DNA of 64,000 bases from Promethearchaeota archaeon. GTDB taxonomy: Archaea; Asgardarchaeota; Lokiarchaeia; Sigyniarchaeales; SOKP01. Every line of letters begins with the position of its first letter. Within the stretch, counting starts at the first letter, position 1. Below the pieces are notes generated by a model, which had not been told where the DNA came from, made no database searches, and was given only the letters and a program-made list of their open reading frames with translations. Both the position numbers and the translations under genes were made by a program. The DNA is taken from assembly GCA_030599585.1 (NCBI GenBank), contig JAUVNS010000009.1:64001-128000 (forward strand), in the 5' to 3' direction. Below are positions 1-64,000 of this stretch, piece by piece.

Positions 1-906
1 ATGAAATTGAAACTAAAAGTCGATTCCATCGCATTCCACGAGTTTTCAAATCGGCTAAGAGTGAAAGGAACTATCTTAGAAGGCCCAGAAGATTTTGTTT
101 CGTATGGGACATATCATACGTTTAATATAGAACCAGGGCAAACATTGACAATTGAAAAACCTAAGTGGTTAAAAAGCGAGATTAAACGTCTTAGGAAATC
201 ACCTAGATTTCAAACTGATTTTGTCATGCTAATGGTAGCGATCGAAACAGGGTTGGCAACAATCGCGCTCATTACAAATTATAGTCATAATAGAATAGCT
301 ACAGTAAAAAAAAACATCCCCGGCAAAAGATACGAGCAGTCACATCGAAATAAAGCGTACGAAGAATTCTATAGAGATATTAGTAGCATAATTAAAGAAA
401 AAACAGAACGTGTAGACTTAAAAATCATTATAATATGTGGTCCTGGGAGCACTAAGGATCACTTAAAACAATTTATTAAAGAAAAATCCCATATAACGAG
501 GTTACCGAAAATCGTAAGCATTCAAGCTGGCTCTGGAACTGAAAGCGCTATTCTAGAAACTCTTAAATCAAAAGAACTCAAAATCCTACTAAAAAATGTT
601 AAAATTTTCCTTGAAACTGAGAAAATTGAGGAAATTTTTCAGTTATTCAGTACCAATTCAGATTTAATTGCAATTGGATTCGATGAAATCTCGAACGCTA
701 TTGAAAAAAGGGCAGTAAAAGAACTTTTTTGTGCAGATATTCTTATACGAGGTGCATCAAAGAAACAGAAATTAAGAATAGAACAAATATTAAACGATGT
801 AGAATCTTTAGGGGGAGAAATTCATATTTTAAGCAGCGAACATCCAACAGGGCAACAAATAATTGATTTAGGATCTATCGTCGCTATATTAAGATTTAAA
901 ATTTAA
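1..906 (+). CDS. pelA: Pelota/Dom34 ribosome rescue factor (5'-truncated by window edge)
   Basis: FHEFSNRLRVKG, YHTFNI, IPGKR, CGPG, SSEHPTGQQ..LGSIVAILRF motifs; the usual N-terminus is absent. Confidence 0.95.
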   Translation: MKLKLKVDSIAFHEFSNRLRVKGTILEGPEDFVSYGTYHTFNIEPGQTLTIEKPKWLKSEIKRLRKSPRFQTDFVMLMVAIETGLATIALITNYSHNRIATVKKNIPGKRYEQSHRNKAYEEFYRDISSIIKEKTERVDLKIIIICGPGSTKDHLKQFIKEKSHITRLPKIVSIQAGSGTESAILETLKSKELKILLKNVKIFLETEKIEEIFQLFSTNSDLIAIGFDEISNAIEKRAVKELFCADILIRGASKKQKLRIEQILNDVESLGGEIHILSSEHPTGQQIIDLGSIVAILRFKI

Positions 907-936
907 GAATTGCAAAATTATAACATTTATTCTAAC

Positions 937-1977
937 ATGAATGATAAAATACAATATGTTGATAAAACCTCTAATATCCCTCTAATGGGAGTAGATTTTT
1001 TAGGGATCATTGATAGAGGGACAAATGTAATAGAATTTAAACCAATTACTCTTTGTAACCTCAAATGCAAGTACTGCTTTGTAAATTCTGGTAATTACGA
1101 CACAAACTTCATCGTAGATTCCAACTACTTAATCGAAAAAGTTTTAGATATTGTCAGAATAAAGGGAGCCTACAATCTTGAAATTCACTTTTCGCCTTAT
1201 GGAGAGATATTACTTTACAAAGAACTTGAAAATCTGTTAAAAAAGCTCTCAGATATCAAAGGAATCTCTGTTATATCGACGCAATCTAATGGTTTATTAC
1301 TTTCGAAACCAGTTATTAAAAAATTAAAAAAATCGAACCTCACTCGGATTAACATAAGCCTAAATAGTTTAAAAGAGGAGACGGATTGTTATCTTTGTAA
1401 CTGTACTCAGTATGACGTCGATAAGCTTATTAAAAATATTTATTCGCTGATGAACTCCAACATACAGGTATTGATCGCGCCGGTATGGTTTCCCGGAGAA
1501 AACGACAAGGATATAGAAGAAATTATAGAATTTGTTCTTAACGCGAGGAATGAGGGATATTCAAAGAGTCAATTACAAATAGGTATCCAGAAATATTTGA
1601 TTTACAAGACTGGTAGAACCCTTAAAAAAGTACAATCAAAATCTTGGGGGTATTTTTATTTATATTTATCCAAGTTAGAGAAAAAATTCAAGATTAAATT
1701 AAAACTGGGACCTCACGATTTTGGAATTCATAAACGTAAACGCGTATCAACCTTGAATCTTCAGAAAAATGACTTACTTAAAATAGAAATAGTATCTAGG
1801 GGAAGGTGGGAAAATGAGTGCATTGGCAAAATCAATAATTCTCTTGGAATAAAAGTATTATTGAAAAAGCCACTTGTTTTTTCTGAAGAACTAATTGGAA
1901 AAATTATTGAGGTTAAAGTAATAAAAGCAAACTATAAAGATAATATACTCACTGCCTTATTTCCTCATAAATTGTAA
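937..1977 (+). CDS. Radical SAM protein, archaeal uncharacterised family with C-terminal beta-barrel (TRAM-like)
   Basis: CNLKCKYC (CxxxCxxC); IPLMGVDFLGIIDRGTNVIE N-terminus; ATG at 937 preferred over TTG at 910. Confidence 0.85.
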   Translation: MNDKIQYVDKTSNIPLMGVDFLGIIDRGTNVIEFKPITLCNLKCKYCFVNSGNYDTNFIVDSNYLIEKVLDIVRIKGAYNLEIHFSPYGEILLYKELENLLKKLSDIKGISVISTQSNGLLLSKPVIKKLKKSNLTRINISLNSLKEETDCYLCNCTQYDVDKLIKNIYSLMNSNIQVLIAPVWFPGENDKDIEEIIEFVLNARNEGYSKSQLQIGIQKYLIYKTGRTLKKVQSKSWGYFYLYLSKLEKKFKIKLKLGPHDFGIHKRKRVSTLNLQKNDLLKIEIVSRGRWENECIGKINNSLGIKVLLKKPLVFSEELIGKIIEVKVIKANYKDNILTALFPHKL

Positions 1978-2069
1978 CTTAATAAAAAGACTAAAAATTA
2001 TAATTACGAATTTACATTAGAATAGTATCGCAATAAAACATTAATCAATATTTTTTAAGTTTGATTATA

Positions 2070-2693
2070 ATGACTCCAATTATAACGCATGAAGATGAAC
2101 TTGAACTATCAAGTCTGGAAAAAGAATTAGTATCCCAAATAAAGAAACTAGCAAAGGCTCAGAGCACATTAATTGATTCTCAAAAAAAGTACGCCGATAA
2201 TTTAAAAAAAGCAACACTCACTCGAGAAACACTCAACAGAACATTTAGAGATGTATTGAAACACATGCAGACTCTAGTACGAGAGAAAAGATCAAATATT
2301 AAAGACGAAGAAGTGAAATTATTCCAAGATATTATTCACAAAAACGATGAATACATAGAAGTAAACAACAAGTATATTGATTCGATTAAGGATATTGCCG
2401 TAAAAAAAGACTACTTAGTCGAAAAAAAATACGAATTTGCTTCGGCTTTAAGCGAAGTAGCAAACAAAAGAAGCGTAGTCATCAAAAAAGCATTATCTGT
2501 TGAGAAAAAAAAAAACGATCTAATCGAAGGAGAAAAAATGAAACTTTTAGAGTCTGAATTGAACGATTTGCAAAGAGACTTTGATCGCGCTCGAGATATT
2601 TTAATAAAAAAAATAGACCAATTTTTACAGGTTAAGAACGAAGTAGATGAATTGTGGGTAAATTTAAAAAATAATGTCAACAAAGCTAGCTGA
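2070..2693 (+). CDS. All-helical coiled-coil protein, possible BAR-domain fold
   Basis: ~207 aa, three long amphipathic helices, Lys-rich helix2-3 turn (KKALSVEKKKND..EKMKLLESELNDLQRDFDRAR); fold is an inference. Confidence 0.55.
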   Translation: MTPIITHEDELELSSLEKELVSQIKKLAKAQSTLIDSQKKYADNLKKATLTRETLNRTFRDVLKHMQTLVREKRSNIKDEEVKLFQDIIHKNDEYIEVNNKYIDSIKDIAVKKDYLVEKKYEFASALSEVANKRSVVIKKALSVEKKKNDLIEGEKMKLLESELNDLQRDFDRARDILIKKIDQFLQVKNEVDELWVNLKNNVNKAS

Positions 2694-2823
2694 CTTTAAA
2701 CTTTTTTTATTTTATTTTTATACAATTATCACATATGAACTTAAATTTATTAAATAGTTCAGATATATAATTATTAGAAAAAATACTTGGATAAATCGTT
2801 ATTATTAAATTCGAGAGAATAAA

Positions 2824-3258
2824 ATGGCAGAAGAATTCGCAAATTTCATGCAAGAAACAAAAAAGGCTCCTTTAGAAGAAAAACTAAACGCCTTTGGAGA
2901 CATCGTTGAAAGAATGATGTTTGTAATTTTAAAAATACCCGACTTAGTAGATCAGTCTTTAGCTACTGTAAATCAAAAAATATCCACATTGGAATCACGA
3001 TTCAATACGATTAACAATGAGGTATCATCATTAAGGACCAAAGGCGTTGGGACATCCCCAGTAATCGCTTCACCTACCTCCCCAAGCAGCGCACCACCGC
3101 CTTCTGGAGGCCCGCCTGGAGGTCCACCTGGAGGTCCACCTGGAGGTCCACCACCACCTGGAGGACCCGGAGCCGCTCGTCCAGCAAGTCCGGTGAGCTT
3201 AAGAGGTGCCATAATGGGCGAATTAAAGCAACTTTTTTCTAAGAGAAACCAATCGTGA
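2824..3258 (+). CDS. Coiled-coil + Gly/Pro-rich + C-terminal WH2-like helix protein
   Basis: N-terminal heptads, (GGPP)n/PPPP tract, C-terminal SLRGAIMGELKQLFSKR. Confidence 0.7.
   Translation: MAEEFANFMQETKKAPLEEKLNAFGDIVERMMFVILKIPDLVDQSLATVNQKISTLESRFNTINNEVSSLRTKGVGTSPVIASPTSPSSAPPPSGGPPGGPPGGPPGGPPPPGGPGAARPASPVSLRGAIMGELKQLFSKRNQS
3104..3168 (+). repeat. 12-nt coding tandem repeat (cctggaggtcca-like) encoding GGPP
   Basis: ctggaggcccgc ctggaggtccac ctggaggtccac ctggaggtccaccaccac ctggaggacc. Confidence 0.9.
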
Positions 3259-3559
3259 TAGTTACTTTATGAATTATTTTTGCAAAGTAAATTCGCTCCA
3301 AACCTTCGCGATTGAAGAAATTTTTTCGCTATTATTTACATGCAGTTTAACTTGAGACGATTTATTTTCAGTCGTTCATTATTAAGTATAATCTAAGTGT
3401 TTTTAAAATCAATTAAAATTAAAACTAAAAAAAAAATATATTACCATAAGAAGTATTCTGTTTTGATTTGATTTCTTTGGTGTAAGAATTATCAGTAATG
3501 GTTCAGAAGTTAACAGGGTAAATGTTGCTCACGATTTACAAAGACAAATCCTAGAAATT

Positions 3560-5215
3560 ATGTCCCTCGTGAGGGTTATAAATAATTATTATTATAAAAA
3601 AGCAAAGATAGAAAAAAAACCAAAACCTCTCACACGAAAAGGGTTAAAAGACGAGTTAAAAAATATAGAACGAGATGGAGATTGGCTTCACACCGTTCCG
3701 TTAGCTATAAACTCGTTAAGTGACGATTTAAATATTAAGAAAGATTCCTTCAAATTTCCCGATAGCATAATTTTATTTGAGGCGTGGATGAATTTAGGTT
3801 TTGGAGCCCTTTTTCCTAGATTAGTGCTTCATTACAAATTTCCTGGATTTTTAAAAGGCGAAAAAACGAGGAATGTTTTCCAATTCACATATTCAACTTC
3901 TAGAGGATTCGGATTTCCCATATACTTTGGTCCAGAATTCTATGGGTATATGTTAACGATAGGTAAAATTTTAGAACCTTTGTTTAAATGGAGCCACACT
4001 ATCTGTCACAGAGCAAATCAAGTGATTTATCTTGTTGGAAAAAAATATGAGATAAAAAGACATCACCCTGGAGAATTTGAATCTGTAATTATATCAGAGT
4101 ATAATAACAAAGTGTTTAAAGTAATTGACACACTTTTACACGGATATTATACGCAAGACCCAAAAACACTTGGTGTGTTCTCAAGTTTAGAAAATGCGTT
4201 AGATAATGTTACATTTTCTTATTCTGTAGGAGATCACGCTATGTCTGCTGAAAGAGAAAAATCAAAGAAAACAATTAGCGTATCATTAATTACGCACGAC
4301 ACTATCGTTCGAAAATACAATGTAAATTTTTACGACTATTTAAATGATTTAATAGCAACAGAAAAGTTGATAAAAAGAAAGATCATCCACTTTAAACAGT
4401 TAAGGAAAGAGTTTATTAGTAATCTAAAGAGAATTGATAGAATTAAATTTAGAATCGATCAATCTAAATCATTTTCAATTCCAAGTTTGAAAATTTCTCA
4501 AAAATTTTCTCAAATTCAAGAATGTTCCCTTCATGTTCGACTTATGGAAATAATTATGAAAATGCTATGGACAACCCCCCTTTATACCCATACGATTCAT
4601 AAAACTATCGACGACGAATTCAATCTTCAAAAGCAGAAACGAAATGAATTTATAACTGATTTTAGTAATACATCAATAGATTCAATTTTTTTACTCTTCA
4701 TAAAGAAATTCGAAGAAAGAAACTCGTTTTCTTTCAAAGAAAAGGATGTTATCAATGAATTAGTTAATCTTAAGGATAAAATTGGACCTATGTGGCTTAA
4801 CTTTAAGGAGGAACATTTCAATTTTGCTTTGAAAAAACTAAGCGATCTTTCTACTTTATCGTTGAATGATGTTAGTTATAGGAAGGTTGTAAACGAATAC
4901 ATAGACAACCTTATTCCAATTTTTTCAATTTATGAAATTTTTAATAGAGCTCTTTCAGAATCCGTTTATCCCGAATCAGTTCCTCAAATAAAACGGTTGG
5001 GAGGATATTTTGCTAGTATATTAACCTCAAGGTTTAATCCTTTCGGAGTAAACCTAATGAATCTTTTTAATAAATTAGCGTTTAATAACTGGAGCTATCT
5101 AATAATAAATAGAAAATTAAATCGAAAACAATTTTTCAAATTGATAATGAAACTTCCTATTTGGAAAAATATTCCTAGGACTATTAAAAAGGAAATACTT
5201 AGCTCAGATTTTTAA
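3560..5215 (+). CDS. Hypothetical protein, 551 aa (possible upstream ATC start at 3491)
   Basis: Long ORF, no recognised motif; frame stays open upstream to TGA at 3464. Confidence 0.75.
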   Translation: MSLVRVINNYYYKKAKIEKKPKPLTRKGLKDELKNIERDGDWLHTVPLAINSLSDDLNIKKDSFKFPDSIILFEAWMNLGFGALFPRLVLHYKFPGFLKGEKTRNVFQFTYSTSRGFGFPIYFGPEFYGYMLTIGKILEPLFKWSHTICHRANQVIYLVGKKYEIKRHHPGEFESVIISEYNNKVFKVIDTLLHGYYTQDPKTLGVFSSLENALDNVTFSYSVGDHAMSAEREKSKKTISVSLITHDTIVRKYNVNFYDYLNDLIATEKLIKRKIIHFKQLRKEFISNLKRIDRIKFRIDQSKSFSIPSLKISQKFSQIQECSLHVRLMEIIMKMLWTTPLYTHTIHKTIDDEFNLQKQKRNEFITDFSNTSIDSIFLLFIKKFEERNSFSFKEKDVINELVNLKDKIGPMWLNFKEEHFNFALKKLSDLSTLSLNDVSYRKVVNEYIDNLIPIFSIYEIFNRALSESVYPESVPQIKRLGGYFASILTSRFNPFGVNLMNLFNKLAFNNWSYLIINRKLNRKQFFKLIMKLPIWKNIPRTIKKEILSSDF

Positions 5216-5245
5216 CTGTTCATGTAGGAGCTGATTTTAACGAGG

Positions 5246-5857
5246 TTAGAATTCAAGAAAGCCTGGATCGTCAAAAATATCTTCGATTTTTTTTGCTTTC
5301 TTCATGTCGCTTTCGTCGTGCTCTGTAAATAAAGACTCGTCATCTGTTTTTATTCCTTTCTCTAACTCAAGGGAGTCTAGTTGAAGTAATGCATCCTTTT
5401 CTAATCTATTATATTCTTCCGATCTAATTTTCCATTTATTAACTACATCAAGGTTAATATTATCTTCATCTTCTAAAGCCTCAGCAGCTTTAGCTTTGCA
5501 AATATCCGATAAAATAGAATAAATTAGAACCAATTCCCCCCATTCATTTTTCGGTTTAAGTTTCTCTAAGCGTTTTTCTAATCTCTGAAGTTCTTGATCA
5601 GCGTAATGAATATCGATAAAATCTCCAAAGGCATCAACGGGTTCTGAGATTGAATTAACTAAAACTTCCTTTGTTAAACCACAATGACCACACTTCACTG
5701 TAGCAATTGCGCTTTTCCGAATATTCTTAACCTTGATAGATTTTTCACCGCAATCCATATTAAATGGGATATCCATTTAGTTATTTGGGCATGTGAAAAT
5801 CTTTGGAACTCTCTTAACTCTTTTATATGATTGTTGTTTACGTTTCCTTCTTCCCAT
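5246..5857 (-). CDS. elf1: Transcription elongation factor Elf1 with C-terminal helical/acidic extension; split by a 30-nt intron (exons 5857-5783 and 5752-5246, 193 aa)
   Basis: MGRRKRKQQSYKRVKRVPKIFTCPN^CGEKSIKV...ATVKCGHCGL...EPVDAFGDFID; the ORF track starts inside the insert at 5776. Confidence 0.9.
5753..5782 (-). other. Putative bulge-helix-bulge mRNA intron in elf1
   Basis: AACTAAATGGATATCCCATTTAATATGGAT; in-frame TAA; internal stem TAAATGG/CCATTTA; central helix CCAA/AUGG (3 of 4 pairs); bulges AUA and AUU; exon helix UUUUCAC-A-UGC/GCG-GUGAAAA. Confidence 0.8.
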
Positions 5858-6228
5858 TATTCAAACACTAATTATTGTATATACTATATAAGAAAAACAT
5901 ACCAAAAAAGTTTTGTTACAATAATTTATAGTAATCATAAAAAACATTTTAATTCCCTGAGTTCATAAATTGAGCTTTAATTTGTTTATAGGTCTTATGG
6001 TTTAATGAGTCCTTAATAGGATTAATATTTTTAAAATTCATTTTTCGCCAGTAAACTTATTCTCTATGTTATTATTTAAAAGAAAAAAGAGTTCTAAGAA
6101 TTTTAAAAACAGATTAGAGCCGAGTTTTAGTTTAAATCGAAAATTTTTTTAGGAATGATACTTTACTGTAATTACTCTTTTTCACAGAATTGTCTTAGCA
6201 GTTTAAAAAAAATGAGTGGAATTTAGGT

Positions 6229-7329
6229 ATGGAACATACGAATTTGTCATTAGAATATGATAAGAGCCTGATAGAAAGGGTTCTGGACGATCTAGATATG
6301 AGATACATTATCATGTTTTTGTATATTATCAGAAATGACTTGTTTAAAGACTTAAAGGATCCAAAAATTATAGAGTCTTATGAGAGAGTCATCATTTTAG
6401 ACGAAATATTTAAAAATAACATACTCAACTTTTGGGAAGAAAATTTTATTGAAATAGCTACCGATCTGGGCTTGTTTAAAAATATTCGTAGCATTAGAGA
6501 ATTTAATCATAAAGATGGGGATTTCACAATACGATTAGGAGAAGAGACAATTACAATCGAGAACGACAAAGTATCCGTGCCAGATCATACTCTTTTCTTA
6601 ATGATAAATAAAAAATTTAAGTTTCTTACAAAAAGGAATTATAATTTAGCCTTGATTAAATTAAAAGGAGTAAAATGTCAGAATAGTAATCTGATTCATA
6701 ATTTTATCTCTCAAATGGGAGAAAACGATTTTGCAATATCTGATGACATATACTACATATTAGATCAATTTGGTAATGTTTATCAGGCAATAAAAATTGA
6801 GATCACAATCGAAGGGGTTCACCAGAAATACTTAGATATGAAAGAAAAAATTAACGAGTATATAGATATCTTTGAACCAAAATTGAGGAGTAAATCCGTG
6901 TTAAAAAAAATATTTAAAGCGATTGAGAATGAGAAAGATGTTTTTAAATATCTGAGGGATGAAAAAATTGAACTTCCTGATAAGTTCAACATTGACGAAG
7001 ATTCAGAGAGAAATGAAATTGGCAATGACTGGTATTTAAGAGTGATGGCATTATTGAACACTAGGTTTAAGATGGAACAACTCGACGAGAAAATATTAGA
7101 AACCAAAAAATATTATTCTGGAAAAGATAAAATGTTTAATTATCTTGAATTTATAGAAAAAGTGTCTTTTAACGAAGATAGCATAGTAAATAAAATTCAA
7201 AACATTCTACTTAAACTCAGAGAGGATTTAATAAAAATTAATAAAGAACTTGGAGTATTAACGAAAAAAGAATTAAAATTATTAAATTTAGATTATGAAC
7301 GGTATTTAATTACAAGAAGTGATGATTAA
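6229..7329 (+). CDS. Hypothetical protein, first gene of 8-gene operon
   Basis: 366 aa ORF, helical C-terminal half; 2-nt gap to next gene. Confidence 0.8.
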   Translation: MEHTNLSLEYDKSLIERVLDDLDMRYIIMFLYIIRNDLFKDLKDPKIIESYERVIILDEIFKNNILNFWEENFIEIATDLGLFKNIRSIREFNHKDGDFTIRLGEETITIENDKVSVPDHTLFLMINKKFKFLTKRNYNLALIKLKGVKCQNSNLIHNFISQMGENDFAISDDIYYILDQFGNVYQAIKIEITIEGVHQKYLDMKEKINEYIDIFEPKLRSKSVLKKIFKAIENEKDVFKYLRDEKIELPDKFNIDEDSERNEIGNDWYLRVMALLNTRFKMEQLDEKILETKKYYSGKDKMFNYLEFIEKVSFNEDSIVNKIQNILLKLREDLIKINKELGVLTKKELKLLNLDYERYLITRSDD

Positions 7330-7331
7330 AT

Positions 7332-8288
7332 TTGAAGTGTTCAGCATGTAACATCGAAATGGAACCTTTGGTTTCTGGAATTTACCAATGTCCTCAATGT
7401 AGAAGAATTGTGAAGCAGAAAGACGAAAAAGCTGAAGCTGAAGCTATGAAAGAGGTAGAAAAAGGAGAATTTCTCGAAGGAGAATATTTTCACAATAATC
7501 TAAGTCTAAACAAAAAATACGAAGAGTGCGAACAAGGAATTATTATAAATAAGACCGAATCTCGTTTATTTGCTGTGTTAATCTGTCATAGCGCTTATCT
7601 AAGAGACGAAAAATATGTGAGACTCTCATGGTGGAAAAGTTTTCAGCATGCTGGTATGTTTAAAATCTATGAAAAAGCCGTTCTAAATAATACTATTATC
7701 ACATTAGAAAAATTTAATAAAAATTTTGACGATATTTGGACTTGGGGTGGAAAATACGGAGAAAAAGAACCTAAAACCAAAGATGCAAAAGAGAAAGAAA
7801 AATATTTAGACCTAATTAAATTCAGGATTTTAGAACACCGAACTTGCCCAAAATGTCAAAAAAAAATGTCAAAAAAGAAATCTCATTACGAATGCCAACA
7901 TTGTGGTGAAATAGTTATACTGGAGGGGTATAATCAACCAATTTTTAACATACAATCATCAGAATTGGATTTAGATTTTCAATCCAATTTCCCCATCAAT
8001 TATTACTTGCCAGTAAGCGGTATAACTGTGAAGTGGTTAATGGGAGAGTGGAAAGCACTAGCAGTTATTCACGATAAAGATAATCCTAATAAACAATGGC
8101 TAAGATTTTATTGGTGGATGCGTGACTTAAGCAGTTTATTAAAATACGGAAGGAGAGAAATAGGTGAAGGAATCCAAATGGGCTGGAAAGCCCAAAGAGG
8201 AGTTGCGTCCCCTAACATCTACGATAAAAAACTTATCACGCCTTTAATCAAAGCATTAAAGAGAATAAAACAAGAGTTAGATTGGTGA
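7332..8288 (+). CDS. Duplicated Zn-ribbon + Trp-rich beta module protein
   Basis: CSAC..CPQC and CPKC..CQHC, each followed by a YVRLSWW / WLRFYWW module. Confidence 0.75.
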   Translation: MKCSACNIEMEPLVSGIYQCPQCRRIVKQKDEKAEAEAMKEVEKGEFLEGEYFHNNLSLNKKYEECEQGIIINKTESRLFAVLICHSAYLRDEKYVRLSWWKSFQHAGMFKIYEKAVLNNTIITLEKFNKNFDDIWTWGGKYGEKEPKTKDAKEKEKYLDLIKFRILEHRTCPKCQKKMSKKKSHYECQHCGEIVILEGYNQPIFNIQSSELDLDFQSNFPINYYLPVSGITVKWLMGEWKALAVIHDKDNPNKQWLRFYWWMRDLSSLLKYGRREIGEGIQMGWKAQRGVASPNIYDKKLITPLIKALKRIKQELDW

Positions 8289-8322
8289 AATTGAAAGAAG
8301 ACATACAATTTAGGTGAACAAA

Positions 8323-9462
8323 ATGGAAAGTAATCAAGAGGGCACTTGGCACGAACTTCTTCAAGACTTCGAGAAGGGTTTAGATAAAGCTATGGATGAG
8401 CTCGAAAAACGGGATGTGGAAAACATACCAGGTGCTAAGGAAGCTTTAAAACAGAGGTTAAAGAATATGAGGCTTCATTTTGCTAAAAATAATGGTGAAA
8501 TTTTTTTAAAATCCATTGATGATAAAATTCAAAATGCGTTTTTCCCTAACACAAAAAATTTTTCTGATGCATTTCAAAAAATAATAAAATCTCGTACTCA
8601 CGAACAAGATTTTATCATAAACGAACTGTTAAACGGATTCGTGGCTTCAAAAGCTAAAGCTGTTGCTACGGGAACTCAAGGACCCGTAATTGATAGAATG
8701 GTCGAAGCTTTTAGTAAAAGAAATGATTTTCATATTATTGATCATCAATTTTATGCTATGTTTGGCGACCCTAATAAACCTCGACACTATATTAAAAGTC
8801 AACTTGAAGAGTTGGTTAAATTATTTGGTCTCGTGTCAAAAGAATTAATTATAGAAAAGGATGTTAGAAAAAGCGAAGAAAAAATATTCACTTTTTATAC
8901 TTTTCCGGAAAAGATTATTAAAATACTAGAAGAGAAATATTTAATACTCGACGAAAAATTAGGATATACATATGTTTCTGAAGCATTTGATAGAAATGTA
9001 TTCATATGTATGTTCTTAGCAAATGTGGCCATTAATAGAGATGATTTAGATAAGATTGGTGGATATTATACTTTAAATGGTATCTCGGCCATTTTTGCGT
9101 TAATTCTGCTGTTAAGTTTTTTACCTAAATTATCAATAGATGAAACAAACCCCATCCTTAACGATCCTAATTACGATACAGATACTATGAGTGTTATTCC
9201 TAAATCTTGGATGATGAAACAAGTTTTAGAACCATTGTTCGAACCTTTAATTAAAATCATTGCTTACAGATTAGGGGGTGGTTTATGGTTGTCTAAAATA
9301 ATTGCTTCAGATATTAATAAAAAAATCCATAATCAAATACGTTTTTTGATTAAAGACGTCAATAAATGGGTTCTCGGTCAACTCGTAAGAGTAGAAATAC
9401 CAATCTTCGTAGAAATTTCGAATATTTTCACAGAAATCGTAGTGGGCTACGATGAAAGTTAA
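8323..9462 (+). CDS. Hypothetical protein
   Basis: ORF; AGGTG 6 nt upstream of ATG 8323. Confidence 0.8.
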   Translation: MESNQEGTWHELLQDFEKGLDKAMDELEKRDVENIPGAKEALKQRLKNMRLHFAKNNGEIFLKSIDDKIQNAFFPNTKNFSDAFQKIIKSRTHEQDFIINELLNGFVASKAKAVATGTQGPVIDRMVEAFSKRNDFHIIDHQFYAMFGDPNKPRHYIKSQLEELVKLFGLVSKELIIEKDVRKSEEKIFTFYTFPEKIIKILEEKYLILDEKLGYTYVSEAFDRNVFICMFLANVAINRDDLDKIGGYYTLNGISAIFALILLLSFLPKLSIDETNPILNDPNYDTDTMSVIPKSWMMKQVLEPLFEPLIKIIAYRLGGGLWLSKIIASDINKKIHNQIRFLIKDVNKWVLGQLVRVEIPIFVEISNIFTEIVVGYDES

Positions 9463-9488
9463 TAGCAATGATAAATTGAGTGAGAATT

Positions 9489-10796
9489 ATGAGTTATAAA
9501 AGAAAAACAACAAGGAATGTTAGGCCTGGGAGAAAAAGGGAGAAGTGGACAGATATCTTACCGAGGTACCTTACATTTTTAACTCATATGCGCCCAATAC
9601 TAAGAGAAACAAGAAGGATAATAATTGATTTGGATGCCGACCTTCTTTTAGATACAGAAATTCTAGACAAAATTCGGGAAGAAGAAGAAAAGCGAAATTT
9701 TAGAAAAGTAAGAGCTTTATCAGAATTTTCCGCAATGTACAGGTCAAATATCTATGAAATTATAAAAGATTTCTTAGTTAAATATAGGAATCAAATACCT
9801 ATCCTTGATATTAAAGATTATATTATTGAATTCTTATACGAATCAATCGGGGCTCTGAATACTTTGTCACACATCACTAACCCAGACGAAGCAAATTTAG
9901 AAAACACATATCTTTATGTTTTAGCTAAGTTCATTGAAGAACGACTCTTCTCTCGAGGTAGAAATTTAAGTATTATATATAGTACCTTATTAGGTTATTC
10001 TTCAGATTTATACGATTGTCAGAGACATATGCTCCAACCACATACTTATTATCGTGAAAAATTAGAATCCTCTGATTTATTTGAAATTCCTGGAATATCC
10101 CCTAAAGTTTACAATATTATCAATAACGTAACCTCACTTTTTAATTTGGATCCGAATTTCGGAGAATTCCCTGAACGAGAAAATCAGGAACTGCCAATGA
10201 TATTAAAACCTGAAGTATTCGATCCTTATATTGATTCTATAGCAAATGCAGAAGAAGAAGCTATCGTACAAATTTCTGAACGATTTGGACTGCGATTAAT
10301 AGACGGAATCTTCCTTGCTCCAAGAGAAGACCTAGTAGATTTACTAACAGAAAATAATTTTTTGCGAAAAAATTCACAATCAGATGGAAAAGTACGATTA
10401 ATACCTCAACTAAGCAATGAAAGCTTATTTCTCTATTATTTAGCTTTCGCATCCCAGAGAAGAGGTTTTTTATCGAAAGAATTAATAAATTGGATTTCAA
10501 TGAATTTCGCTTTTTTAATTTATATGGGTATTTTGAAGTGGAAGTTGTCAGATCAAAATATTTTCTATCCTATCTTTAAGGATTTACAGACAAATGAGAA
10601 GATTTTACCTTATTTAATGAAACTTCTCTGTTTTCCTAACTATCTAAGTATTGATAAAATGAAAATACGGGATTCTCCACAATATAGAAAAGAAATTTTT
10701 AACTTTATTGGTTCTCAAATCGATAATCTTAAAGATTTTATCTCAGAAATAGCTGAATTTTGTGAAAAGTTTGATAAAGAAAGAAAAAATAACTAA
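9489..10796 (+). CDS. Hypothetical protein with basic N-terminus
   Basis: ~435 aa ORF in operon. Confidence 0.8.
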   Translation: MSYKRKTTRNVRPGRKREKWTDILPRYLTFLTHMRPILRETRRIIIDLDADLLLDTEILDKIREEEEKRNFRKVRALSEFSAMYRSNIYEIIKDFLVKYRNQIPILDIKDYIIEFLYESIGALNTLSHITNPDEANLENTYLYVLAKFIEERLFSRGRNLSIIYSTLLGYSSDLYDCQRHMLQPHTYYREKLESSDLFEIPGISPKVYNIINNVTSLFNLDPNFGEFPERENQELPMILKPEVFDPYIDSIANAEEEAIVQISERFGLRLIDGIFLAPREDLVDLLTENNFLRKNSQSDGKVRLIPQLSNESLFLYYLAFASQRRGFLSKELINWISMNFAFLIYMGILKWKLSDQNIFYPIFKDLQTNEKILPYLMKLLCFPNYLSIDKMKIRDSPQYRKEIFNFIGSQIDNLKDFISEIAEFCEKFDKERKNN

Positions 10797-10812
10797 ATTA
10801 GAATAAAAAGAG

Positions 10813-11931
10813 ATGAGAAAAATGAGCAATTCAAAAGATGATGGAGACGGGAAGATAACTTTCACCGAAGACGTCATTAAAAGTAGGTTAGGTAAATATG
10901 GAGCGGTATATTTTCCTTCCGCCATACAAGAATCAATAGATGATATTCTAGGTAATGAGAATATAAAAGAAATTTTACACGATTTCTTTAAAGCTTTGAA
11001 GAAATACTATGAATTTAGTAAACGATTAAAGGGAGCAAAACTCAACCCGAGTTTAACCGTTCTCTTGTATGGCCCACCAGGTACAGGTAAAACTTCTCTA
11101 ACAAGAGGGTTTGCAAAGCATTACGATATTCCATTATGTGTAGTAGAAACTGATAGGTTAGTTTCTCCATTGCTAGGAGATACTATTAAACAAATCAGGA
11201 ATGTCGTGGATTTAGCAGCAGAGATAGCAAAGGAACGTGGTAATTTTATCCTTTTCTTTGACGAAATAGATGCTATAGGCTCCGAAAGATCTAATATTCA
11301 TGAAGTAGGTGAGATCAAACGAGCTGTTATTTCATTTTTACAAGTAATTGATAGAATAAATTATGAGGGAGTACCCTTAGCAATTTTTGGGGCTACCAAC
11401 CATCAAAATCAACTAGACTCAGCGATTTGGAGGCGGTTCACGTTTCACTTTAGCTTTGAATTCCCAGAATATCCTCTGAGAAAAAAAATAATTGAATCAT
11501 TCCTTGCTAAAGTTAAAAATGCGAAAATCGGCGTTGATAACTCAATATACACCAATTTAGCCAAAGAATACGAAATGATTCAAAAGATACATAGTAATCT
11601 TACAAGTAAACTAGGATACGAAATCTCTGAGTTTAGTGATACTCTACTTTGGGACGAAATCAATAAAATCAGCAAAAACCAAGGATTGTTAGAGCTTACA
11701 ATAGGATTTTCAGGTTCAGATATTGAAAGAGGAACGAAAGTATCGCTCTTAAAAGCTATTAATACAGAACGCTTAACTTACGATTTATTTTACAATTCTC
11801 TAAAATTAGTGGGAGGGACCGCTATACATGTTGAAAGACAAGATATTTTAACCGATTCAAAACAAAATTTTTTAAAATCTTCGAAAAATGAGCAGAAAAA
11901 ACGCTATATGAAAAGTCCTCCAGAAATCTAA
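10813..11931 (+). CDS. Classical-clade AAA+ ATPase (single domain)
   Basis: Walker A GPPGTGKT, Walker B FFDEID, GATN..LDSAIWRRF (SRH), GFSGSDI. Confidence 0.92.
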   Translation: MRKMSNSKDDGDGKITFTEDVIKSRLGKYGAVYFPSAIQESIDDILGNENIKEILHDFFKALKKYYEFSKRLKGAKLNPSLTVLLYGPPGTGKTSLTRGFAKHYDIPLCVVETDRLVSPLLGDTIKQIRNVVDLAAEIAKERGNFILFFDEIDAIGSERSNIHEVGEIKRAVISFLQVIDRINYEGVPLAIFGATNHQNQLDSAIWRRFTFHFSFEFPEYPLRKKIIESFLAKVKNAKIGVDNSIYTNLAKEYEMIQKIHSNLTSKLGYEISEFSDTLLWDEINKISKNQGLLELTIGFSGSDIERGTKVSLLKAINTERLTYDLFYNSLKLVGGTAIHVERQDILTDSKQNFLKSSKNEQKKRYMKSPPEI

Positions 11932-11978
11932 GATATTTTTTTTTAAATACGAATAAAAAAATAAATTTACTTGAAAAA

Positions 11979-13013
11979 ATGGAAATAGAATTATTTAACC
12001 TTGAAAAGATAAAGGGATTAACCGCCCCCATTAAAGCTTTACAAGGAAGAGTCAACCAAGTATCAAATCTCGTAAAAAATATAGAACCTGACCAAAAATT
12101 AGCTTCATCTTATTACGGAAACAATTTACTTTTTAAAGAACTCGAACAATTAACAAAATATGTAGATAAAATCAATGATAATTTAAAGATTGTCTCAAAC
12201 AATAACATTAACAAATTTTTAAAATTGAAAAACTACTTAATCAATAAATACAAGCAATCAATTAAAGATAGCTTGAAAACCATTGATTTGGACAATGAAA
12301 ATTTAACACAGATTGGCCTATCATTAATTGAAAATAAATCAATTAGTAAAATAATTGAAAGAATAACGTACATTCCTTCTGTCACCATTAAACAGTGGCT
12401 TGATTTATTAGATGCTTTAAATCAGAACACGATTTTCCTAAAATCTGTTGACAATTTAAGAGAACACTATAAAACAATTTTACAGGACAAATTAAAAAAG
12501 GAACTGGCAAAAATACCCCGTAATGTAGAATCTTTCACAATCGAAGATTTTAAAAGACAATTTCATATCACACCTGAGTTAACCTATGATAAATTCATTC
12601 AATCGATTGAACATAAACTTACTGAAGAAGAATTAAAATCGAAGAAAGAGCTCTTGGAAAAAAAAAAAGAAAAACAAAAGATTGAAGACCTAAAAAAACA
12701 ACAGGAAGAGCAAACGGAATCTTATGATAGTTATTTAAAATTCTCAAATAAAGAATTCGAAAGAAGATTGCGAAAACAGAAACGCGAAAAATTGACTGAT
12801 ATTAGCGACACGGAAAACAAGAAGGACATTGAAATAACAGAAGAAATCTCCCAGAAAATCGAGATGTTTAAAAAACAAATGGATAAAAGATCACAAGACC
12901 AACACATTAATCTCGGTGATCCTAGCGCAGACCCAATAAAATTAATTAGGGAAAGAAAAAGAAAAAAAAAGGAAGAGTATGACGAGTTTAAGGATCATTT
13001 TGAAAGCGATTAA
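11979..13013 (+). CDS. Coiled-coil hypothetical protein
   Basis: 344 aa, charged helical C-terminus. Confidence 0.75.
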   Translation: MEIELFNLEKIKGLTAPIKALQGRVNQVSNLVKNIEPDQKLASSYYGNNLLFKELEQLTKYVDKINDNLKIVSNNNINKFLKLKNYLINKYKQSIKDSLKTIDLDNENLTQIGLSLIENKSISKIIERITYIPSVTIKQWLDLLDALNQNTIFLKSVDNLREHYKTILQDKLKKELAKIPRNVESFTIEDFKRQFHITPELTYDKFIQSIEHKLTEEELKSKKELLEKKKEKQKIEDLKKQQEEQTESYDSYLKFSNKEFERRLRKQKREKLTDISDTENKKDIEITEEISQKIEMFKKQMDKRSQDQHINLGDPSADPIKLIRERKRKKKEEYDEFKDHFESD

Positions 13014-13026
13014 ATACTAAAGTGGA

Positions 13027-14649
13027 GTGAAATTACGCATTAATAAAAAAAGGACTGAGATTATTGTAGGAGAAAATAAGATCTTTATAGAAGATCGATA
13101 TACTTTAGTACAAGGGAAATTTAAGCTTAATCAATTTCATGAATATTATAATGACGATTATCTTAAGATTCAAGAAAATTTGGATTTAATTCCAGTAGAA
13201 AAATTTATCAAAGTAATTTCAAACGAATCAAATAGCTTATCAGGCTTAACAAATTTTACCAAAATACTAGATCTCTTATCTGGTTATAGTAAGATTGTTG
13301 AAAATAATCTAGAAATCTATGTAAAATTTAGCGAAAATATAGAAATTTTGCATACCCTCTTTAAATTGATCTATTTCTCAACAAAAATGAAAACCCTGTC
13401 TAAAGAGTTAGAATTATCAAAAATTCGTAATCTTTCGAGCGATATCTTAGCTACTGCAGATTTAATGAAAAGTTTGGCAGAATCTATAAACAACAACAAG
13501 GTCAAATCGTCCTACATCAAAGAAGATTATTTTCAACGGAAAAATCAAATTGACAAAATCAAGAAAGATCAAACAATTTATGAAACACTAATTCAAGATC
13601 AATCCCAAATTAAAAAAAATTGTTTTGATCAAATCAATAAAATCACTAGGCAATTAGAGGGCTCAAAAACAGAAAATGAAAATGAATCGTTTTTACGGTT
13701 AGGTATTGATACAAATTTAACAAATTCAGAGAAGATAAGAGCCCTTCAAAAAAGAGCAAAAGATACGCAATATGAAATTAACAAGATTAGGCTAAGATCA
13801 AAACAATCACAAGCAGAATTCGAAGAATTATCGCCAAATTATGAAATTTACAGAATTGATTATGAAGAAATTTTAGAAGCCATAAACGAAGACGAGAAGA
13901 AATTGAGACAAGTTCAAAAGGACTATGAAAAAAAAGTTATGGAAAATAAAGAGTTTCAATTTGGAGAGACTAAAGAGTTACTCTCACGACCTATTAGGCC
14001 ATCTTTAGAGATTGAACAAGAACTAAAAAATGTTGAAACTGAATTAGATAATTTATCGTTTCCTGTTAATTTAAATAAGAAAAACTTACCAAGTAAAATA
14101 CCTATAATAACAGAGAAGTTTAAAGAAATTGATGCTATCCTTAGAAATAACGATGATTATATAAATATTAACGCAAATGAAGAAGAAATCGAAGAATTTT
14201 TTGAAAATTTTCGTATTTTTGAGAATCTTCTTAAGAACTTTGAAAATATTGCGAATAAGTTTCTAAAAACAATTCAACTCCAAGTACAGTTTAACCTCGT
14301 TACAAACCAAATGAACACTGCTTTTTTGATAAAGACGGATTTCACAAGAAATTTTAAAATTAAAGTAAGTTTTGAGAATTTAACTACTCCTGAAAAAATT
14401 TTTTTCCTAATAAGTTTTTTTATCTCGTTTAAAGTTTTGTTAAATTCAAAAAATATTATTTTTTCAAATTTATTCATTCTTCCGGTATATAATAAAGGTG
14501 GTTCAATATATAGAACCATCAGGAAAATTATCCCTTTATTTGAAACTGACGAAAATTTATCTGATGTGAGTATTATATTGCTTATGTCAAATCTAATGTT
14601 GAAAAAAGATATCGAAAAATTGAAAATTATAAAAGTAAATGAGAGTTGA
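13027..14649 (+). CDS. Long coiled-coil protein with degenerate SMC/Rad50-like C-terminal head
   Basis: ~300 aa coiled coil, then ANKFLKTIQLQVQFNL...FENLTTPEKIFFLISF (LSGGEK position); no Walker A. Confidence 0.55.
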   Translation: MKLRINKKRTEIIVGENKIFIEDRYTLVQGKFKLNQFHEYYNDDYLKIQENLDLIPVEKFIKVISNESNSLSGLTNFTKILDLLSGYSKIVENNLEIYVKFSENIEILHTLFKLIYFSTKMKTLSKELELSKIRNLSSDILATADLMKSLAESINNNKVKSSYIKEDYFQRKNQIDKIKKDQTIYETLIQDQSQIKKNCFDQINKITRQLEGSKTENENESFLRLGIDTNLTNSEKIRALQKRAKDTQYEINKIRLRSKQSQAEFEELSPNYEIYRIDYEEILEAINEDEKKLRQVQKDYEKKVMENKEFQFGETKELLSRPIRPSLEIEQELKNVETELDNLSFPVNLNKKNLPSKIPIITEKFKEIDAILRNNDDYININANEEEIEEFFENFRIFENLLKNFENIANKFLKTIQLQVQFNLVTNQMNTAFLIKTDFTRNFKIKVSFENLTTPEKIFFLISFFISFKVLLNSKNIIFSNLFILPVYNKGGSIYRTIRKIIPLFETDENLSDVSIILLMSNLMLKKDIEKLKIIKVNES

Positions 14650-15170
14650 TGAGAGATCAAATGGAAACTGTGAATTTTGAAGATATTGTGAAAAATATCG
14701 CTAAAATTGTCATAACAAGCCCACAAAAAATGATTAGAGAAGAAGATCTTCTGATTTTAACTAAGAACTTGGATTTTGAACAGGTGATAAGCGCTGTTTA
14801 TTCAAATTTGAAAAATGTTGGGTTTGAATTTATCAAATCAAGGTTTTTAGATCAAAATTATTACATTTTAACTTCTGAAGGAAAAGATGATAGAGTTACT
14901 CCATCACAATACGGAACTCTAGCCCTAATCCTTGCGCTTAGCAAAGAATTGGATGAAAACTTAGACATAAATGATCTAAAAAATATTTTTAAAGAAGTAT
15001 GGAATACTGATATGAAATTTTTAATCGAAAACGATTATTTAAGGAAAATCGAAGATCAAAACATACTAAAAATAACGCCATTAGGAAAAGCACTTTTAAA
15101 AAATATAATTAAAGATATTGAATTAAAAAACTTGTTGGAAGCCTTTAAAAGAAAAAAAGAAACAGCTTAA
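14646..15170 (+). CDS. Tandem winged-helix protein, KITE (ScpB/Nse1/Nse3-MAGE)-like
   Basis: NLKNVGFEF..NYYILT..QYGTLALILAL..LIENDYLRK..KITPLGK pattern; overlaps upstream stop. Confidence 0.55.
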   Translation: MMRDQMETVNFEDIVKNIAKIVITSPQKMIREEDLLILTKNLDFEQVISAVYSNLKNVGFEFIKSRFLDQNYYILTSEGKDDRVTPSQYGTLALILALSKELDENLDINDLKNIFKEVWNTDMKFLIENDYLRKIEDQNILKITPLGKALLKNIIKDIELKNLLEAFKRKKETA

Positions 15171-15193
15171 AGTTAAAAAAATAATAGATTTAC

Positions 15194-15613
15194 TTAATCC
15201 TTGTCTAAATCGATATTAAATTGGTCGTAAATTTTTTTCACGCGATCAGCAGAAGGGCCAGTACCTCTCACACCGTCTTCATTTACGATAATTTTCCCAT
15301 TTAAAATTGAAATAATGTTTTGTTCTTCTATGTAATTTACATGCCCTTTAGAAAAAATTGTTGCAATTCTGTCTGCTAACGCTGCCATAGGAAACGGTTC
15401 TTCTTCAACAGTTACATAACGATAATACGAACTTCTAATCATTAGTTTTGGGAAAACTTTACCTTTTTCATTTTTAACATTTGTAAGAATGAGATTACTG
15501 TCCTCTGAAACTCCTTTGAGTTGTCCTACGAAGAATTTATCATTATCAAGATAAACTTTAACAATTTTATCAATCAATAAACCTAATTCGGTATTATATT
15601 GCCTTAAACTGAT
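15194..15613 (-). CDS. Lsm/Sm-like protein with C-terminal domain (SmAP3 type); probable ATC start at 15613
   Basis: KIVKVYL..FVGQLKGV..SNLILTNV..LMIRSS Sm motifs; in-frame helix SLRQYNTELGL upstream of TTG 15577. Confidence 0.85.
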   Translation of the reverse strand: MSLRQYNTELGLLIDKIVKVYLDNDKFFVGQLKGVSEDSNLILTNVKNEKGKVFPKLMIRSSYYRYVTVEEEPFPMAALADRIATIFSKGHVNYIEEQNIISILNGKIIVNEDGVRGTGPSADRVKKIYDQFNIDLDKD

Positions 15614-15620
15614 ATTTCAA

Positions 15621-15625
15621 CACCT
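15621..15625 (-). promoter_or_regulatory. Shine-Dalgarno AGGTG 7 nt before ATC
   Basis: gaAGGTGttgaaatATCagt. Confidence 0.55.
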
Positions 15626-15709
15626 TCAATAAATAATAATTTGTACTATATTATTATATTCATTTACTTTTATTTTTAATTTAATTTCTACATCATAAAT
15701 TTATGCATT

Positions 15710-16369
15710 TTAATTGGAAAATAGTTCCTTTATTAATTCGGATATATTCTCTTCTGTAATAGCACTGGTTGTAATCACTTTAATATTCGGGTTTATTTCA
15801 ATAGCATCCCTAATCATTTCATCGAGATTGACATCTATAACATCAATTAGATCTATTTTATTTATGATTGCTATATCAGAAAATTTAAACAGCATAGGGT
15901 GTTTACGAATTACCCATGGGCCTTCAGTAATTGAGACTACTACAATCCGCTTATCAGTTCCTAAAATAAAATCTGAGGGGCAAATTAGATTACCCACATT
16001 TTCTATAAAAACAACATCAAAATTATTTAAATTATAATTTTTTAATACTTGAGAGATATGATATGAATTTAAGGCACATTCTCTACCTGTGTTAATCTGA
16101 ACGGTCTTAACGCCATATTTTTCAATGCGATCAGCATCTATTCGAGTGACAACATCCCCATTAATAACTAAAACTCGCTTATTTCTTGAGATATTTTTCG
16201 AAATTGATTCCAATAAAGCAGTTTTTCCTGCACCTATAGCTCCAACAATATCAAAGGACAAAATATTATGTTTTTTGAATATTTCTTTATTTCGAGCCGC
16301 TAGATTCTCATTGTGTTCAATTAAATCCTCGTTTAATTCAATAACTTTTGATAATCCATCTTCAGGCAT
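15710..16369 (-). CDS. hypB: Hydrogenase nickel incorporation GTPase HypB
   Basis: GAIGAGKT, DADRI, QINTGREC, ENVGNLICP, NKID. Confidence 0.92.
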   Translation of the reverse strand: MPEDGLSKVIELNEDLIEHNENLAARNKEIFKKHNILSFDIVGAIGAGKTALLESISKNISRNKRVLVINGDVVTRIDADRIEKYGVKTVQINTGRECALNSYHISQVLKNYNLNNFDVVFIENVGNLICPSDFILGTDKRIVVVSITEGPWVIRKHPMLFKFSDIAIINKIDLIDVIDVNLDEMIRDAIEINPNIKVITTSAITEENISELIKELFSN

Positions 16370-16448
16370 ATTATTTTAATGATTTAATTAAATTAAGATA
16401 AAAAAAATAAGATGTAATCGTTGATATTTTTTACTAATCAAAAAAAAT

Positions 16449-17381
16449 TCACATAAACATTCTATACTTATAAACCAAATATGATCCTACCACTCCACCT
16501 AATTCAGGGAGATAGTAGAGAAAAGATAGGAATGAACCACTTAACCCAAATAGTAATCCGGGAATTAATCTAAATAGAATAATCATAAGTAAGAAACTCT
16601 TTCCACTCATCCTGATGGGAATTATTACTACGCGTGCTTTTAATCTTTGATTCATTGCAGGGAAAATTGTAAAAGTAAACAAACCGTATAACCCCCCCCA
16701 AACTAATCCAACACTATCAAAATTAGAGGGACTATCTAAAGGATAATAAAATGTTATCCCCAGCCTCAGTATAATATAAAATAATATCGAAACAAACCCA
16801 GAAAATAAGAATAATTTCACTAAGAACTTCGTTCCAAAAGCTGTTTCAAGCATTTTCCCCATTAAAAAAGCAAAATAAAAGATTATGAATATAAGAATCA
16901 TTGAAAAGATGAAGAAATCATCGAATGGATTAATTGAATAAATAAAAAGAGACGTAATAAAAGTGTGATATGTAAATTTGTAAATTATCGCATTTAAGCT
17001 TAAAAAAACATACTCTTCTATACCCAAAATTCTAAATATTATCGCTACTATTGAAAAGGAGATAATTAGTAAAAGAATTACTTTAATACCTTGAAATTGT
17101 GATCTCTTAGACGAGTATCTGCGTATTTGCTTTGCAGATTTTTTCTCCTGCCTTTCTTGTCTTCTAATATATTTACTCACATTTATTGTTCCTTTATTTG
17201 TATCACTATGGTTAAGCTTAGATTCTTTAAGAGCTGAAGTTATGATAGGAATATGTTTTGATTCAAAACTACATTGGTGATTCTCAGGTAATCGATGTTC
17301 TTTACAATAAGCTCCTCCGCAATACTTGCATTTAAATGGTAAGAATGGTATTTTTTCTCCACAATGTTCGCAAAATGTCAT
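16449..17381 (-). CDS. AN1 zinc finger + rhomboid-like membrane domain, likely pseudoprotease
   Basis: CEHC..CKYCGGAYCKEHRLPENHQC; 6 hydrophobic segments; GLVWGG and PELGG replace GxSG and xHLGG. Confidence 0.75.
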   Translation of the reverse strand: MTFCEHCGEKIPFLPFKCKYCGGAYCKEHRLPENHQCSFESKHIPIITSALKESKLNHSDTNKGTINVSKYIRRQERQEKKSAKQIRRYSSKRSQFQGIKVILLLIISFSIVAIIFRILGIEEYVFLSLNAIIYKFTYHTFITSLFIYSINPFDDFFIFSMILIFIIFYFAFLMGKMLETAFGTKFLVKLFLFSGFVSILFYIILRLGITFYYPLDSPSNFDSVGLVWGGLYGLFTFTIFPAMNQRLKARVVIIPIRMSGKSFLLMIILFRLIPGLLFGLSGSFLSFLYYLPELGGVVGSYLVYKYRMFM

Positions 17382-17532
17382 GAAATATTCCTTATAGTCT
17401 ACAAATCGTATTACTAATTATCAAGTATTTCTATTTAAGTTTACTTTCTTACATTTTTAAAATTTCGATCCTTGATAATTATTCTTATAAATTTATTCGT
17501 GATTCTTCATATCCTAATCAATGTAAAGAAAA

Positions 17533-18513
17533 TTAAATGTAAAGTCCTACTGGTGAATTAATAAGAAGTAAGGTCAATATTAACATAATAACCAACGAAC
17601 TCGTTAAGCCAATATAGACTCTTTTATTCCATTTCCATATATTTTGTCCATCTAATATCCCAATAGGAATCATATTAAAAGCTCCAAGCATAAAATTGAA
17701 GTAGGATGCATAACCAATGAAAAAATTCAAAGGATAGAGTGTATTAGGTATAAGTAGAGATATAATTAATAAAATCGAACCATAAATCAAATTAACTATT
17801 GGTCCTGCTGCTTTACATAGTCCTGTCTTTCTGTTTATTTTATCTAATCCTAATACCACGACTGCACCAGGGAGAGCTAGCATTGGAAACGTACTAGATG
17901 AACTTATTAAACTAATAAAGCCCATAACAAGGCTTAAAGTCGTTAAAAGCATCCCAAATGTAAGTAAGCGAAATTTTGTTTGAAGCCCAAAACGAATCGC
18001 TACTTGACGATGGCCAAATTCGTGGAAAAGAAATGCAGTCATATAAAAGCCAGCAAGCATAAAAAGAGCCCAAATATAACCCGAATCGATAATCTGATTA
18101 TAGAATGAAATTATTCCAATCAAAAAAATTAAGCTACATCCAATTATAAAATGAAGTAATTCAGATTTATGTGCCAATAATATTCCTTTAAAATTAATGC
18201 CAGAATCAGGATCAAAAGCGTTTTCCGGTACTGCTTGCTCTTGACGATACCACGTATAAGTTCCATCAGTTGTTCCTCGCGTGGTAGTTTCTGTAAAACT
18301 ACTTTGTTCTGTAAATGACGGAGTTGTTTGTGATGGAGCTGCATATTGAGGAGTCAATTGTGATGTCGCATGAGAAGTATAATTCAAGCTCTCTACGACA
18401 ATATTACATTCGTGATCAATAGGATCTTTATGCAACGAGCAATACGATTGGCCACATTTAGAACAACCATACAATTCGGAGTTTTCGGTACCACAATGAT
18501 AGCATTTTGGCAT
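17533..18513 (-). CDS. AN1 zinc finger + M50/site-2 intramembrane metalloprotease
   Basis: CYHC..CSKCGQSYCSLHKDPIDHEC; HEFGH, AGP, FNMIPIGILDG. Confidence 0.88.
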   Translation of the reverse strand: MPKCYHCGTENSELYGCSKCGQSYCSLHKDPIDHECNIVVESLNYTSHATSQLTPQYAAPSQTTPSFTEQSSFTETTTRGTTDGTYTWYRQEQAVPENAFDPDSGINFKGILLAHKSELLHFIIGCSLIFLIGIISFYNQIIDSGYIWALFMLAGFYMTAFLFHEFGHRQVAIRFGLQTKFRLLTFGMLLTTLSLVMGFISLISSSSTFPMLALPGAVVVLGLDKINRKTGLCKAAGPIVNLIYGSILLIISLLIPNTLYPLNFFIGYASYFNFMLGAFNMIPIGILDGQNIWKWNKRVYIGLTSSLVIMLILTLLLINSPVGLYI

Positions 18514-18737
18514 TTTTTATTGGTTCACTTTTTTTAACTATTTAAGAAGAACTTAGATATGATATAAAATTCAACATTAATAATATTAAGTTTAGATAAT
18601 TTGGAATTCGTTTTTTAGTATATTTTAATAAACTCCAATAGATTGTTAAATTCAGTGATTTCTCCCCCGTTCTTAATTACCATAAAATAATTAAATTACA
18701 ATTTACATACTTATTTATACAAAGTAACTAAAAACAG

Positions 18738-18992
18738 TTGATTATTACGGGGAAAAAAACAGTTTATTGCCCAACATGCGAAAAAAGTGTCATTCTTAGA
18801 AGGAAGAATTTTGAACATATCTACCACGAAATACTTTGCTTCTCCGTCATCTTAACGATGGGTTTAGGCTTCATACTTTATTTAATCTTGAAATACAGCA
18901 AACCCAAAAACAGATGCCCAAATTGCGAGGCAGAATTCGATCTTAGCAATCTTTCAGATCGTAAAATTCTTGAAAAAGATGTTTCTAGTTAG
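18738..18992 (+). CDS. LITAF-like Zn-ribbon membrane protein
   Basis: CPTC - hydrophobic stretch - CPNC. Confidence 0.6.
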   Translation: MIITGKKTVYCPTCEKSVILRRKNFEHIYHEILCFSVILTMGLGFILYLILKYSKPKNRCPNCEAEFDLSNLSDRKILEKDVSS

Positions 18993-18995
18993 AAT

Positions 18996-19250
18996 TTACT
19001 GAACTTTCATTTCGTTTTTGCATCGTGGACAAATACGATCTTTTTCTGATAAATCCTTTTTCACTATCGTCTTTTTGTATTTACATTTTGGTTTAGAGCA
19101 GATAAGAACAAATTTCGTTAATTTGGTTGGTGGTTTTTCACCTTTCTTTTCTATCGGCTGAGTCTTAGGTTTTCTTGTTGATCCTGCGTCTTCTTTTTTC
19201 TCAGATTTTTTCACAGTTTCTTCTGGTTTTATCCACTTATCCAATCCCAA
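18996..19250 (-). CDS. Small Zn-ribbon protein
   Basis: MGLDKW N-terminus; CSKPKC..CPRC. Confidence 0.65.
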   Translation of the reverse strand: MGLDKWIKPEETVKKSEKKEDAGSTRKPKTQPIEKKGEKPPTKLTKFVLICSKPKCKYKKTIVKKDLSEKDRICPRCKNEMKVQ

Positions 19251-19380
19251 TTCTGAGTCACTTCATCATCTTTAACTGTTAAATTTCCACTAATAAAAAT
19301 AAAGTAATTACTCACAATATATAACTCTCAGTAATTAATATAAAATAAATAAAAAAAATGTCACTAATCGACATTAAAAA

Positions 19381-20622
19381 TTAATAGGTTTGAACTTTTC
19401 CGTTAATTAAACGCTTCCGTAAGTCAATAAAATACTCCTTACTTAACATCTCTTCAGATACTTCTTTAGCTATTTTATCAATGCTCGAAAAGTTTACATT
19501 TTCAGCAGGGATCAGTTCTATCGAATTCACCCAAGGATCAGTAATAGGTCGTCCAATCTGGGAAAGTAATTTGACATGCGCTTCTAAGATGTCGCCTTCT
19601 CCTCTTTTATAGATTTCTCTACTCATTTCTGTGCCTAGAATGTTATACAATTTACCTACATGGTTTATTGGGTTTTTTCCACAAACTGCTTCCAAACTCA
19701 TAGGTCTACAAGGAGTAATTAACCCATTCGATCGATTACCTCTTCCTACTTCACCATCGTCTCCCGCTTCAGCTGAAGTTCCAGTTATTGTAAGATAAAG
19801 AATTCCTTTATCCACGTTATCTCCTACATTTACTTGGCATGTGACTTCGCGTTCGGGGATGATTTTTGCCGCCAAATCTAAAACAGCGTCTTTAATTTGA
19901 TTTGTGTAATTAACATATTCATCGGCATCATTGATGTACTTGCTAACCATAGCAGCCGCTACGGTAATTCCTACTTTATTATCGAGTCTTTCCGTCATAA
20001 CTTTAATATCTTCTCCCGAAGCTTTACATTTCTCTTTGAATTTATCTGAGTTGAGTAGTTTTTCAGCTTCTAATGTTATCTTTTCTACATCTGAATAGGG
20101 AGCATAACCTACTCCAAAACTCGTATCGTTTGAAAGTGGTATGTCATCTGTGTGGTGGGAGTCATCAAAAACTCCAGTTAAGTCTATAGATCCAGGTCGG
20201 ACGGCATAATCAAATTGGATGTCACTATTAAGGTTAAGATTCCTGAAGATATCTGCGAGAATTTTCCTTTGGGTGTCAAGGCAAATAATTGAAACTGGTA
20301 TATACTCTAATTTACTTTCAGTTCCACATTCAGTGAGGATTTGATTTATTGCTCTTCCCACTATTAAAAAATATTGTGGTTGAATTATCATTCCTCCACC
20401 AAACTCTGGTTTAGCCGTCCCCCCAACTAATGCTGCTTTATCAACATTGTGATGGTAAACCCTATCGAAGTTTTCCATATAGTACAGACAAAGCGCCCTC
20501 GAACAAGCATCGGCAACTGCGTCGCACACGGTATCCGGGTGCCCCACGCCTTTCCGCTCGCATATTTCCGGAAATTCGCTTTTTTCAATCGGTAAAAAAT
20601 TCGCTTGTGTAATTTTCAACAT
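19381..20622 (-). CDS. mat: Archaeal S-adenosylmethionine synthetase
   Basis: [52 protein letters not shown]. Confidence 0.96.
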
Positions 20623-20713
20623 TTTACTTAGACTCTATGTGATTTATATAAATAGTTATTTTAATTATGTGGGTTAAAATTAATGGTATTTATAAATAAT
20701 TATTGATAATAAT

Positions 20714-20728
20714 ATGCATAGTTTGCAT
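20714..20728. promoter_or_regulatory. Candidate palindromic operator ATGCA-N5-TGCAT
   Basis: Inverted repeat between divergent mat and HTH-CBS genes. Confidence 0.4.
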
Positions 20729-20768
20729 GAAATATGCGCTTAAATTATAATAATTAAACTTTACGCAT

Positions 20769-21341
20769 TTGAAAATGGATGTATTACCAGATTCTCTACA
20801 AATTAGAAGTTTACGAAAGAGTTTAAACATTAGTCAAAAAGAGTTGGGAGAGAAATTAAACATTTCTCAATCTACGATATCAAGAATAGAAAATGGGACG
20901 ATGGATCCCCCCTACTCCAAGTTCAAACAAATTTATGAATTCTTAGAAAACGAAAGAATATCACGTAAACGATCCACAAAACATGCCGTAGACATCCTTA
21001 CTCCAGAAATTATATTCATAAATCCGCAATCAACCGTGAGAGAAGCCGTGGAGCTGATGACAAAATACAATATATCACAAATACCAATTTTAGAGAACAA
21101 TTATAATTATGGGAGTATAACCTCTAAAAAAATTCAGAAGTATATAACTGATGATCCAATAATTTTGAATTTAAAGGTTACCGATGTCAAAGAATTGCCT
21201 TTTCCAGAAGTAGAAAAAAATTGGAATGTAAAAGACATCTCAAGTTTATTGTTAAATTATTCAGCCGTTTTGGTTAAAGAAGACAAAAAATATATTGGGA
21301 TAATTACAGATTCTAATTTTCTTAAACTTACGAGTAAATAA
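20769..21341 (+). CDS. Cro/C1 HTH + CBS-pair transcriptional regulator
   Basis: SQKELG..ISQSTISRIENG..DPPYS; ISQIPIL, GIIT. Confidence 0.9.
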   Translation: MKMDVLPDSLQIRSLRKSLNISQKELGEKLNISQSTISRIENGTMDPPYSKFKQIYEFLENERISRKRSTKHAVDILTPEIIFINPQSTVREAVELMTKYNISQIPILENNYNYGSITSKKIQKYITDDPIILNLKVTDVKELPFPEVEKNWNVKDISSLLLNYSAVLVKEDKKYIGIITDSNFLKLTSK

Positions 21342-21468
21342 AAAACCCCCCGTATGTCAAACCAGAATCTACAAGTCTGTTTATAAATTAAGAAAATCAT
21401 ACCTAAATTTTATATACCCAATAAAAAAATTTTATTAAACTGTTTAGCTTTCTTAGATTTGGGAATAA

Positions 21469-22479
21469 ATGAATAGTACTATACTTGAAAAAATTGATGA
21501 TTTGCTGAAAAAAGCAAATTTTGAAACATTCATGTTAGATAATTTTTGCAATAAAAAAAACAAATTTTGCTTTGATTTGCTCGTCAAAAAGAACGATCTC
21601 ATATTTAGCGTGAAAGTTTTTAATAACATCGATAATATAAGCGCTGAAATAGTTAACGACATTAAATCATTGTCTACGCTGCTAAAATCTAAACCATTAT
21701 TAATAGGGATTAAAAATCGGTACAATGAATTAGAAGACAACACTATTTATATTAGAGACGGGCTACCCTTCATTACTTTAGCGACTTTAGAAAACATAAT
21801 TGATAAAGGGTTATATCCCTACATTCTGGCAAGAAGAGGTGGTGGTATTATGTTTTTAAACGGAAACATTATGAAATTCATTAGAGAAAAGCAGGAGATA
21901 TCACGAAAGGAATTATCGGAGTTACTTGGTGTAACAAAACGTACCGTATGTGCTTACGAAAATGAAAGTATGCGACCTTCTGAAAAAATCGCTAAAAAGT
22001 TATCAAACATCCTAGAAAATAAAGATCTCTTTCGGAAAATTAATCTTTTTGATTGGAATTTCAAATTTGAAATTGATTTGAAAGAACCTCAAGAGTACGT
22101 TGCTCTTAATCCTTTTGAAACCCACCTTCAAGCAGTTTTAGACGACATTGGAGTTTGTTCTTATTGGTACAAAAATAGTCCAATTCCGTTTAAATTATCT
22201 TTGTATTCTAAAGTTTCTGACGATAATAAGGAAAGAAATGTGTTTCCTCTTTTTTCGGGCGTTTCAGAAGAGGATAAAAAGATTAACGAACGTAGTCTCA
22301 GTTGCTTAAATATGTTCAACAAATTGTTCAAAGTAAATTCTCTCTTTATTGTAAATAACGACATCAAAATACCAGATTCGTTAAGAAAAATTAAAGTTCC
22401 TATTGTTAAAATTAGAAATTTAGAAAAGATAGATGACGAAGAGGAATTTATTGACCTCGTCCAAGAATCAGGAATTTAA
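21469..22479 (+). CDS. Archaeal HTH transcriptional regulator with nuclease-like N-domain
   Basis: CFDLLVK..KVFNNID; ARRGG; ELLGVTKRTVCAYEN. Confidence 0.85.
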   Translation: MNSTILEKIDDLLKKANFETFMLDNFCNKKNKFCFDLLVKKNDLIFSVKVFNNIDNISAEIVNDIKSLSTLLKSKPLLIGIKNRYNELEDNTIYIRDGLPFITLATLENIIDKGLYPYILARRGGGIMFLNGNIMKFIREKQEISRKELSELLGVTKRTVCAYENESMRPSEKIAKKLSNILENKDLFRKINLFDWNFKFEIDLKEPQEYVALNPFETHLQAVLDDIGVCSYWYKNSPIPFKLSLYSKVSDDNKERNVFPLFSGVSEEDKKINERSLSCLNMFNKLFKVNSLFIVNNDIKIPDSLRKIKVPIVKIRNLEKIDDEEEFIDLVQESGI

Positions 22480-23149
22480 CCACGATGTTATTTGTGGTAT
22501 TGACGAGGCGGGAAGAGGTCCCGTATTAGGACCAATGGTAATTTGTGGCGTGTGTTTTTTCGAAGCTGAGTTAAAATTGCTTGTTGATATAGGAGTTAAG
22601 GATTCAAAGAAATTATCGCCCAAAAAGCGGACTGAACTAGCTAAAATAATAAAGGATAAATGTATAAGTTATAAGACTATTGTCGTTACGGCTCAAGAAA
22701 TCGACGCAAGAGAAAAAAATAGAATTACTTTGAATAGACTTGAAGAAATTAAGATGGCAGAAATTATCGAAGCTTTAAAGCCCCATATTATTTATATCGA
22801 CGCTGCAGATGTGAACGAGGCAAGATTTGGGAAATCTATCCAAAAACTTCTTAAATATTCGCCTACTAAAATAATATCTAAGCATAAAGCAGATGATTTA
22901 TACCCGATCGTCTCAGCTAGCTCAATAATTGCAAAAGATGCGAGAGATAGCATTATTGAAGAATTAAAAAAGAATTACGGAGATTTTGGATCAGGATATC
23001 CCTCTGATGCGCGATCTATAAAATTTCTGAGAGAGTGGATAAAAGAGAAGAAAAAGGCTCCACTGATCGCTAGAAAATCTTGGGAAACTACGAAAAAAAT
23101 AATTAGAGAAGAAATATCTAACACTAAAATAACTGATTTTGTTAAATGA
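22451..23149 (+). CDS. rnhB: Ribonuclease HII
   Basis: GIDEAGRGPVLGP, KDSKKL, KAD, SASSIIAK, GSGYPSD; TTG 22451 after GAGG. Confidence 0.96.
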   Translation: MTSSKNQEFNHDVICGIDEAGRGPVLGPMVICGVCFFEAELKLLVDIGVKDSKKLSPKKRTELAKIIKDKCISYKTIVVTAQEIDAREKNRITLNRLEEIKMAEIIEALKPHIIYIDAADVNEARFGKSIQKLLKYSPTKIISKHKADDLYPIVSASSIIAKDARDSIIEELKKNYGDFGSGYPSDARSIKFLREWIKEKKKAPLIARKSWETTKKIIREEISNTKITDFVK

Positions 23150-23191
23150 GATTTACAATCACAACTATTATTATGATTTCTCTTTTTCAAA

Positions 23192-23881
23192 TTATTTTTG
23201 AACAGTTAAAATAATGTGATTTGCAGCGTATTTATGAATGTTTATGCTATCGATTATTACATATCCCGCTTTTTCTAAAATTTTTTTTTCTTGCATGTAA
23301 ATTTTTTCAGACTTTTCTACGCTGTCAATTGATTGAGATTTTATCGCGAGAATTAAAAAGCCCTTATTTTTTAGATAATAATCGCAATTTTCAATGGCTA
23401 TTTTTGCTTGATTAGGTTGAGCGATGTCTTGATAGACTAGATCGATAGGAGTAAAAATAGATTTAGCATAGCTTTCTGGAAAATTAGCGTTACCTAATAA
23501 TGGAACGATATTCTTTCTTTTATCGGTGTTTTGAATCAATTGTCTCATGCTACGTTCAGCAAATTCGACTCCGTAAATAACTCCCTCGTAAACAATGTCA
23601 GAAAGATGAGAAATTGTAGTTCCAGAGGATGCTCCTAAATACAAGCAACTTAAATCTTTCTTCAAGAATTCCAGCGAAGGCTTTTCCAATATCATCGCAG
23701 CTAATTTACTCCTAAAGGGATCCCATTCACGATATTCCTCTCCTTTAAAAGTAATTAGTCTCTCTCCATATACTTTATTGCCAGGAATTAGGTTTTTAGA
23801 ATAAAGTTTTGGATTCTGTGGTAACCCCGAGATATAAACATTAGAAAATTTTGGATGTGCTCTTATGGTAATGTTGCTCAA
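23192..23881 (-). CDS. flpA: Fibrillarin-like rRNA/tRNA 2'-O-methyltransferase
   Basis: YREWDPFRSKLAA, LYLGASSGTTISHLSD, QDIAQPNQ; probable TTG start 23881 after AGGAGGT. Confidence 0.95.
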   Translation of the reverse strand: MSNITIRAHPKFSNVYISGLPQNPKLYSKNLIPGNKVYGERLITFKGEEYREWDPFRSKLAAMILEKPSLEFLKKDLSCLYLGASSGTTISHLSDIVYEGVIYGVEFAERSMRQLIQNTDKRKNIVPLLGNANFPESYAKSIFTPIDLVYQDIAQPNQAKIAIENCDYYLKNKGFLILAIKSQSIDSVEKSEKIYMQEKKILEKAGYVIIDSINIHKYAANHIILTVQK

Positions 23882-23888
23882 TTTAACT

Positions 23889-25112
23889 TTACCTCCTTTT
23901 TTTTTTACTTGTTTGTTTTTTATTATATCTAATCTTAGTTTTGGGCTCACTTCTTTTTAGTGGAGGTTTAGGATATTTCTTCTCAATTTCCCGGATTTTT
24001 TCGTTTATCACCTTTGAAAGCACATCGGCTACAAACTCACCTCCAAAATAATCTACTTTTGCTGAAATACCAATTTTTCCAGATATAACTCGAGATATCT
24101 TCCCTCTATTCCAGGCCTTACTTCCCCGGATTAGGTTCCACTGAAAAATTAAACCGTGTTTTGGGCGTTTTTCACCGGTTTTAAGGAACCTATATAACGC
24201 CTTCTCAGCCCCCAATAATTGAACTCTTGAAGCTGGCATGAATGCTAATTTTTTTAAACTCCCCGCTTTTGCTATTAGTTTCGCCCCAATTAAACCTCCA
24301 ACTAAAGCAAGGAGATTTGGAGCAACTTGTTCCATTAATGTATCTAAATATTCCTCTAACTCTTGCGTAAAATCGTCCAAAGATAAAATTTCATCAGCGT
24401 ATTTTTTAATTATGCTAAGATCAATATCTGCTCCCATTGATTGGGATGCTAATTTCTGCAGCATTTTAATTTTTGCTTCTTTAAAACCAAACTCTTGATC
24501 GATCTTATCATAGGTGAAATTATCACGATTTCCTAAAACTGAAATGAGTCTTGCTATAAGGATATTATCTTCAATAAATTTATCAACTAATTCCGGAAAA
24601 TGTAAACCATACCATTCTCTCATGCGGCTTGAGAATAAACTTATTGATTTTTTAAGAATATCCAAAGTTTCTATGATTTGAACAATTTCTACATCTCCCT
24701 TACTCCCAAATTGACTAATTTGTTCTTTGATCAGATGTTCTTCAACTCTCTTAAAGAAAGAGAGAATTTCGTCTCGTGTTTTCGTGATACCTATTTTTTT
24801 CAATTGATCACTCAAAGTGAAGCGAAAAGTTTTAAATTCTAAAGAGAGTTTTTCAAAAGAAGTGTTATATCGTAAATTCTGCATTGTTAGGTCTTTTAGT
24901 TTTCTATTATCAAACACAAAATCATCAAAACCTGAACTATTTAATTCATTCATAAATTCTAAATACTCTTCTGAGAGAGTTTCGCTATTTAATGAATTAT
25001 AAAAATGGACTGATTTTTGAATGTCGTCTAAGAAATCTATATAATTAAGGAAATTTCCTCCATCATCAATAGCAAATATCCCTATTAAAGAATCAATAAT
25101 ATAACATCTCAT
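23889..25112 (-). CDS. nop5: C/D box RNP protein Nop5
   Basis: REWYGLHFPEL, APNL, PASRVQLLGAEKAL, PKHGLIF. Confidence 0.95.
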   Translation of the reverse strand: MRCYIIDSLIGIFAIDDGGNFLNYIDFLDDIQKSVHFYNSLNSETLSEEYLEFMNELNSSGFDDFVFDNRKLKDLTMQNLRYNTSFEKLSLEFKTFRFTLSDQLKKIGITKTRDEILSFFKRVEEHLIKEQISQFGSKGDVEIVQIIETLDILKKSISLFSSRMREWYGLHFPELVDKFIEDNILIARLISVLGNRDNFTYDKIDQEFGFKEAKIKMLQKLASQSMGADIDLSIIKKYADEILSLDDFTQELEEYLDTLMEQVAPNLLALVGGLIGAKLIAKAGSLKKLAFMPASRVQLLGAEKALYRFLKTGEKRPKHGLIFQWNLIRGSKAWNRGKISRVISGKIGISAKVDYFGGEFVADVLSKVINEKIREIEKKYPKPPLKRSEPKTKIRYNKKQTSKKKRR

Positions 25113-25182
25113 TATTCTATACACTTGCTTTAGTAAAATTTCTCAAATAATAATAATAATCATTTCTTACATAATAATAGTA

Positions 25183-26109
25183 ATGCTTGAACTAAATATT
25201 TCTGAGTTAAAATTAAACTCTCCTTTAATTTTAGCTTCCGGCATTTTAGGGGTTTCTTATTCTAGTATGAAAAGGTTAATTGACGCTGGATTAGGCGCAA
25301 TTACTACCAAATCAATTGGTCCTGTCCGAAGAAAGGGATTTAAGAACCCTTCAATCATTGAAGTACATAATGGCTCTTTTTTAAATAGTGTAGGTCTTGG
25401 AAATCCTGGAATAGATAGTTTTATTACAGAAATTAAAGAAATTAAAAAATACGGTTTCCCTTTAATTGTAAGCGTTTTCGGAGATACAACTAACTCTTAC
25501 ATTGAAGTTGCCTCAAAAGCTGAAAAGGCAGGGGCTAACGCTATTGAAATTAACATCTCTTGCCCGCATGCTGAAGTATCTAGCATAGGAATTGATAAAA
25601 ATCTAACTTATTCAGTTGTTAAAGCTATAAAAGAGAAAATAACTGTCCCTCTGTTTGTTAAACTAAATCCAAATGTAACCCATATGGGCGAAATTGCTAT
25701 AGCAGCACAGAAAGGGGGTGCCGATGGAGTAGTCGCAATTAATACTCTTGCCGCTATGAAAATTGATATTAATGTAAAAAGACCTATTTTATCGCATGGA
25801 AGTGGAGGACTTTCAGGAATTGCAATACATCCCATAGCTGTGAAAAAAATATACGATCTTTATAAAATTTTAGAGATTCCTATAATTGGATGCGGGGGGG
25901 TATCTACATATGAAGATGCGATTGAATTTTTCTTGGCAGGAGCTTCTGCTGTTCAAATTGGAACTGCTCTCTATCAAGGATATGATATTATCTCCAAAAT
26001 TAATCAGGGATTAAAAAAATATCTTAAAGAAAACGAATACAATTCAATCTCTGAAATTACGGGTTTAGCACATAATTTCAAAACGCAAGAGGTACCCGAT
26101 TTTGACTAA
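25183..26109 (+). CDS. pyrD: Dihydroorotate dehydrogenase 1B catalytic subunit
   Basis: LASG, NSVGLGNPG, NISCPH, VKLNPN, GGLSG, VQIGTA. Confidence 0.95.
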   Translation: MLELNISELKLNSPLILASGILGVSYSSMKRLIDAGLGAITTKSIGPVRRKGFKNPSIIEVHNGSFLNSVGLGNPGIDSFITEIKEIKKYGFPLIVSVFGDTTNSYIEVASKAEKAGANAIEINISCPHAEVSSIGIDKNLTYSVVKAIKEKITVPLFVKLNPNVTHMGEIAIAAQKGGADGVVAINTLAAMKIDINVKRPILSHGSGGLSGIAIHPIAVKKIYDLYKILEIPIIGCGGVSTYEDAIEFFLAGASAVQIGTALYQGYDIISKINQGLKKYLKENEYNSISEITGLAHNFKTQEVPDFD

Positions 26110-26938
26110 AAACATGGTTAAAACAGTAAAAATAACGAAAATTATCGACGAGTGCCATGGAGTCAAAACTATCACATTTAAAAAACAGGATTTGATAAAA
26201 CCTAAACCAGGGCAGTTCCTAATGATTTGGTTACCGGGTGTTGATGAGATTCCAATGTCAATATCGTCTTATTCTGATAATGATGAGTGGTCGATAACCG
26301 TTCAAAATGTTGGAGAATGTACTAATTCGATTCACCAACTTAAAATAGGCGATTATATTGGAGTTAGAGGTCCAATCGGTAATTTTTTTACCATTCCTCT
26401 AGAAAAGAATAAGAATCTTTTTTTGATTGGGGGTGGGATCGGGGTAGCTCCACTTAAATTTCTCGCTTCAGAACTAAAAAGACTGAAGCATAATTTTAAG
26501 TTAATTATTGGTGCAAAGTTAAAAAATCAACTCGTGTTCAAGAACGACATGAATTATCACGATCAAGAAGAGTTTGAAGTTCATTTCTGCACTGACGATG
26601 GGAGTTATGGAGAAAAAGGATTTACTACAGAAATCTTTAAAAGTCTTATTAAAAGTATGAGCAGAGAGGAGTTGGAAAATAGCGTAGTTTTTACCTGTGG
26701 TCCTGAAATTATGATGTATAAGTTGCTACACATATGCCTTGAGAATAAAATTGAACTTCAAGCAAGTCTTGAAAGAATTATGAGGTGTGGTTGCGGATTG
26801 TGTGGTTTATGCGTTATCGATCCCCTTGGTTTATTAGTTTGTAATGATGGACCCATTTTTACATCAACCGTTTTAGAGAAAATGGAAGATTTTGGCAAAT
26901 ATAAGAGAGATTTTTCTGGGAAAAAAATCTCAATTTAG
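26102..26938 (+). CDS. pyrK: Dihydroorotate dehydrogenase electron transfer subunit
   Basis: PGQFLM, GGGIGVAP, TDDGS, CGPE, MRCGCGLCGLC..CNDGP. Confidence 0.93.
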   Translation: MTKNMVKTVKITKIIDECHGVKTITFKKQDLIKPKPGQFLMIWLPGVDEIPMSISSYSDNDEWSITVQNVGECTNSIHQLKIGDYIGVRGPIGNFFTIPLEKNKNLFLIGGGIGVAPLKFLASELKRLKHNFKLIIGAKLKNQLVFKNDMNYHDQEEFEVHFCTDDGSYGEKGFTTEIFKSLIKSMSREELENSVVFTCGPEIMMYKLLHICLENKIELQASLERIMRCGCGLCGLCVIDPLGLLVCNDGPIFTSTVLEKMEDFGKYKRDFSGKKISI

Positions 26939-27046
26939 AAAATTTTTGATTTAAACCAACGAAATCTAACATTAGAAGAAAATATTGTTATTTGATCCAA
27001 AAAATACGAAATTTTTTTTCATTTACTACATAATATTCTATATAGA

Positions 27047-28675
27047 ATGAATGAGCTCACAAATTCTGAAATAGAACATAAAATCTCCAGAGAAATTATA
27101 GGGTATTTACTGAAAAATCCAGATACTCCTCGTCATAAAATTACTAACCTTAAAGGAAAATTTGGAAAGAAATATAAGTATCATAAAGTGATAAAGAACG
27201 CCCAAATCCTGCATTACGCTACTGAAGAGGAATTACGAGTTATTACACAACTCTTAAAGAGGAGAATAACAAGAACTATTTCAGGCGTGTCTGTCATTGC
27301 AATAATGACAAAACCTCTTCCTTGCCCGGGAAAATGTGTTTATTGTCCAGGGCAAGATTCCCAACCTAATCAAAAAGTAGCCCAATCTTATACGGGTCAT
27401 GAACCAGCAGCAATGAGATCTATAAATAACAATTATGATGCGTATAAGCAAGTACAAAGTAGAATTGGAGATTTAGAAGCGATTGGCCATGCTGTAGATA
27501 AGATAGATATCGTCTGTATGGGAGGTACGTTCTTATCTTCTCCTATTGATTATCAAGAAGAATTTATTAAAGGAGCATACGAAGGAGTAATTGGAAGTAG
27601 AGTTATTTCGTTAGAAGCGGCCAAAAAACTAGCGGAGAATTCAAAAAGAAGACTGATTGGGTTGACAATTGAAACTCGGCCTGACTATTGTACAGAGCCT
27701 TATGTAGACATGATGCTGAATTATGGAGCAACAAGAGTAGAAATTGGAATACAAACCGTGTTGGATGATGTGTACAAAAAAGTGAATAGAGGGCATACAA
27801 CCCAAGACAGTATTGATGCTATAAGGATTGCAAAAGACGCTGGCTTAAAAATAAATGCTCATATGATGCCTAATCTACCCGGCTCTAACTACACTAAGGA
27901 TTTAGAAATGTTTGATGTTCTTTTTTCTTCACCCGATTACCGCCCAGATATGTTGAAAATTTACCCTTGCGTGGTAATTAAAGGAACTATACTATATGAT
28001 TGGTGGAAAGAAGGCGAATTTACACCATATTCATTAGATGAATTGATTGAATTAATATCAAATGTAAAACAAAAAGTCCCTTCTTATGTGAGAATACAGA
28101 GAATTATGAGAGATATACCTGCGTTTCTAATTGAAGCAGGATGTAAAAAAAGTAATTTAAGACAATTAATTCACAAAAGATTAGAAGAACTTAATTCTAA
28201 ATGTAATTGCATAAGATGTCGAGAATATGGAATTGCTAAAAAATCTAAAATTTTTGATGAAAATATATTTGAAGATATTAAATTATATCGGCACGATTAT
28301 GAGGCTTCTAATGGACAAGAAACATTTCTATCCTACGAAAATAAAAAAGAAGATTATCTCGTAGCATACTTGAGATTAAGAAAACCTTCAGAATACGCCC
28401 ATAGGTCCGAATTGAACGATGGAAAAACAATGATAGTAAGGGAAGTTAAAGTCGTAGGCGAATTAGTTCCTAAAGATAAAAAACCACTCAGAAATACACA
28501 ACTTCAACATCGCGGATTTGGTAAACTACTAATGGAAAATGCTGAAAAAATTGCTCTTGAAGATTTTGACTGTAAAAAATTAGCTGTGATAAGTGGTATA
28601 GGTGTGAGGACTTGGTTCTATGAGCTTGGTTATACTCTTGATGGATGCTATGTCTCAAAAACCTTAAATGATTAA
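27047..28675 (+). CDS. elp3: Elp3 tRNA U34 carboxymethyltransferase (radical SAM + KAT)
   Basis: CPGKCVYCP, GGTF, ETRPD, QHRGFG, VISGIGVR. Confidence 0.95.
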   Translation: MNELTNSEIEHKISREIIGYLLKNPDTPRHKITNLKGKFGKKYKYHKVIKNAQILHYATEEELRVITQLLKRRITRTISGVSVIAIMTKPLPCPGKCVYCPGQDSQPNQKVAQSYTGHEPAAMRSINNNYDAYKQVQSRIGDLEAIGHAVDKIDIVCMGGTFLSSPIDYQEEFIKGAYEGVIGSRVISLEAAKKLAENSKRRLIGLTIETRPDYCTEPYVDMMLNYGATRVEIGIQTVLDDVYKKVNRGHTTQDSIDAIRIAKDAGLKINAHMMPNLPGSNYTKDLEMFDVLFSSPDYRPDMLKIYPCVVIKGTILYDWWKEGEFTPYSLDELIELISNVKQKVPSYVRIQRIMRDIPAFLIEAGCKKSNLRQLIHKRLEELNSKCNCIRCREYGIAKKSKIFDENIFEDIKLYRHDYEASNGQETFLSYENKKEDYLVAYLRLRKPSEYAHRSELNDGKTMIVREVKVVGELVPKDKKPLRNTQLQHRGFGKLLMENAEKIALEDFDCKKLAVISGIGVRTWFYELGYTLDGCYVSKTLND

Positions 28676-28779
28676 TTTTTTCTATTTGATTTATTTCAAT
28701 AAGCGTTAAAGATTTATACAAAAAAAATTAAATCTTATTAAATTTATCAAATTAGCATCTTAACTATTTGTGATCTATA

Positions 28780-31107
28780 TTGGTAAGAAAATCGTTAGAA
28801 GAACTTGTTCGAGAAATTCCTCATCTTTCCTTAATAGTGCCTTCATCTTATACTAAAACACTTAAGGAGACTGCTGGAAAACCTATGATTATTAGACAAG
28901 CATTGGGTTTGAAGCATACTTTAGAAAATCTACCTATTATTATTAGACCTGACGAGTTAATCGTTGGAACTTTTGATAAAGATATTCCCGTCGCAATACC
29001 TAGAATGGAAGGAAGTGGGTTTAGAATTTTGAAAGAACTAAACGGACTTTCGAGCAGAGTTCTAAATCCGATTAAAGTTAATGACGGTGATATAAAAAAA
29101 CTAAAAGAAACAATAGCTCCATTTTATGAAAACTTTAAAATTGATACTTATGCAAGAGAAATTGCAGATGAGAGCGTATTCGAAACTTCCTTTAGTGGAT
29201 GTGCATATGTTGCAACTGAAATAGGAGGAATTTCCCATGTTGTTGTTGATTATCCCCGTCTAATTTCGATGGGTTTAAAGGCATACATAGATTTATCTAT
29301 AGAAAAATTAGCTAATTACGCGCAGTTAGAGATAAAAGATAAAATAGTTAATGAACAAATAGCCTATTATGAGGCAATGATAATAATTTGCAAAGCACTG
29401 ATTAATTTTTCTCACAAATATTCAAACCATGCAAAAACACTTTCTGAAAGCGTGAATAATGAAGAAAGAAAGAAGGAATTAAAAAAAATAGCTGAAACAT
29501 GCAATAAAATCCCAGAAGACCCACCCAAGAATCTCCAAGAAGCGATTCAATTTATTTGGTTTATCCATATGGCTCTTCATTTAGAAAATTTCGAACACGG
29601 AATTTCTTTTGGACGAATGGATCAGTATCTATTGAAATTCTATGATGGAAATGAGGATTTTGCTGTTAAATTAATTAAAAATTTGCTGCTAAAAACCAAC
29701 GAAGTTATCGCATTATATGACAGCGTTGCCACGCAATATTTTGGAGGAATGGCTACTACCCAAAATGTTCTAATTGGAGGTATTGATAAGAACGGTAAAG
29801 ATTCCACTAATGATCTTACCTATCTTTTTCTTGATGCCCTAGACCAAGCAGCTGTTCCAAGTCCAAACTTGGTAGTTAGATTAAATAAAGAAACTCCTAC
29901 TAATATAATTAAAAAAATAGCAGATATCTTAGCAAAAGGTAAAAATGTTATAGGTTTATACAACGATGAATTAATCGTACAAAGTTTAAGAAATTGCGGC
30001 ATACCATTGGAGGAAGCGCGAGATTACGGAATAGTTGGTTGCGTTGGATTATCTACATCGGGATCTTCTTACGACAACACTGGAGCCGTTTTTTTAAACT
30101 TGCCAAAAGCTTTAGAACTTGCTTTAGGAACAGATAAATCGATTGCTAGTAAATATATTGACAACAATCTCGATTTTAAAGCGTTCAAATCAATAGAGGA
30201 TATTATTGATGTTTTTGAAATCAAGCTTAAAGCGTTGATGAAAATGGCAGCTACAGCTGCTAATGCTTACCAGCAAGCACATAAAATATTAAAACCCACC
30301 CCGTTGATGTCACTTTGTATAAAAGGAAGTTTTGAGAAAGGAATTGATGTAAACGAAGGCTCAGCGAAATATAATTTTTCAGGCATTCATGTGACAGGCT
30401 TTTCAGACGTAGTGGATTCAATAGCTGCTATAAATTGGGCTGTTTTTATGGAGAAGAAAATAGAAATGGAAGATTTAATCAATGCTTTAAAGAATAATTT
30501 TAGAGGGTGTAAAGATATCCAGAGCTATCTTATTTATAAGTGCCCGAAATATGGAAGCGATGATGATAACGCAGATGTTTTCGCTAAGAAAGCTATTGAA
30601 ATACTTGCTCAATCTGTGAAGGGGTTAAAAAGTGCCCGAGGAGGCGATTATCGGGTGGGGATTCATGCAATGACCACTCATGTTGGATTTGGTATATTCA
30701 CGGGAGCTCTTCCATCTGGCAGAAAAAAGGGAAAACCGTTAAATAGGGATATTGCTCCTGGATTCACGGGCGAAAAAGGGATCACTGCCGCTATTAATAG
30801 CATAACCAAAATCAACCACGCCCTTCTTACAAATGGTGTGGCATGCACTCTTAATATTGATCCTAATATGGTATTATTAGACAATGGAAAGATTTTCGAA
30901 TCAATACTAAGAACTTATGTAAAATTAAATGGTTCTCATTTACAGTTTAACTCAATTTCTTTAGAAACACTTAACGAAGCTCAAGAGTATCCAGAAATCT
31001 ACAAAGATTTGATGGTAAGAGTATCAGGTTACAGTGCTAGGTATACCGAATTACCAAGAGCTGTCCAAGATGACATTAAAGCACGATATTGCTATTCTAA
31101 ATTCTAA
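28780..31107 (+). CDS. Glycyl radical enzyme (PFL2/dehydratase-like)
   Basis: IIIRPDELIVG, SFGRMDQYL, GCVG Cys loop, C-terminal LMVRVSGYS. Confidence 0.92.
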   Translation: MVRKSLEELVREIPHLSLIVPSSYTKTLKETAGKPMIIRQALGLKHTLENLPIIIRPDELIVGTFDKDIPVAIPRMEGSGFRILKELNGLSSRVLNPIKVNDGDIKKLKETIAPFYENFKIDTYAREIADESVFETSFSGCAYVATEIGGISHVVVDYPRLISMGLKAYIDLSIEKLANYAQLEIKDKIVNEQIAYYEAMIIICKALINFSHKYSNHAKTLSESVNNEERKKELKKIAETCNKIPEDPPKNLQEAIQFIWFIHMALHLENFEHGISFGRMDQYLLKFYDGNEDFAVKLIKNLLLKTNEVIALYDSVATQYFGGMATTQNVLIGGIDKNGKDSTNDLTYLFLDALDQAAVPSPNLVVRLNKETPTNIIKKIADILAKGKNVIGLYNDELIVQSLRNCGIPLEEARDYGIVGCVGLSTSGSSYDNTGAVFLNLPKALELALGTDKSIASKYIDNNLDFKAFKSIEDIIDVFEIKLKALMKMAATAANAYQQAHKILKPTPLMSLCIKGSFEKGIDVNEGSAKYNFSGIHVTGFSDVVDSIAAINWAVFMEKKIEMEDLINALKNNFRGCKDIQSYLIYKCPKYGSDDDNADVFAKKAIEILAQSVKGLKSARGGDYRVGIHAMTTHVGFGIFTGALPSGRKKGKPLNRDIAPGFTGEKGITAAINSITKINHALLTNGVACTLNIDPNMVLLDNGKIFESILRTYVKLNGSHLQFNSISLETLNEAQEYPEIYKDLMVRVSGYSARYTELPRAVQDDIKARYCYSKF

Positions 31108-31292
31108 AATATTGCATCATTAAAGTCTTATTATAACAAATTAGCATTTTATCAATAGCAAAAAAATTATAAAAATAGACTTGATTTCTTATCTTAATGA
31201 ACTAAATTTTAGATTTTCCATACAATATATTAAAATTATAAAATGAATTAAACAGTTCATAGTAGAACGATATAAATCTCAAATGATCTAAT

Positions 31293-33212
31293 ATGTACGA
31301 TTTTGATTATGAAGAATTAGGAATGAAGTGCGGCTTGGAAATCCATCAACAACTGAACACTAAGAAAAAACTATTTTGTAGATGCCCAAGTAAACTTCTG
31401 GGTAAAAAAAGCCCTGACTTTACCATAAATCGATTAATGAGACCCGTTTTAGGTGAGATGGGAACTTTTGATAAAGCAATGCTTACTGAATATGAGAAGA
31501 ACATAAATATAGAATACGAGTGTTATAACGATGAGATTTGTACGTATGAATTAGACGAAACTCCTCCTTTTTCATGCAATAGTGAGGCGAGAAAAATCGC
31601 TTTAAAAATTGCACTGCTTTTAAATTCCAATATTATCGAAGAAATGCATGTATGCAGGAAGAATTATCTCGACGGGAGTGTTCCTTCTGGGTTTCAAAGA
31701 ACAATGATACTAGGAACAGACGGATTTATTACGTTAAAAACTGGAAAGAAAGTGAGAATAGAGATTTTAAGCTTAGAAGAAGATTCAGCAAGGAAAATAA
31801 AAACGGTTAACAAAACTAATTATTTCCGCTTAGATCGGTTAGGAATTCCTTTAGTTGAAATCACTACTAAGCCCGATATTAATAACCCTGAGGAATGTAG
31901 GGAGTGTGCTGAGCGTTTAGGATTATTATTATGGTCGACAAATGTGAAGAAAGTTCTCGGTTCAATTCGACAAGATATCAATGTTAGTATAAAAAAAGGG
32001 ACGAGAATTGAAATTAAAGGCGTTCAGAAGTTAGAATGGATACCAACCCTTATAAATCACGAGATATCACGTCAAATTGGACTACTTAACGTTAAAGAAG
32101 AATTAGAAACAAGAAAATTAACTGAACGAGATGTACATAATATACATTCAGATTTGACAGAATCTTTCTCTAATACGAGCTCCAATTTCGCATCTAAAGA
32201 GATCGCCTCTGGTAAGAAGCTTTACGGTATAAATTTAAAAGGATTTAAAGGCATTTTTGGAAAACTTTTAATTGAAGATTATCGATTTGGAACAGAAGTA
32301 AGTAGTAAAGTTAAATCTCTAACTGGATTGAATGGGATAATCCATTCTGATGAAGATCTTACAAAATATAAATTTTCCGATAACGATGTTAAAATCGTAA
32401 AAACTAAACTTAATTCAAAGGAAGGTGATTGTTTTATTTTGGTTTTAGGAACAGAAGAAGAAGTTTCTAAAGCAATAACCACTGTGGTTGAACGAGTGAA
32501 GCAAGCGTTCAAAGGAGTTCCTCCAGAAACTAGGAAAGCTTTAGAAAATGGCAATACTGAATTTTTACGAGAATTACATGGTGGTGCGAGATTGTATCCT
32601 GACACGGACTCAAGGGCAATTATGAATGATATTAATGAAATCAACGAAATTAATGCTAATTTACCCGATTATCCTTGGAATGTAATAAAAAAATATGTTA
32701 ACTCCTATCACATTGAAGAATCTTCAATAAAACAGTTGTTTTTCACTGGAAAATTAAATCTCTTCAAAAAATTAATCAAAATTTATTCGGATAATCCATC
32801 TATTATTATAAACAAGATTCTAAATACTACTACAGCTCTTCGACGTGAAGGTAAAAATATCGAAAATATTAAGGAATCTGACTTCGAAGAGATTTTTAAG
32901 TATTTAAAAAATAAAGAGATTAGCAAAGAAGCAATAGAAGAAATTATGATAATGAAAGCTGATTATCCCGAACTTACAATTAGCGAAATAAAAGAACGAT
33001 TAAAACTTGAAAGTATAAGTGTAGAAGAATTATCTAAAATAATCGATGAAGTAATAGATATTAACATCGATATTGTTAAACAAAAAGGTATGAGGGCAAT
33101 CGGACCTCTCATGGGAGAAGTGATGAAAAAAGTGAGGGGAAAAATTGATGGAGCAATAATTTCAAGAGAAGTGAAGAATAAATTAAATTTAAAATTAAAG
33201 GAGTTGAAGTAA
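31293..33212 (+). CDS. gatE: Glu-tRNA(Gln) amidotransferase subunit E
   Basis: GLEIHQQL, DGSVPSGFQRT, LDRLGIPLVEI, RLYPDTD. Confidence 0.96.
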   Translation: MYDFDYEELGMKCGLEIHQQLNTKKKLFCRCPSKLLGKKSPDFTINRLMRPVLGEMGTFDKAMLTEYEKNINIEYECYNDEICTYELDETPPFSCNSEARKIALKIALLLNSNIIEEMHVCRKNYLDGSVPSGFQRTMILGTDGFITLKTGKKVRIEILSLEEDSARKIKTVNKTNYFRLDRLGIPLVEITTKPDINNPEECRECAERLGLLLWSTNVKKVLGSIRQDINVSIKKGTRIEIKGVQKLEWIPTLINHEISRQIGLLNVKEELETRKLTERDVHNIHSDLTESFSNTSSNFASKEIASGKKLYGINLKGFKGIFGKLLIEDYRFGTEVSSKVKSLTGLNGIIHSDEDLTKYKFSDNDVKIVKTKLNSKEGDCFILVLGTEEEVSKAITTVVERVKQAFKGVPPETRKALENGNTEFLRELHGGARLYPDTDSRAIMNDINEINEINANLPDYPWNVIKKYVNSYHIEESSIKQLFFTGKLNLFKKLIKIYSDNPSIIINKILNTTTALRREGKNIENIKESDFEEIFKYLKNKEISKEAIEEIMIMKADYPELTISEIKERLKLESISVEELSKIIDEVIDINIDIVKQKGMRAIGPLMGEVMKKVRGKIDGAIISREVKNKLNLKLKELK

Positions 33213-34583
33213 ATGAGTGATTCGTTAAAAGGATACAAAGAAAAAGCGAGAGAATACCTAGAAAAGAACAATATTCAAATTTGGGATATCGTAGAATTAA
33301 AAACAAAAAAAACCACATTACAAGGTATAATTTTACCTAGAAATGAGTACTCTGCTCCTAATTTTATTGAAATTAAGTTAAAAAACAATTACAATGTAGG
33401 GATTAATATAAATGACGTAGTAGAGATTAAAAAAACCGGTAAAAAAGAGGCGATATATAAAATTCCAGAAAAAAAATTCCCAATTAATAAAAATTTACCA
33501 AATATCCAACTTCTTGGTACAGGAGGAACAGTGGCATCAAGGCTAGATTATACTACCGGGGCGGTTATCCCTTCCTTTACTCCTGGAGAATTGTTTAGTG
33601 CCGTCCCAGAATTAGCAGAGATATGCAACCTTGAATGTGAGATTGCTTTTGAGATTTTGTCGGAAAACATGAAACCTGAATATTGGCAAGAACTAGCAAA
33701 AAAGGTTAAAAGCGCAGTAGATGATGGAATCGACGGAATCTTAATCGGGCACGGAACCGACACTATGAGCTTTACAAGTGCTGCTTTAGCTTTCATGCTT
33801 GAGAATTTACCTATTCCGGTAGTTATTACAGGAAGTCAAAGAAGCTCTGATCGTCCATCCTCTGATGCTGCTCTTAACTTGATAAACGCTGCTGTTGTAG
33901 CAAGTTCAGATATTTCGGAAGTTTTGGTCACGATGTTAGGATCCTCTTCACATGATTATGGGTTAATCCATAGAGGTACACTCGTCAGAAAAATGCATTC
34001 ATCCGTCAGAGAAGCATTCCGTACTATTGATCAAGTTCCATTAGGCATGATCCAAAACAGAAAAATCAAAATGTTTAGTTCAGATTATAAGAAGAGATCA
34101 AATCGAGAGATTATATTAAAGACAAAATTTGAAAAGAAGATCGCACTAGTCTACTCTTACCCTGGTATGGAAAGTGAATTAATTGATTTTTATATCGATA
34201 AGGGCTATAAAGGGATAATAGTTGCAGGAACGGGACTAGGTCACATTGGCACAAATATGCATGAATCTATTAAAAGAGCAATCCAGGAAGGAATTATTAT
34301 ACTAATGACCACTCAAACCTTACATGGGTTCGTTGGAATGGATGTATATTCCACTGGGAGAGAGTTACAAAATCTTGGTGTTATTCCTGGAAAGAACATT
34401 TTACCAGAGGTCGGTTATGTTAAACTTGGTTGGGTTCTTGGTCAAACTCAAGATCCAAATGAGATTAAAAATCTACTATTAACAAATATCGCTGGAGAGT
34501 TCATAGATAGGGAACTACCAATCGCTTTTAATTACAATATTGATAGCCTATTAAAGAGTAAAACTTTTTTAAAACAACAATAG
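33213..34583 (+). CDS. gatD: Glu-tRNA(Gln) amidotransferase subunit D
   Basis: TGGTVASRLDY, HGTDT, GSQRSSDRPSSD. Confidence 0.96.
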   Translation: MSDSLKGYKEKAREYLEKNNIQIWDIVELKTKKTTLQGIILPRNEYSAPNFIEIKLKNNYNVGININDVVEIKKTGKKEAIYKIPEKKFPINKNLPNIQLLGTGGTVASRLDYTTGAVIPSFTPGELFSAVPELAEICNLECEIAFEILSENMKPEYWQELAKKVKSAVDDGIDGILIGHGTDTMSFTSAALAFMLENLPIPVVITGSQRSSDRPSSDAALNLINAAVVASSDISEVLVTMLGSSSHDYGLIHRGTLVRKMHSSVREAFRTIDQVPLGMIQNRKIKMFSSDYKKRSNREIILKTKFEKKIALVYSYPGMESELIDFYIDKGYKGIIVAGTGLGHIGTNMHESIKRAIQEGIIILMTTQTLHGFVGMDVYSTGRELQNLGVIPGKNILPEVGYVKLGWVLGQTQDPNEIKNLLLTNIAGEFIDRELPIAFNYNIDSLLKSKTFLKQQ

Positions 34584-34679
34584 TTTTTTCTCACAAATCT
34601 ATAATTGCTATGCAAAATAATAAAAAATTTAAACTTTTATTAATTAGATATTACTAATTCGATATAGTAAGTGATCTTT

Positions 34680-35408
34680 ATGGGAAAGCGTATATTAGCT
34701 CAAAGAAAAGGATACGGCAATTTATGGGCTCGATCTCCAAGTCACCGACATGTAGGAAAGGTAAAGTATCGTCCCTTCAAGAAAGATGAAAAATTGTTTA
34801 AATTTAAAGTGATCGATTTCCTCCACGCTCCAGGTAGAGGGGCTCCAGTAGCTAGAATTAGGTACGAAAATGGGGAAAAAAGTTTATGGCTACCTCCAGA
34901 AGGAATTTATGAAGGACAAGAATTTATCCAATCAAAAACGGGATACGGACAAGAAGTAAAAGTCGGAAATATCCTACCTATTAAAAAAATGCCAATAGGA
35001 ACGCTTGTATTCAATATCGAAGGAACTCCCAGCGATGGGGGTAAATTCGCGAGAGCATCCGGAGTTTCTGCTATTGTTCGAAACAAATCTGGAAAAAATA
35101 TTGAAGTGTTATTTCGATCAAAAAAAACAAAATGGTTCAATGAAAATTGTCTTTGTACCGTAGGAGTAGTTGCAGGTGGAGGTAGAACAGATAAACCTTT
35201 CCTGAAAGCGGGAAACGCACACTACGCTTACCGTTCTAAAGCTAAGAAGTGGCCGGTGGTCCGTGGAGTTACCATGAACGCTGCAAGCCACCCTTATGGA
35301 GGAGGCGCAAAACAAAGCCCCCACAAACCAACAACCACTTCTAGAAATGCTCCTCCTGGCCGAAAAGTTGGTCAAATCGCAGCTAGGCGGACAGGTCATC
35401 AGAATTAA
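34680..35408 (+). CDS. rpl2: 50S ribosomal protein uL2
   Basis: MGKRILAQRKG, PGRGAP, WPVVRGVTMN, PPGRKVG. Confidence 0.97.
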   Translation: MGKRILAQRKGYGNLWARSPSHRHVGKVKYRPFKKDEKLFKFKVIDFLHAPGRGAPVARIRYENGEKSLWLPPEGIYEGQEFIQSKTGYGQEVKVGNILPIKKMPIGTLVFNIEGTPSDGGKFARASGVSAIVRNKSGKNIEVLFRSKKTKWFNENCLCTVGVVAGGGRTDKPFLKAGNAHYAYRSKAKKWPVVRGVTMNAASHPYGGGAKQSPHKPTTTSRNAPPGRKVGQIAARRTGHQN

Positions 35409-35555
35409 ATTTTATTTTTACTACTTCTCTTTCTACAATACAACCATTGAGATATTTTTATTGGAATATTTGCTTTTTAATAACAATTTAAAAAAAGAAT
35501 AATAATTGATCGTAGATTATTTCAATTATAGAGATGATAAAAGAGTTAGGTAGCT

Positions 35556-36914
35556 ATGGATCATAAATTTATCAATCCCGTTGAAACCCGTTATCGAACT
35601 GAAATAGCCGACATTTTTACAGAAGATAAAAAATTAGCCAACTGGTTAAAAGTTGAAGCTGTATTAGCTAAAGCTCACGCTAAACTTGGGAACATTCCAC
35701 AAGAGGCTGCTAATGAGATATTTAAAAAAGCTAATTTACAGAATGTAAAATTAAATCGTGTCAAAGAAATAGATAGAGAAATACATCACGATTTAATGGC
35801 TATGGTTAAAGCTTTATCTGAACAATGCGAGGGAGACGCAGGAAAATATATTCATTTAGGAGCAACTAGTTACGATATTGAAGACACAGCAACAGCACTT
35901 CAGCTAAAAGAAGCGATCTTGCATATTATAAAATCGTTGAAGAAACTAATTAAAGCTTTAATCAAAGTAATTGATGATAAGAAAAACCTCGTTTGTATAG
36001 GAAGAACTCACGGACAGCATGCTATTCCAACAACGTATGGGATGAGATTTGGTGTGTGGGCATATGAATTAGATAGGCATATGGATAGATTAAAAGAAAC
36101 GCTAAGTAGAATCACCTTCGGTAAAATGTCTGGGGCAGTGGGAACTATGGCAAGCTTTGGAGAGAGTGGTATTGAGATACAAAAAATAGTAATTAAAGAG
36201 CTTGATTTACATTTACCACTAATAACTAACCAAATAATTCAAAGAGATCGTCACGCAGAGGTGATTTTTATAACAACATTAATAGGACAATCTCTTGCTA
36301 AAATTTCAAGGCAAATTAGAATACTTCAAAGGAATGAAATAGCTGAAATGTTTGAACCTTTTAAGAAGAGCCAAGTTGGTAGTTCAACAATGCCCCATAA
36401 AAGAAATCCTCATAAATCTGAGAGAATCTGTAGTTTAGCCCGATTGTTGAAGTCTAACGTAATTCCCGCTTTAGATAATATGGTTTTAGAAGATGAGAGA
36501 GATTTAACGAATTCTGCTAATGAAAGAATAATTTTCTCAGAGAATTTCATACTTTTAGATTTTATGATAAATCAGTTAACGGAAATAATCCTAGGTCTCG
36601 AATTTGACGAATTTAAAATAGAAAGTAATTTAAATCTTACTAAAGGAGCGAGCCTCGTCGAAAAAGTCATGATTAATCTGGTTAAAAAAGGTATCGGTAG
36701 ACAAGAAGGACATGAAATTTTAAGGAAAGCAGCTATTAAAGCAAAAAATGAAAATATAATAATTAACGAAATTTTATTTAAAAATCCAAAAATTCGAGAT
36801 GTCTTTTCTAAAAACGAGATTGATGATTTGTTGGATCCTCACAATTACATAGGGAAAGCTCTTGAACAAACAGAAAATCTTCTAAATGTTCTTAAAAATA
36901 AGTACAAGTTATAA
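35556..36914 (+). CDS. purB: Adenylosuccinate lyase
   Basis: HLGATSYD, GRTHGQHA, GSSTMPHKRNP. Confidence 0.96.
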   Translation: MDHKFINPVETRYRTEIADIFTEDKKLANWLKVEAVLAKAHAKLGNIPQEAANEIFKKANLQNVKLNRVKEIDREIHHDLMAMVKALSEQCEGDAGKYIHLGATSYDIEDTATALQLKEAILHIIKSLKKLIKALIKVIDDKKNLVCIGRTHGQHAIPTTYGMRFGVWAYELDRHMDRLKETLSRITFGKMSGAVGTMASFGESGIEIQKIVIKELDLHLPLITNQIIQRDRHAEVIFITTLIGQSLAKISRQIRILQRNEIAEMFEPFKKSQVGSSTMPHKRNPHKSERICSLARLLKSNVIPALDNMVLEDERDLTNSANERIIFSENFILLDFMINQLTEIILGLEFDEFKIESNLNLTKGASLVEKVMINLVKKGIGRQEGHEILRKAAIKAKNENIIINEILFKNPKIRDVFSKNEIDDLLDPHNYIGKALEQTENLLNVLKNKYKL

Positions 36915-36916
36915 AA

Positions 36917-38113
36917 ATGTCTGATAATAAAGATATTTATTCTCAATTAGGTGTTTCTTCTAAAAAGGAAGATGTCCACAAAGCAATACGATTTACAGAT
37001 AAGGGATTATTCCCTGGATCTTTTTGTAAAATCGTTCAAGATGTGAGGAGAAGGGATGATTATTGTTCAGTTTTTCATTCTGATGGGGCTGGAACTAAAT
37101 CTAGCCTCGCTTATATGTATTATAAAGAGCTAGATGATACATCCGTTTTTAAAGGAATTGTACAAGACGCAATTGTTATGAATATTGACGATATGCTCTG
37201 CGTCGGGGCGACAGGAGATTATTTCATTTCCAATAATATCGGTCGAAATAGCAGGTACATTGATGGCGAGATTATTAAAACCATTATTCAAGAATATTAC
37301 TCCTTTAGTAAAAAGTTGTCTGATTTGGGTTTGGATACTTTAGTTTGTGGTGGTGAAACCGCCGACGTTGGAGATGTCGTAAAAACTCTCATAATCGACG
37401 CATCAGCGTTCACTAGTTTGAAGAAAAAAGATGTCATCGATTTAAGCAAAATTTCCAATAACGATGTAATCCTCGGTTTAGCGAGTTATGGAAAAGCAAC
37501 TTATGAAGAAGAATTTAATAGCGGGATAGGTAGTAACGGTTTAACGCTTGCTCGACATGGAGTTCTATCGCACGAATATTACGCAAAATATCCTGAGTGT
37601 TATGACAAATCCCTTGATGAACGCTTAGTTTTTTTCGGAAATCACTTGCTTTCTGATAAAATTAAAGGTTCGAGTTTAACGATAGGAAAAGCACTTTTGT
37701 CTCCAACTAGAACTTATGCCCCAATAATCTTAGATGTACTAAGAAATCATCGAAAGGAAATTCACGGAATAATACACAACACCGGAGGGGGCCAAACAAA
37801 AATCTTGAACTATGGGAAAGGAATCAAATACACAAAGAACAATCTGTTTCAAATTCCTAAAATATTTGAAATTATTCAAACTTCTTCGGAAACTCAATGG
37901 AAAGAGATGTTTCAAGTGTTTAATATGGGTCATCGGATGGAAATTTATTGTAATGAAACTACAGCTCAAGATATAATTAAAATCAGCAAAAAATACAATG
38001 TAAACTCGAAAATTATTGGTTTCTGCCAAAATTCCACATCGAAACATCAGAATTTACTCGAAATAAAGTCTGAATTTGGATCCTTTAGTTACAATCAAAA
38101 AGACATAATTTAG
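36917..38113 (+). CDS. purM: AIR synthase (PurM), long Bacteroidetes-like type
   Basis: GVSSKKEDVH, DGAGTK, GGETADVGD, SNGLT, LSPTRTY, VFNMGHR. Confidence 0.9.
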   Translation: MSDNKDIYSQLGVSSKKEDVHKAIRFTDKGLFPGSFCKIVQDVRRRDDYCSVFHSDGAGTKSSLAYMYYKELDDTSVFKGIVQDAIVMNIDDMLCVGATGDYFISNNIGRNSRYIDGEIIKTIIQEYYSFSKKLSDLGLDTLVCGGETADVGDVVKTLIIDASAFTSLKKKDVIDLSKISNNDVILGLASYGKATYEEEFNSGIGSNGLTLARHGVLSHEYYAKYPECYDKSLDERLVFFGNHLLSDKIKGSSLTIGKALLSPTRTYAPIILDVLRNHRKEIHGIIHNTGGGQTKILNYGKGIKYTKNNLFQIPKIFEIIQTSSETQWKEMFQVFNMGHRMEIYCNETTAQDIIKISKKYNVNSKIIGFCQNSTSKHQNLLEIKSEFGSFSYNQKDII

Positions 38114-38120
38114 GAGTGAA

Positions 38121-39086
38121 GTGGTTAAAATTTTCGATGTAATTTGTATTGGGGCTGCACTTGTTGACATGATAGCTCAAGTAGCAAGACACCCCTTAGA
38201 TGATGATGAAGTATTTGTATCAGATTTAACAATATTATCTGGTGGGGCTGCAGCGAATACATCATATGCTTGCGCAAAAATTGGCTTATCGACAGCTTTT
38301 ATCGGTAAACTAGGGGAAAGAGATCCTTTCAGCGAGAAAGTAATCAACGATTTTAAAGAAGTCTCTGTAGATACAAGCTTAATTAAGTATTCTAGAGATT
38401 ATACAACAGGATCTGCATATGTAGCCTTAAATCAAAAAGGAGATAGAAGAATATACGCTAATAGTGGGGCTGCTAACTATCTCTCAAAAGAAGATATATC
38501 AAAAAAAGAACTCAAAAATACAAAAATAATCTATTTAAGTAGCTTACAAAATATAGTACCCTTATTACACGCAGCAAAAATAGGTAGAAACCTTAATATA
38601 CCTGTGATTCTGAACCCCGGTATGTTGATCATAGAACAAGGCTTCGACTACATCAAAAACTTATTAGAGAAAATCGACATATTAATACTCTCTCAAAAAG
38701 AATTTAAAACTCTTTTTAATTTCAAAGAAAACGATTTAAGCGAAGATTCAATTAGAGAAAGATCAGTTTCATTATTTGCTTTAGGTATGAAAGTTATTGT
38801 TATCACACTTGGCGAAAAAGGAGCATTCCTACTAACTACCACACACGATGAACTTATACATCCGCTAAAATTAGAAAAAGTAATTGATACAACTGGAGCT
38901 GGTGACGCTTTTTCTGCAGGTTTCATTTATGGTTTAGTTAAAAATTTAAACCTAAAATTTGAACACTTAAGAAATAACGTAAAAATTGGTAATTTTGTAG
39001 CTGGCAATTGTATACAAAAATTAGGAGCGAGAAACGGAATTCCAACGAGAAATGATTTAAAAACTTTTTTTGGGCAATCCAAATAA
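38121..39086 (+). CDS. PfkB/ribokinase-family carbohydrate kinase
   Basis: GGAAAN, TLGEKGA, DTTGAGDAF. Confidence 0.93.
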   Translation: MVKIFDVICIGAALVDMIAQVARHPLDDDEVFVSDLTILSGGAAANTSYACAKIGLSTAFIGKLGERDPFSEKVINDFKEVSVDTSLIKYSRDYTTGSAYVALNQKGDRRIYANSGAANYLSKEDISKKELKNTKIIYLSSLQNIVPLLHAAKIGRNLNIPVILNPGMLIIEQGFDYIKNLLEKIDILILSQKEFKTLFNFKENDLSEDSIRERSVSLFALGMKVIVITLGEKGAFLLTTTHDELIHPLKLEKVIDTTGAGDAFSAGFIYGLVKNLNLKFEHLRNNVKIGNFVAGNCIQKLGARNGIPTRNDLKTFFGQSK

Positions 39087-39150
39087 AAAAATTTAAAATA
39101 TTTCGATATAACTATCTTTTATTCATAAAACATGTTGGTAAATATTAATT

Positions 39151-40221
39151 ATGGGAAGACGTGAAAGCCCTCTAAAAACGATTTTAAGGCAACGATTTTA
39201 TTTTCTATTCGAAGTATTGATAATTTTCCTTGGCATTTTTATTTTCATGTTAATTCCTACTTTTCTGTTGCCATTTTTGATTGATAGTAGTTCTGTGATT
39301 TTTGAACCTCTTTATTATTTAGTAAAGGCCATTATTATAGTCGTAGCCATACCTTTATTTCTTTACATATCATATTTTATAATGGAAAAACAGAGAAAAA
39401 TATTGATTTTAGATGTAGACATTAGTCCTTCAAGAGGTTTTCTTAGTTTGTTTAAGATAACACGTAAAAATTTTAAATTTCAACTCTTATACGGTGTATT
39501 ATTGCTTTTTTTAATTTTCATACCATTAGATTTTTTTACTTATCTCTTTATTCCTGATATGCTTGATTTTGTTTCCACAGCATTACAACCCGCAGGAGAA
39601 TCTTCTTTAAATAATTATTTCAACGAGAATTACTTCATTTTTCTTCTATCAATCATCTTGATACCTCTGTGTGTTGCGATTTATGAAGAATCGTTAACAA
39701 GAGGCTTTTTAACTAACAGAGGAAGTGAATACACTAATAAAATGTCGGCGGTGATAATTACTTCATTTTTCTTCGGTTTGGGTCATTTTAGTTATATATT
39801 TACGGCACCCTCAATCGGATTTCCAATTATTTTTCCGATTATTTGGTTTTTACAAACATTCTTAGTGGGTATTGTTCTTTCTATGGTAGTTTTAAGAAGG
39901 CATTGGATTTTTCCAGTGATCTTCGCACATACTCTAAATAATGTTATCACATCTTTCTCGATTTGGAACAATATACACCATATTGATTTTTCGTTTATGA
40001 CATTTTATGTTTACATTCCTTTATTGATAACAGGAATACTACTCTTAATTTGGCAATTTTCTCGAATTAAAGAGAGTTTAACAATAGGTTGGAAGGAATT
40101 TAAAAGCTATTTTACCCGTGATGAAACTATCAGAGAAGGTACGCTAGAAACTGTTGTTAGAATTATAATGGATTTTTTATTTGGAATACTTATTTTTGTA
40201 ATTGGAGTAATAATATTATAG
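39151..40221 (+). CDS. CPBP (CAAX/Abi) intramembrane glutamic endopeptidase
   Basis: EESLTRG, FGLGH, HTLNN; multiple TM segments. Confidence 0.9.
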   Translation: MGRRESPLKTILRQRFYFLFEVLIIFLGIFIFMLIPTFLLPFLIDSSSVIFEPLYYLVKAIIIVVAIPLFLYISYFIMEKQRKILILDVDISPSRGFLSLFKITRKNFKFQLLYGVLLLFLIFIPLDFFTYLFIPDMLDFVSTALQPAGESSLNNYFNENYFIFLLSIILIPLCVAIYEESLTRGFLTNRGSEYTNKMSAVIITSFFFGLGHFSYIFTAPSIGFPIIFPIIWFLQTFLVGIVLSMVVLRRHWIFPVIFAHTLNNVITSFSIWNNIHHIDFSFMTFYVYIPLLITGILLLIWQFSRIKESLTIGWKEFKSYFTRDETIREGTLETVVRIIMDFLFGILIFVIGVIIL

Positions 40222-40238
40222 CGAGTATTAAAAAAGAA

Positions 40239-49392: not shown

Positions 49393-50901
49393 TTATAGAC
49401 TATCAATTTTTGATTTAAGATTTTTCCATTCGAGATAAATTGTTTTAAATTTATCAGAAACACCAGAATCGTTTTTTACATCTTCAAATGCTAAAAGATT
49501 ACTAACGATCGATTTGTAATTGGAATAGTACTTTAAACCTATTAGCGTATTTATTGCAGCACCAATAAATGCTGAATCTCTAATACAGGCAACAGAAATT
49601 TGATTATCTAATATATTAGCTAACATTTTGCAAAACTCATTAGATTTAGCCATCCCACCTGCAACATATGTTTTTGTACTAAGGTCAGTTTGATTGCGTA
49701 GTACTTGATGATTTTCAAATACCCCGAATGCTATGTTTTCAAGAACGCTCCGGGCAAAATTTTCAATTTTGGGGACTTCCTCAGACACCATAATAGGTGG
49801 TTGAAAAATAAAAGCACCTCTCTTAATAGAAGTAGTATTTCTTATATTCATCTTTTCAGGACCCAAGTAGGTGTAAGTCGAAAAAGCTCCTGGCGTTGTT
49901 CTTTTTAGATAATCCTCTATTAAAGAATCAGGATCGTCAGTAAAACTTGATAAAAATGCTTCTTTAAACCAATTATAGGAAGCGCCCGTGTTGCCCGCAT
50001 TGCTTTCAAGTAGCCATTTTCCTTTTATCGAATGGCATGATGTCCAGAAATTACAATTAGGATCAAAAATGGGTTTATTTACAACGAGTTGAAGTGGTGA
50101 TGTAGTACCTAAACTAATGCCTATGTCACCTTCTTCGATTACACCCATACCTATTAAAGTTGCTTGTGTATCTCCGCCCGATTTTACAATTGGAATATTA
50201 TTGAGGTCAATATCGAACCTTTTGTTTAAATTTTCTTTTAATTCGCCCACAATAGTTCCTGAATTAACAATATCTGGAAAAAAATCGGGATCAAAATTGA
50301 AAGTGTCTATTATTTCAGAACTCCATTCTCCTTTTTTAATATCCAGCATTTGGGAGTCAGCTGCAGAGGATAGATCAGAATAAAAATTTCCCGTAAGTTT
50401 GTAGACTAACCAATCATCTAATGTCAATACTTTTTTAATTTTTGCATAAACTTCTTCAGCTTCTTCTTTAAACCACAATAATCTTGCAAGACAAAATAGC
50501 AGAGACGGGCTATGTCCCGTTATTTCAAATAGATCTTTTTCTGAAAAAGCATCATCTATGAGATAGGCGGAATCAATACCACGAATATCGATATTAGGTC
50601 CTCCATACAAGGTGTTTCCTTTTTCGTCTAGAAAAACGGAGGCAATTCGTTGAGTACAGGATGACAAACCTACAATCCTTTTGTTTTTAGAATTGGAAAG
50701 AACAAAATCCATTCCCATAATTACCTTTTTCCAAAGGTCTTCCATATCAAAGCGTTTAGCAAAACCATCTAAATCTTCGTTATAAATTTTTAATTCTTGA
50801 GTGTTATAAATTTTAATTTTTAATTGTTCGGATACTAATCCTACCTTTATTGAATTGGAAGAAATATCTATCGTTAAAATTAAATTTTCATCCTTTTCCA
50901 T
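49393..50901 (-). CDS. FGGY carbohydrate kinase (LsrK/xylulokinase-like)
   Basis: IDISS, GGDTQ, SLGTT, AGGMAKS. Confidence 0.88.
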   Translation of the reverse strand: MEKDENLILTIDISSNSIKVGLVSEQLKIKIYNTQELKIYNEDLDGFAKRFDMEDLWKKVIMGMDFVLSNSKNKRIVGLSSCTQRIASVFLDEKGNTLYGGPNIDIRGIDSAYLIDDAFSEKDLFEITGHSPSLLFCLARLLWFKEEAEEVYAKIKKVLTLDDWLVYKLTGNFYSDLSSAADSQMLDIKKGEWSSEIIDTFNFDPDFFPDIVNSGTIVGELKENLNKRFDIDLNNIPIVKSGGDTQATLIGMGVIEEGDIGISLGTTSPLQLVVNKPIFDPNCNFWTSCHSIKGKWLLESNAGNTGASYNWFKEAFLSSFTDDPDSLIEDYLKRTTPGAFSTYTYLGPEKMNIRNTTSIKRGAFIFQPPIMVSEEVPKIENFARSVLENIAFGVFENHQVLRNQTDLSTKTYVAGGMAKSNEFCKMLANILDNQISVACIRDSAFIGAAINTLIGLKYYSNYKSIVSNLLAFEDVKNDSGVSDKFKTIYLEWKNLKSKIDSL

Positions 50902-50932
50902 AATTCTCAAGAAAATGTTAAGTTATTTAGAT

Positions 50933-51568
50933 CTAAGAAAAATATTTACGAACAACCTCTCCCAACGGAGTTTTTTCTTCAAAAATAATTGCTTGAAATG
51001 AAGATATTTTAGTTCCTTTTATATCTTTCCAAGCGTCAGAAGAAAGCCACGCTTTACTACAGGTATGATTAAGGAAAGTCTCTACATCCCAATTCCTATC
51101 GTGATCTATTGGAACTTGTGGAAGAAGCAATCCTCTTTTCATTCCTCTCTCCACTATAAGTCCATCCCTCCCTATCACAATTTTTTCAAGATATTCATTC
51201 GGAGAGCTAACTTCTAATATCTTTGGAGGAGTTAATATTGAAATTTCAATAGTAATAGTATCCATTTCATCAATAGATACAGATGAGAAACGAGTATCTT
51301 CAGTTGCTGAACTGATTGAAACTTTATGAATAACATCGTATAAAGCAAATTTTGGTTCTATATATCCTATACAACCTCTTAAAGGATTACCTTTCGCATT
51401 ATGAGTATTTAAAGTGACAAATGCTCCATAATTTTCCTTAAATTTTTCTCTTATAACCTCAGGTATCATCATCCCTTCTCTATTCTTAAGAAAATACTTG
51501 ATGTTATCTCTTGCAAATTGTATTAACTCTTTTCCGTCAGTTACGGTGAAGATTTCTTTATCTGCCAT
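50933..51568 (-). CDS. AMMECR1 domain protein
   Basis: GAFVTL, LRGCIG, GRDGL, GLLLPQV. Confidence 0.93.
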   Translation of the reverse strand: MADKEIFTVTDGKELIQFARDNIKYFLKNREGMMIPEVIREKFKENYGAFVTLNTHNAKGNPLRGCIGYIEPKFALYDVIHKVSISSATEDTRFSSVSIDEMDTITIEISILTPPKILEVSSPNEYLEKIVIGRDGLIVERGMKRGLLLPQVPIDHDRNWDVETFLNHTCSKAWLSSDAWKDIKGTKISSFQAIIFEEKTPLGEVVRKYFS

Positions 51569-51629
51569 ATTTTCACTTTAAGATTTTGCATTCAATATAA
51601 TATATGAGATGACAAATTATAATAATTAC

Positions 51630-53024
51630 TTAAATTACTCCTTTAATTATGTTTCCCATAGGATTAGATTCATCAATATTAACCTCTATGCCTCTTAGAA
51701 ACACTTTCCATATGTGAACACTTGTTTGATAATTTTGGAAAGGTGAAAACTTTGCTTTTGATTTGAATTTTTTTGATTCAATAGGATAATCCACTCCACG
51801 ATCTACAATAATTAAATCAGCATCGTATCCCTCTTTAATAAAACCTTTATTATCTAATTTAAAAGTCATCGCTGGATTTTCTGAAGTAATTTTAACGAAT
51901 GATTCTAAAGAAATTTCATTGTTAAAAACTTGATCTAGTACTATTAAAGGATATGACTCAAATCCCGGAAATCCTGAGGGTGCGTCGAGAAACGATTTTT
52001 CTTTCTCTTCAGATGTATGTGGTGCATGATCCGTACCCAATAATTTCACGTTACCTTGTTTAAGCTCCTGAAATAGATAAAAAGCGTGCTTTTTGTCTCT
52101 TAAAGGTGGGAGAACTTTGGCATAATTAGGATTTTCAATCTGAATAGAATCGTTTAATAATAGATGATGTGGTGTTATCTCAAATGTAATATTTAAGGAT
52201 TTATTCGTGCTTAACGCTTTTTTAATCAAGGAGTAGCTATCTCGGCAACTAATATGACAGAAATGGATGATAGGATAATCTTTAGGGATTAAGTCTAAAT
52301 CCACAACAACTTTATAATAATTTTCAAGAATAAAATTCACATATTTAGCTTCCATGTAGGTTGGGTATAATTTATTGTGCAGTTTCAAAAACGGTAATTT
52401 TTCTTCAACACCTTTTTTAAAAATCTTTTCTTTCTCTTCGGCGTTCAAAGGCCAATCAGGATGTACAAAAATCGGAAGTTGGAATTTTGAGGATATATTA
52501 AGAAGTTTTTGAATATTTAAGTGATCTGTCCAATCAATACCGTTTAAAGAATTTAAGGGGTAGATTTTAAAACCTACAACACCTAAGTCAATAATAGAAG
52601 TTATCTCTTCGAAATCGAAATCCCTTGGAATCCCCGCTATAAACCCTACATCTACATGTATTTTATTTTGTGCTTTTTTCATCCATCCTTTAACTTGGTT
52701 TGCACTTACAGCTGGGGGTTTTGTGTTAGGCATAGTGAAAACAGTTGTTATTCCTGAGAAAGCTGCTGCTAAAGTTCCTGTTAAAAAAGTTTCTTTTTCG
52801 CTCTGTTCCATATCCCTTAAGTGGGAATGAATATCAATTATCCCGGGTATAACCGTTCTATTCCCACAATCAATTTCTATTCCGTCTGTGTTTCGATTCT
52901 TTATTAGTTGTAGAGTCTCCTTGGTTACATTGTATGTTACTGTTTTAATAACACCTTCAAGAATTAAAATAACGCCATTTCGAAGCAAACTGTCGTTATA
53001 TATGAGCCCATTTTTTAAGATCAT
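51630..53024 (-). CDS. pyrC: Dihydroorotase
   Basis: DIHSHLR, MPNTKP, EITPHHL, PPLR, TDHAPH. Confidence 0.88.
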   Translation of the reverse strand: MILKNGLIYNDSLLRNGVILILEGVIKTVTYNVTKETLQLIKNRNTDGIEIDCGNRTVIPGIIDIHSHLRDMEQSEKETFLTGTLAAAFSGITTVFTMPNTKPPAVSANQVKGWMKKAQNKIHVDVGFIAGIPRDFDFEEITSIIDLGVVGFKIYPLNSLNGIDWTDHLNIQKLLNISSKFQLPIFVHPDWPLNAEEKEKIFKKGVEEKLPFLKLHNKLYPTYMEAKYVNFILENYYKVVVDLDLIPKDYPIIHFCHISCRDSYSLIKKALSTNKSLNITFEITPHHLLLNDSIQIENPNYAKVLPPLRDKKHAFYLFQELKQGNVKLLGTDHAPHTSEEKEKSFLDAPSGFPGFESYPLIVLDQVFNNEISLESFVKITSENPAMTFKLDNKGFIKEGYDADLIIVDRGVDYPIESKKFKSKAKFSPFQNYQTSVHIWKVFLRGIEVNIDESNPMGNIIKGVI

Positions 53025-53033
53025 CGTTTCCTA

Positions 53034-53672
53034 TCAGTTTTTCAATAATTTCTGCTGATCGTATAAAAAATTTATATATAATATTTTATTTTCAATTCCT
53101 CTTATTTTTGAAAGATCTATATTTTTTAAACTACACTCTTCATTAACTTTTTGTATAAACTTAAGAAAGATGATTGATTCTTGAGAAAATGAAAAAAGAA
53201 AACAAAGTGAGCTATTTTCATCAATGTTCTCTCCATACTTAACATTTTCTTTAGAAATATCAGTAATAAATATCCTATTATCATCAAAGTTAGTATTAAT
53301 GTTTTCCAAAATAAGTTCTGAGCTAAGCAACTTTTTAACACATATCCCTGGAGTTGACTTGATCCAACCTCGATCGTTATAATTTTCATTGTTTTCTATT
53401 TTCATAATAGCTCTCAATAAAAGTAAAGCTTGGGATCTCTCATCAGAACCTAAATATCTCACAGATTTACCTTCAATCTTTATTAAAAGGTGATTTGATT
53501 CAATATATAAGTATAAATTATTAGTTTTTCTTATTGTATAAGAGATACAAAAAGATTCTCTTATAATAGCACATAGCTTATATACATCGAGGGGTGTCTT
53601 TCCTTTATCAATATCGCTTTTGGTATATTTAGTAACACATTCCAAAAATATTAAGAAATCCAATTTTATCAA
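53034..53672 (-). CDS. TrmY-like SPOUT protein with degenerate C-terminus
   Basis: SYTIRK..LYLY..IKIEGKSVRYLGSDERS..STPGI resembles TrmY N-half. Confidence 0.55.
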   Translation of the reverse strand: MIKLDFLIFLECVTKYTKSDIDKGKTPLDVYKLCAIIRESFCISYTIRKTNNLYLYIESNHLLIKIEGKSVRYLGSDERSQALLLLRAIMKIENNENYNDRGWIKSTPGICVKKLLSSELILENINTNFDDNRIFITDISKENVKYGENIDENSSLCFLFSFSQESIIFLKFIQKVNEECSLKNIDLSKIRGIENKILYINFLYDQQKLLKN

Positions 53673-53687
53673 ATCTGAATACTATAC

Positions 53688-55064
53688 TTAGAATTTATTG
53701 CCTTTTCCTAACTTATTCATGAATTGGGCCCCTGCTTTCCCCATTCCCGGGATACCAGGCATTCCTTTTCCCTTTTTTTGCATTTGTAGAGCTTTCTTCA
53801 TGAATTTCTTCATTTGATTATATTGATCAAGCATTCTATTTATTGTAGCGTAATCAGTACCACTCCCAATAGCAATTCTTCTTTTTCGTGTTTTTTTGAT
53901 AATTTTTGGATCGTCTTTTTCTGCTTGAGTTAAAGAATTCAAAACAACTTCCCATTTCTCCAAATTTTTTTCAGCGTCATCAGTTAAAGCCTCAGGAATA
54001 TTACCTCCTCCCATCATTGCTAAGATTTGTTTCATATTTCCAACTTTTTTAATACTTTTCAACTGACTAAGAAGATCGTCCAATGTGAATTTACCTTTCA
54101 TCATTCTCTTAACCAAATCAGGATCGACATCAATCTCCGCTTCTTGTACCCTTTTGACCAATCCCTCTATATCAGGAACGCCTAGTAGAGAGCCTACAAA
54201 TGTTGAAGGGTTAAATTCTTCCAGATCCTCTAATTTTTCACCAACTCCAATAAATCTAATGGATTGATTAGTGGCAGCACAAGCAGATAATGCTCCACCT
54301 CCTTTAGCCGTCCCATCTAATTTGGTAACGATTATACTACCAATATTTGTAGATTTAGCAAATTCTTCTGCTTGCGAATAAGCTTGCTGCCCTAAAGTTC
54401 CATCTATTACTAAAATAACTTCGTTAGGTTTTAAACTTGATTCGATTTTTTCCATCTCTCTCATTAATTCTTTTTCTTCTTTATGTCGGCCAGCCGTATC
54501 TACAATTATTATGTCATGCTCGTCATTTATTGCTTTTTTAGTTTCTCTAACTGCAAGTTTTATCGCATTTTTTTCGTTAGGATTACCATAACATTTTACT
54601 CCAATTTGATCGGTTAACTGTACTAATTGTTCGTAAGCCCCAGGACGCCATGTATCAGTAGTAACTGCAGCTACTTTATATCCTTTATTCTTGTAAAATC
54701 GCGCTAGCTTGCCGATAGATGTAGTTTTACCTGAACCCTGGATTCCAACAAGTAGAATAACATTACTCTTGCCAGGTTTTATTCTTATAGGGGCAGATTT
54801 CCCTCCGATTGTTTTCACTAACTCATCATGAACGAGCTTAATTAAGAAGTCTTTCCTTCTCGCTCGTTTTAAATCCGTGTTCATTGCTTCTTTTTTGATA
54901 TTTTCAGTCATCTGGAAGACTAATTCTACTTTCACATCTGCTCCCAAAAGACTTGTTTGTAGCTCCTTTATTGCCACGTTAATTGCATCCTTATCGATTT
55001 TTGGCAAACCTCGCAATTTTCGCATTATCGATTCTAAATCTTTCCCTAATTTATTAAACGCCAT
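53688..55064 (-). CDS. srp54: Signal recognition particle protein SRP54
   Basis: GIQGSGKTT, DTAGRH, TKLDGTAKGGG, M domain. Confidence 0.96.
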   Translation of the reverse strand: MAFNKLGKDLESIMRKLRGLPKIDKDAINVAIKELQTSLLGADVKVELVFQMTENIKKEAMNTDLKRARRKDFLIKLVHDELVKTIGGKSAPIRIKPGKSNVILLVGIQGSGKTTSIGKLARFYKNKGYKVAAVTTDTWRPGAYEQLVQLTDQIGVKCYGNPNEKNAIKLAVRETKKAINDEHDIIIVDTAGRHKEEKELMREMEKIESSLKPNEVILVIDGTLGQQAYSQAEEFAKSTNIGSIIVTKLDGTAKGGGALSACAATNQSIRFIGVGEKLEDLEEFNPSTFVGSLLGVPDIEGLVKRVQEAEIDVDPDLVKRMMKGKFTLDDLLSQLKSIKKVGNMKQILAMMGGGNIPEALTDDAEKNLEKWEVVLNSLTQAEKDDPKIIKKTRKRRIAIGSGTDYATINRMLDQYNQMKKFMKKALQMQKKGKGMPGIPGMGKAGAQFMNKLGKGNKF

Positions 55065-55217
55065 CGTATTAATGAAATTTTATTTATGTTTTAGTAATGA
55101 AAATAAACAAAAACTAATATTTTTTTTTAATTGATTATAATATAATATAAAAAAAGATATGTGAAAATAATAAACATTACTTAATAACAATACAGAAAAA
55201 AAAGGAGATTTTAGAAT

Positions 55218-55646
55218 ATGAGTATTAGAAGAACTGAAATTCAGAAGTTAAAAACCGGACAGTACATCATGGTTGATGAAGAACCGTGCCAAATTAAAGC
55301 AACTGAAAGAAGTAAATCAGGTAAACATGGACATGCGAAAGTTCGAGTTGTATGTGTCGGAGTGTTCGATAATAACAAGAGATCTCTCACCATACCCTCA
55401 GGGCATATGGTTGAAATTCCAGAGATTCTCAAAGGCACAGCTCAAATTAATTTTATTGAAGATACATCGATTAACATAATGGATCTGGAAACATATGAAT
55501 CTGTGGATGTTAATTGGCCTGCAGATGAAGAATTAAAACAAAAAATAAAAGATTTACAAAAGGATCCGGGTAAAATGTCTTTAGCACAAGTAGAATATTG
55601 GCAACTTGCAGGAAAAACTTTGATAAACAGAGTTATTATTACCTAA
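55218..55646 (+). CDS. eif5a: Translation factor aIF5A
   Basis: SKSGKHGHAK hypusine loop. Confidence 0.95.
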   Translation: MSIRRTEIQKLKTGQYIMVDEEPCQIKATERSKSGKHGHAKVRVVCVGVFDNNKRSLTIPSGHMVEIPEILKGTAQINFIEDTSINIMDLETYESVDVNWPADEELKQKIKDLQKDPGKMSLAQVEYWQLAGKTLINRVIIT

Positions 55647-55756
55647 TAAGCTATTAGAACAGAATAAAGCATAATAATAGATTTTGTTTCCCAAATTTTA
55701 ATATTTCTTATTGTGTATTACTATTCAAGAAAAACTCTTAAAAGAGGCGGAGTGAT

Positions 55757-56683
55757 ATGGAAAAAAAACCAATTTCTTTAGCTTGCAGAATGGACTCAGA
55801 GAGAGCGATTAACTTAACAAAAAAGATTTTCGAATTTTTAGTAAAAAAGGGTGAGATTGTTCAGATGGAGACTAGAATCGCACCTAAAATATTTCCTCAT
55901 AGTGGAATGGATCTAAAGGAAATGACGAAAGATAACACAAAATTTTTAGTCTCTGTAGGGGGAGACGGAACTATATTAAGAGTAGCAGGTGGATTGCCAC
56001 CTAGGAACTCACCACCTATATTAGGCGTTAACATTGGATCCATAGGATTCTTAGATGAAACAAATGAAAGGAATGTTTTTAACGATATAAATCGTGTTTT
56101 AAAAGGAGATTTTTTAATTGAAAAATGCTCTAAATTAACTGCGTTTTTATTAAGGGATTCCGAAGAAATTCGATTGAGTAATGCTCTAAACGAAGTTTTA
56201 ATAATCTCATCAAAGAGTTCAAAAGTTCTTTTGGCGTCTGTAAAAATAAACGGGTGTTATCTCAATCGTAGTTATCTAGATGGAATTATTGTTTCTACTT
56301 CTGTTGGTTCTACTGCTTATAACCTTAGCGCAGGTGGTGCGATTGTTAAATCAACAATGGATATAATGCAAATTACACCGTTAAATAGTTTTGCGCGATC
56401 AGGCTTGAAACCTATCGTACTACCAATAGATAGCGAAGTTGAAATCCAACTCTTAAGACCAAGATTAAGCGCTAAGATTATTATTGATGGCCAAAAAACT
56501 TTAAAAGATGTCCAGCCAAAATCAATAGTTAGAATTCGTAAAGCAAATTCTTATACAAGTTTTATTCGTCTTTCTAAAAGTATTAGCGATAATTATATTA
56601 GAAGATTAAGAAAAAAGATAATTGGAACTATAAAGGTGCCGTTAGACGACAGTCCAGAAGAAGAAATCAATTCTAGTTTTTGA
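55757..56683 (+). CDS. nadK: NAD kinase
   Basis: GGDGT, GSIGFL, ALNE, GSTAYNLSAGG. Confidence 0.93.
   Translation: MEKKPISLACRMDSERAINLTKKIFEFLVKKGEIVQMETRIAPKIFPHSGMDLKEMTKDNTKFLVSVGGDGTILRVAGGLPPRNSPPILGVNIGSIGFLDETNERNVFNDINRVLKGDFLIEKCSKLTAFLLRDSEEIRLSNALNEVLIISSKSSKVLLASVKINGCYLNRSYLDGIIVSTSVGSTAYNLSAGGAIVKSTMDIMQITPLNSFARSGLKPIVLPIDSEVEIQLLRPRLSAKIIIDGQKTLKDVQPKSIVRIRKANSYTSFIRLSKSISDNYIRRLRKKIIGTIKVPLDDSPEEEINSSF
56634..56638 (+). promoter_or_regulatory. Shine-Dalgarno AGGTG 7 nt before ACG of nob1
   Basis: aAGGTGccgttagACGaca. Confidence 0.55.
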
Positions 56684-57200
56684 TACAAATATATTTTTAA
56701 CTGGCGTAGATTTTAATTACTTTCCAGAAAGAATTTTCACAACACCAGAGATTGTGGATGAATTAAAAGTACCAAAATACATCAATCGAAACAGAAATAT
56801 TTTATTTAGAATAGAATTAGCAATTGAGACTGGAAAACTAGTCGTTAAAAGAAGTCAGGATAAGTACTCAAATATAGTTGAGGCAAAATCCAAATCAACG
56901 GGTACTACGAAGGTTTTATCTAAGAACGACATCAATTTAATAGGTTTAGTATTAGAGTTAATGGACACATACCCGGAAGATATCATACTATACACTAATG
57001 ATTATTCCATGGAAAATTTATGTACTATGTTAAAAATTAGGTTCAGACCTCTATATAAAAAAGGAATAGAGGAAAAAATGTACTTCGAAGTATATTGTCC
57101 TTATTGCAAAACCCTATACAAACCAGAAGATTTAGGCAAAAAATGTGAAAGGTGTGGATTGCAACTCAAGAAGCGTTTGCTACAAAAGGAAAAAATATAG
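56646..57200 (+). CDS. nob1: Nob1 PIN-domain rRNA endonuclease; probable ACG start
   Basis: ILVFDTN (upstream of first canonical start 56754), TTPEIVDE, LSKND, TNDYSMEN, CPYC..CERCG. Confidence 0.88.
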   Translation, partial: TTVQKKKSILVFDTNIFLTGVDFNYFPERIFTTPEIVDELKVPKYINRNRNILFRIELAIETGKLVVKRSQDKYSNIVEAKSKSTGTTKVLSKNDINLIGLVLELMDTYPEDIILYTNDYSMENLCTMLKIRFRPLYKKGIEEKMYFEVYCPYCKTLYKPEDLGKKCERCGLQLKKRLLQKEKI

Positions 57201-57257
57201 TGGAAAATATATAGAATAAAATTTAGATTATTATTGGACATAAATTAAAGATAAACC

Positions 57258-58313
57258 ATGGGCACTAAAATAAATGAACTAGTAAAAGAAGTAAGGAGAA
57301 CTATAACTTTTGATAATTTATTAAATAAACAAATTGCTATCGATGCCTTTAACACGATCTACCAGTTCTTAGCTATTATCCGGCAAAGAGATGGAACACC
57401 ACTAAAAGACTACAATGGAAATATAACTTCCCATCTATCCGGATTATTCTATAGAACTATTAATTTTTTAGAGCATAGTATAAAACCTATTTATGTGTTT
57501 GATGGAATTCCTTCTGAGTTAAAAATGGAGACTATAAAAGAAAGAAGAAAAATCAAAGAAGTGGCAAAGAAGAAGATGATCAAAGCACAAGAGGATGGAG
57601 ATTATAGAGAAGCTAAAAAATATGCTCAGATGACTTCCAAATTGGATGCTACTATGATTGAGGAAAGTAAGAAATTATTAAAATATCTTGGAATACCCAT
57701 CGTTGATGCTACTTCTGAAGGTGAAGCTCAATCTGCTTTTTTAGTCGAAAAAGGAGATGCATGGGCATGCGCTTCTCAAGATTACGATACATTACTCTTT
57801 GGTGGAGAGAGGTTAATACGAAATTTTGCTGTGAGCCGGAGTAAGAAACTTAAAAACACAACCGTTACACTTGATATCGAGTACATCTCCCTATCAAAAT
57901 TTCTTGAAAATTTACACATAACACGCGAACAGCTAGTAGAAATGGGAATATTAATAGGAACGGATTTCTATCCAGGTATTAAAGGGATTGGACAACATAA
58001 AGCTCTCGAACTTATTAGAAAGCACGGTTCATTAGATAATATCATAAATAATAAAGTTAAAGTTGGGAATATTGCTATTCAAGTTGATAGAAGTACTATT
58101 GAACAAATAAAAGAGATCTTTTTATACCCAAATATAAAAAAAGACTATCCAAAGATAACCTGGGAAAAAAGTAAATACGAAAAAGTCGAAGAACTTCTGA
58201 TAGAACAACACAATTTTTCAAGGCAAAGGGTTGAAAACGCGATTGAACGCTTAAAAAAACAAACTTCCTCCAAAACACAAGTTTCATTAGATAGTTTCTT
58301 CAAAAAAAATTAA
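57258..58313 (+). CDS. fen: Flap endonuclease 1
   Basis: IDAFNTIYQFL, SHLSGLFYRT, SEGEAQ, SQDYD, C-terminal PIP box QVSLDSFF. Confidence 0.97.
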   Translation: MGTKINELVKEVRRTITFDNLLNKQIAIDAFNTIYQFLAIIRQRDGTPLKDYNGNITSHLSGLFYRTINFLEHSIKPIYVFDGIPSELKMETIKERRKIKEVAKKKMIKAQEDGDYREAKKYAQMTSKLDATMIEESKKLLKYLGIPIVDATSEGEAQSAFLVEKGDAWACASQDYDTLLFGGERLIRNFAVSRSKKLKNTTVTLDIEYISLSKFLENLHITREQLVEMGILIGTDFYPGIKGIGQHKALELIRKHGSLDNIINNKVKVGNIAIQVDRSTIEQIKEIFLYPNIKKDYPKITWEKSKYEKVEELLIEQHNFSRQRVENAIERLKKQTSSKTQVSLDSFFKKN

Positions 58314-58400
58314 AATTTATCTTCAAAAAAAAGCAAAAATTTTTACAAAATTATTCTTTTATATTTTTATAATACTCAAAATAGTATTAAAGGTCCTAAT

Positions 58401-60623
58401 ATGTCAATAAAAGAGAATAACTCAAATGGCAAGGAAAATCTTAAAGTATCATTACGAGTGCAAGAAGCAAAAAAAAGGGATATTGGTCGAAATATAGCTA
58501 GAATTGATCAGGAAACCATGGAAAGGTTAGATATAAAAACAGGTGACGTTATCGCCCTTGTTGGAAAGAAAGAGAGTGCTGGAATAGCTTGGCCCAGTTA
58601 TCCGCAAGATAGTGGTTTAGGGATCATACGTATTGACTCCAGATTGAAAAAGAATATCGGAACGAGTATAGACGAAACGATTCAAATCAAAAAAGTAAAA
58701 GTTCATTCCGCTCAAAATATCGTTCTAGCACCAATTAGTGTTAAAATAAAATCAAACCCAAGGTTTGAAACCTTCGTTAAACGAAAATTGAGTAATTATC
58801 CTGTTACTATTGACGATTTCATATTTATATCAATAGGGATCAGCCGGGAAATTACTTTTAAGGTCATAAGTATGAGACCGAGTGGAATTTGTACCATTAA
58901 GCCAGAAACATCTCTCCACATTAGCGAACACATTACTGAAGATGAAGAGCGGGGGACCGATTATGTTACGTACGAAGATGTTGGAGGTTTAGATCGTGAA
59001 ATACAAAGAGTTAGAGAAATGGTTGAGCTCCCATTAAGACATCCTTCATTATTTAAGCGTTTAGGTATTGACCCTCCAAAGGGGGTTTTATTAAGAGGAC
59101 CTCCAGGGTGTGGCAAAACTCTATTAGCTAAAGCCGTGGCAAACGAAAGCGAAGCCTATTTTATTTCAATAAATGGACCAGAAATAATGAGCAAGTTTTA
59201 TGGTGAGTCAGAAAAAAAATTACGTAAAATATTCATTGAGGCGGAAGAAAAAAGTCCTTCAATAATTTTTATTGATGAAATTGATGCTATCGCTCCTAAA
59301 AGAGAAACCGTTACAGGAGAAGTTGAAAGAAGGGTTGTCGCTCAATTATTAGCATTAATGGATGGGTTGCATAGTAGAGGTAAAGTAATAGTTATAGGCG
59401 CAACAAATAGACCAAATAGTTTAGACCCTGCATTAAGACGCCCTGGTAGATTTGATCGTGAAATAGAGATAAAAGTACCCAATGAAAAAGGAAGGAGAGA
59501 AGTTTTTCAAATTCACACGAGGAACATGCCCCTCGATAAAAAAATATCATTAAAAGAATTTGCAAACATAACTCATGGATTTGTAGGAGCAGACATTTCC
59601 GCAGTCTGTCGAGAAGCAGCAATGTCTGCCCTTAGAAGATATTTACCACAAATTAATTTGGATTCTGAAATTATTGATCCTGAGTTATTAGAACAAATAG
59701 AAGTTACCAAAGCAGATTTTGAGGAAGCTTTAAAAGAAGTAATGCCATCTGGAATAAGAGAAGTGTTCGTCGAAATACCAAATGTCACTTGGGAGCAAAT
59801 AGGTGGATTGGAAGATTTAAAGCAAAAGTTGATAGAATCTGTTGATTGGCCTTTATCTCATCCTAAAATATTCAAGCGAATGGGAATAAATCCTCCAAGA
59901 GGAATCTTACTATATGGCCCCCCTGGATGTGGAAAGACGCTTTTAGCTCGTGCAGTAGCAACCGAAACTAAAGCAAATTTTATATCAATTAAGGGACCTG
60001 AATTGCTATCAAAATATGTTGGAGAAAGCGAAAAAGCAATTCGTGAGGTATTCCGAAAAGCTAAAATGGCAGCGCCATGTATCATATTTTTTGATGAATT
60101 TGATTCGATAGCTCCAACTAGAGGTAGGCACACTACCGATTCAGGAACTTCAGAAAAAGTTCTCTCACAATTTTTAACTGAGTTGGATGGACTGGAAGTA
60201 AAAAAAGATATTATAGTGATTGCTGCTACAAACCGCCCCGACATTTTAGACCCTGCTTTAATAAGACCGGGAAGAATTGACAGAATACTCCTCGTTCCCG
60301 CTCCTGATGAAGATGAAAGACAACAAATACTAAAGATTTTTACCAAAGACATGCCTTTAGCAGCTAATATTGATTTAAATGAATTAAATAAGAAGCTAGA
60401 CGGTTTCACTGGAGCAGATATAGAAACTTTATGCCGTGAAGCTGGCATGATTGCTTTAAGAGAAAATTTGAGAGCAAGGAAAATTACTGAGGAACACTTT
60501 ATAATGGCAATAGAATCGCTTTACCCAAGTATTACGGCAGAAATAATTAAATGGTATGAAGATTTTGGAAAAAAATTAAAAAGTAGAATCATTCAACAAT
60601 CAGAAGATCAGATGGTTTCGTAA
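58401..60623 (+). CDS. cdc48: Cdc48/VAT double AAA+ ATPase
   Basis: N-domain + two [11 protein letters not shown] modules. Confidence 0.96.
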
Positions 60624-60694
60624 AATTAATTTATTTGATATTATTATATTATTGGAACTAATTATAAATTAAATTTAGTATAAGGTGTTTTATC

Positions 60695-64000: not shown

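What the first reader, a model, noticed from the sequence alone, without database searches (positions are those of the whole stretch)
2824..3258. Miniature actin nucleation-promoting-factor-like protein (coiled coil - polyproline - WH2-like)
Seen: an N-terminal coiled coil (VDQSLATVNQKISTLESRFNTINNEVSSL), a (GGPP)n/PPPP tract and a terminal SLRGAIMGELKQLFSKR. Known: WASP/WAVE/WASH/VASP proteins use the order oligomerisation helix, profilin-binding polyproline, then WH2 (the WASP WH2 begins RGALLDQIR). Asgard archaea encode actin and profilin. Inference: a candidate archaeal actin regulator. Caveats: the WH2 LKKT motif is only loosely matched (LFSKR) and there is no acidic tail.
Basis: partly seen in the sequence, partly recalled or inferred. 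Interest (0 to 1): 0.72.

Follow-up and report, generated by a model that had tools for sequence, protein, structure and literature searches.

The report
Asgard coiled-coil, proline-arm adaptor protein
This is a real, strongly conserved small protein of Asgard archaea, built like a miniature eukaryotic actin regulator, whose parts occur naturally fused to actin-binding and GTPase domains; it is not a detectable relative of WH2 or WASP proteins, and what its end helix binds is still unknown.

Summary
The ORF at 2824..3258 (+), 144 aa, is real and laid out as described. It has a conserved N-terminal helical head ending in a four-heptad coiled coil, a variable Pro/Gly-rich disordered arm, and a conserved terminal helix with an invariant E-L-K core.

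The family has no Pfam match and only 'hypothetical' names. It was found in 148 of 201 sampled genomes of the phylum.

WH2/NPF homology is not supported. Pfam WH2 scores nothing in the host genome at E<=10. A motif-only profile finds no actin-binding peptide among solved structures. There is no LKKT motif, and an acidic tail occurs in only 7 of 171 members.

An actin link does get indirect support. The whole module is the tail of Arf/Rag-like GTPases. The head is embedded in natural proteins with verified gelsolin and profilin domains. The upstream neighbour folds BAR-like.

The direct actin-docking test could not be run because the complex predictor was unavailable.

Best reading: an oligomeric adaptor in the Asgard actin/GTPase/membrane network, with actin the leading but unproven partner of the end helix. 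The main rival is a membrane tether.

This scan has already met the same family on other genomes, with similar conclusions.

The parts
2824..3258 (+). Gene for the 144-aa protein (stop codon included)
   Evidence: ORF list and sequence; homologues; one full-length copy in the host genome.
2824..2958 (+). N-terminal head, residues 1-45 (AEEF..F..APLEEKLNAFGDIVE..M..L.IPDLVDQS): the most conserved part; a helix, a kink at P16, then the start of the long helix
   Evidence: Invariant or near-invariant columns in A1. Still recognisable at 23-49% identity. Model helices 2-14 and 17-73. This part recurs in gelsolin, profilin, Ras and Arf fusion proteins.
2947..3033 (+). Coiled-coil heptads, residues 42-70 (sequence varies, the a/d pattern is kept)
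   Evidence: Hydrophobic residues at 42, 46, 49, 53, 56, 60, 63, 67 and 70 (read from the sequence). Part of model helix 17-73 with pLDDT of 90 or more.
3043..3195 (+). Disordered Pro/Gly-rich arm, residues 74-124, including SGGPPGGPPGGPPGGPPPPGGPG
   Evidence: pLDDT below 50. Across 53 family members the arm is 31-81 residues long (median 52), 37% Pro and 19% Gly. A run of three or more Pro occurs in 45 of 53 and of five or more in 34 of 53. GC peak.
3196..3255 (+). Conserved terminal docking helix, residues 125-144 (SLRGAIMGELKQLFSKRNQS)
   Evidence: Model helix 126-143. E133 and K135 are invariant and L134 nearly so in distant relatives. Position tallies over 171 members. The same helix ends Arf/Rag-like GTPases P0163, P0187 and P0204.
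2061..2693 (+). Upstream neighbour CC210 (the likely true start is the ATG at 2070): a BAR-like three-helix protein
3560..5215 (+). Downstream neighbour unk551, no known family; possible context partner
   Evidence: No Pfam match. Present downstream on the same strand in 55 of 80 loci.

Best explanation
The gene encodes the free-standing form of an Asgard-wide adaptor module with three parts. The first is a conserved helical head that ends in a coiled coil. The second is a flexible proline/glycine-rich arm of variable length. The third is a short, strongly conserved terminal helix that acts as a docking motif. Most likely the head oligomerises and/or holds a conserved partner; in the window's own family the BAR-like neighbour CC210 is the obvious candidate. 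The arm is a spacer that may also offer polyproline ligands. The end helix inserts into a groove of a conserved partner. The domains this module is fused to elsewhere (gelsolin, profilin, Rab/Ras and Arf/Rag-like GTPases) place it in the machinery that couples small-GTPase switches and membranes to the Lokiactin cytoskeleton. Actin itself is the leading candidate for the helix's partner, which would make the protein work like a miniature Ena/VASP-type factor. Shown here: the gene, its conservation, its predicted architecture, the fusions and the neighbourhood. Inferred: oligomerisation, every binding partner, and any effect on actin.
For: The architecture is conserved from 95% down to 23% identity, while the arm varies freely in length and sequence. 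E-L-K is invariant in the helix core, and both helix faces are constrained: L/I/L/L/F on one face and small residues G/A/S on the other. That fits a helix buried in a protein groove. The whole module forms the C-terminal tail of Arf/Rag(Gtr1)-like GTPases P0163, P0187 and P0204, and the host genome has such a tailed GTPase at C34:70921-72198. The head is embedded in P0137 and P0210 together with gelsolin domains. In P0211 it sits with Rab-like, gelsolin-repeat and profilin domains. In the three gelsolin or profilin fusions the end helix is lost (P0137) or has lost its invariant E or K (P0210, P0211). In the three GTPase fusions E-L-K is intact. This is only an anecdote (3 against 3), but it fits the helix supplying what gelsolin otherwise supplies. 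A BAR-like neighbour is adjacent in 78 of 80 loci and again, in swapped order, in G039. Published Lokiactin co-immunoprecipitation enriches gelsolins, a profilin and an Arf GTPase and detects BAR-domain proteins (PMC13716822, passages and Supplementary Table 2 identifiers read). So this kind of network exists around Asgard actin.
Against: No binding of any kind is shown. No sequence test links the helix to any known actin-binding motif. Domain fusion shows shared context, not the partner of the helix. The multi-domain fusions are few: P0137, P0164, P0210 and P0211, plus the Ras forms P0162 and P0171. Loki and Odin profilins were reported not to bind a VASP polyproline peptide (PMC8410842), although native Asgard tracts were not tested. 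CC210 is restricted to one order (0 of 6 genomes in the other families of the class). It lies 260-390 kb from the target in G203 and G230, so it cannot be an obligatory partner of a phylum-wide protein. The six best Arf/Rag-like GTPases of G230 lack the tail. I could not place the protein in the published proteome or Co-IP tables.
Confidence: 0.45

Rival explanations
1. Membrane tether. The terminal helix is a basic, partly amphipathic membrane-targeting sequence at the end of a flexible linker. It would do for Asgard GTPases what the hypervariable region plus lipid anchor does for eukaryotic Ras/Rab. The comparison with C-terminal membrane-targeting helices of MinD/FtsA type is recalled, not tested. 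The free-standing protein would then be a membrane-anchored coiled-coil tether, perhaps working with the BAR-like neighbour.
For: The helix sits at the extreme C-terminus after a disordered arm. It ends small GTPases. It has a net charge of +3 and a basic K-R-K block. The core 11-mer IMGELKQLFSK has a hydrophobic moment of 0.63. The neighbour is BAR-like, a fold of membrane-binding proteins.
Against: Over 18 residues the moment is low: 0.27-0.32 on the Fauchere-Pliska scale and 0.08 on the Eisenberg scale, because R127 and R141 fall on the hydrophobic face. An invariant glutamate and sequence-level invariance across 23%-identity relatives are unusual for a lipid-binding helix, which usually conserves only its physicochemical character (general knowledge). 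The fusions with gelsolin and profilin point to actin rather than lipid.
Confidence: 0.25
2. GTPase-network adaptor unrelated to actin. The module is a dimerisation and effector-docking tail of Arf/Rag-like GTPases. The free-standing copy would compete with that tail, or bridge it, by heterodimerising through the coil or by binding the same effector.
For: The strongest full-length similarity outside the family is to the GTPase tails: P0163 matches query residues 15-142, and P0163 and P0187 carry nearly the same end helix. The host encodes both forms. The best structural matches of the BAR-like neighbour include arfaptin, whose BAR domain binds Arf, Arl and Rac.
Against: It does not explain why the head is also combined with gelsolin and profilin. 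No effector is identified. The tailed GTPase was not found among the six best hits in G230, although the free-standing protein is present there.
Confidence: 0.15
3. True WH2 / nucleation-promoting-factor homologue. The end helix is a divergent WH2 that binds the barbed-end cleft of actin monomers, and the protein promotes nucleation as WASP, WAVE and WASH do.
For: WH2-like LKKT-type motifs do exist in Asgard gelsolin linkers (PMC9433394, passages read). A few members have an acidic tail.
Against: Pfam WH2 finds 0 matches in the whole host genome at E<=10, with 28 candidates scored, and is not among the hits at E<=1 for the protein. The motif profile finds no WH2, thymosin or other actin-binding peptide among 177,635 PDB sequences at E<=10. 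There is no L-K-K-T/V motif after a linker. An acidic tail occurs in 7 of 171 members and a Trp in 1. No Arp2/3 dependence can be argued.
Confidence: 0.04
4. MIT-interacting motif. The terminal helix binds the MIT domain of Vps4 or another MIT protein and links the protein to the ESCRT machinery.
For: It is a short C-terminal leucine-rich helix after a proline-rich region, as in ESCRT-III tails (recalled). The host genome has a MIT-bearing Vps4-like gene.
Against: By inspection the helix does not fit the MIM1 pattern as I recall it: an acidic residue sits where an arginine is expected. The AAA ATPase in the window (10813-11931) has no MIT or Vps4_C domain. The MIT-bearing gene is on another contig. 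No ESCRT gene lies in the conserved neighbourhood.
Confidence: 0.03

Closest known systems
C-terminal tails of Asgard Arf/Rag(Gtr1)-like GTPases (for example P0163, P0187, P0204; host paralogue at G000 C34:70921-72198)
   Same: Homologous over the head-like helix, the coiled coil, the proline-rich arm and the terminal helix, which is nearly identical in P0163 and P0187.
   Different: The window's protein has no GTPase domain and no N-terminal helix-hairpin-helix-like region. Its head is more conserved than the equivalent stretch of the host GTPase tail (E 0.02 for the N-terminal sub-profile). These tails are not discussed in the two Asgard Arf papers I searched by terms.
Ena/VASP proteins (EVH1, proline-rich region, G- and F-actin-binding helices, tetramerising coiled coil)
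   Same: The same parts list in function-like terms: an oligomerising coil, a proline-rich arm and a short basic amphipathic helix. The resemblance of the end helix to the EVH2 actin-binding blocks is recalled by me and was noted in earlier scan notes; it was not tested.
   Different: No EVH1 and no Pfam match of any kind. The coil is N-terminal instead of C-terminal. There is one helix instead of two. No homology is detectable. Loki profilins were reported not to bind VASP polyproline.
WH2 domain (Pfam PF02205) and WH2-like LKKT motifs of Asgard two-domain gelsolins
   Same: A short helix with hydrophobic residues at i, i+4 and i+7, followed by basic residues. It occurs in a lineage whose gelsolins carry WH2-like linker motifs that contact actin (PMC9433394).
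   Different: No Pfam or PDB-profile match. There is no linker plus L-K-K-T/V. The invariant E-L-K core is not a WH2 feature.
BAR-domain plus actin-regulator pairings (I-BAR proteins IRSp53 and MIM; arfaptin; FAM92)
   Different: There are two separate genes and no SH3 domain. The BAR-likeness is borderline for a helical bundle. The pairing is limited to part of one order.

Membership tests
WH2 domain (PF02205) | Significant match to the family profile | tested here: not met
   WH2 is not among the Pfam hits at E<=1 for the protein. There were 0 matches to PF02205 in the whole host genome at E<=10, with 28 candidates scored.
WH2 domain (PF02205) | Short amphipathic helix whose hydrophobic face could fill the actin barbed-end cleft | tested here: met
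   Predicted helix 126-143. Hydrophobic residues L126, I130, L134, L137 and F138; the core 11-mer has a moment of 0.63.
WH2 domain (PF02205) | LKKT/V-type motif a few residues after the helix | tested here: not met
   Position tallies over 171 members: L, F, A/S, K, R, K follow the E-L-K core directly within the helix. No L-[KR]-[KR]-[TV] comes after a linker.
WH2 domain (PF02205) | Sequence similarity to WH2 or thymosin peptides solved on actin | tested here: not met
   A motif-only profile (28 sequences) against 177,635 PDB sequences at E<=10 gave 8 hits, none of them an actin binder. The best was a designed coiled-coil peptide at E 0.1.
WH2 domain (PF02205) | Binds actin between subdomains 1 and 3 | not testable with these tools
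   The complex predictor was unavailable. The actin alignment (A6) and partner alignment (A5) were prepared but not used.
WASP/WAVE/WASH nucleation-promoting factors (VCA) | Connector helix plus acidic tail with a conserved tryptophan | tested here: not met
   Three or more D/E after the basic block in 7 of 171 members; a W in the tail of 1. The window's copy ends ...KRNQS.
WASP/WAVE/WASH nucleation-promoting factors (VCA) | Host encodes an Arp2/3 complex to be activated | not tested
   The host has one Lokiactin-type actin and three actin-related proteins. ARPC subunits were not searched for.
Ena/VASP | EVH1 domain and EVH2 with a C-terminal tetramerisation coil | tested here: not met
   No Pfam family at E<=1 except DUF1664 at E 0.15. 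The coil is N-terminal.
Ena/VASP | Proline-rich region that recruits profilin | tested here: inconclusive
   The tract is present: a run of five or more Pro in 34 of 53 members. Binding is not testable here. Published data say Loki and Odin profilins did not bind a VASP peptide, while Heimdall-LC3 and Thor profilins did so weakly.
Asgard Arf/Rag-like GTPase tail module | Homology across head-like helix, coil, proline arm and end helix | tested here: met
   P0163 E 1.5e-8 over query residues 15-142; P0187 and P0204 also match. GTPase domains confirmed. End helices read.
BAR domain (for the neighbour CC210, not the target) | Elongated three-helix bundle similar to solved BAR domains | tested here: inconclusive
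C-terminal membrane-targeting amphipathic helix | Clean amphipathic helix with a basic interface | tested here: inconclusive
   The core 11-mer moment is 0.63, but the 18-mer gives 0.27-0.32 (Fauchere-Pliska) or 0.08 (Eisenberg). Net charge is +3, and there is an invariant Glu.

The most novel reading that the evidence does not exclude
The family is an archaeal functional counterpart of Ena/VASP that arose independently of it. In this reading it is an oligomer whose proline-rich arms and terminal helices capture actin (with or without profilin) at membranes shaped by the BAR-like partner. In the GTPase-fused versions the same actin-capturing tail is wired directly to an Arf/Rag-like switch. 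That would be a one-protein link from small-GTPase signalling to actin assembly that predates eukaryotes.
Probability: 0.2. Interest if true: 0.9.

Novelty: new variant of a known kind. Interest (0 to 1): 0.6.

Why it matters
Profilins and gelsolins are so far the only characterised regulators of Asgard actin, as stated in PMC13716822 and its preprint. A phylum-wide, single-copy, strongly conserved small protein that shares modules with gelsolin, profilin, Rab-like and Arf/Rag-like proteins is a concrete candidate for a missing class of regulator or tether. It is cheap to test: it is 144 residues long, and a 20-residue peptide covers the key motif. If the end helix binds actin, polyproline-plus-helix actin adaptors, and a direct GTPase-to-actin coupling, existed before eukaryotes. 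If it binds membrane, it shows how Asgard small GTPases without lipid anchors reach membranes. Either answer bears on how the eukaryotic cytoskeleton-membrane interface arose.

Tried and rejected
(1) The complex prediction of host Lokiactin + ATP + residues 100-144 was answered 'not available', so no docking evidence exists either way.

(2) A search of longer proteins with residues 105-144 found none at E<=0.01 among 1314 candidates. The tool itself calls this weak evidence. The GTPase tails were found by the exhaustive search instead.

(3) I tried to carry the family over to the published Lokiactin Co-IP and proteome tables (PMC13716822, supplement file 13).
- Locus-tag neighbourhood around Pelota (GNAMCCOK_02289) did not reproduce the window's synteny.
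- An orthologue in a closed 6.0-Mb genome of the same order (G230) lies next to an Elf1-like gene, not next to Pelota.
- Exact-sequence look-up found neither that orthologue nor the window's protein in the 15-billion-protein collection.
So I cannot say whether the protein was detectable in those experiments. The paper's 'Arf' (UYP48373.1) could not be checked for the tail. The six best Arf/Rag-like hits in G230 lack it.

(4) RNA evidence is thin. One metatranscriptome-type run (X1) holds only 8 short contigs, 77-222 nt long and with 3-10 differing letters each. They cover parts of CC210 and target bases 2821-3013 and nothing beyond about 3058. The tool warns that such a library does not show transcription, and these are relatives, not this strain.

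(5) Pfam FAM92 (PF06730) found nothing in the host genome, but its control also rang nowhere.

(6) MIM/Vps4 reading: the nearby AAA ATPase has no MIT or Vps4_C domain.

(7) I did not run a fold search on the target's own model, because it is two helices and a disordered arm.

(8) The invariance of the end helix in the 80 loci was discounted, because the locus scan used LRGAIM[GS]EL as a search pattern. Conservation claims rest.

Full report
THE OBSERVATION. The window is archaeal and AT-rich, about 30% GC. The flanking genes include Pelota/eRF1-like, Elf1, fibrillarin/Nop5 and SRP54.

AlphaFold2 with a 33-sequence alignment predicts helices 2-14 and 17-73 (pLDDT about 90), a disordered stretch 74-125 and a terminal helix 126-143. 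Residues 42-70 carry hydrophobic residues at strict 4-3-4-3 spacing (read from the sequence), so the coiled-coil call is sound. The Pro/Gly tract shows up as a GC peak of 0.59.

CONSERVATION AND RANGE. The protein has no Pfam family; the best hit is DUF1664 at E 0.15. The word-indexed search gave 204 proteins at E<=0.01, and every one that carried a name was named 'hypothetical'. The exhaustive HMMER search over 1.84 billion cluster representatives gave 91 at E<=1e-3.

In close relatives the N-terminal 45 residues and the last 25 or so are near-invariant, while the coil and the arm vary. The 80 loci from the genome collection all show the same end helix. I discount that, because the scan used LRGAIM[GS]EL as one of its two search patterns.

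The unbiased set is 27 representatives at 23-65% identity. It keeps the layout, with E133 and K135 invariant and L134 nearly so. Of the 209 proteins held have E-[LIV]-[KR]-x-h-[FLI] within the last 40 residues. The other 38 are fragments, fusions or divergent forms. Among the 171, R at position -6, I at -3, M at -2, L at +4, F at +5 and K-R at +7/+8 are each present in 147-163.

Across 53 members the arm is 31-81 residues long (median 52), 37% Pro and 19% Gly.

The host genome has one full-length copy. In a sample of the phylum (genomes at least 80% complete), 148 of 201 have a match at E<=1e-5, and 72 of 88 among the high-quality genomes. The family is near-universal in many taxonomic families (own family 43/45, f10 48/48, f15 13/14). 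It is rare in a few (f8 4/24, f24 1/12, f22 0/4). So this is an old, phylum-wide Asgard gene, not a Loki-only one.

IS IT A WH2 OR NPF PROTEIN? It is not, by any sequence test I could run.
- Pfam WH2 is not among the hits at E<=1.
- Run over the whole host genome, PF02205 gives 0 matches at E<=10, with 28 candidates scored.
- A profile built only from the end helix (A3, 28 diverse sequences) finds 8 PDB sequences at E<=10. None is an actin binder, and the best is a designed coiled-coil peptide.
- The basic block follows the helix core directly, so there is no linker plus LKKT/V.
- An acidic tail occurs in 7 of 171 members and a tryptophan in 1, so a VCA-type tail is not a family feature. One orthologue (G230) does end in six aspartates.
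- On the profilin half of the idea, the passages I read in PMC8410842 say Loki-1, Loki-2 and Odin profilins did not bind a VASP polyproline peptide, while Heimdall-LC3 and Thor profilins bound with millimolar affinity. Native Asgard tracts were not the ligand tested.
- In print, WH2-like motifs in Asgard archaea are described only inside gelsolin linkers (PMC9433394 and the crawling-motility paper, passages read).

WHAT TIES IT TO ACTIN. The evidence comes from natural fusions.

First, the whole module (head-like helix, coil, proline arm and a near-identical end helix) forms the C-terminal tail of Arf/Rag(Gtr1)-like GTPases P0163, P0187 and P0204. The host genome has such a protein at C34:70921-72198, ending ...SRLKVLDELKLLFDKKKK.

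Second, the head is embedded in actin-regulator proteins.
- P0137 has a gelsolin domain, E 9e-11 to the solved Lokiarchaeota 2DGel 7whg_G.
- P0210 places the module between a gelsolin-like first domain and a Pfam Gelsolin repeat at E 3.4e-7.
- P0211 (758 aa) strings together a Rab-like GTPase, a gelsolin repeat, the head, a zinc ribbon, a diverged copy of the end helix, more polyproline and a profilin domain. The profilin domain scores E 3.5e-10 to 7pbh_A and 4.3e-7 to 5zza_P.
- Ras-fused forms also exist (P0162, P0171).

In the three gelsolin or profilin fusions the end helix is missing or has lost its invariant E or K. In the three GTPase fusions it is intact. This fits the helix providing what gelsolin otherwise provides, but three against three is an anecdote.

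NEIGHBOURHOOD. In the 80 related loci the flanking genes recur as follows.

| Gene | Loci with it (of 80) | Strand relative to target |
|---|---|---|
| Pelota | 69 | same |
| radical-SAM | 75 | same |
| CC210 | 78 (median gap about 145 bp) | same |
| unk551 | 55 | same |
| Elf1 | 72 | opposite |
| unk366 | 65 | same |
| ZnR318 | 61 | same |
| unk382 | 57 | same |

72 loci had at least 1.5 kb upstream and 67 had at least 2.5 kb downstream. These loci are the 80 best of 126 and are all at least 50% identical, so they are mostly close kin.

CC210 is restricted to one order: f1 99/105 and f2 7/9, but 0/6 in the other families of the class. Within that order the pair is adjacent in the window's family. 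It is adjacent again, in the opposite gene order, in G039. It is about 260 kb apart in G203 and about 390 kb apart in G230. The link is plausible, but CC210 cannot be the universal partner of a phylum-wide protein.

OUTSIDE DATA. The Lokiactin co-immunoprecipitation in a cultured Lokiarchaeon enriched actin, one profilin, five gelsolin-homology proteins and an ARF GTPase. It detected two BAR-domain proteins below significance. This is from PMC13716822 main-text passages and preprint section 9; the identifiers come from supplement file 13.

This shows that a GTPase/BAR/actin network exists. I could not connect my family to those rows. Synteny-based and exact-sequence mapping both failed, and the best Arf/Rag-like GTPases of G230 lack the tail.

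Neither the window's protein nor the G230 orthologue is in the 15-billion-protein collection as an exact sequence, although CC210 from the same contig is. The gene is therefore often not called, or is called with different boundaries, which would also hide it from proteomics databases.

MECHANISM AND ODDS. Both faces of the end helix are constrained. One is hydrophobic (L126, I130, L134, L137, F138). The other is made of small residues (G128, A129, G132, S/A139). The core is an invariant E-L-K. That pattern suits a helix buried in a protein groove better than one lying on a membrane.

Over the full 18 residues its hydrophobic moment is only 0.27-0.32 (0.08 on the Eisenberg scale), although the core 11-mer reaches 0.63. 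I therefore favour an oligomeric adaptor in the actin/GTPase/membrane network, with actin as the leading candidate partner (0.45). The rivals are:
- a membrane tether (0.25)
- a GTPase-network adaptor unrelated to actin (0.15)
- a true WH2/NPF homologue (0.04)
- a MIT-interacting motif (0.03); the nearby AAA ATPase has no MIT or Vps4_C domain and the MIT-bearing gene is on another contig

NOVELTY. My literature searches found no description of this family or of the GTPase tails. They were:
- Asgard + WH2
- Asgard + Arf + GTPase + amphipathic helix
- Asgard + profilin + polyproline
- Asgard + BAR domain + actin
- Asgard + proline-rich + coiled-coil + gelsolin

Term finds in the two Asgard Arf papers were also empty. 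Subscription-only papers are outside this library.

This scan has met the same family at least six times on other genomes and reached similar verdicts. I re-tested the main claims here: the gelsolin, profilin and GTPase fusions, the failed WH2 sequence tests, and the BAR-like, order-restricted neighbour. I rate it a new variant of a known kind, namely modular adaptors built from an oligomeriser, a proline arm and a short docking helix. It has no detectable homology to the eukaryotic examples.

Noticed in passing
window 2061-2693 (+): CC210, the conserved upstream neighbour, is a confidently predicted three-helix bundle whose best structural matches are BAR domains (arfaptin, FAM92A, SNX1, Pil1/Lsp1). 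It has no Pfam family and is restricted to one order of the class. The alignment consensus suggests the true start is the ATG at 2070, and that 207-aa form is the one found in the protein collection.
   Followed up: yes
window 3560-5215 (+): A 551-aa protein with no Pfam match lies directly downstream, conserved in 55 of 80 related loci on the same strand. Its function is unknown and it was not studied further.
   Followed up: no
window 6229-15170 (+): A co-directional block of eight genes, almost all without a known family (366, 318 with zinc ribbons, 382, 438, 344, 540 and 174 aa), surrounds one AAA ATPase (10813-11931) that lacks MIT and Vps4_C domains. The first three genes are syntenic in 57-65 of 80 loci. 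It looks like an undescribed operon-like unit.
   Followed up: partly
host genome G000 C34:70921-72198 (+) and C15:29975-30406 (-): Two further host ORFs end in the same kind of helix after a proline-rich stretch. One is an Arf/Rag-like GTPase of about 425 aa (...SRLKVLDELKLLFDKKKKLNL). The other is a 144-codon open frame (...NNRLAIINELKEKFKKRGLQSL). The end helix therefore looks like a portable motif.
   Followed up: partly
P0211 (758 aa): A single natural protein combines a Rab-like GTPase, a gelsolin repeat, this family's head, a zinc ribbon, a diverged end helix, polyproline and a verified profilin domain. It is an all-in-one candidate actin-control protein.
   Followed up: partly
window 2824-3258; L132:1501-1956: Neither the window's protein nor the G230 orthologue exists as an exact sequence in the 15-billion-protein collection, although the adjacent CC210 does. 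The gene seems to be often missed or called with different boundaries by gene callers, perhaps because of the GC-rich low-complexity tract.
   Followed up: partly
L141:2141-3281 (-) (G039): In a genome of another family of the order, the target orthologue and the CC210 orthologue are adjacent on one strand but in the opposite order (target first, 124-bp gap).
   Followed up: yes
L132:1501-1956 (+) (G230): This orthologue ends ...KRRTDDDDDD, an acidic tail directly after the basic helix. Similar tails occur in 7 of 171 members.
   Followed up: partly
window 39151-40221 (+): An Rce1-like type II CAAX prenyl endopeptidase family protein (Pfam E 1.3e-15). It is worth a look given the question of how Asgard small GTPases reach membranes, although this family is broad in prokaryotes.
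   Followed up: no

What the first reader, a model, noticed from the sequence alone, without database searches (positions are those of the whole stretch)
5740..5800. Second BHB-type intron splits the first CxxC zinc knuckle of Elf1
Seen: the minus strand reads TGC CCA AAT|AACTAAATGGATATCCCATTTAATATGGAT|TGC GGT GAA. The 30-nt insert (5782-5753) has an in-frame TAA and a TAAATGG/CCATTTA hairpin. The fold has bulges AUA and AUU, central helix CCAA/AUGG (one A-A mismatch, so a relaxed BHB) and a long exon-exon helix UUUUCAC-A-UGC/GCG-GUGAAAA. Cutting after bulge nt 2 yields exactly FTCPNCGEK and joins the basic Elf1 N-terminus (ATG 5857, missed by the ORF track) to the rest. Elf1 is a conserved RNA polymerase elongation factor, so an intact but 'stopped' copy argues for splicing rather than decay.
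Basis: partly seen in the sequence, partly recalled or inferred. Interest (0 to 1): 0.92.

Follow-up and report, generated by a model that had tools for sequence, protein, structure and literature searches.

The report
tRNA-type mini-intron splits Asgard elf1
The only elf1 (transcription elongation factor) gene found in this Loki-type Asgard archaeon is broken by a 30-base insert shaped like a tRNA intron, and comparison with 105 related copies indicates that the tRNA-splicing enzymes cut it out of the messenger RNA, which the papers I could search report inside a coding sequence for only one other archaeal gene (cbf5).

Summary
Observation confirmed. elf1 (minus strand, 5857-5246; one copy found) carries a 30-nt insert (5782-5753) with an in-frame TAA between the two cysteines of the first CxxC. 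Cutting after the second base of each bulge gives a 193-aa Elf1. Of 105 related loci, 39 carry a 28-32-nt insert at exactly this site (26 frameshift) and 66 lack it cleanly. Both exons are under purifying selection (dN/dS 0.05-0.08). The Pro24 wobble base covaries with its intron partner, and synonymous codons forming the exon-exon helix are enriched only in insert-bearing genes. [quoted passage not shown] A homology census found three more such inserts (a hydrolase in this window, uS3, uppS). Best reading: a relaxed-BHB pre-mRNA intron of the cbf5 kind, removed by EndA/RtcB (about 0.9). In this genus the insert also offers a TAA-ATG restart, so a truncated product from unspliced RNA is not excluded. 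This scan already noted the same elf1 intron in at least eight findings on other genomes. I found no paper on Asgard mRNA introns.

The parts
5783..5857 (-). elf1 exon 1 (25 codons: basic N-terminus and first Zn ligand Cys23)
   Evidence: PF05129 positions 1-27; dN/dS 0.045 among insert-bearing congeners
5753..5782 (-). 30-nt relaxed-BHB intron, phase 0, between Asn25 and Cys26
   Evidence: same-site 28-32-nt inserts in 39 loci, absent in 66
5246..5752 (-). elf1 exon 2 (Cys26, second CxxC, helical C-terminal extension, stop)
   Evidence: PF05129 positions 28-76, E 7e-10; dN/dS 0.084
5777..5779 (-). in-frame TAA ending the unspliced frame after 26 aa; directly followed by ATG 5776, which opens the 176-aa ORF that gene callers report
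5785..5788 (-). 5' strand of the BHB central helix (exonic CCAA)
   Evidence: pairs with 5758-5755; position 3 is Watson-Crick in 35/39 loci with A-U, G-C and U-A types
5782..5784 (-). 5' bulge AU|A; predicted cut between 5783 and 5782
   Evidence: BHB geometry; inferred
5761..5779 (-). intron hairpin (7-bp stem, 5-nt loop)
   Evidence: -5.9 kcal/mol; most substitutions among nine 30-nt congeneric introns fall in the loop
5755..5758 (-). 3' strand of the central helix (intronic AUGG)
   Evidence: partners slid by 1-3 nt pair 5-46% against 79% in register
5752..5754 (-). 3' bulge AU|U; predicted cut between 5753 and 5752
   Evidence: BHB geometry; inferred
5789..5799 (-). 5' arm of the exon-exon helix (Ile20-Cys23 codons; Thr22 wobble base bulged)
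   Evidence: Phe21 is TTC in 34/39 insert-bearing against 21/66 insert-less genes
5742..5751 (-). 3' arm of the exon-exon helix (Cys26-Lys29 codons)
41846..41878 (-). second intron of the same kind in this window: 33 nt in an alpha/beta-hydrolase gene, splitting HPHPQ|YGG
   Evidence: 33 or 30 nt in 17 loci of the genus (this genome included), cleanly absent in 12

Best explanation
The insert is a non-coding, tRNA-type (relaxed bulge-helix-bulge) intron in the elf1 pre-mRNA. Step 1 (predicted fold plus covariation): the exon flanks pair with each other, the intron forms a hairpin, and exonic CCAA pairs with intronic AUGG, leaving two 3-nt bulges. Step 2 (inferred from established EndA chemistry): the (alpha-beta)2 splicing endonuclease, whose loop lysine is linked to relaxed substrates, cuts after the second base of each bulge. 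Step 3 (inferred): RtcB joins the exons, which restores CPNC and gives 193-aa Elf1. Unspliced RNA stops after 26 codons. The intron is mostly inherited vertically but has often been lost precisely or replaced by short recombination tracts; separate gains at this site in different genera are possible. It is one of at least four such mRNA introns in this genome.
For: Shown: one copy found, both exons under purifying selection. 39 same-site inserts of 28, 30, 31 or 32 nt; the canonical cut restores a 192-194-aa protein in the 37 full-length loci checked. 26/39 lengths are not multiples of three. Central helix: 79% paired in register against 5-46% when slid; position 3 is Watson-Crick in 35/39 with three pair types; position 4 switches A-U, G-C, C-G between genera. 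Exon-exon helix energy median -10.8 against -2.5 kcal/mol, the same direction within each of two genera; the codon set TTC+GGT+GAA occurs in 18/18 against 4/29 (genus g28) and 10/16 against 0/20 (g1), while TTC is 11-13% of Phe codons elsewhere in the gene. Intron better conserved than synonymous sites (L010: 2/30 differences at pS 0.71). EndA alpha (Y141, H149, K180 or K181, loop K58 aligned to A. pernix K44), EndA beta without the His, and RtcB are present. PMC5829648 reports Asgard (alpha-beta)2 EndA with this loop. uS3, an essential gene with one match in this assembly, carries a similar 30-nt insert with two stops.
Against: The central helix has an A-A mismatch, and the minimum-energy fold is not a clean 3-4-3. 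Some relatives have only two central pairs (L043). The statistics treat related genomes as independent and overstate significance. All 16 introns of this genus place an in-frame start codon before exon 2. Elf1 essentiality in Asgard archaea is untested.
Confidence: 0.9

Rival explanations
1. Split gene: no splicing. A 26-aa peptide ends at TAA and translation restarts at the adjacent ATG (5776), giving a 176-aa Elf1 that lacks Cys23 and the basic tail, or two pieces that assemble together.
For: TAA is directly followed by ATG; all 16 introns of genus g1 keep an in-frame ATG, GTG or TTG before exon 2. Public annotations list the 176-aa protein.
Against: 16/18 g28 and 3/4 g22 inserts have no in-frame start. 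The start 6 nt before exon 2 follows from pairing with the Pro codon. Insert changes cluster in the hairpin loop and alter the would-be amino acids. This reading explains neither the central-helix covariation nor the exon-exon helix, nor uS3 and uppS.
Confidence: 0.04
2. Recoding at the ribosome (stop read-through, frameshifting or a ribosomal hop over the hairpin) gives full-length protein without RNA cutting.
For: This insert is 30 nt, in frame, and is a hairpin holding a stop codon.
Against: Lengths of 28, 31 and 32 nt and both TAA and TGA stops occur at the same site. Ten extra residues would sit between Cys23 and Cys26, which are invariant in 31 intact homologues. The covarying pairs span the exon-intron borders in BHB register.
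Confidence: 0.03
3. Dead gene, or a small mobile or repeat insertion in a dispensable gene, or an assembly error.
For: Presence is patchy (21 parsimony changes on a 116-tip tree), and 2-nt direct repeats flank the insert. The assembly has 8.9% estimated contamination.
Against: dN/dS is 0.045 and 0.084 with no further lesions. Near-identical inserts occur in eight other genomes. No second copy of the insert (up to 7 mismatches) was found in the assembly. Intron divergence tracks exon divergence (rho -0.59 and -0.68 within genera).
Confidence: 0.02
4. Spliced, but by something other than EndA/RtcB (self-splicing or an unknown nuclease).
For: The motif is relaxed and no cleavage has been shown.
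Against: 30 nt is far too short for a group I or II ribozyme (established knowledge). No Rfam family hits the window. The conserved geometry matches EndA's cut positions.
Confidence: 0.01

Closest known systems
cbf5 pre-mRNA intron of Desulfurococcales and Sulfolobales (Watanabe 2002; Yokobori 2009, PMC2738675)
   Same: Short (16-44 nt there, 28-32 nt here) ORF-less insert in a coding sequence at a functionally critical site; often relaxed BHB; host with hetero-oligomeric EndA; precise lineage-specific loss.
   Different: Different gene, and an Asgard lineage. cbf5 shows one gain and about two losses over two orders; here about 21 state changes fall within one family, and at least four genes per genome are affected. 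cbf5 splicing is shown experimentally; this is not.
BHB intron in the 5' UTR of Haloferax volcanii HVO_1309 (PMC7714728)
   Same: mRNA substrate of the tRNA-splicing endonuclease.
   Different: Lies outside the coding sequence, so splicing tunes expression rather than restoring a reading frame.
Non-canonical tRNA introns of Asgard archaea (bioRxiv 10.64898/2026.10.13.758758)
   Same: Same motif, enzyme type and repeated gain in the same superphylum.
   Different: That study covers tRNA genes only; the words mRNA and Elf1 do not occur in its main text.
Elf1/ELOF1 family (PF05129)
   Same: Basic N-terminus and four-Cys zinc ribbon; profile hits to yeast and human Elf1 structures, E down to 2e-9.
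   Different: Carries an extra C-terminal region of about 115 aa, predicted as three helices plus a disordered acidic tail, with no clear structural match.

Membership tests
Archaeal BHB pre-mRNA intron (cbf5 type) | Short insert that interrupts a conserved reading frame and is cleanly absent in orthologues | tested here: met
   39 loci with, 66 without, same site
Archaeal BHB pre-mRNA intron (cbf5 type) | BHB or relaxed BHB at the junctions, with exon helix and intron helix | tested here: met
   Relaxed form, 3 of 4 central pairs; covariation and register test
Archaeal BHB pre-mRNA intron (cbf5 type) | Strict canonical 3-4-3 motif as the favoured fold | tested here: not met
   A-A mismatch; MFE gives a 3-bp helix. 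Seven relatives have 4/4 pairs. Not required for membership: cbf5 introns often have relaxed motifs
Archaeal BHB pre-mRNA intron (cbf5 type) | Cut after the second bulge nucleotide restores the orthologous protein | tested here: met
   192-194 aa in the 37 full-length insert-bearing loci checked
Archaeal BHB pre-mRNA intron (cbf5 type) | Host encodes a relaxed-specificity (alpha-beta)2 EndA and an RNA ligase | tested here: met
   Two EndA paralogues, loop Lys aligned to A. pernix K44, RtcB; enzyme activity not tested
Archaeal BHB pre-mRNA intron (cbf5 type) | Spliced mRNA detected in cells | not tested
Archaeal BHB pre-mRNA intron (cbf5 type) | EndA cleaves the precursor in vitro | not testable with these tools
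   needs a bench assay
Elf1 (PF05129) | Zinc ribbon with two CxxC motifs and a basic N-terminus | tested here: met
   Met only after splicing; intact orthologue E 2e-18; C23, C26, C46 and C49 invariant in 31 homologues
Group I / group II self-splicing intron | Ribozyme core of hundreds of nucleotides | tested here: not met
   30 nt; no Rfam hit in the window

The most novel reading that the evidence does not exclude
Loki-type Asgard archaea run routine, protein-catalysed splicing of several housekeeping mRNAs (elf1, uS3, uppS, a hydrolase) with the tRNA endonuclease and ligase. These micro-introns are gained and lost quickly, reshape synonymous codons in the flanking exons, and could act as a stop-or-splice control point on transcription and translation factors. 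This would be a standing population of mRNA introns in the closest prokaryotic relatives of eukaryotes, independent of the spliceosome.
Probability: 0.7. Interest if true: 0.85.

Novelty: new member of a known kind. Interest (0 to 1): 0.74.

Why it matters
A 2020 study says only cbf5 had been reported as an archaeal mRNA BHB intron besides its own 5' UTR case (PMC7714728), and my eight completed literature searches found nothing on Asgard mRNAs. If confirmed, mRNA splicing is a regular part of gene expression in the archaeal lineage nearest to eukaryotes. It gives a tractable natural system for how introns enter and leave coding genes, since intron-bearing and intron-less alleles 96-98% identical coexist. 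It also means public annotations of these genomes truncate core proteins, for example the 176-aa Elf1 entries TES93788.1 and NVM43496.1. The claim can be tested with one cleavage assay or one matched DNA/RNA data set.

Tried and rejected
(2) The spliced-junction pattern in metagenome contigs gave 5 hits, and intact near-identical proteins were traced to contigs. The long contigs carry neighbouring genes on the opposite strand, so they are intron-less DNA alleles; the library type of the short ones is unknown. None counts as evidence of splicing. (3) A de novo genome scan for BHB-joined ORFs timed out or crashed, then missed both positive controls and did not finish its null; discarded. It was replaced by a homology census, whose score is ad hoc and which covers about 60% of one congener. 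(4) 'Ghost' test for recent loss (exon helix kept in intron-less genes near intron-bearing ones): no trend, rho 0.13, p 0.31. Pooled divergence next to the site was not raised in discordant pairs, though three close pairs show clustering. Gain versus loss is therefore unresolved. (5) No donor for the intron was found in the assembly; only two 8-mismatch hits, not tested against chance. (6) The sigma-70 promoter scan was at chance level and does not fit archaea. (7) An AlphaFold model of an intact homologue was weak (pLDDT 66), and the fold search gave no match at E <= 0.001.

Full report
Observation. The gene starts at ATG 5857 and meets TAA (5779-5777) after 26 codons. Removing 5782-5753 gives a 193-aa protein with an intact CPNC. 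Exon 1 matches positions 1-27 and exon 2 positions 28-76 of Pfam PF05129, and intact homologues hit yeast and human Elf1 structures. tblastn finds one copy in the 4.85-Mb assembly, rated 100% complete and 8.9% contaminated. Homologues at over 90% identity are labelled Promethearchaeota or Lokiarchaeota. The junction region folds better than shuffles (z = -3.3), and none of 20,000 shuffled inserts gave both the central pairing and the hairpin. The boundary can slide by two bases without changing the protein, and the minimum-energy fold has a 3-bp central helix with a partly paired 5' bulge, so the motif is a relaxed BHB.

Comparison with relatives. I analysed 105 elf1 loci from the same family. 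Thirty-nine, in four genera, carry an insert at exactly this phase-0 position: 28 nt (1), 30 nt (13), 31 nt (19) or 32 nt (6). Sixty-six lack it cleanly. In all 39 the unspliced frame stops after 25-36 residues. A cut after the second base of each bulge restores 192-194 aa in the 37 full-length loci checked. Twenty-six lengths are not multiples of three, which argues against read-through. Against 15 insert-bearing congeners, pooled dN/dS is 0.045 for exon 1 and 0.084 for exon 2, so the gene is not decaying.

Selection on RNA structure. The four central positions pair in 79% of cells in register and in 5-46% when the partner is slid by 1-3 nt. Position 3 is the wobble base of Pro24: it is A-U in 28 loci, U-A in 4 and G-C in 3, and mismatched only in genus g22. 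Position 4 is A-U, G-C or C-G according to genus, and mismatched in 14 loci, including this one. The exon-exon helix has a median energy of -10.8 kcal/mol in insert-bearing genes and -2.5 in the others, with the same direction inside genera g1 and g28. It is built from synonymous choices: Phe21 is TTC in 34/39 against 21/66, whereas TTC makes up 11-13% of Phe codons elsewhere in these genes. Among nine 30-nt introns of this genus most changes fall in the hairpin loop, and L010 differs at 2 of 30 intron bases although synonymous sites differ by 0.71. Related genomes are not independent, so the p-values overstate; the repetition across genera is the argument.

Machinery. The assembly has two EndA paralogues. 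The 200-aa one is closest to the Aeropyrum pernix alpha subunit (E 1e-33), keeps the Tyr, His and Lys triad, and aligns Lys58 with K44 of the Crenarchaea-specific loop. The 201-aa one lacks the His and fits a beta subunit. PMC5829648 links this loop lysine to cleavage of relaxed motifs and reports it in Asgard EndA. RtcB lies about 11 kb from elf1 on the same contig. That these enzymes act on this RNA is inferred.

Not a one-off. The 33-nt insert at 41878-41846 of this window splits a hydrolase motif; it is 33 or 30 nt in 17 loci of the genus and absent in 12. I fetched 2.3 Mb of a congener that lacks both inserts and searched about 1,870 ORF matches for 15-60-nt insertions in this genome. Thirteen broke the frame. 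Four stood apart, all 30-33 nt with a hairpin: elf1, the hydrolase, uS3 (contig C11, 38148-38119) and uppS (C41, 14116-14087); the other nine looked like alignment noise. None of 59 open in-frame insertions combined that length with that score. The uS3 insert has two in-frame stops, the gene has one match in the assembly, and close congeners lack the insert. Because uS3 is a universal ribosomal protein (established knowledge), this is the strongest indirect sign that this organism removes such inserts. uppS is split at the same motif in about a dozen congeners, and the five I read have 30-nt inserts; its central helix here has only two Watson-Crick pairs. The census misses introns shared with the congener and genes outside the fetched part.

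History. On an elf1 tree with the junction codons masked, presence needs 21 changes among 116 tips. Intron similarity falls with exon distance inside g1 and g28 (rho -0.59 and -0.68), which fits mostly vertical descent; between genera it is mostly near shuffled levels, so separate gains cannot be excluded. Intron-less DNA alleles 96-98% identical to this gene keep identical flanks, as precise loss would give. Three close discordant pairs in other genera differ in a cluster next to the site, as short recombination tracts would give. A single short gene tree cannot settle gain against loss.

Rivals. A restart at the ATG right after TAA would give the 176-aa protein that databases list. All 16 introns of this genus allow some in-frame start, but 19 of the 23 in other genera do not, and the product would lack Cys23, which is invariant in 31 intact homologues. 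It may be a side product; it does not explain the structure data. Recoding, pseudogene and artefact readings are contradicted as set out above.

What is missing.

Relation to known systems. It works like, and by the testable features belongs with, the cbf5 pre-mRNA intron of Crenarchaeota (PMC2738675). The only other archaeal mRNA case I found is a 5' UTR intron in Haloferax (PMC7714728). A 2026 preprint on Asgard introns treats tRNA genes only. The searchable library is incomplete, so lack of a paper is not proof of novelty. This scan's earlier AI notes describe the same elf1 intron, and uS3 and uppS introns, in other genomes. They are not independent evidence; I tested the claims here on my own data.

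Verdict. A real feature, very probably an EndA/RtcB-spliced mRNA intron (0.9). New member of a known kind, and part of what looks like multi-gene mRNA splicing in Loki-type Asgard archaea. Interest 0.74.

Noticed in passing
window 41878-41846 (-): 33-nt BHB intron in an alpha/beta-hydrolase gene, four central pairs (one G-U); 33 or 30 nt in 17 loci of the genus, absent in 12. G005 lacks the elf1 intron but has this one, so losses are gene by gene.
   Followed up: yes
G000 contig C11 38148-38119 (-), outside the window: 30-nt BHB-shaped insert with TAG and TAA in ribosomal protein uS3; absent in close congeners, so probably a recent gain. G107, G130 and G146 also have interrupted uS3; those loci were not read.
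   Followed up: partly
G000 contig C41 14116-14087 (-); L331-L335: 30-nt insert splitting the DG|NRR motif of uppS; central helix here has only two Watson-Crick pairs, three or four in some congeners.
   Followed up: partly
G000 contig C32 57327-58634 (L118), about 5.4 kb before the window: The RtcB ligase gene lies about 11 kb from elf1 on the same contig.
   Followed up: no
window approx. 5246-5620 (-): This Elf1 has an extra C-terminal region of about 115 aa (three predicted helices, acidic tail ending DDPGFLEF), conserved in the family, with no clear structural match.
   Followed up: partly
L054 and L069 (genome G103): One bin holds both an intron-bearing and an intron-less elf1 on different contigs; they fall apart on the tree and the bin is 9% contaminated, so probably two strains.
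   Followed up: no
L037/L056, L036/L099, L045/L073: Close pairs that differ in intron presence also differ in a cluster of bases next to the site (5/33, 9/33 and 4/33 against 2-4% elsewhere), suggesting exchange of the intron with short flanks.
   Followed up: partly
G000 contig C26 124184-124153 (-): A 32-nt hairpin insert with 4/4 central pairs came up in the discarded de novo scan; unverified candidate.
   Followed up: no
genus g18 (G061-G065): Two Elf1-like matches per genome in a frame of about 253-261 aa; G064's coordinates suggest a tandem Elf1 domain. Not examined.
   Followed up: no
window 2824-3258 (+): 144-aa protein with a proline-rich GGPP repeat, variable in length against the congener, and a short basic C-terminal helix; no Pfam hit.
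   Followed up: no
G000 whole assembly: ARAGORN makes only 36 tRNA calls, 20 with introns and several with implausible anticodons or sizes, consistent with many non-canonical tRNA introns.
   Followed up: no
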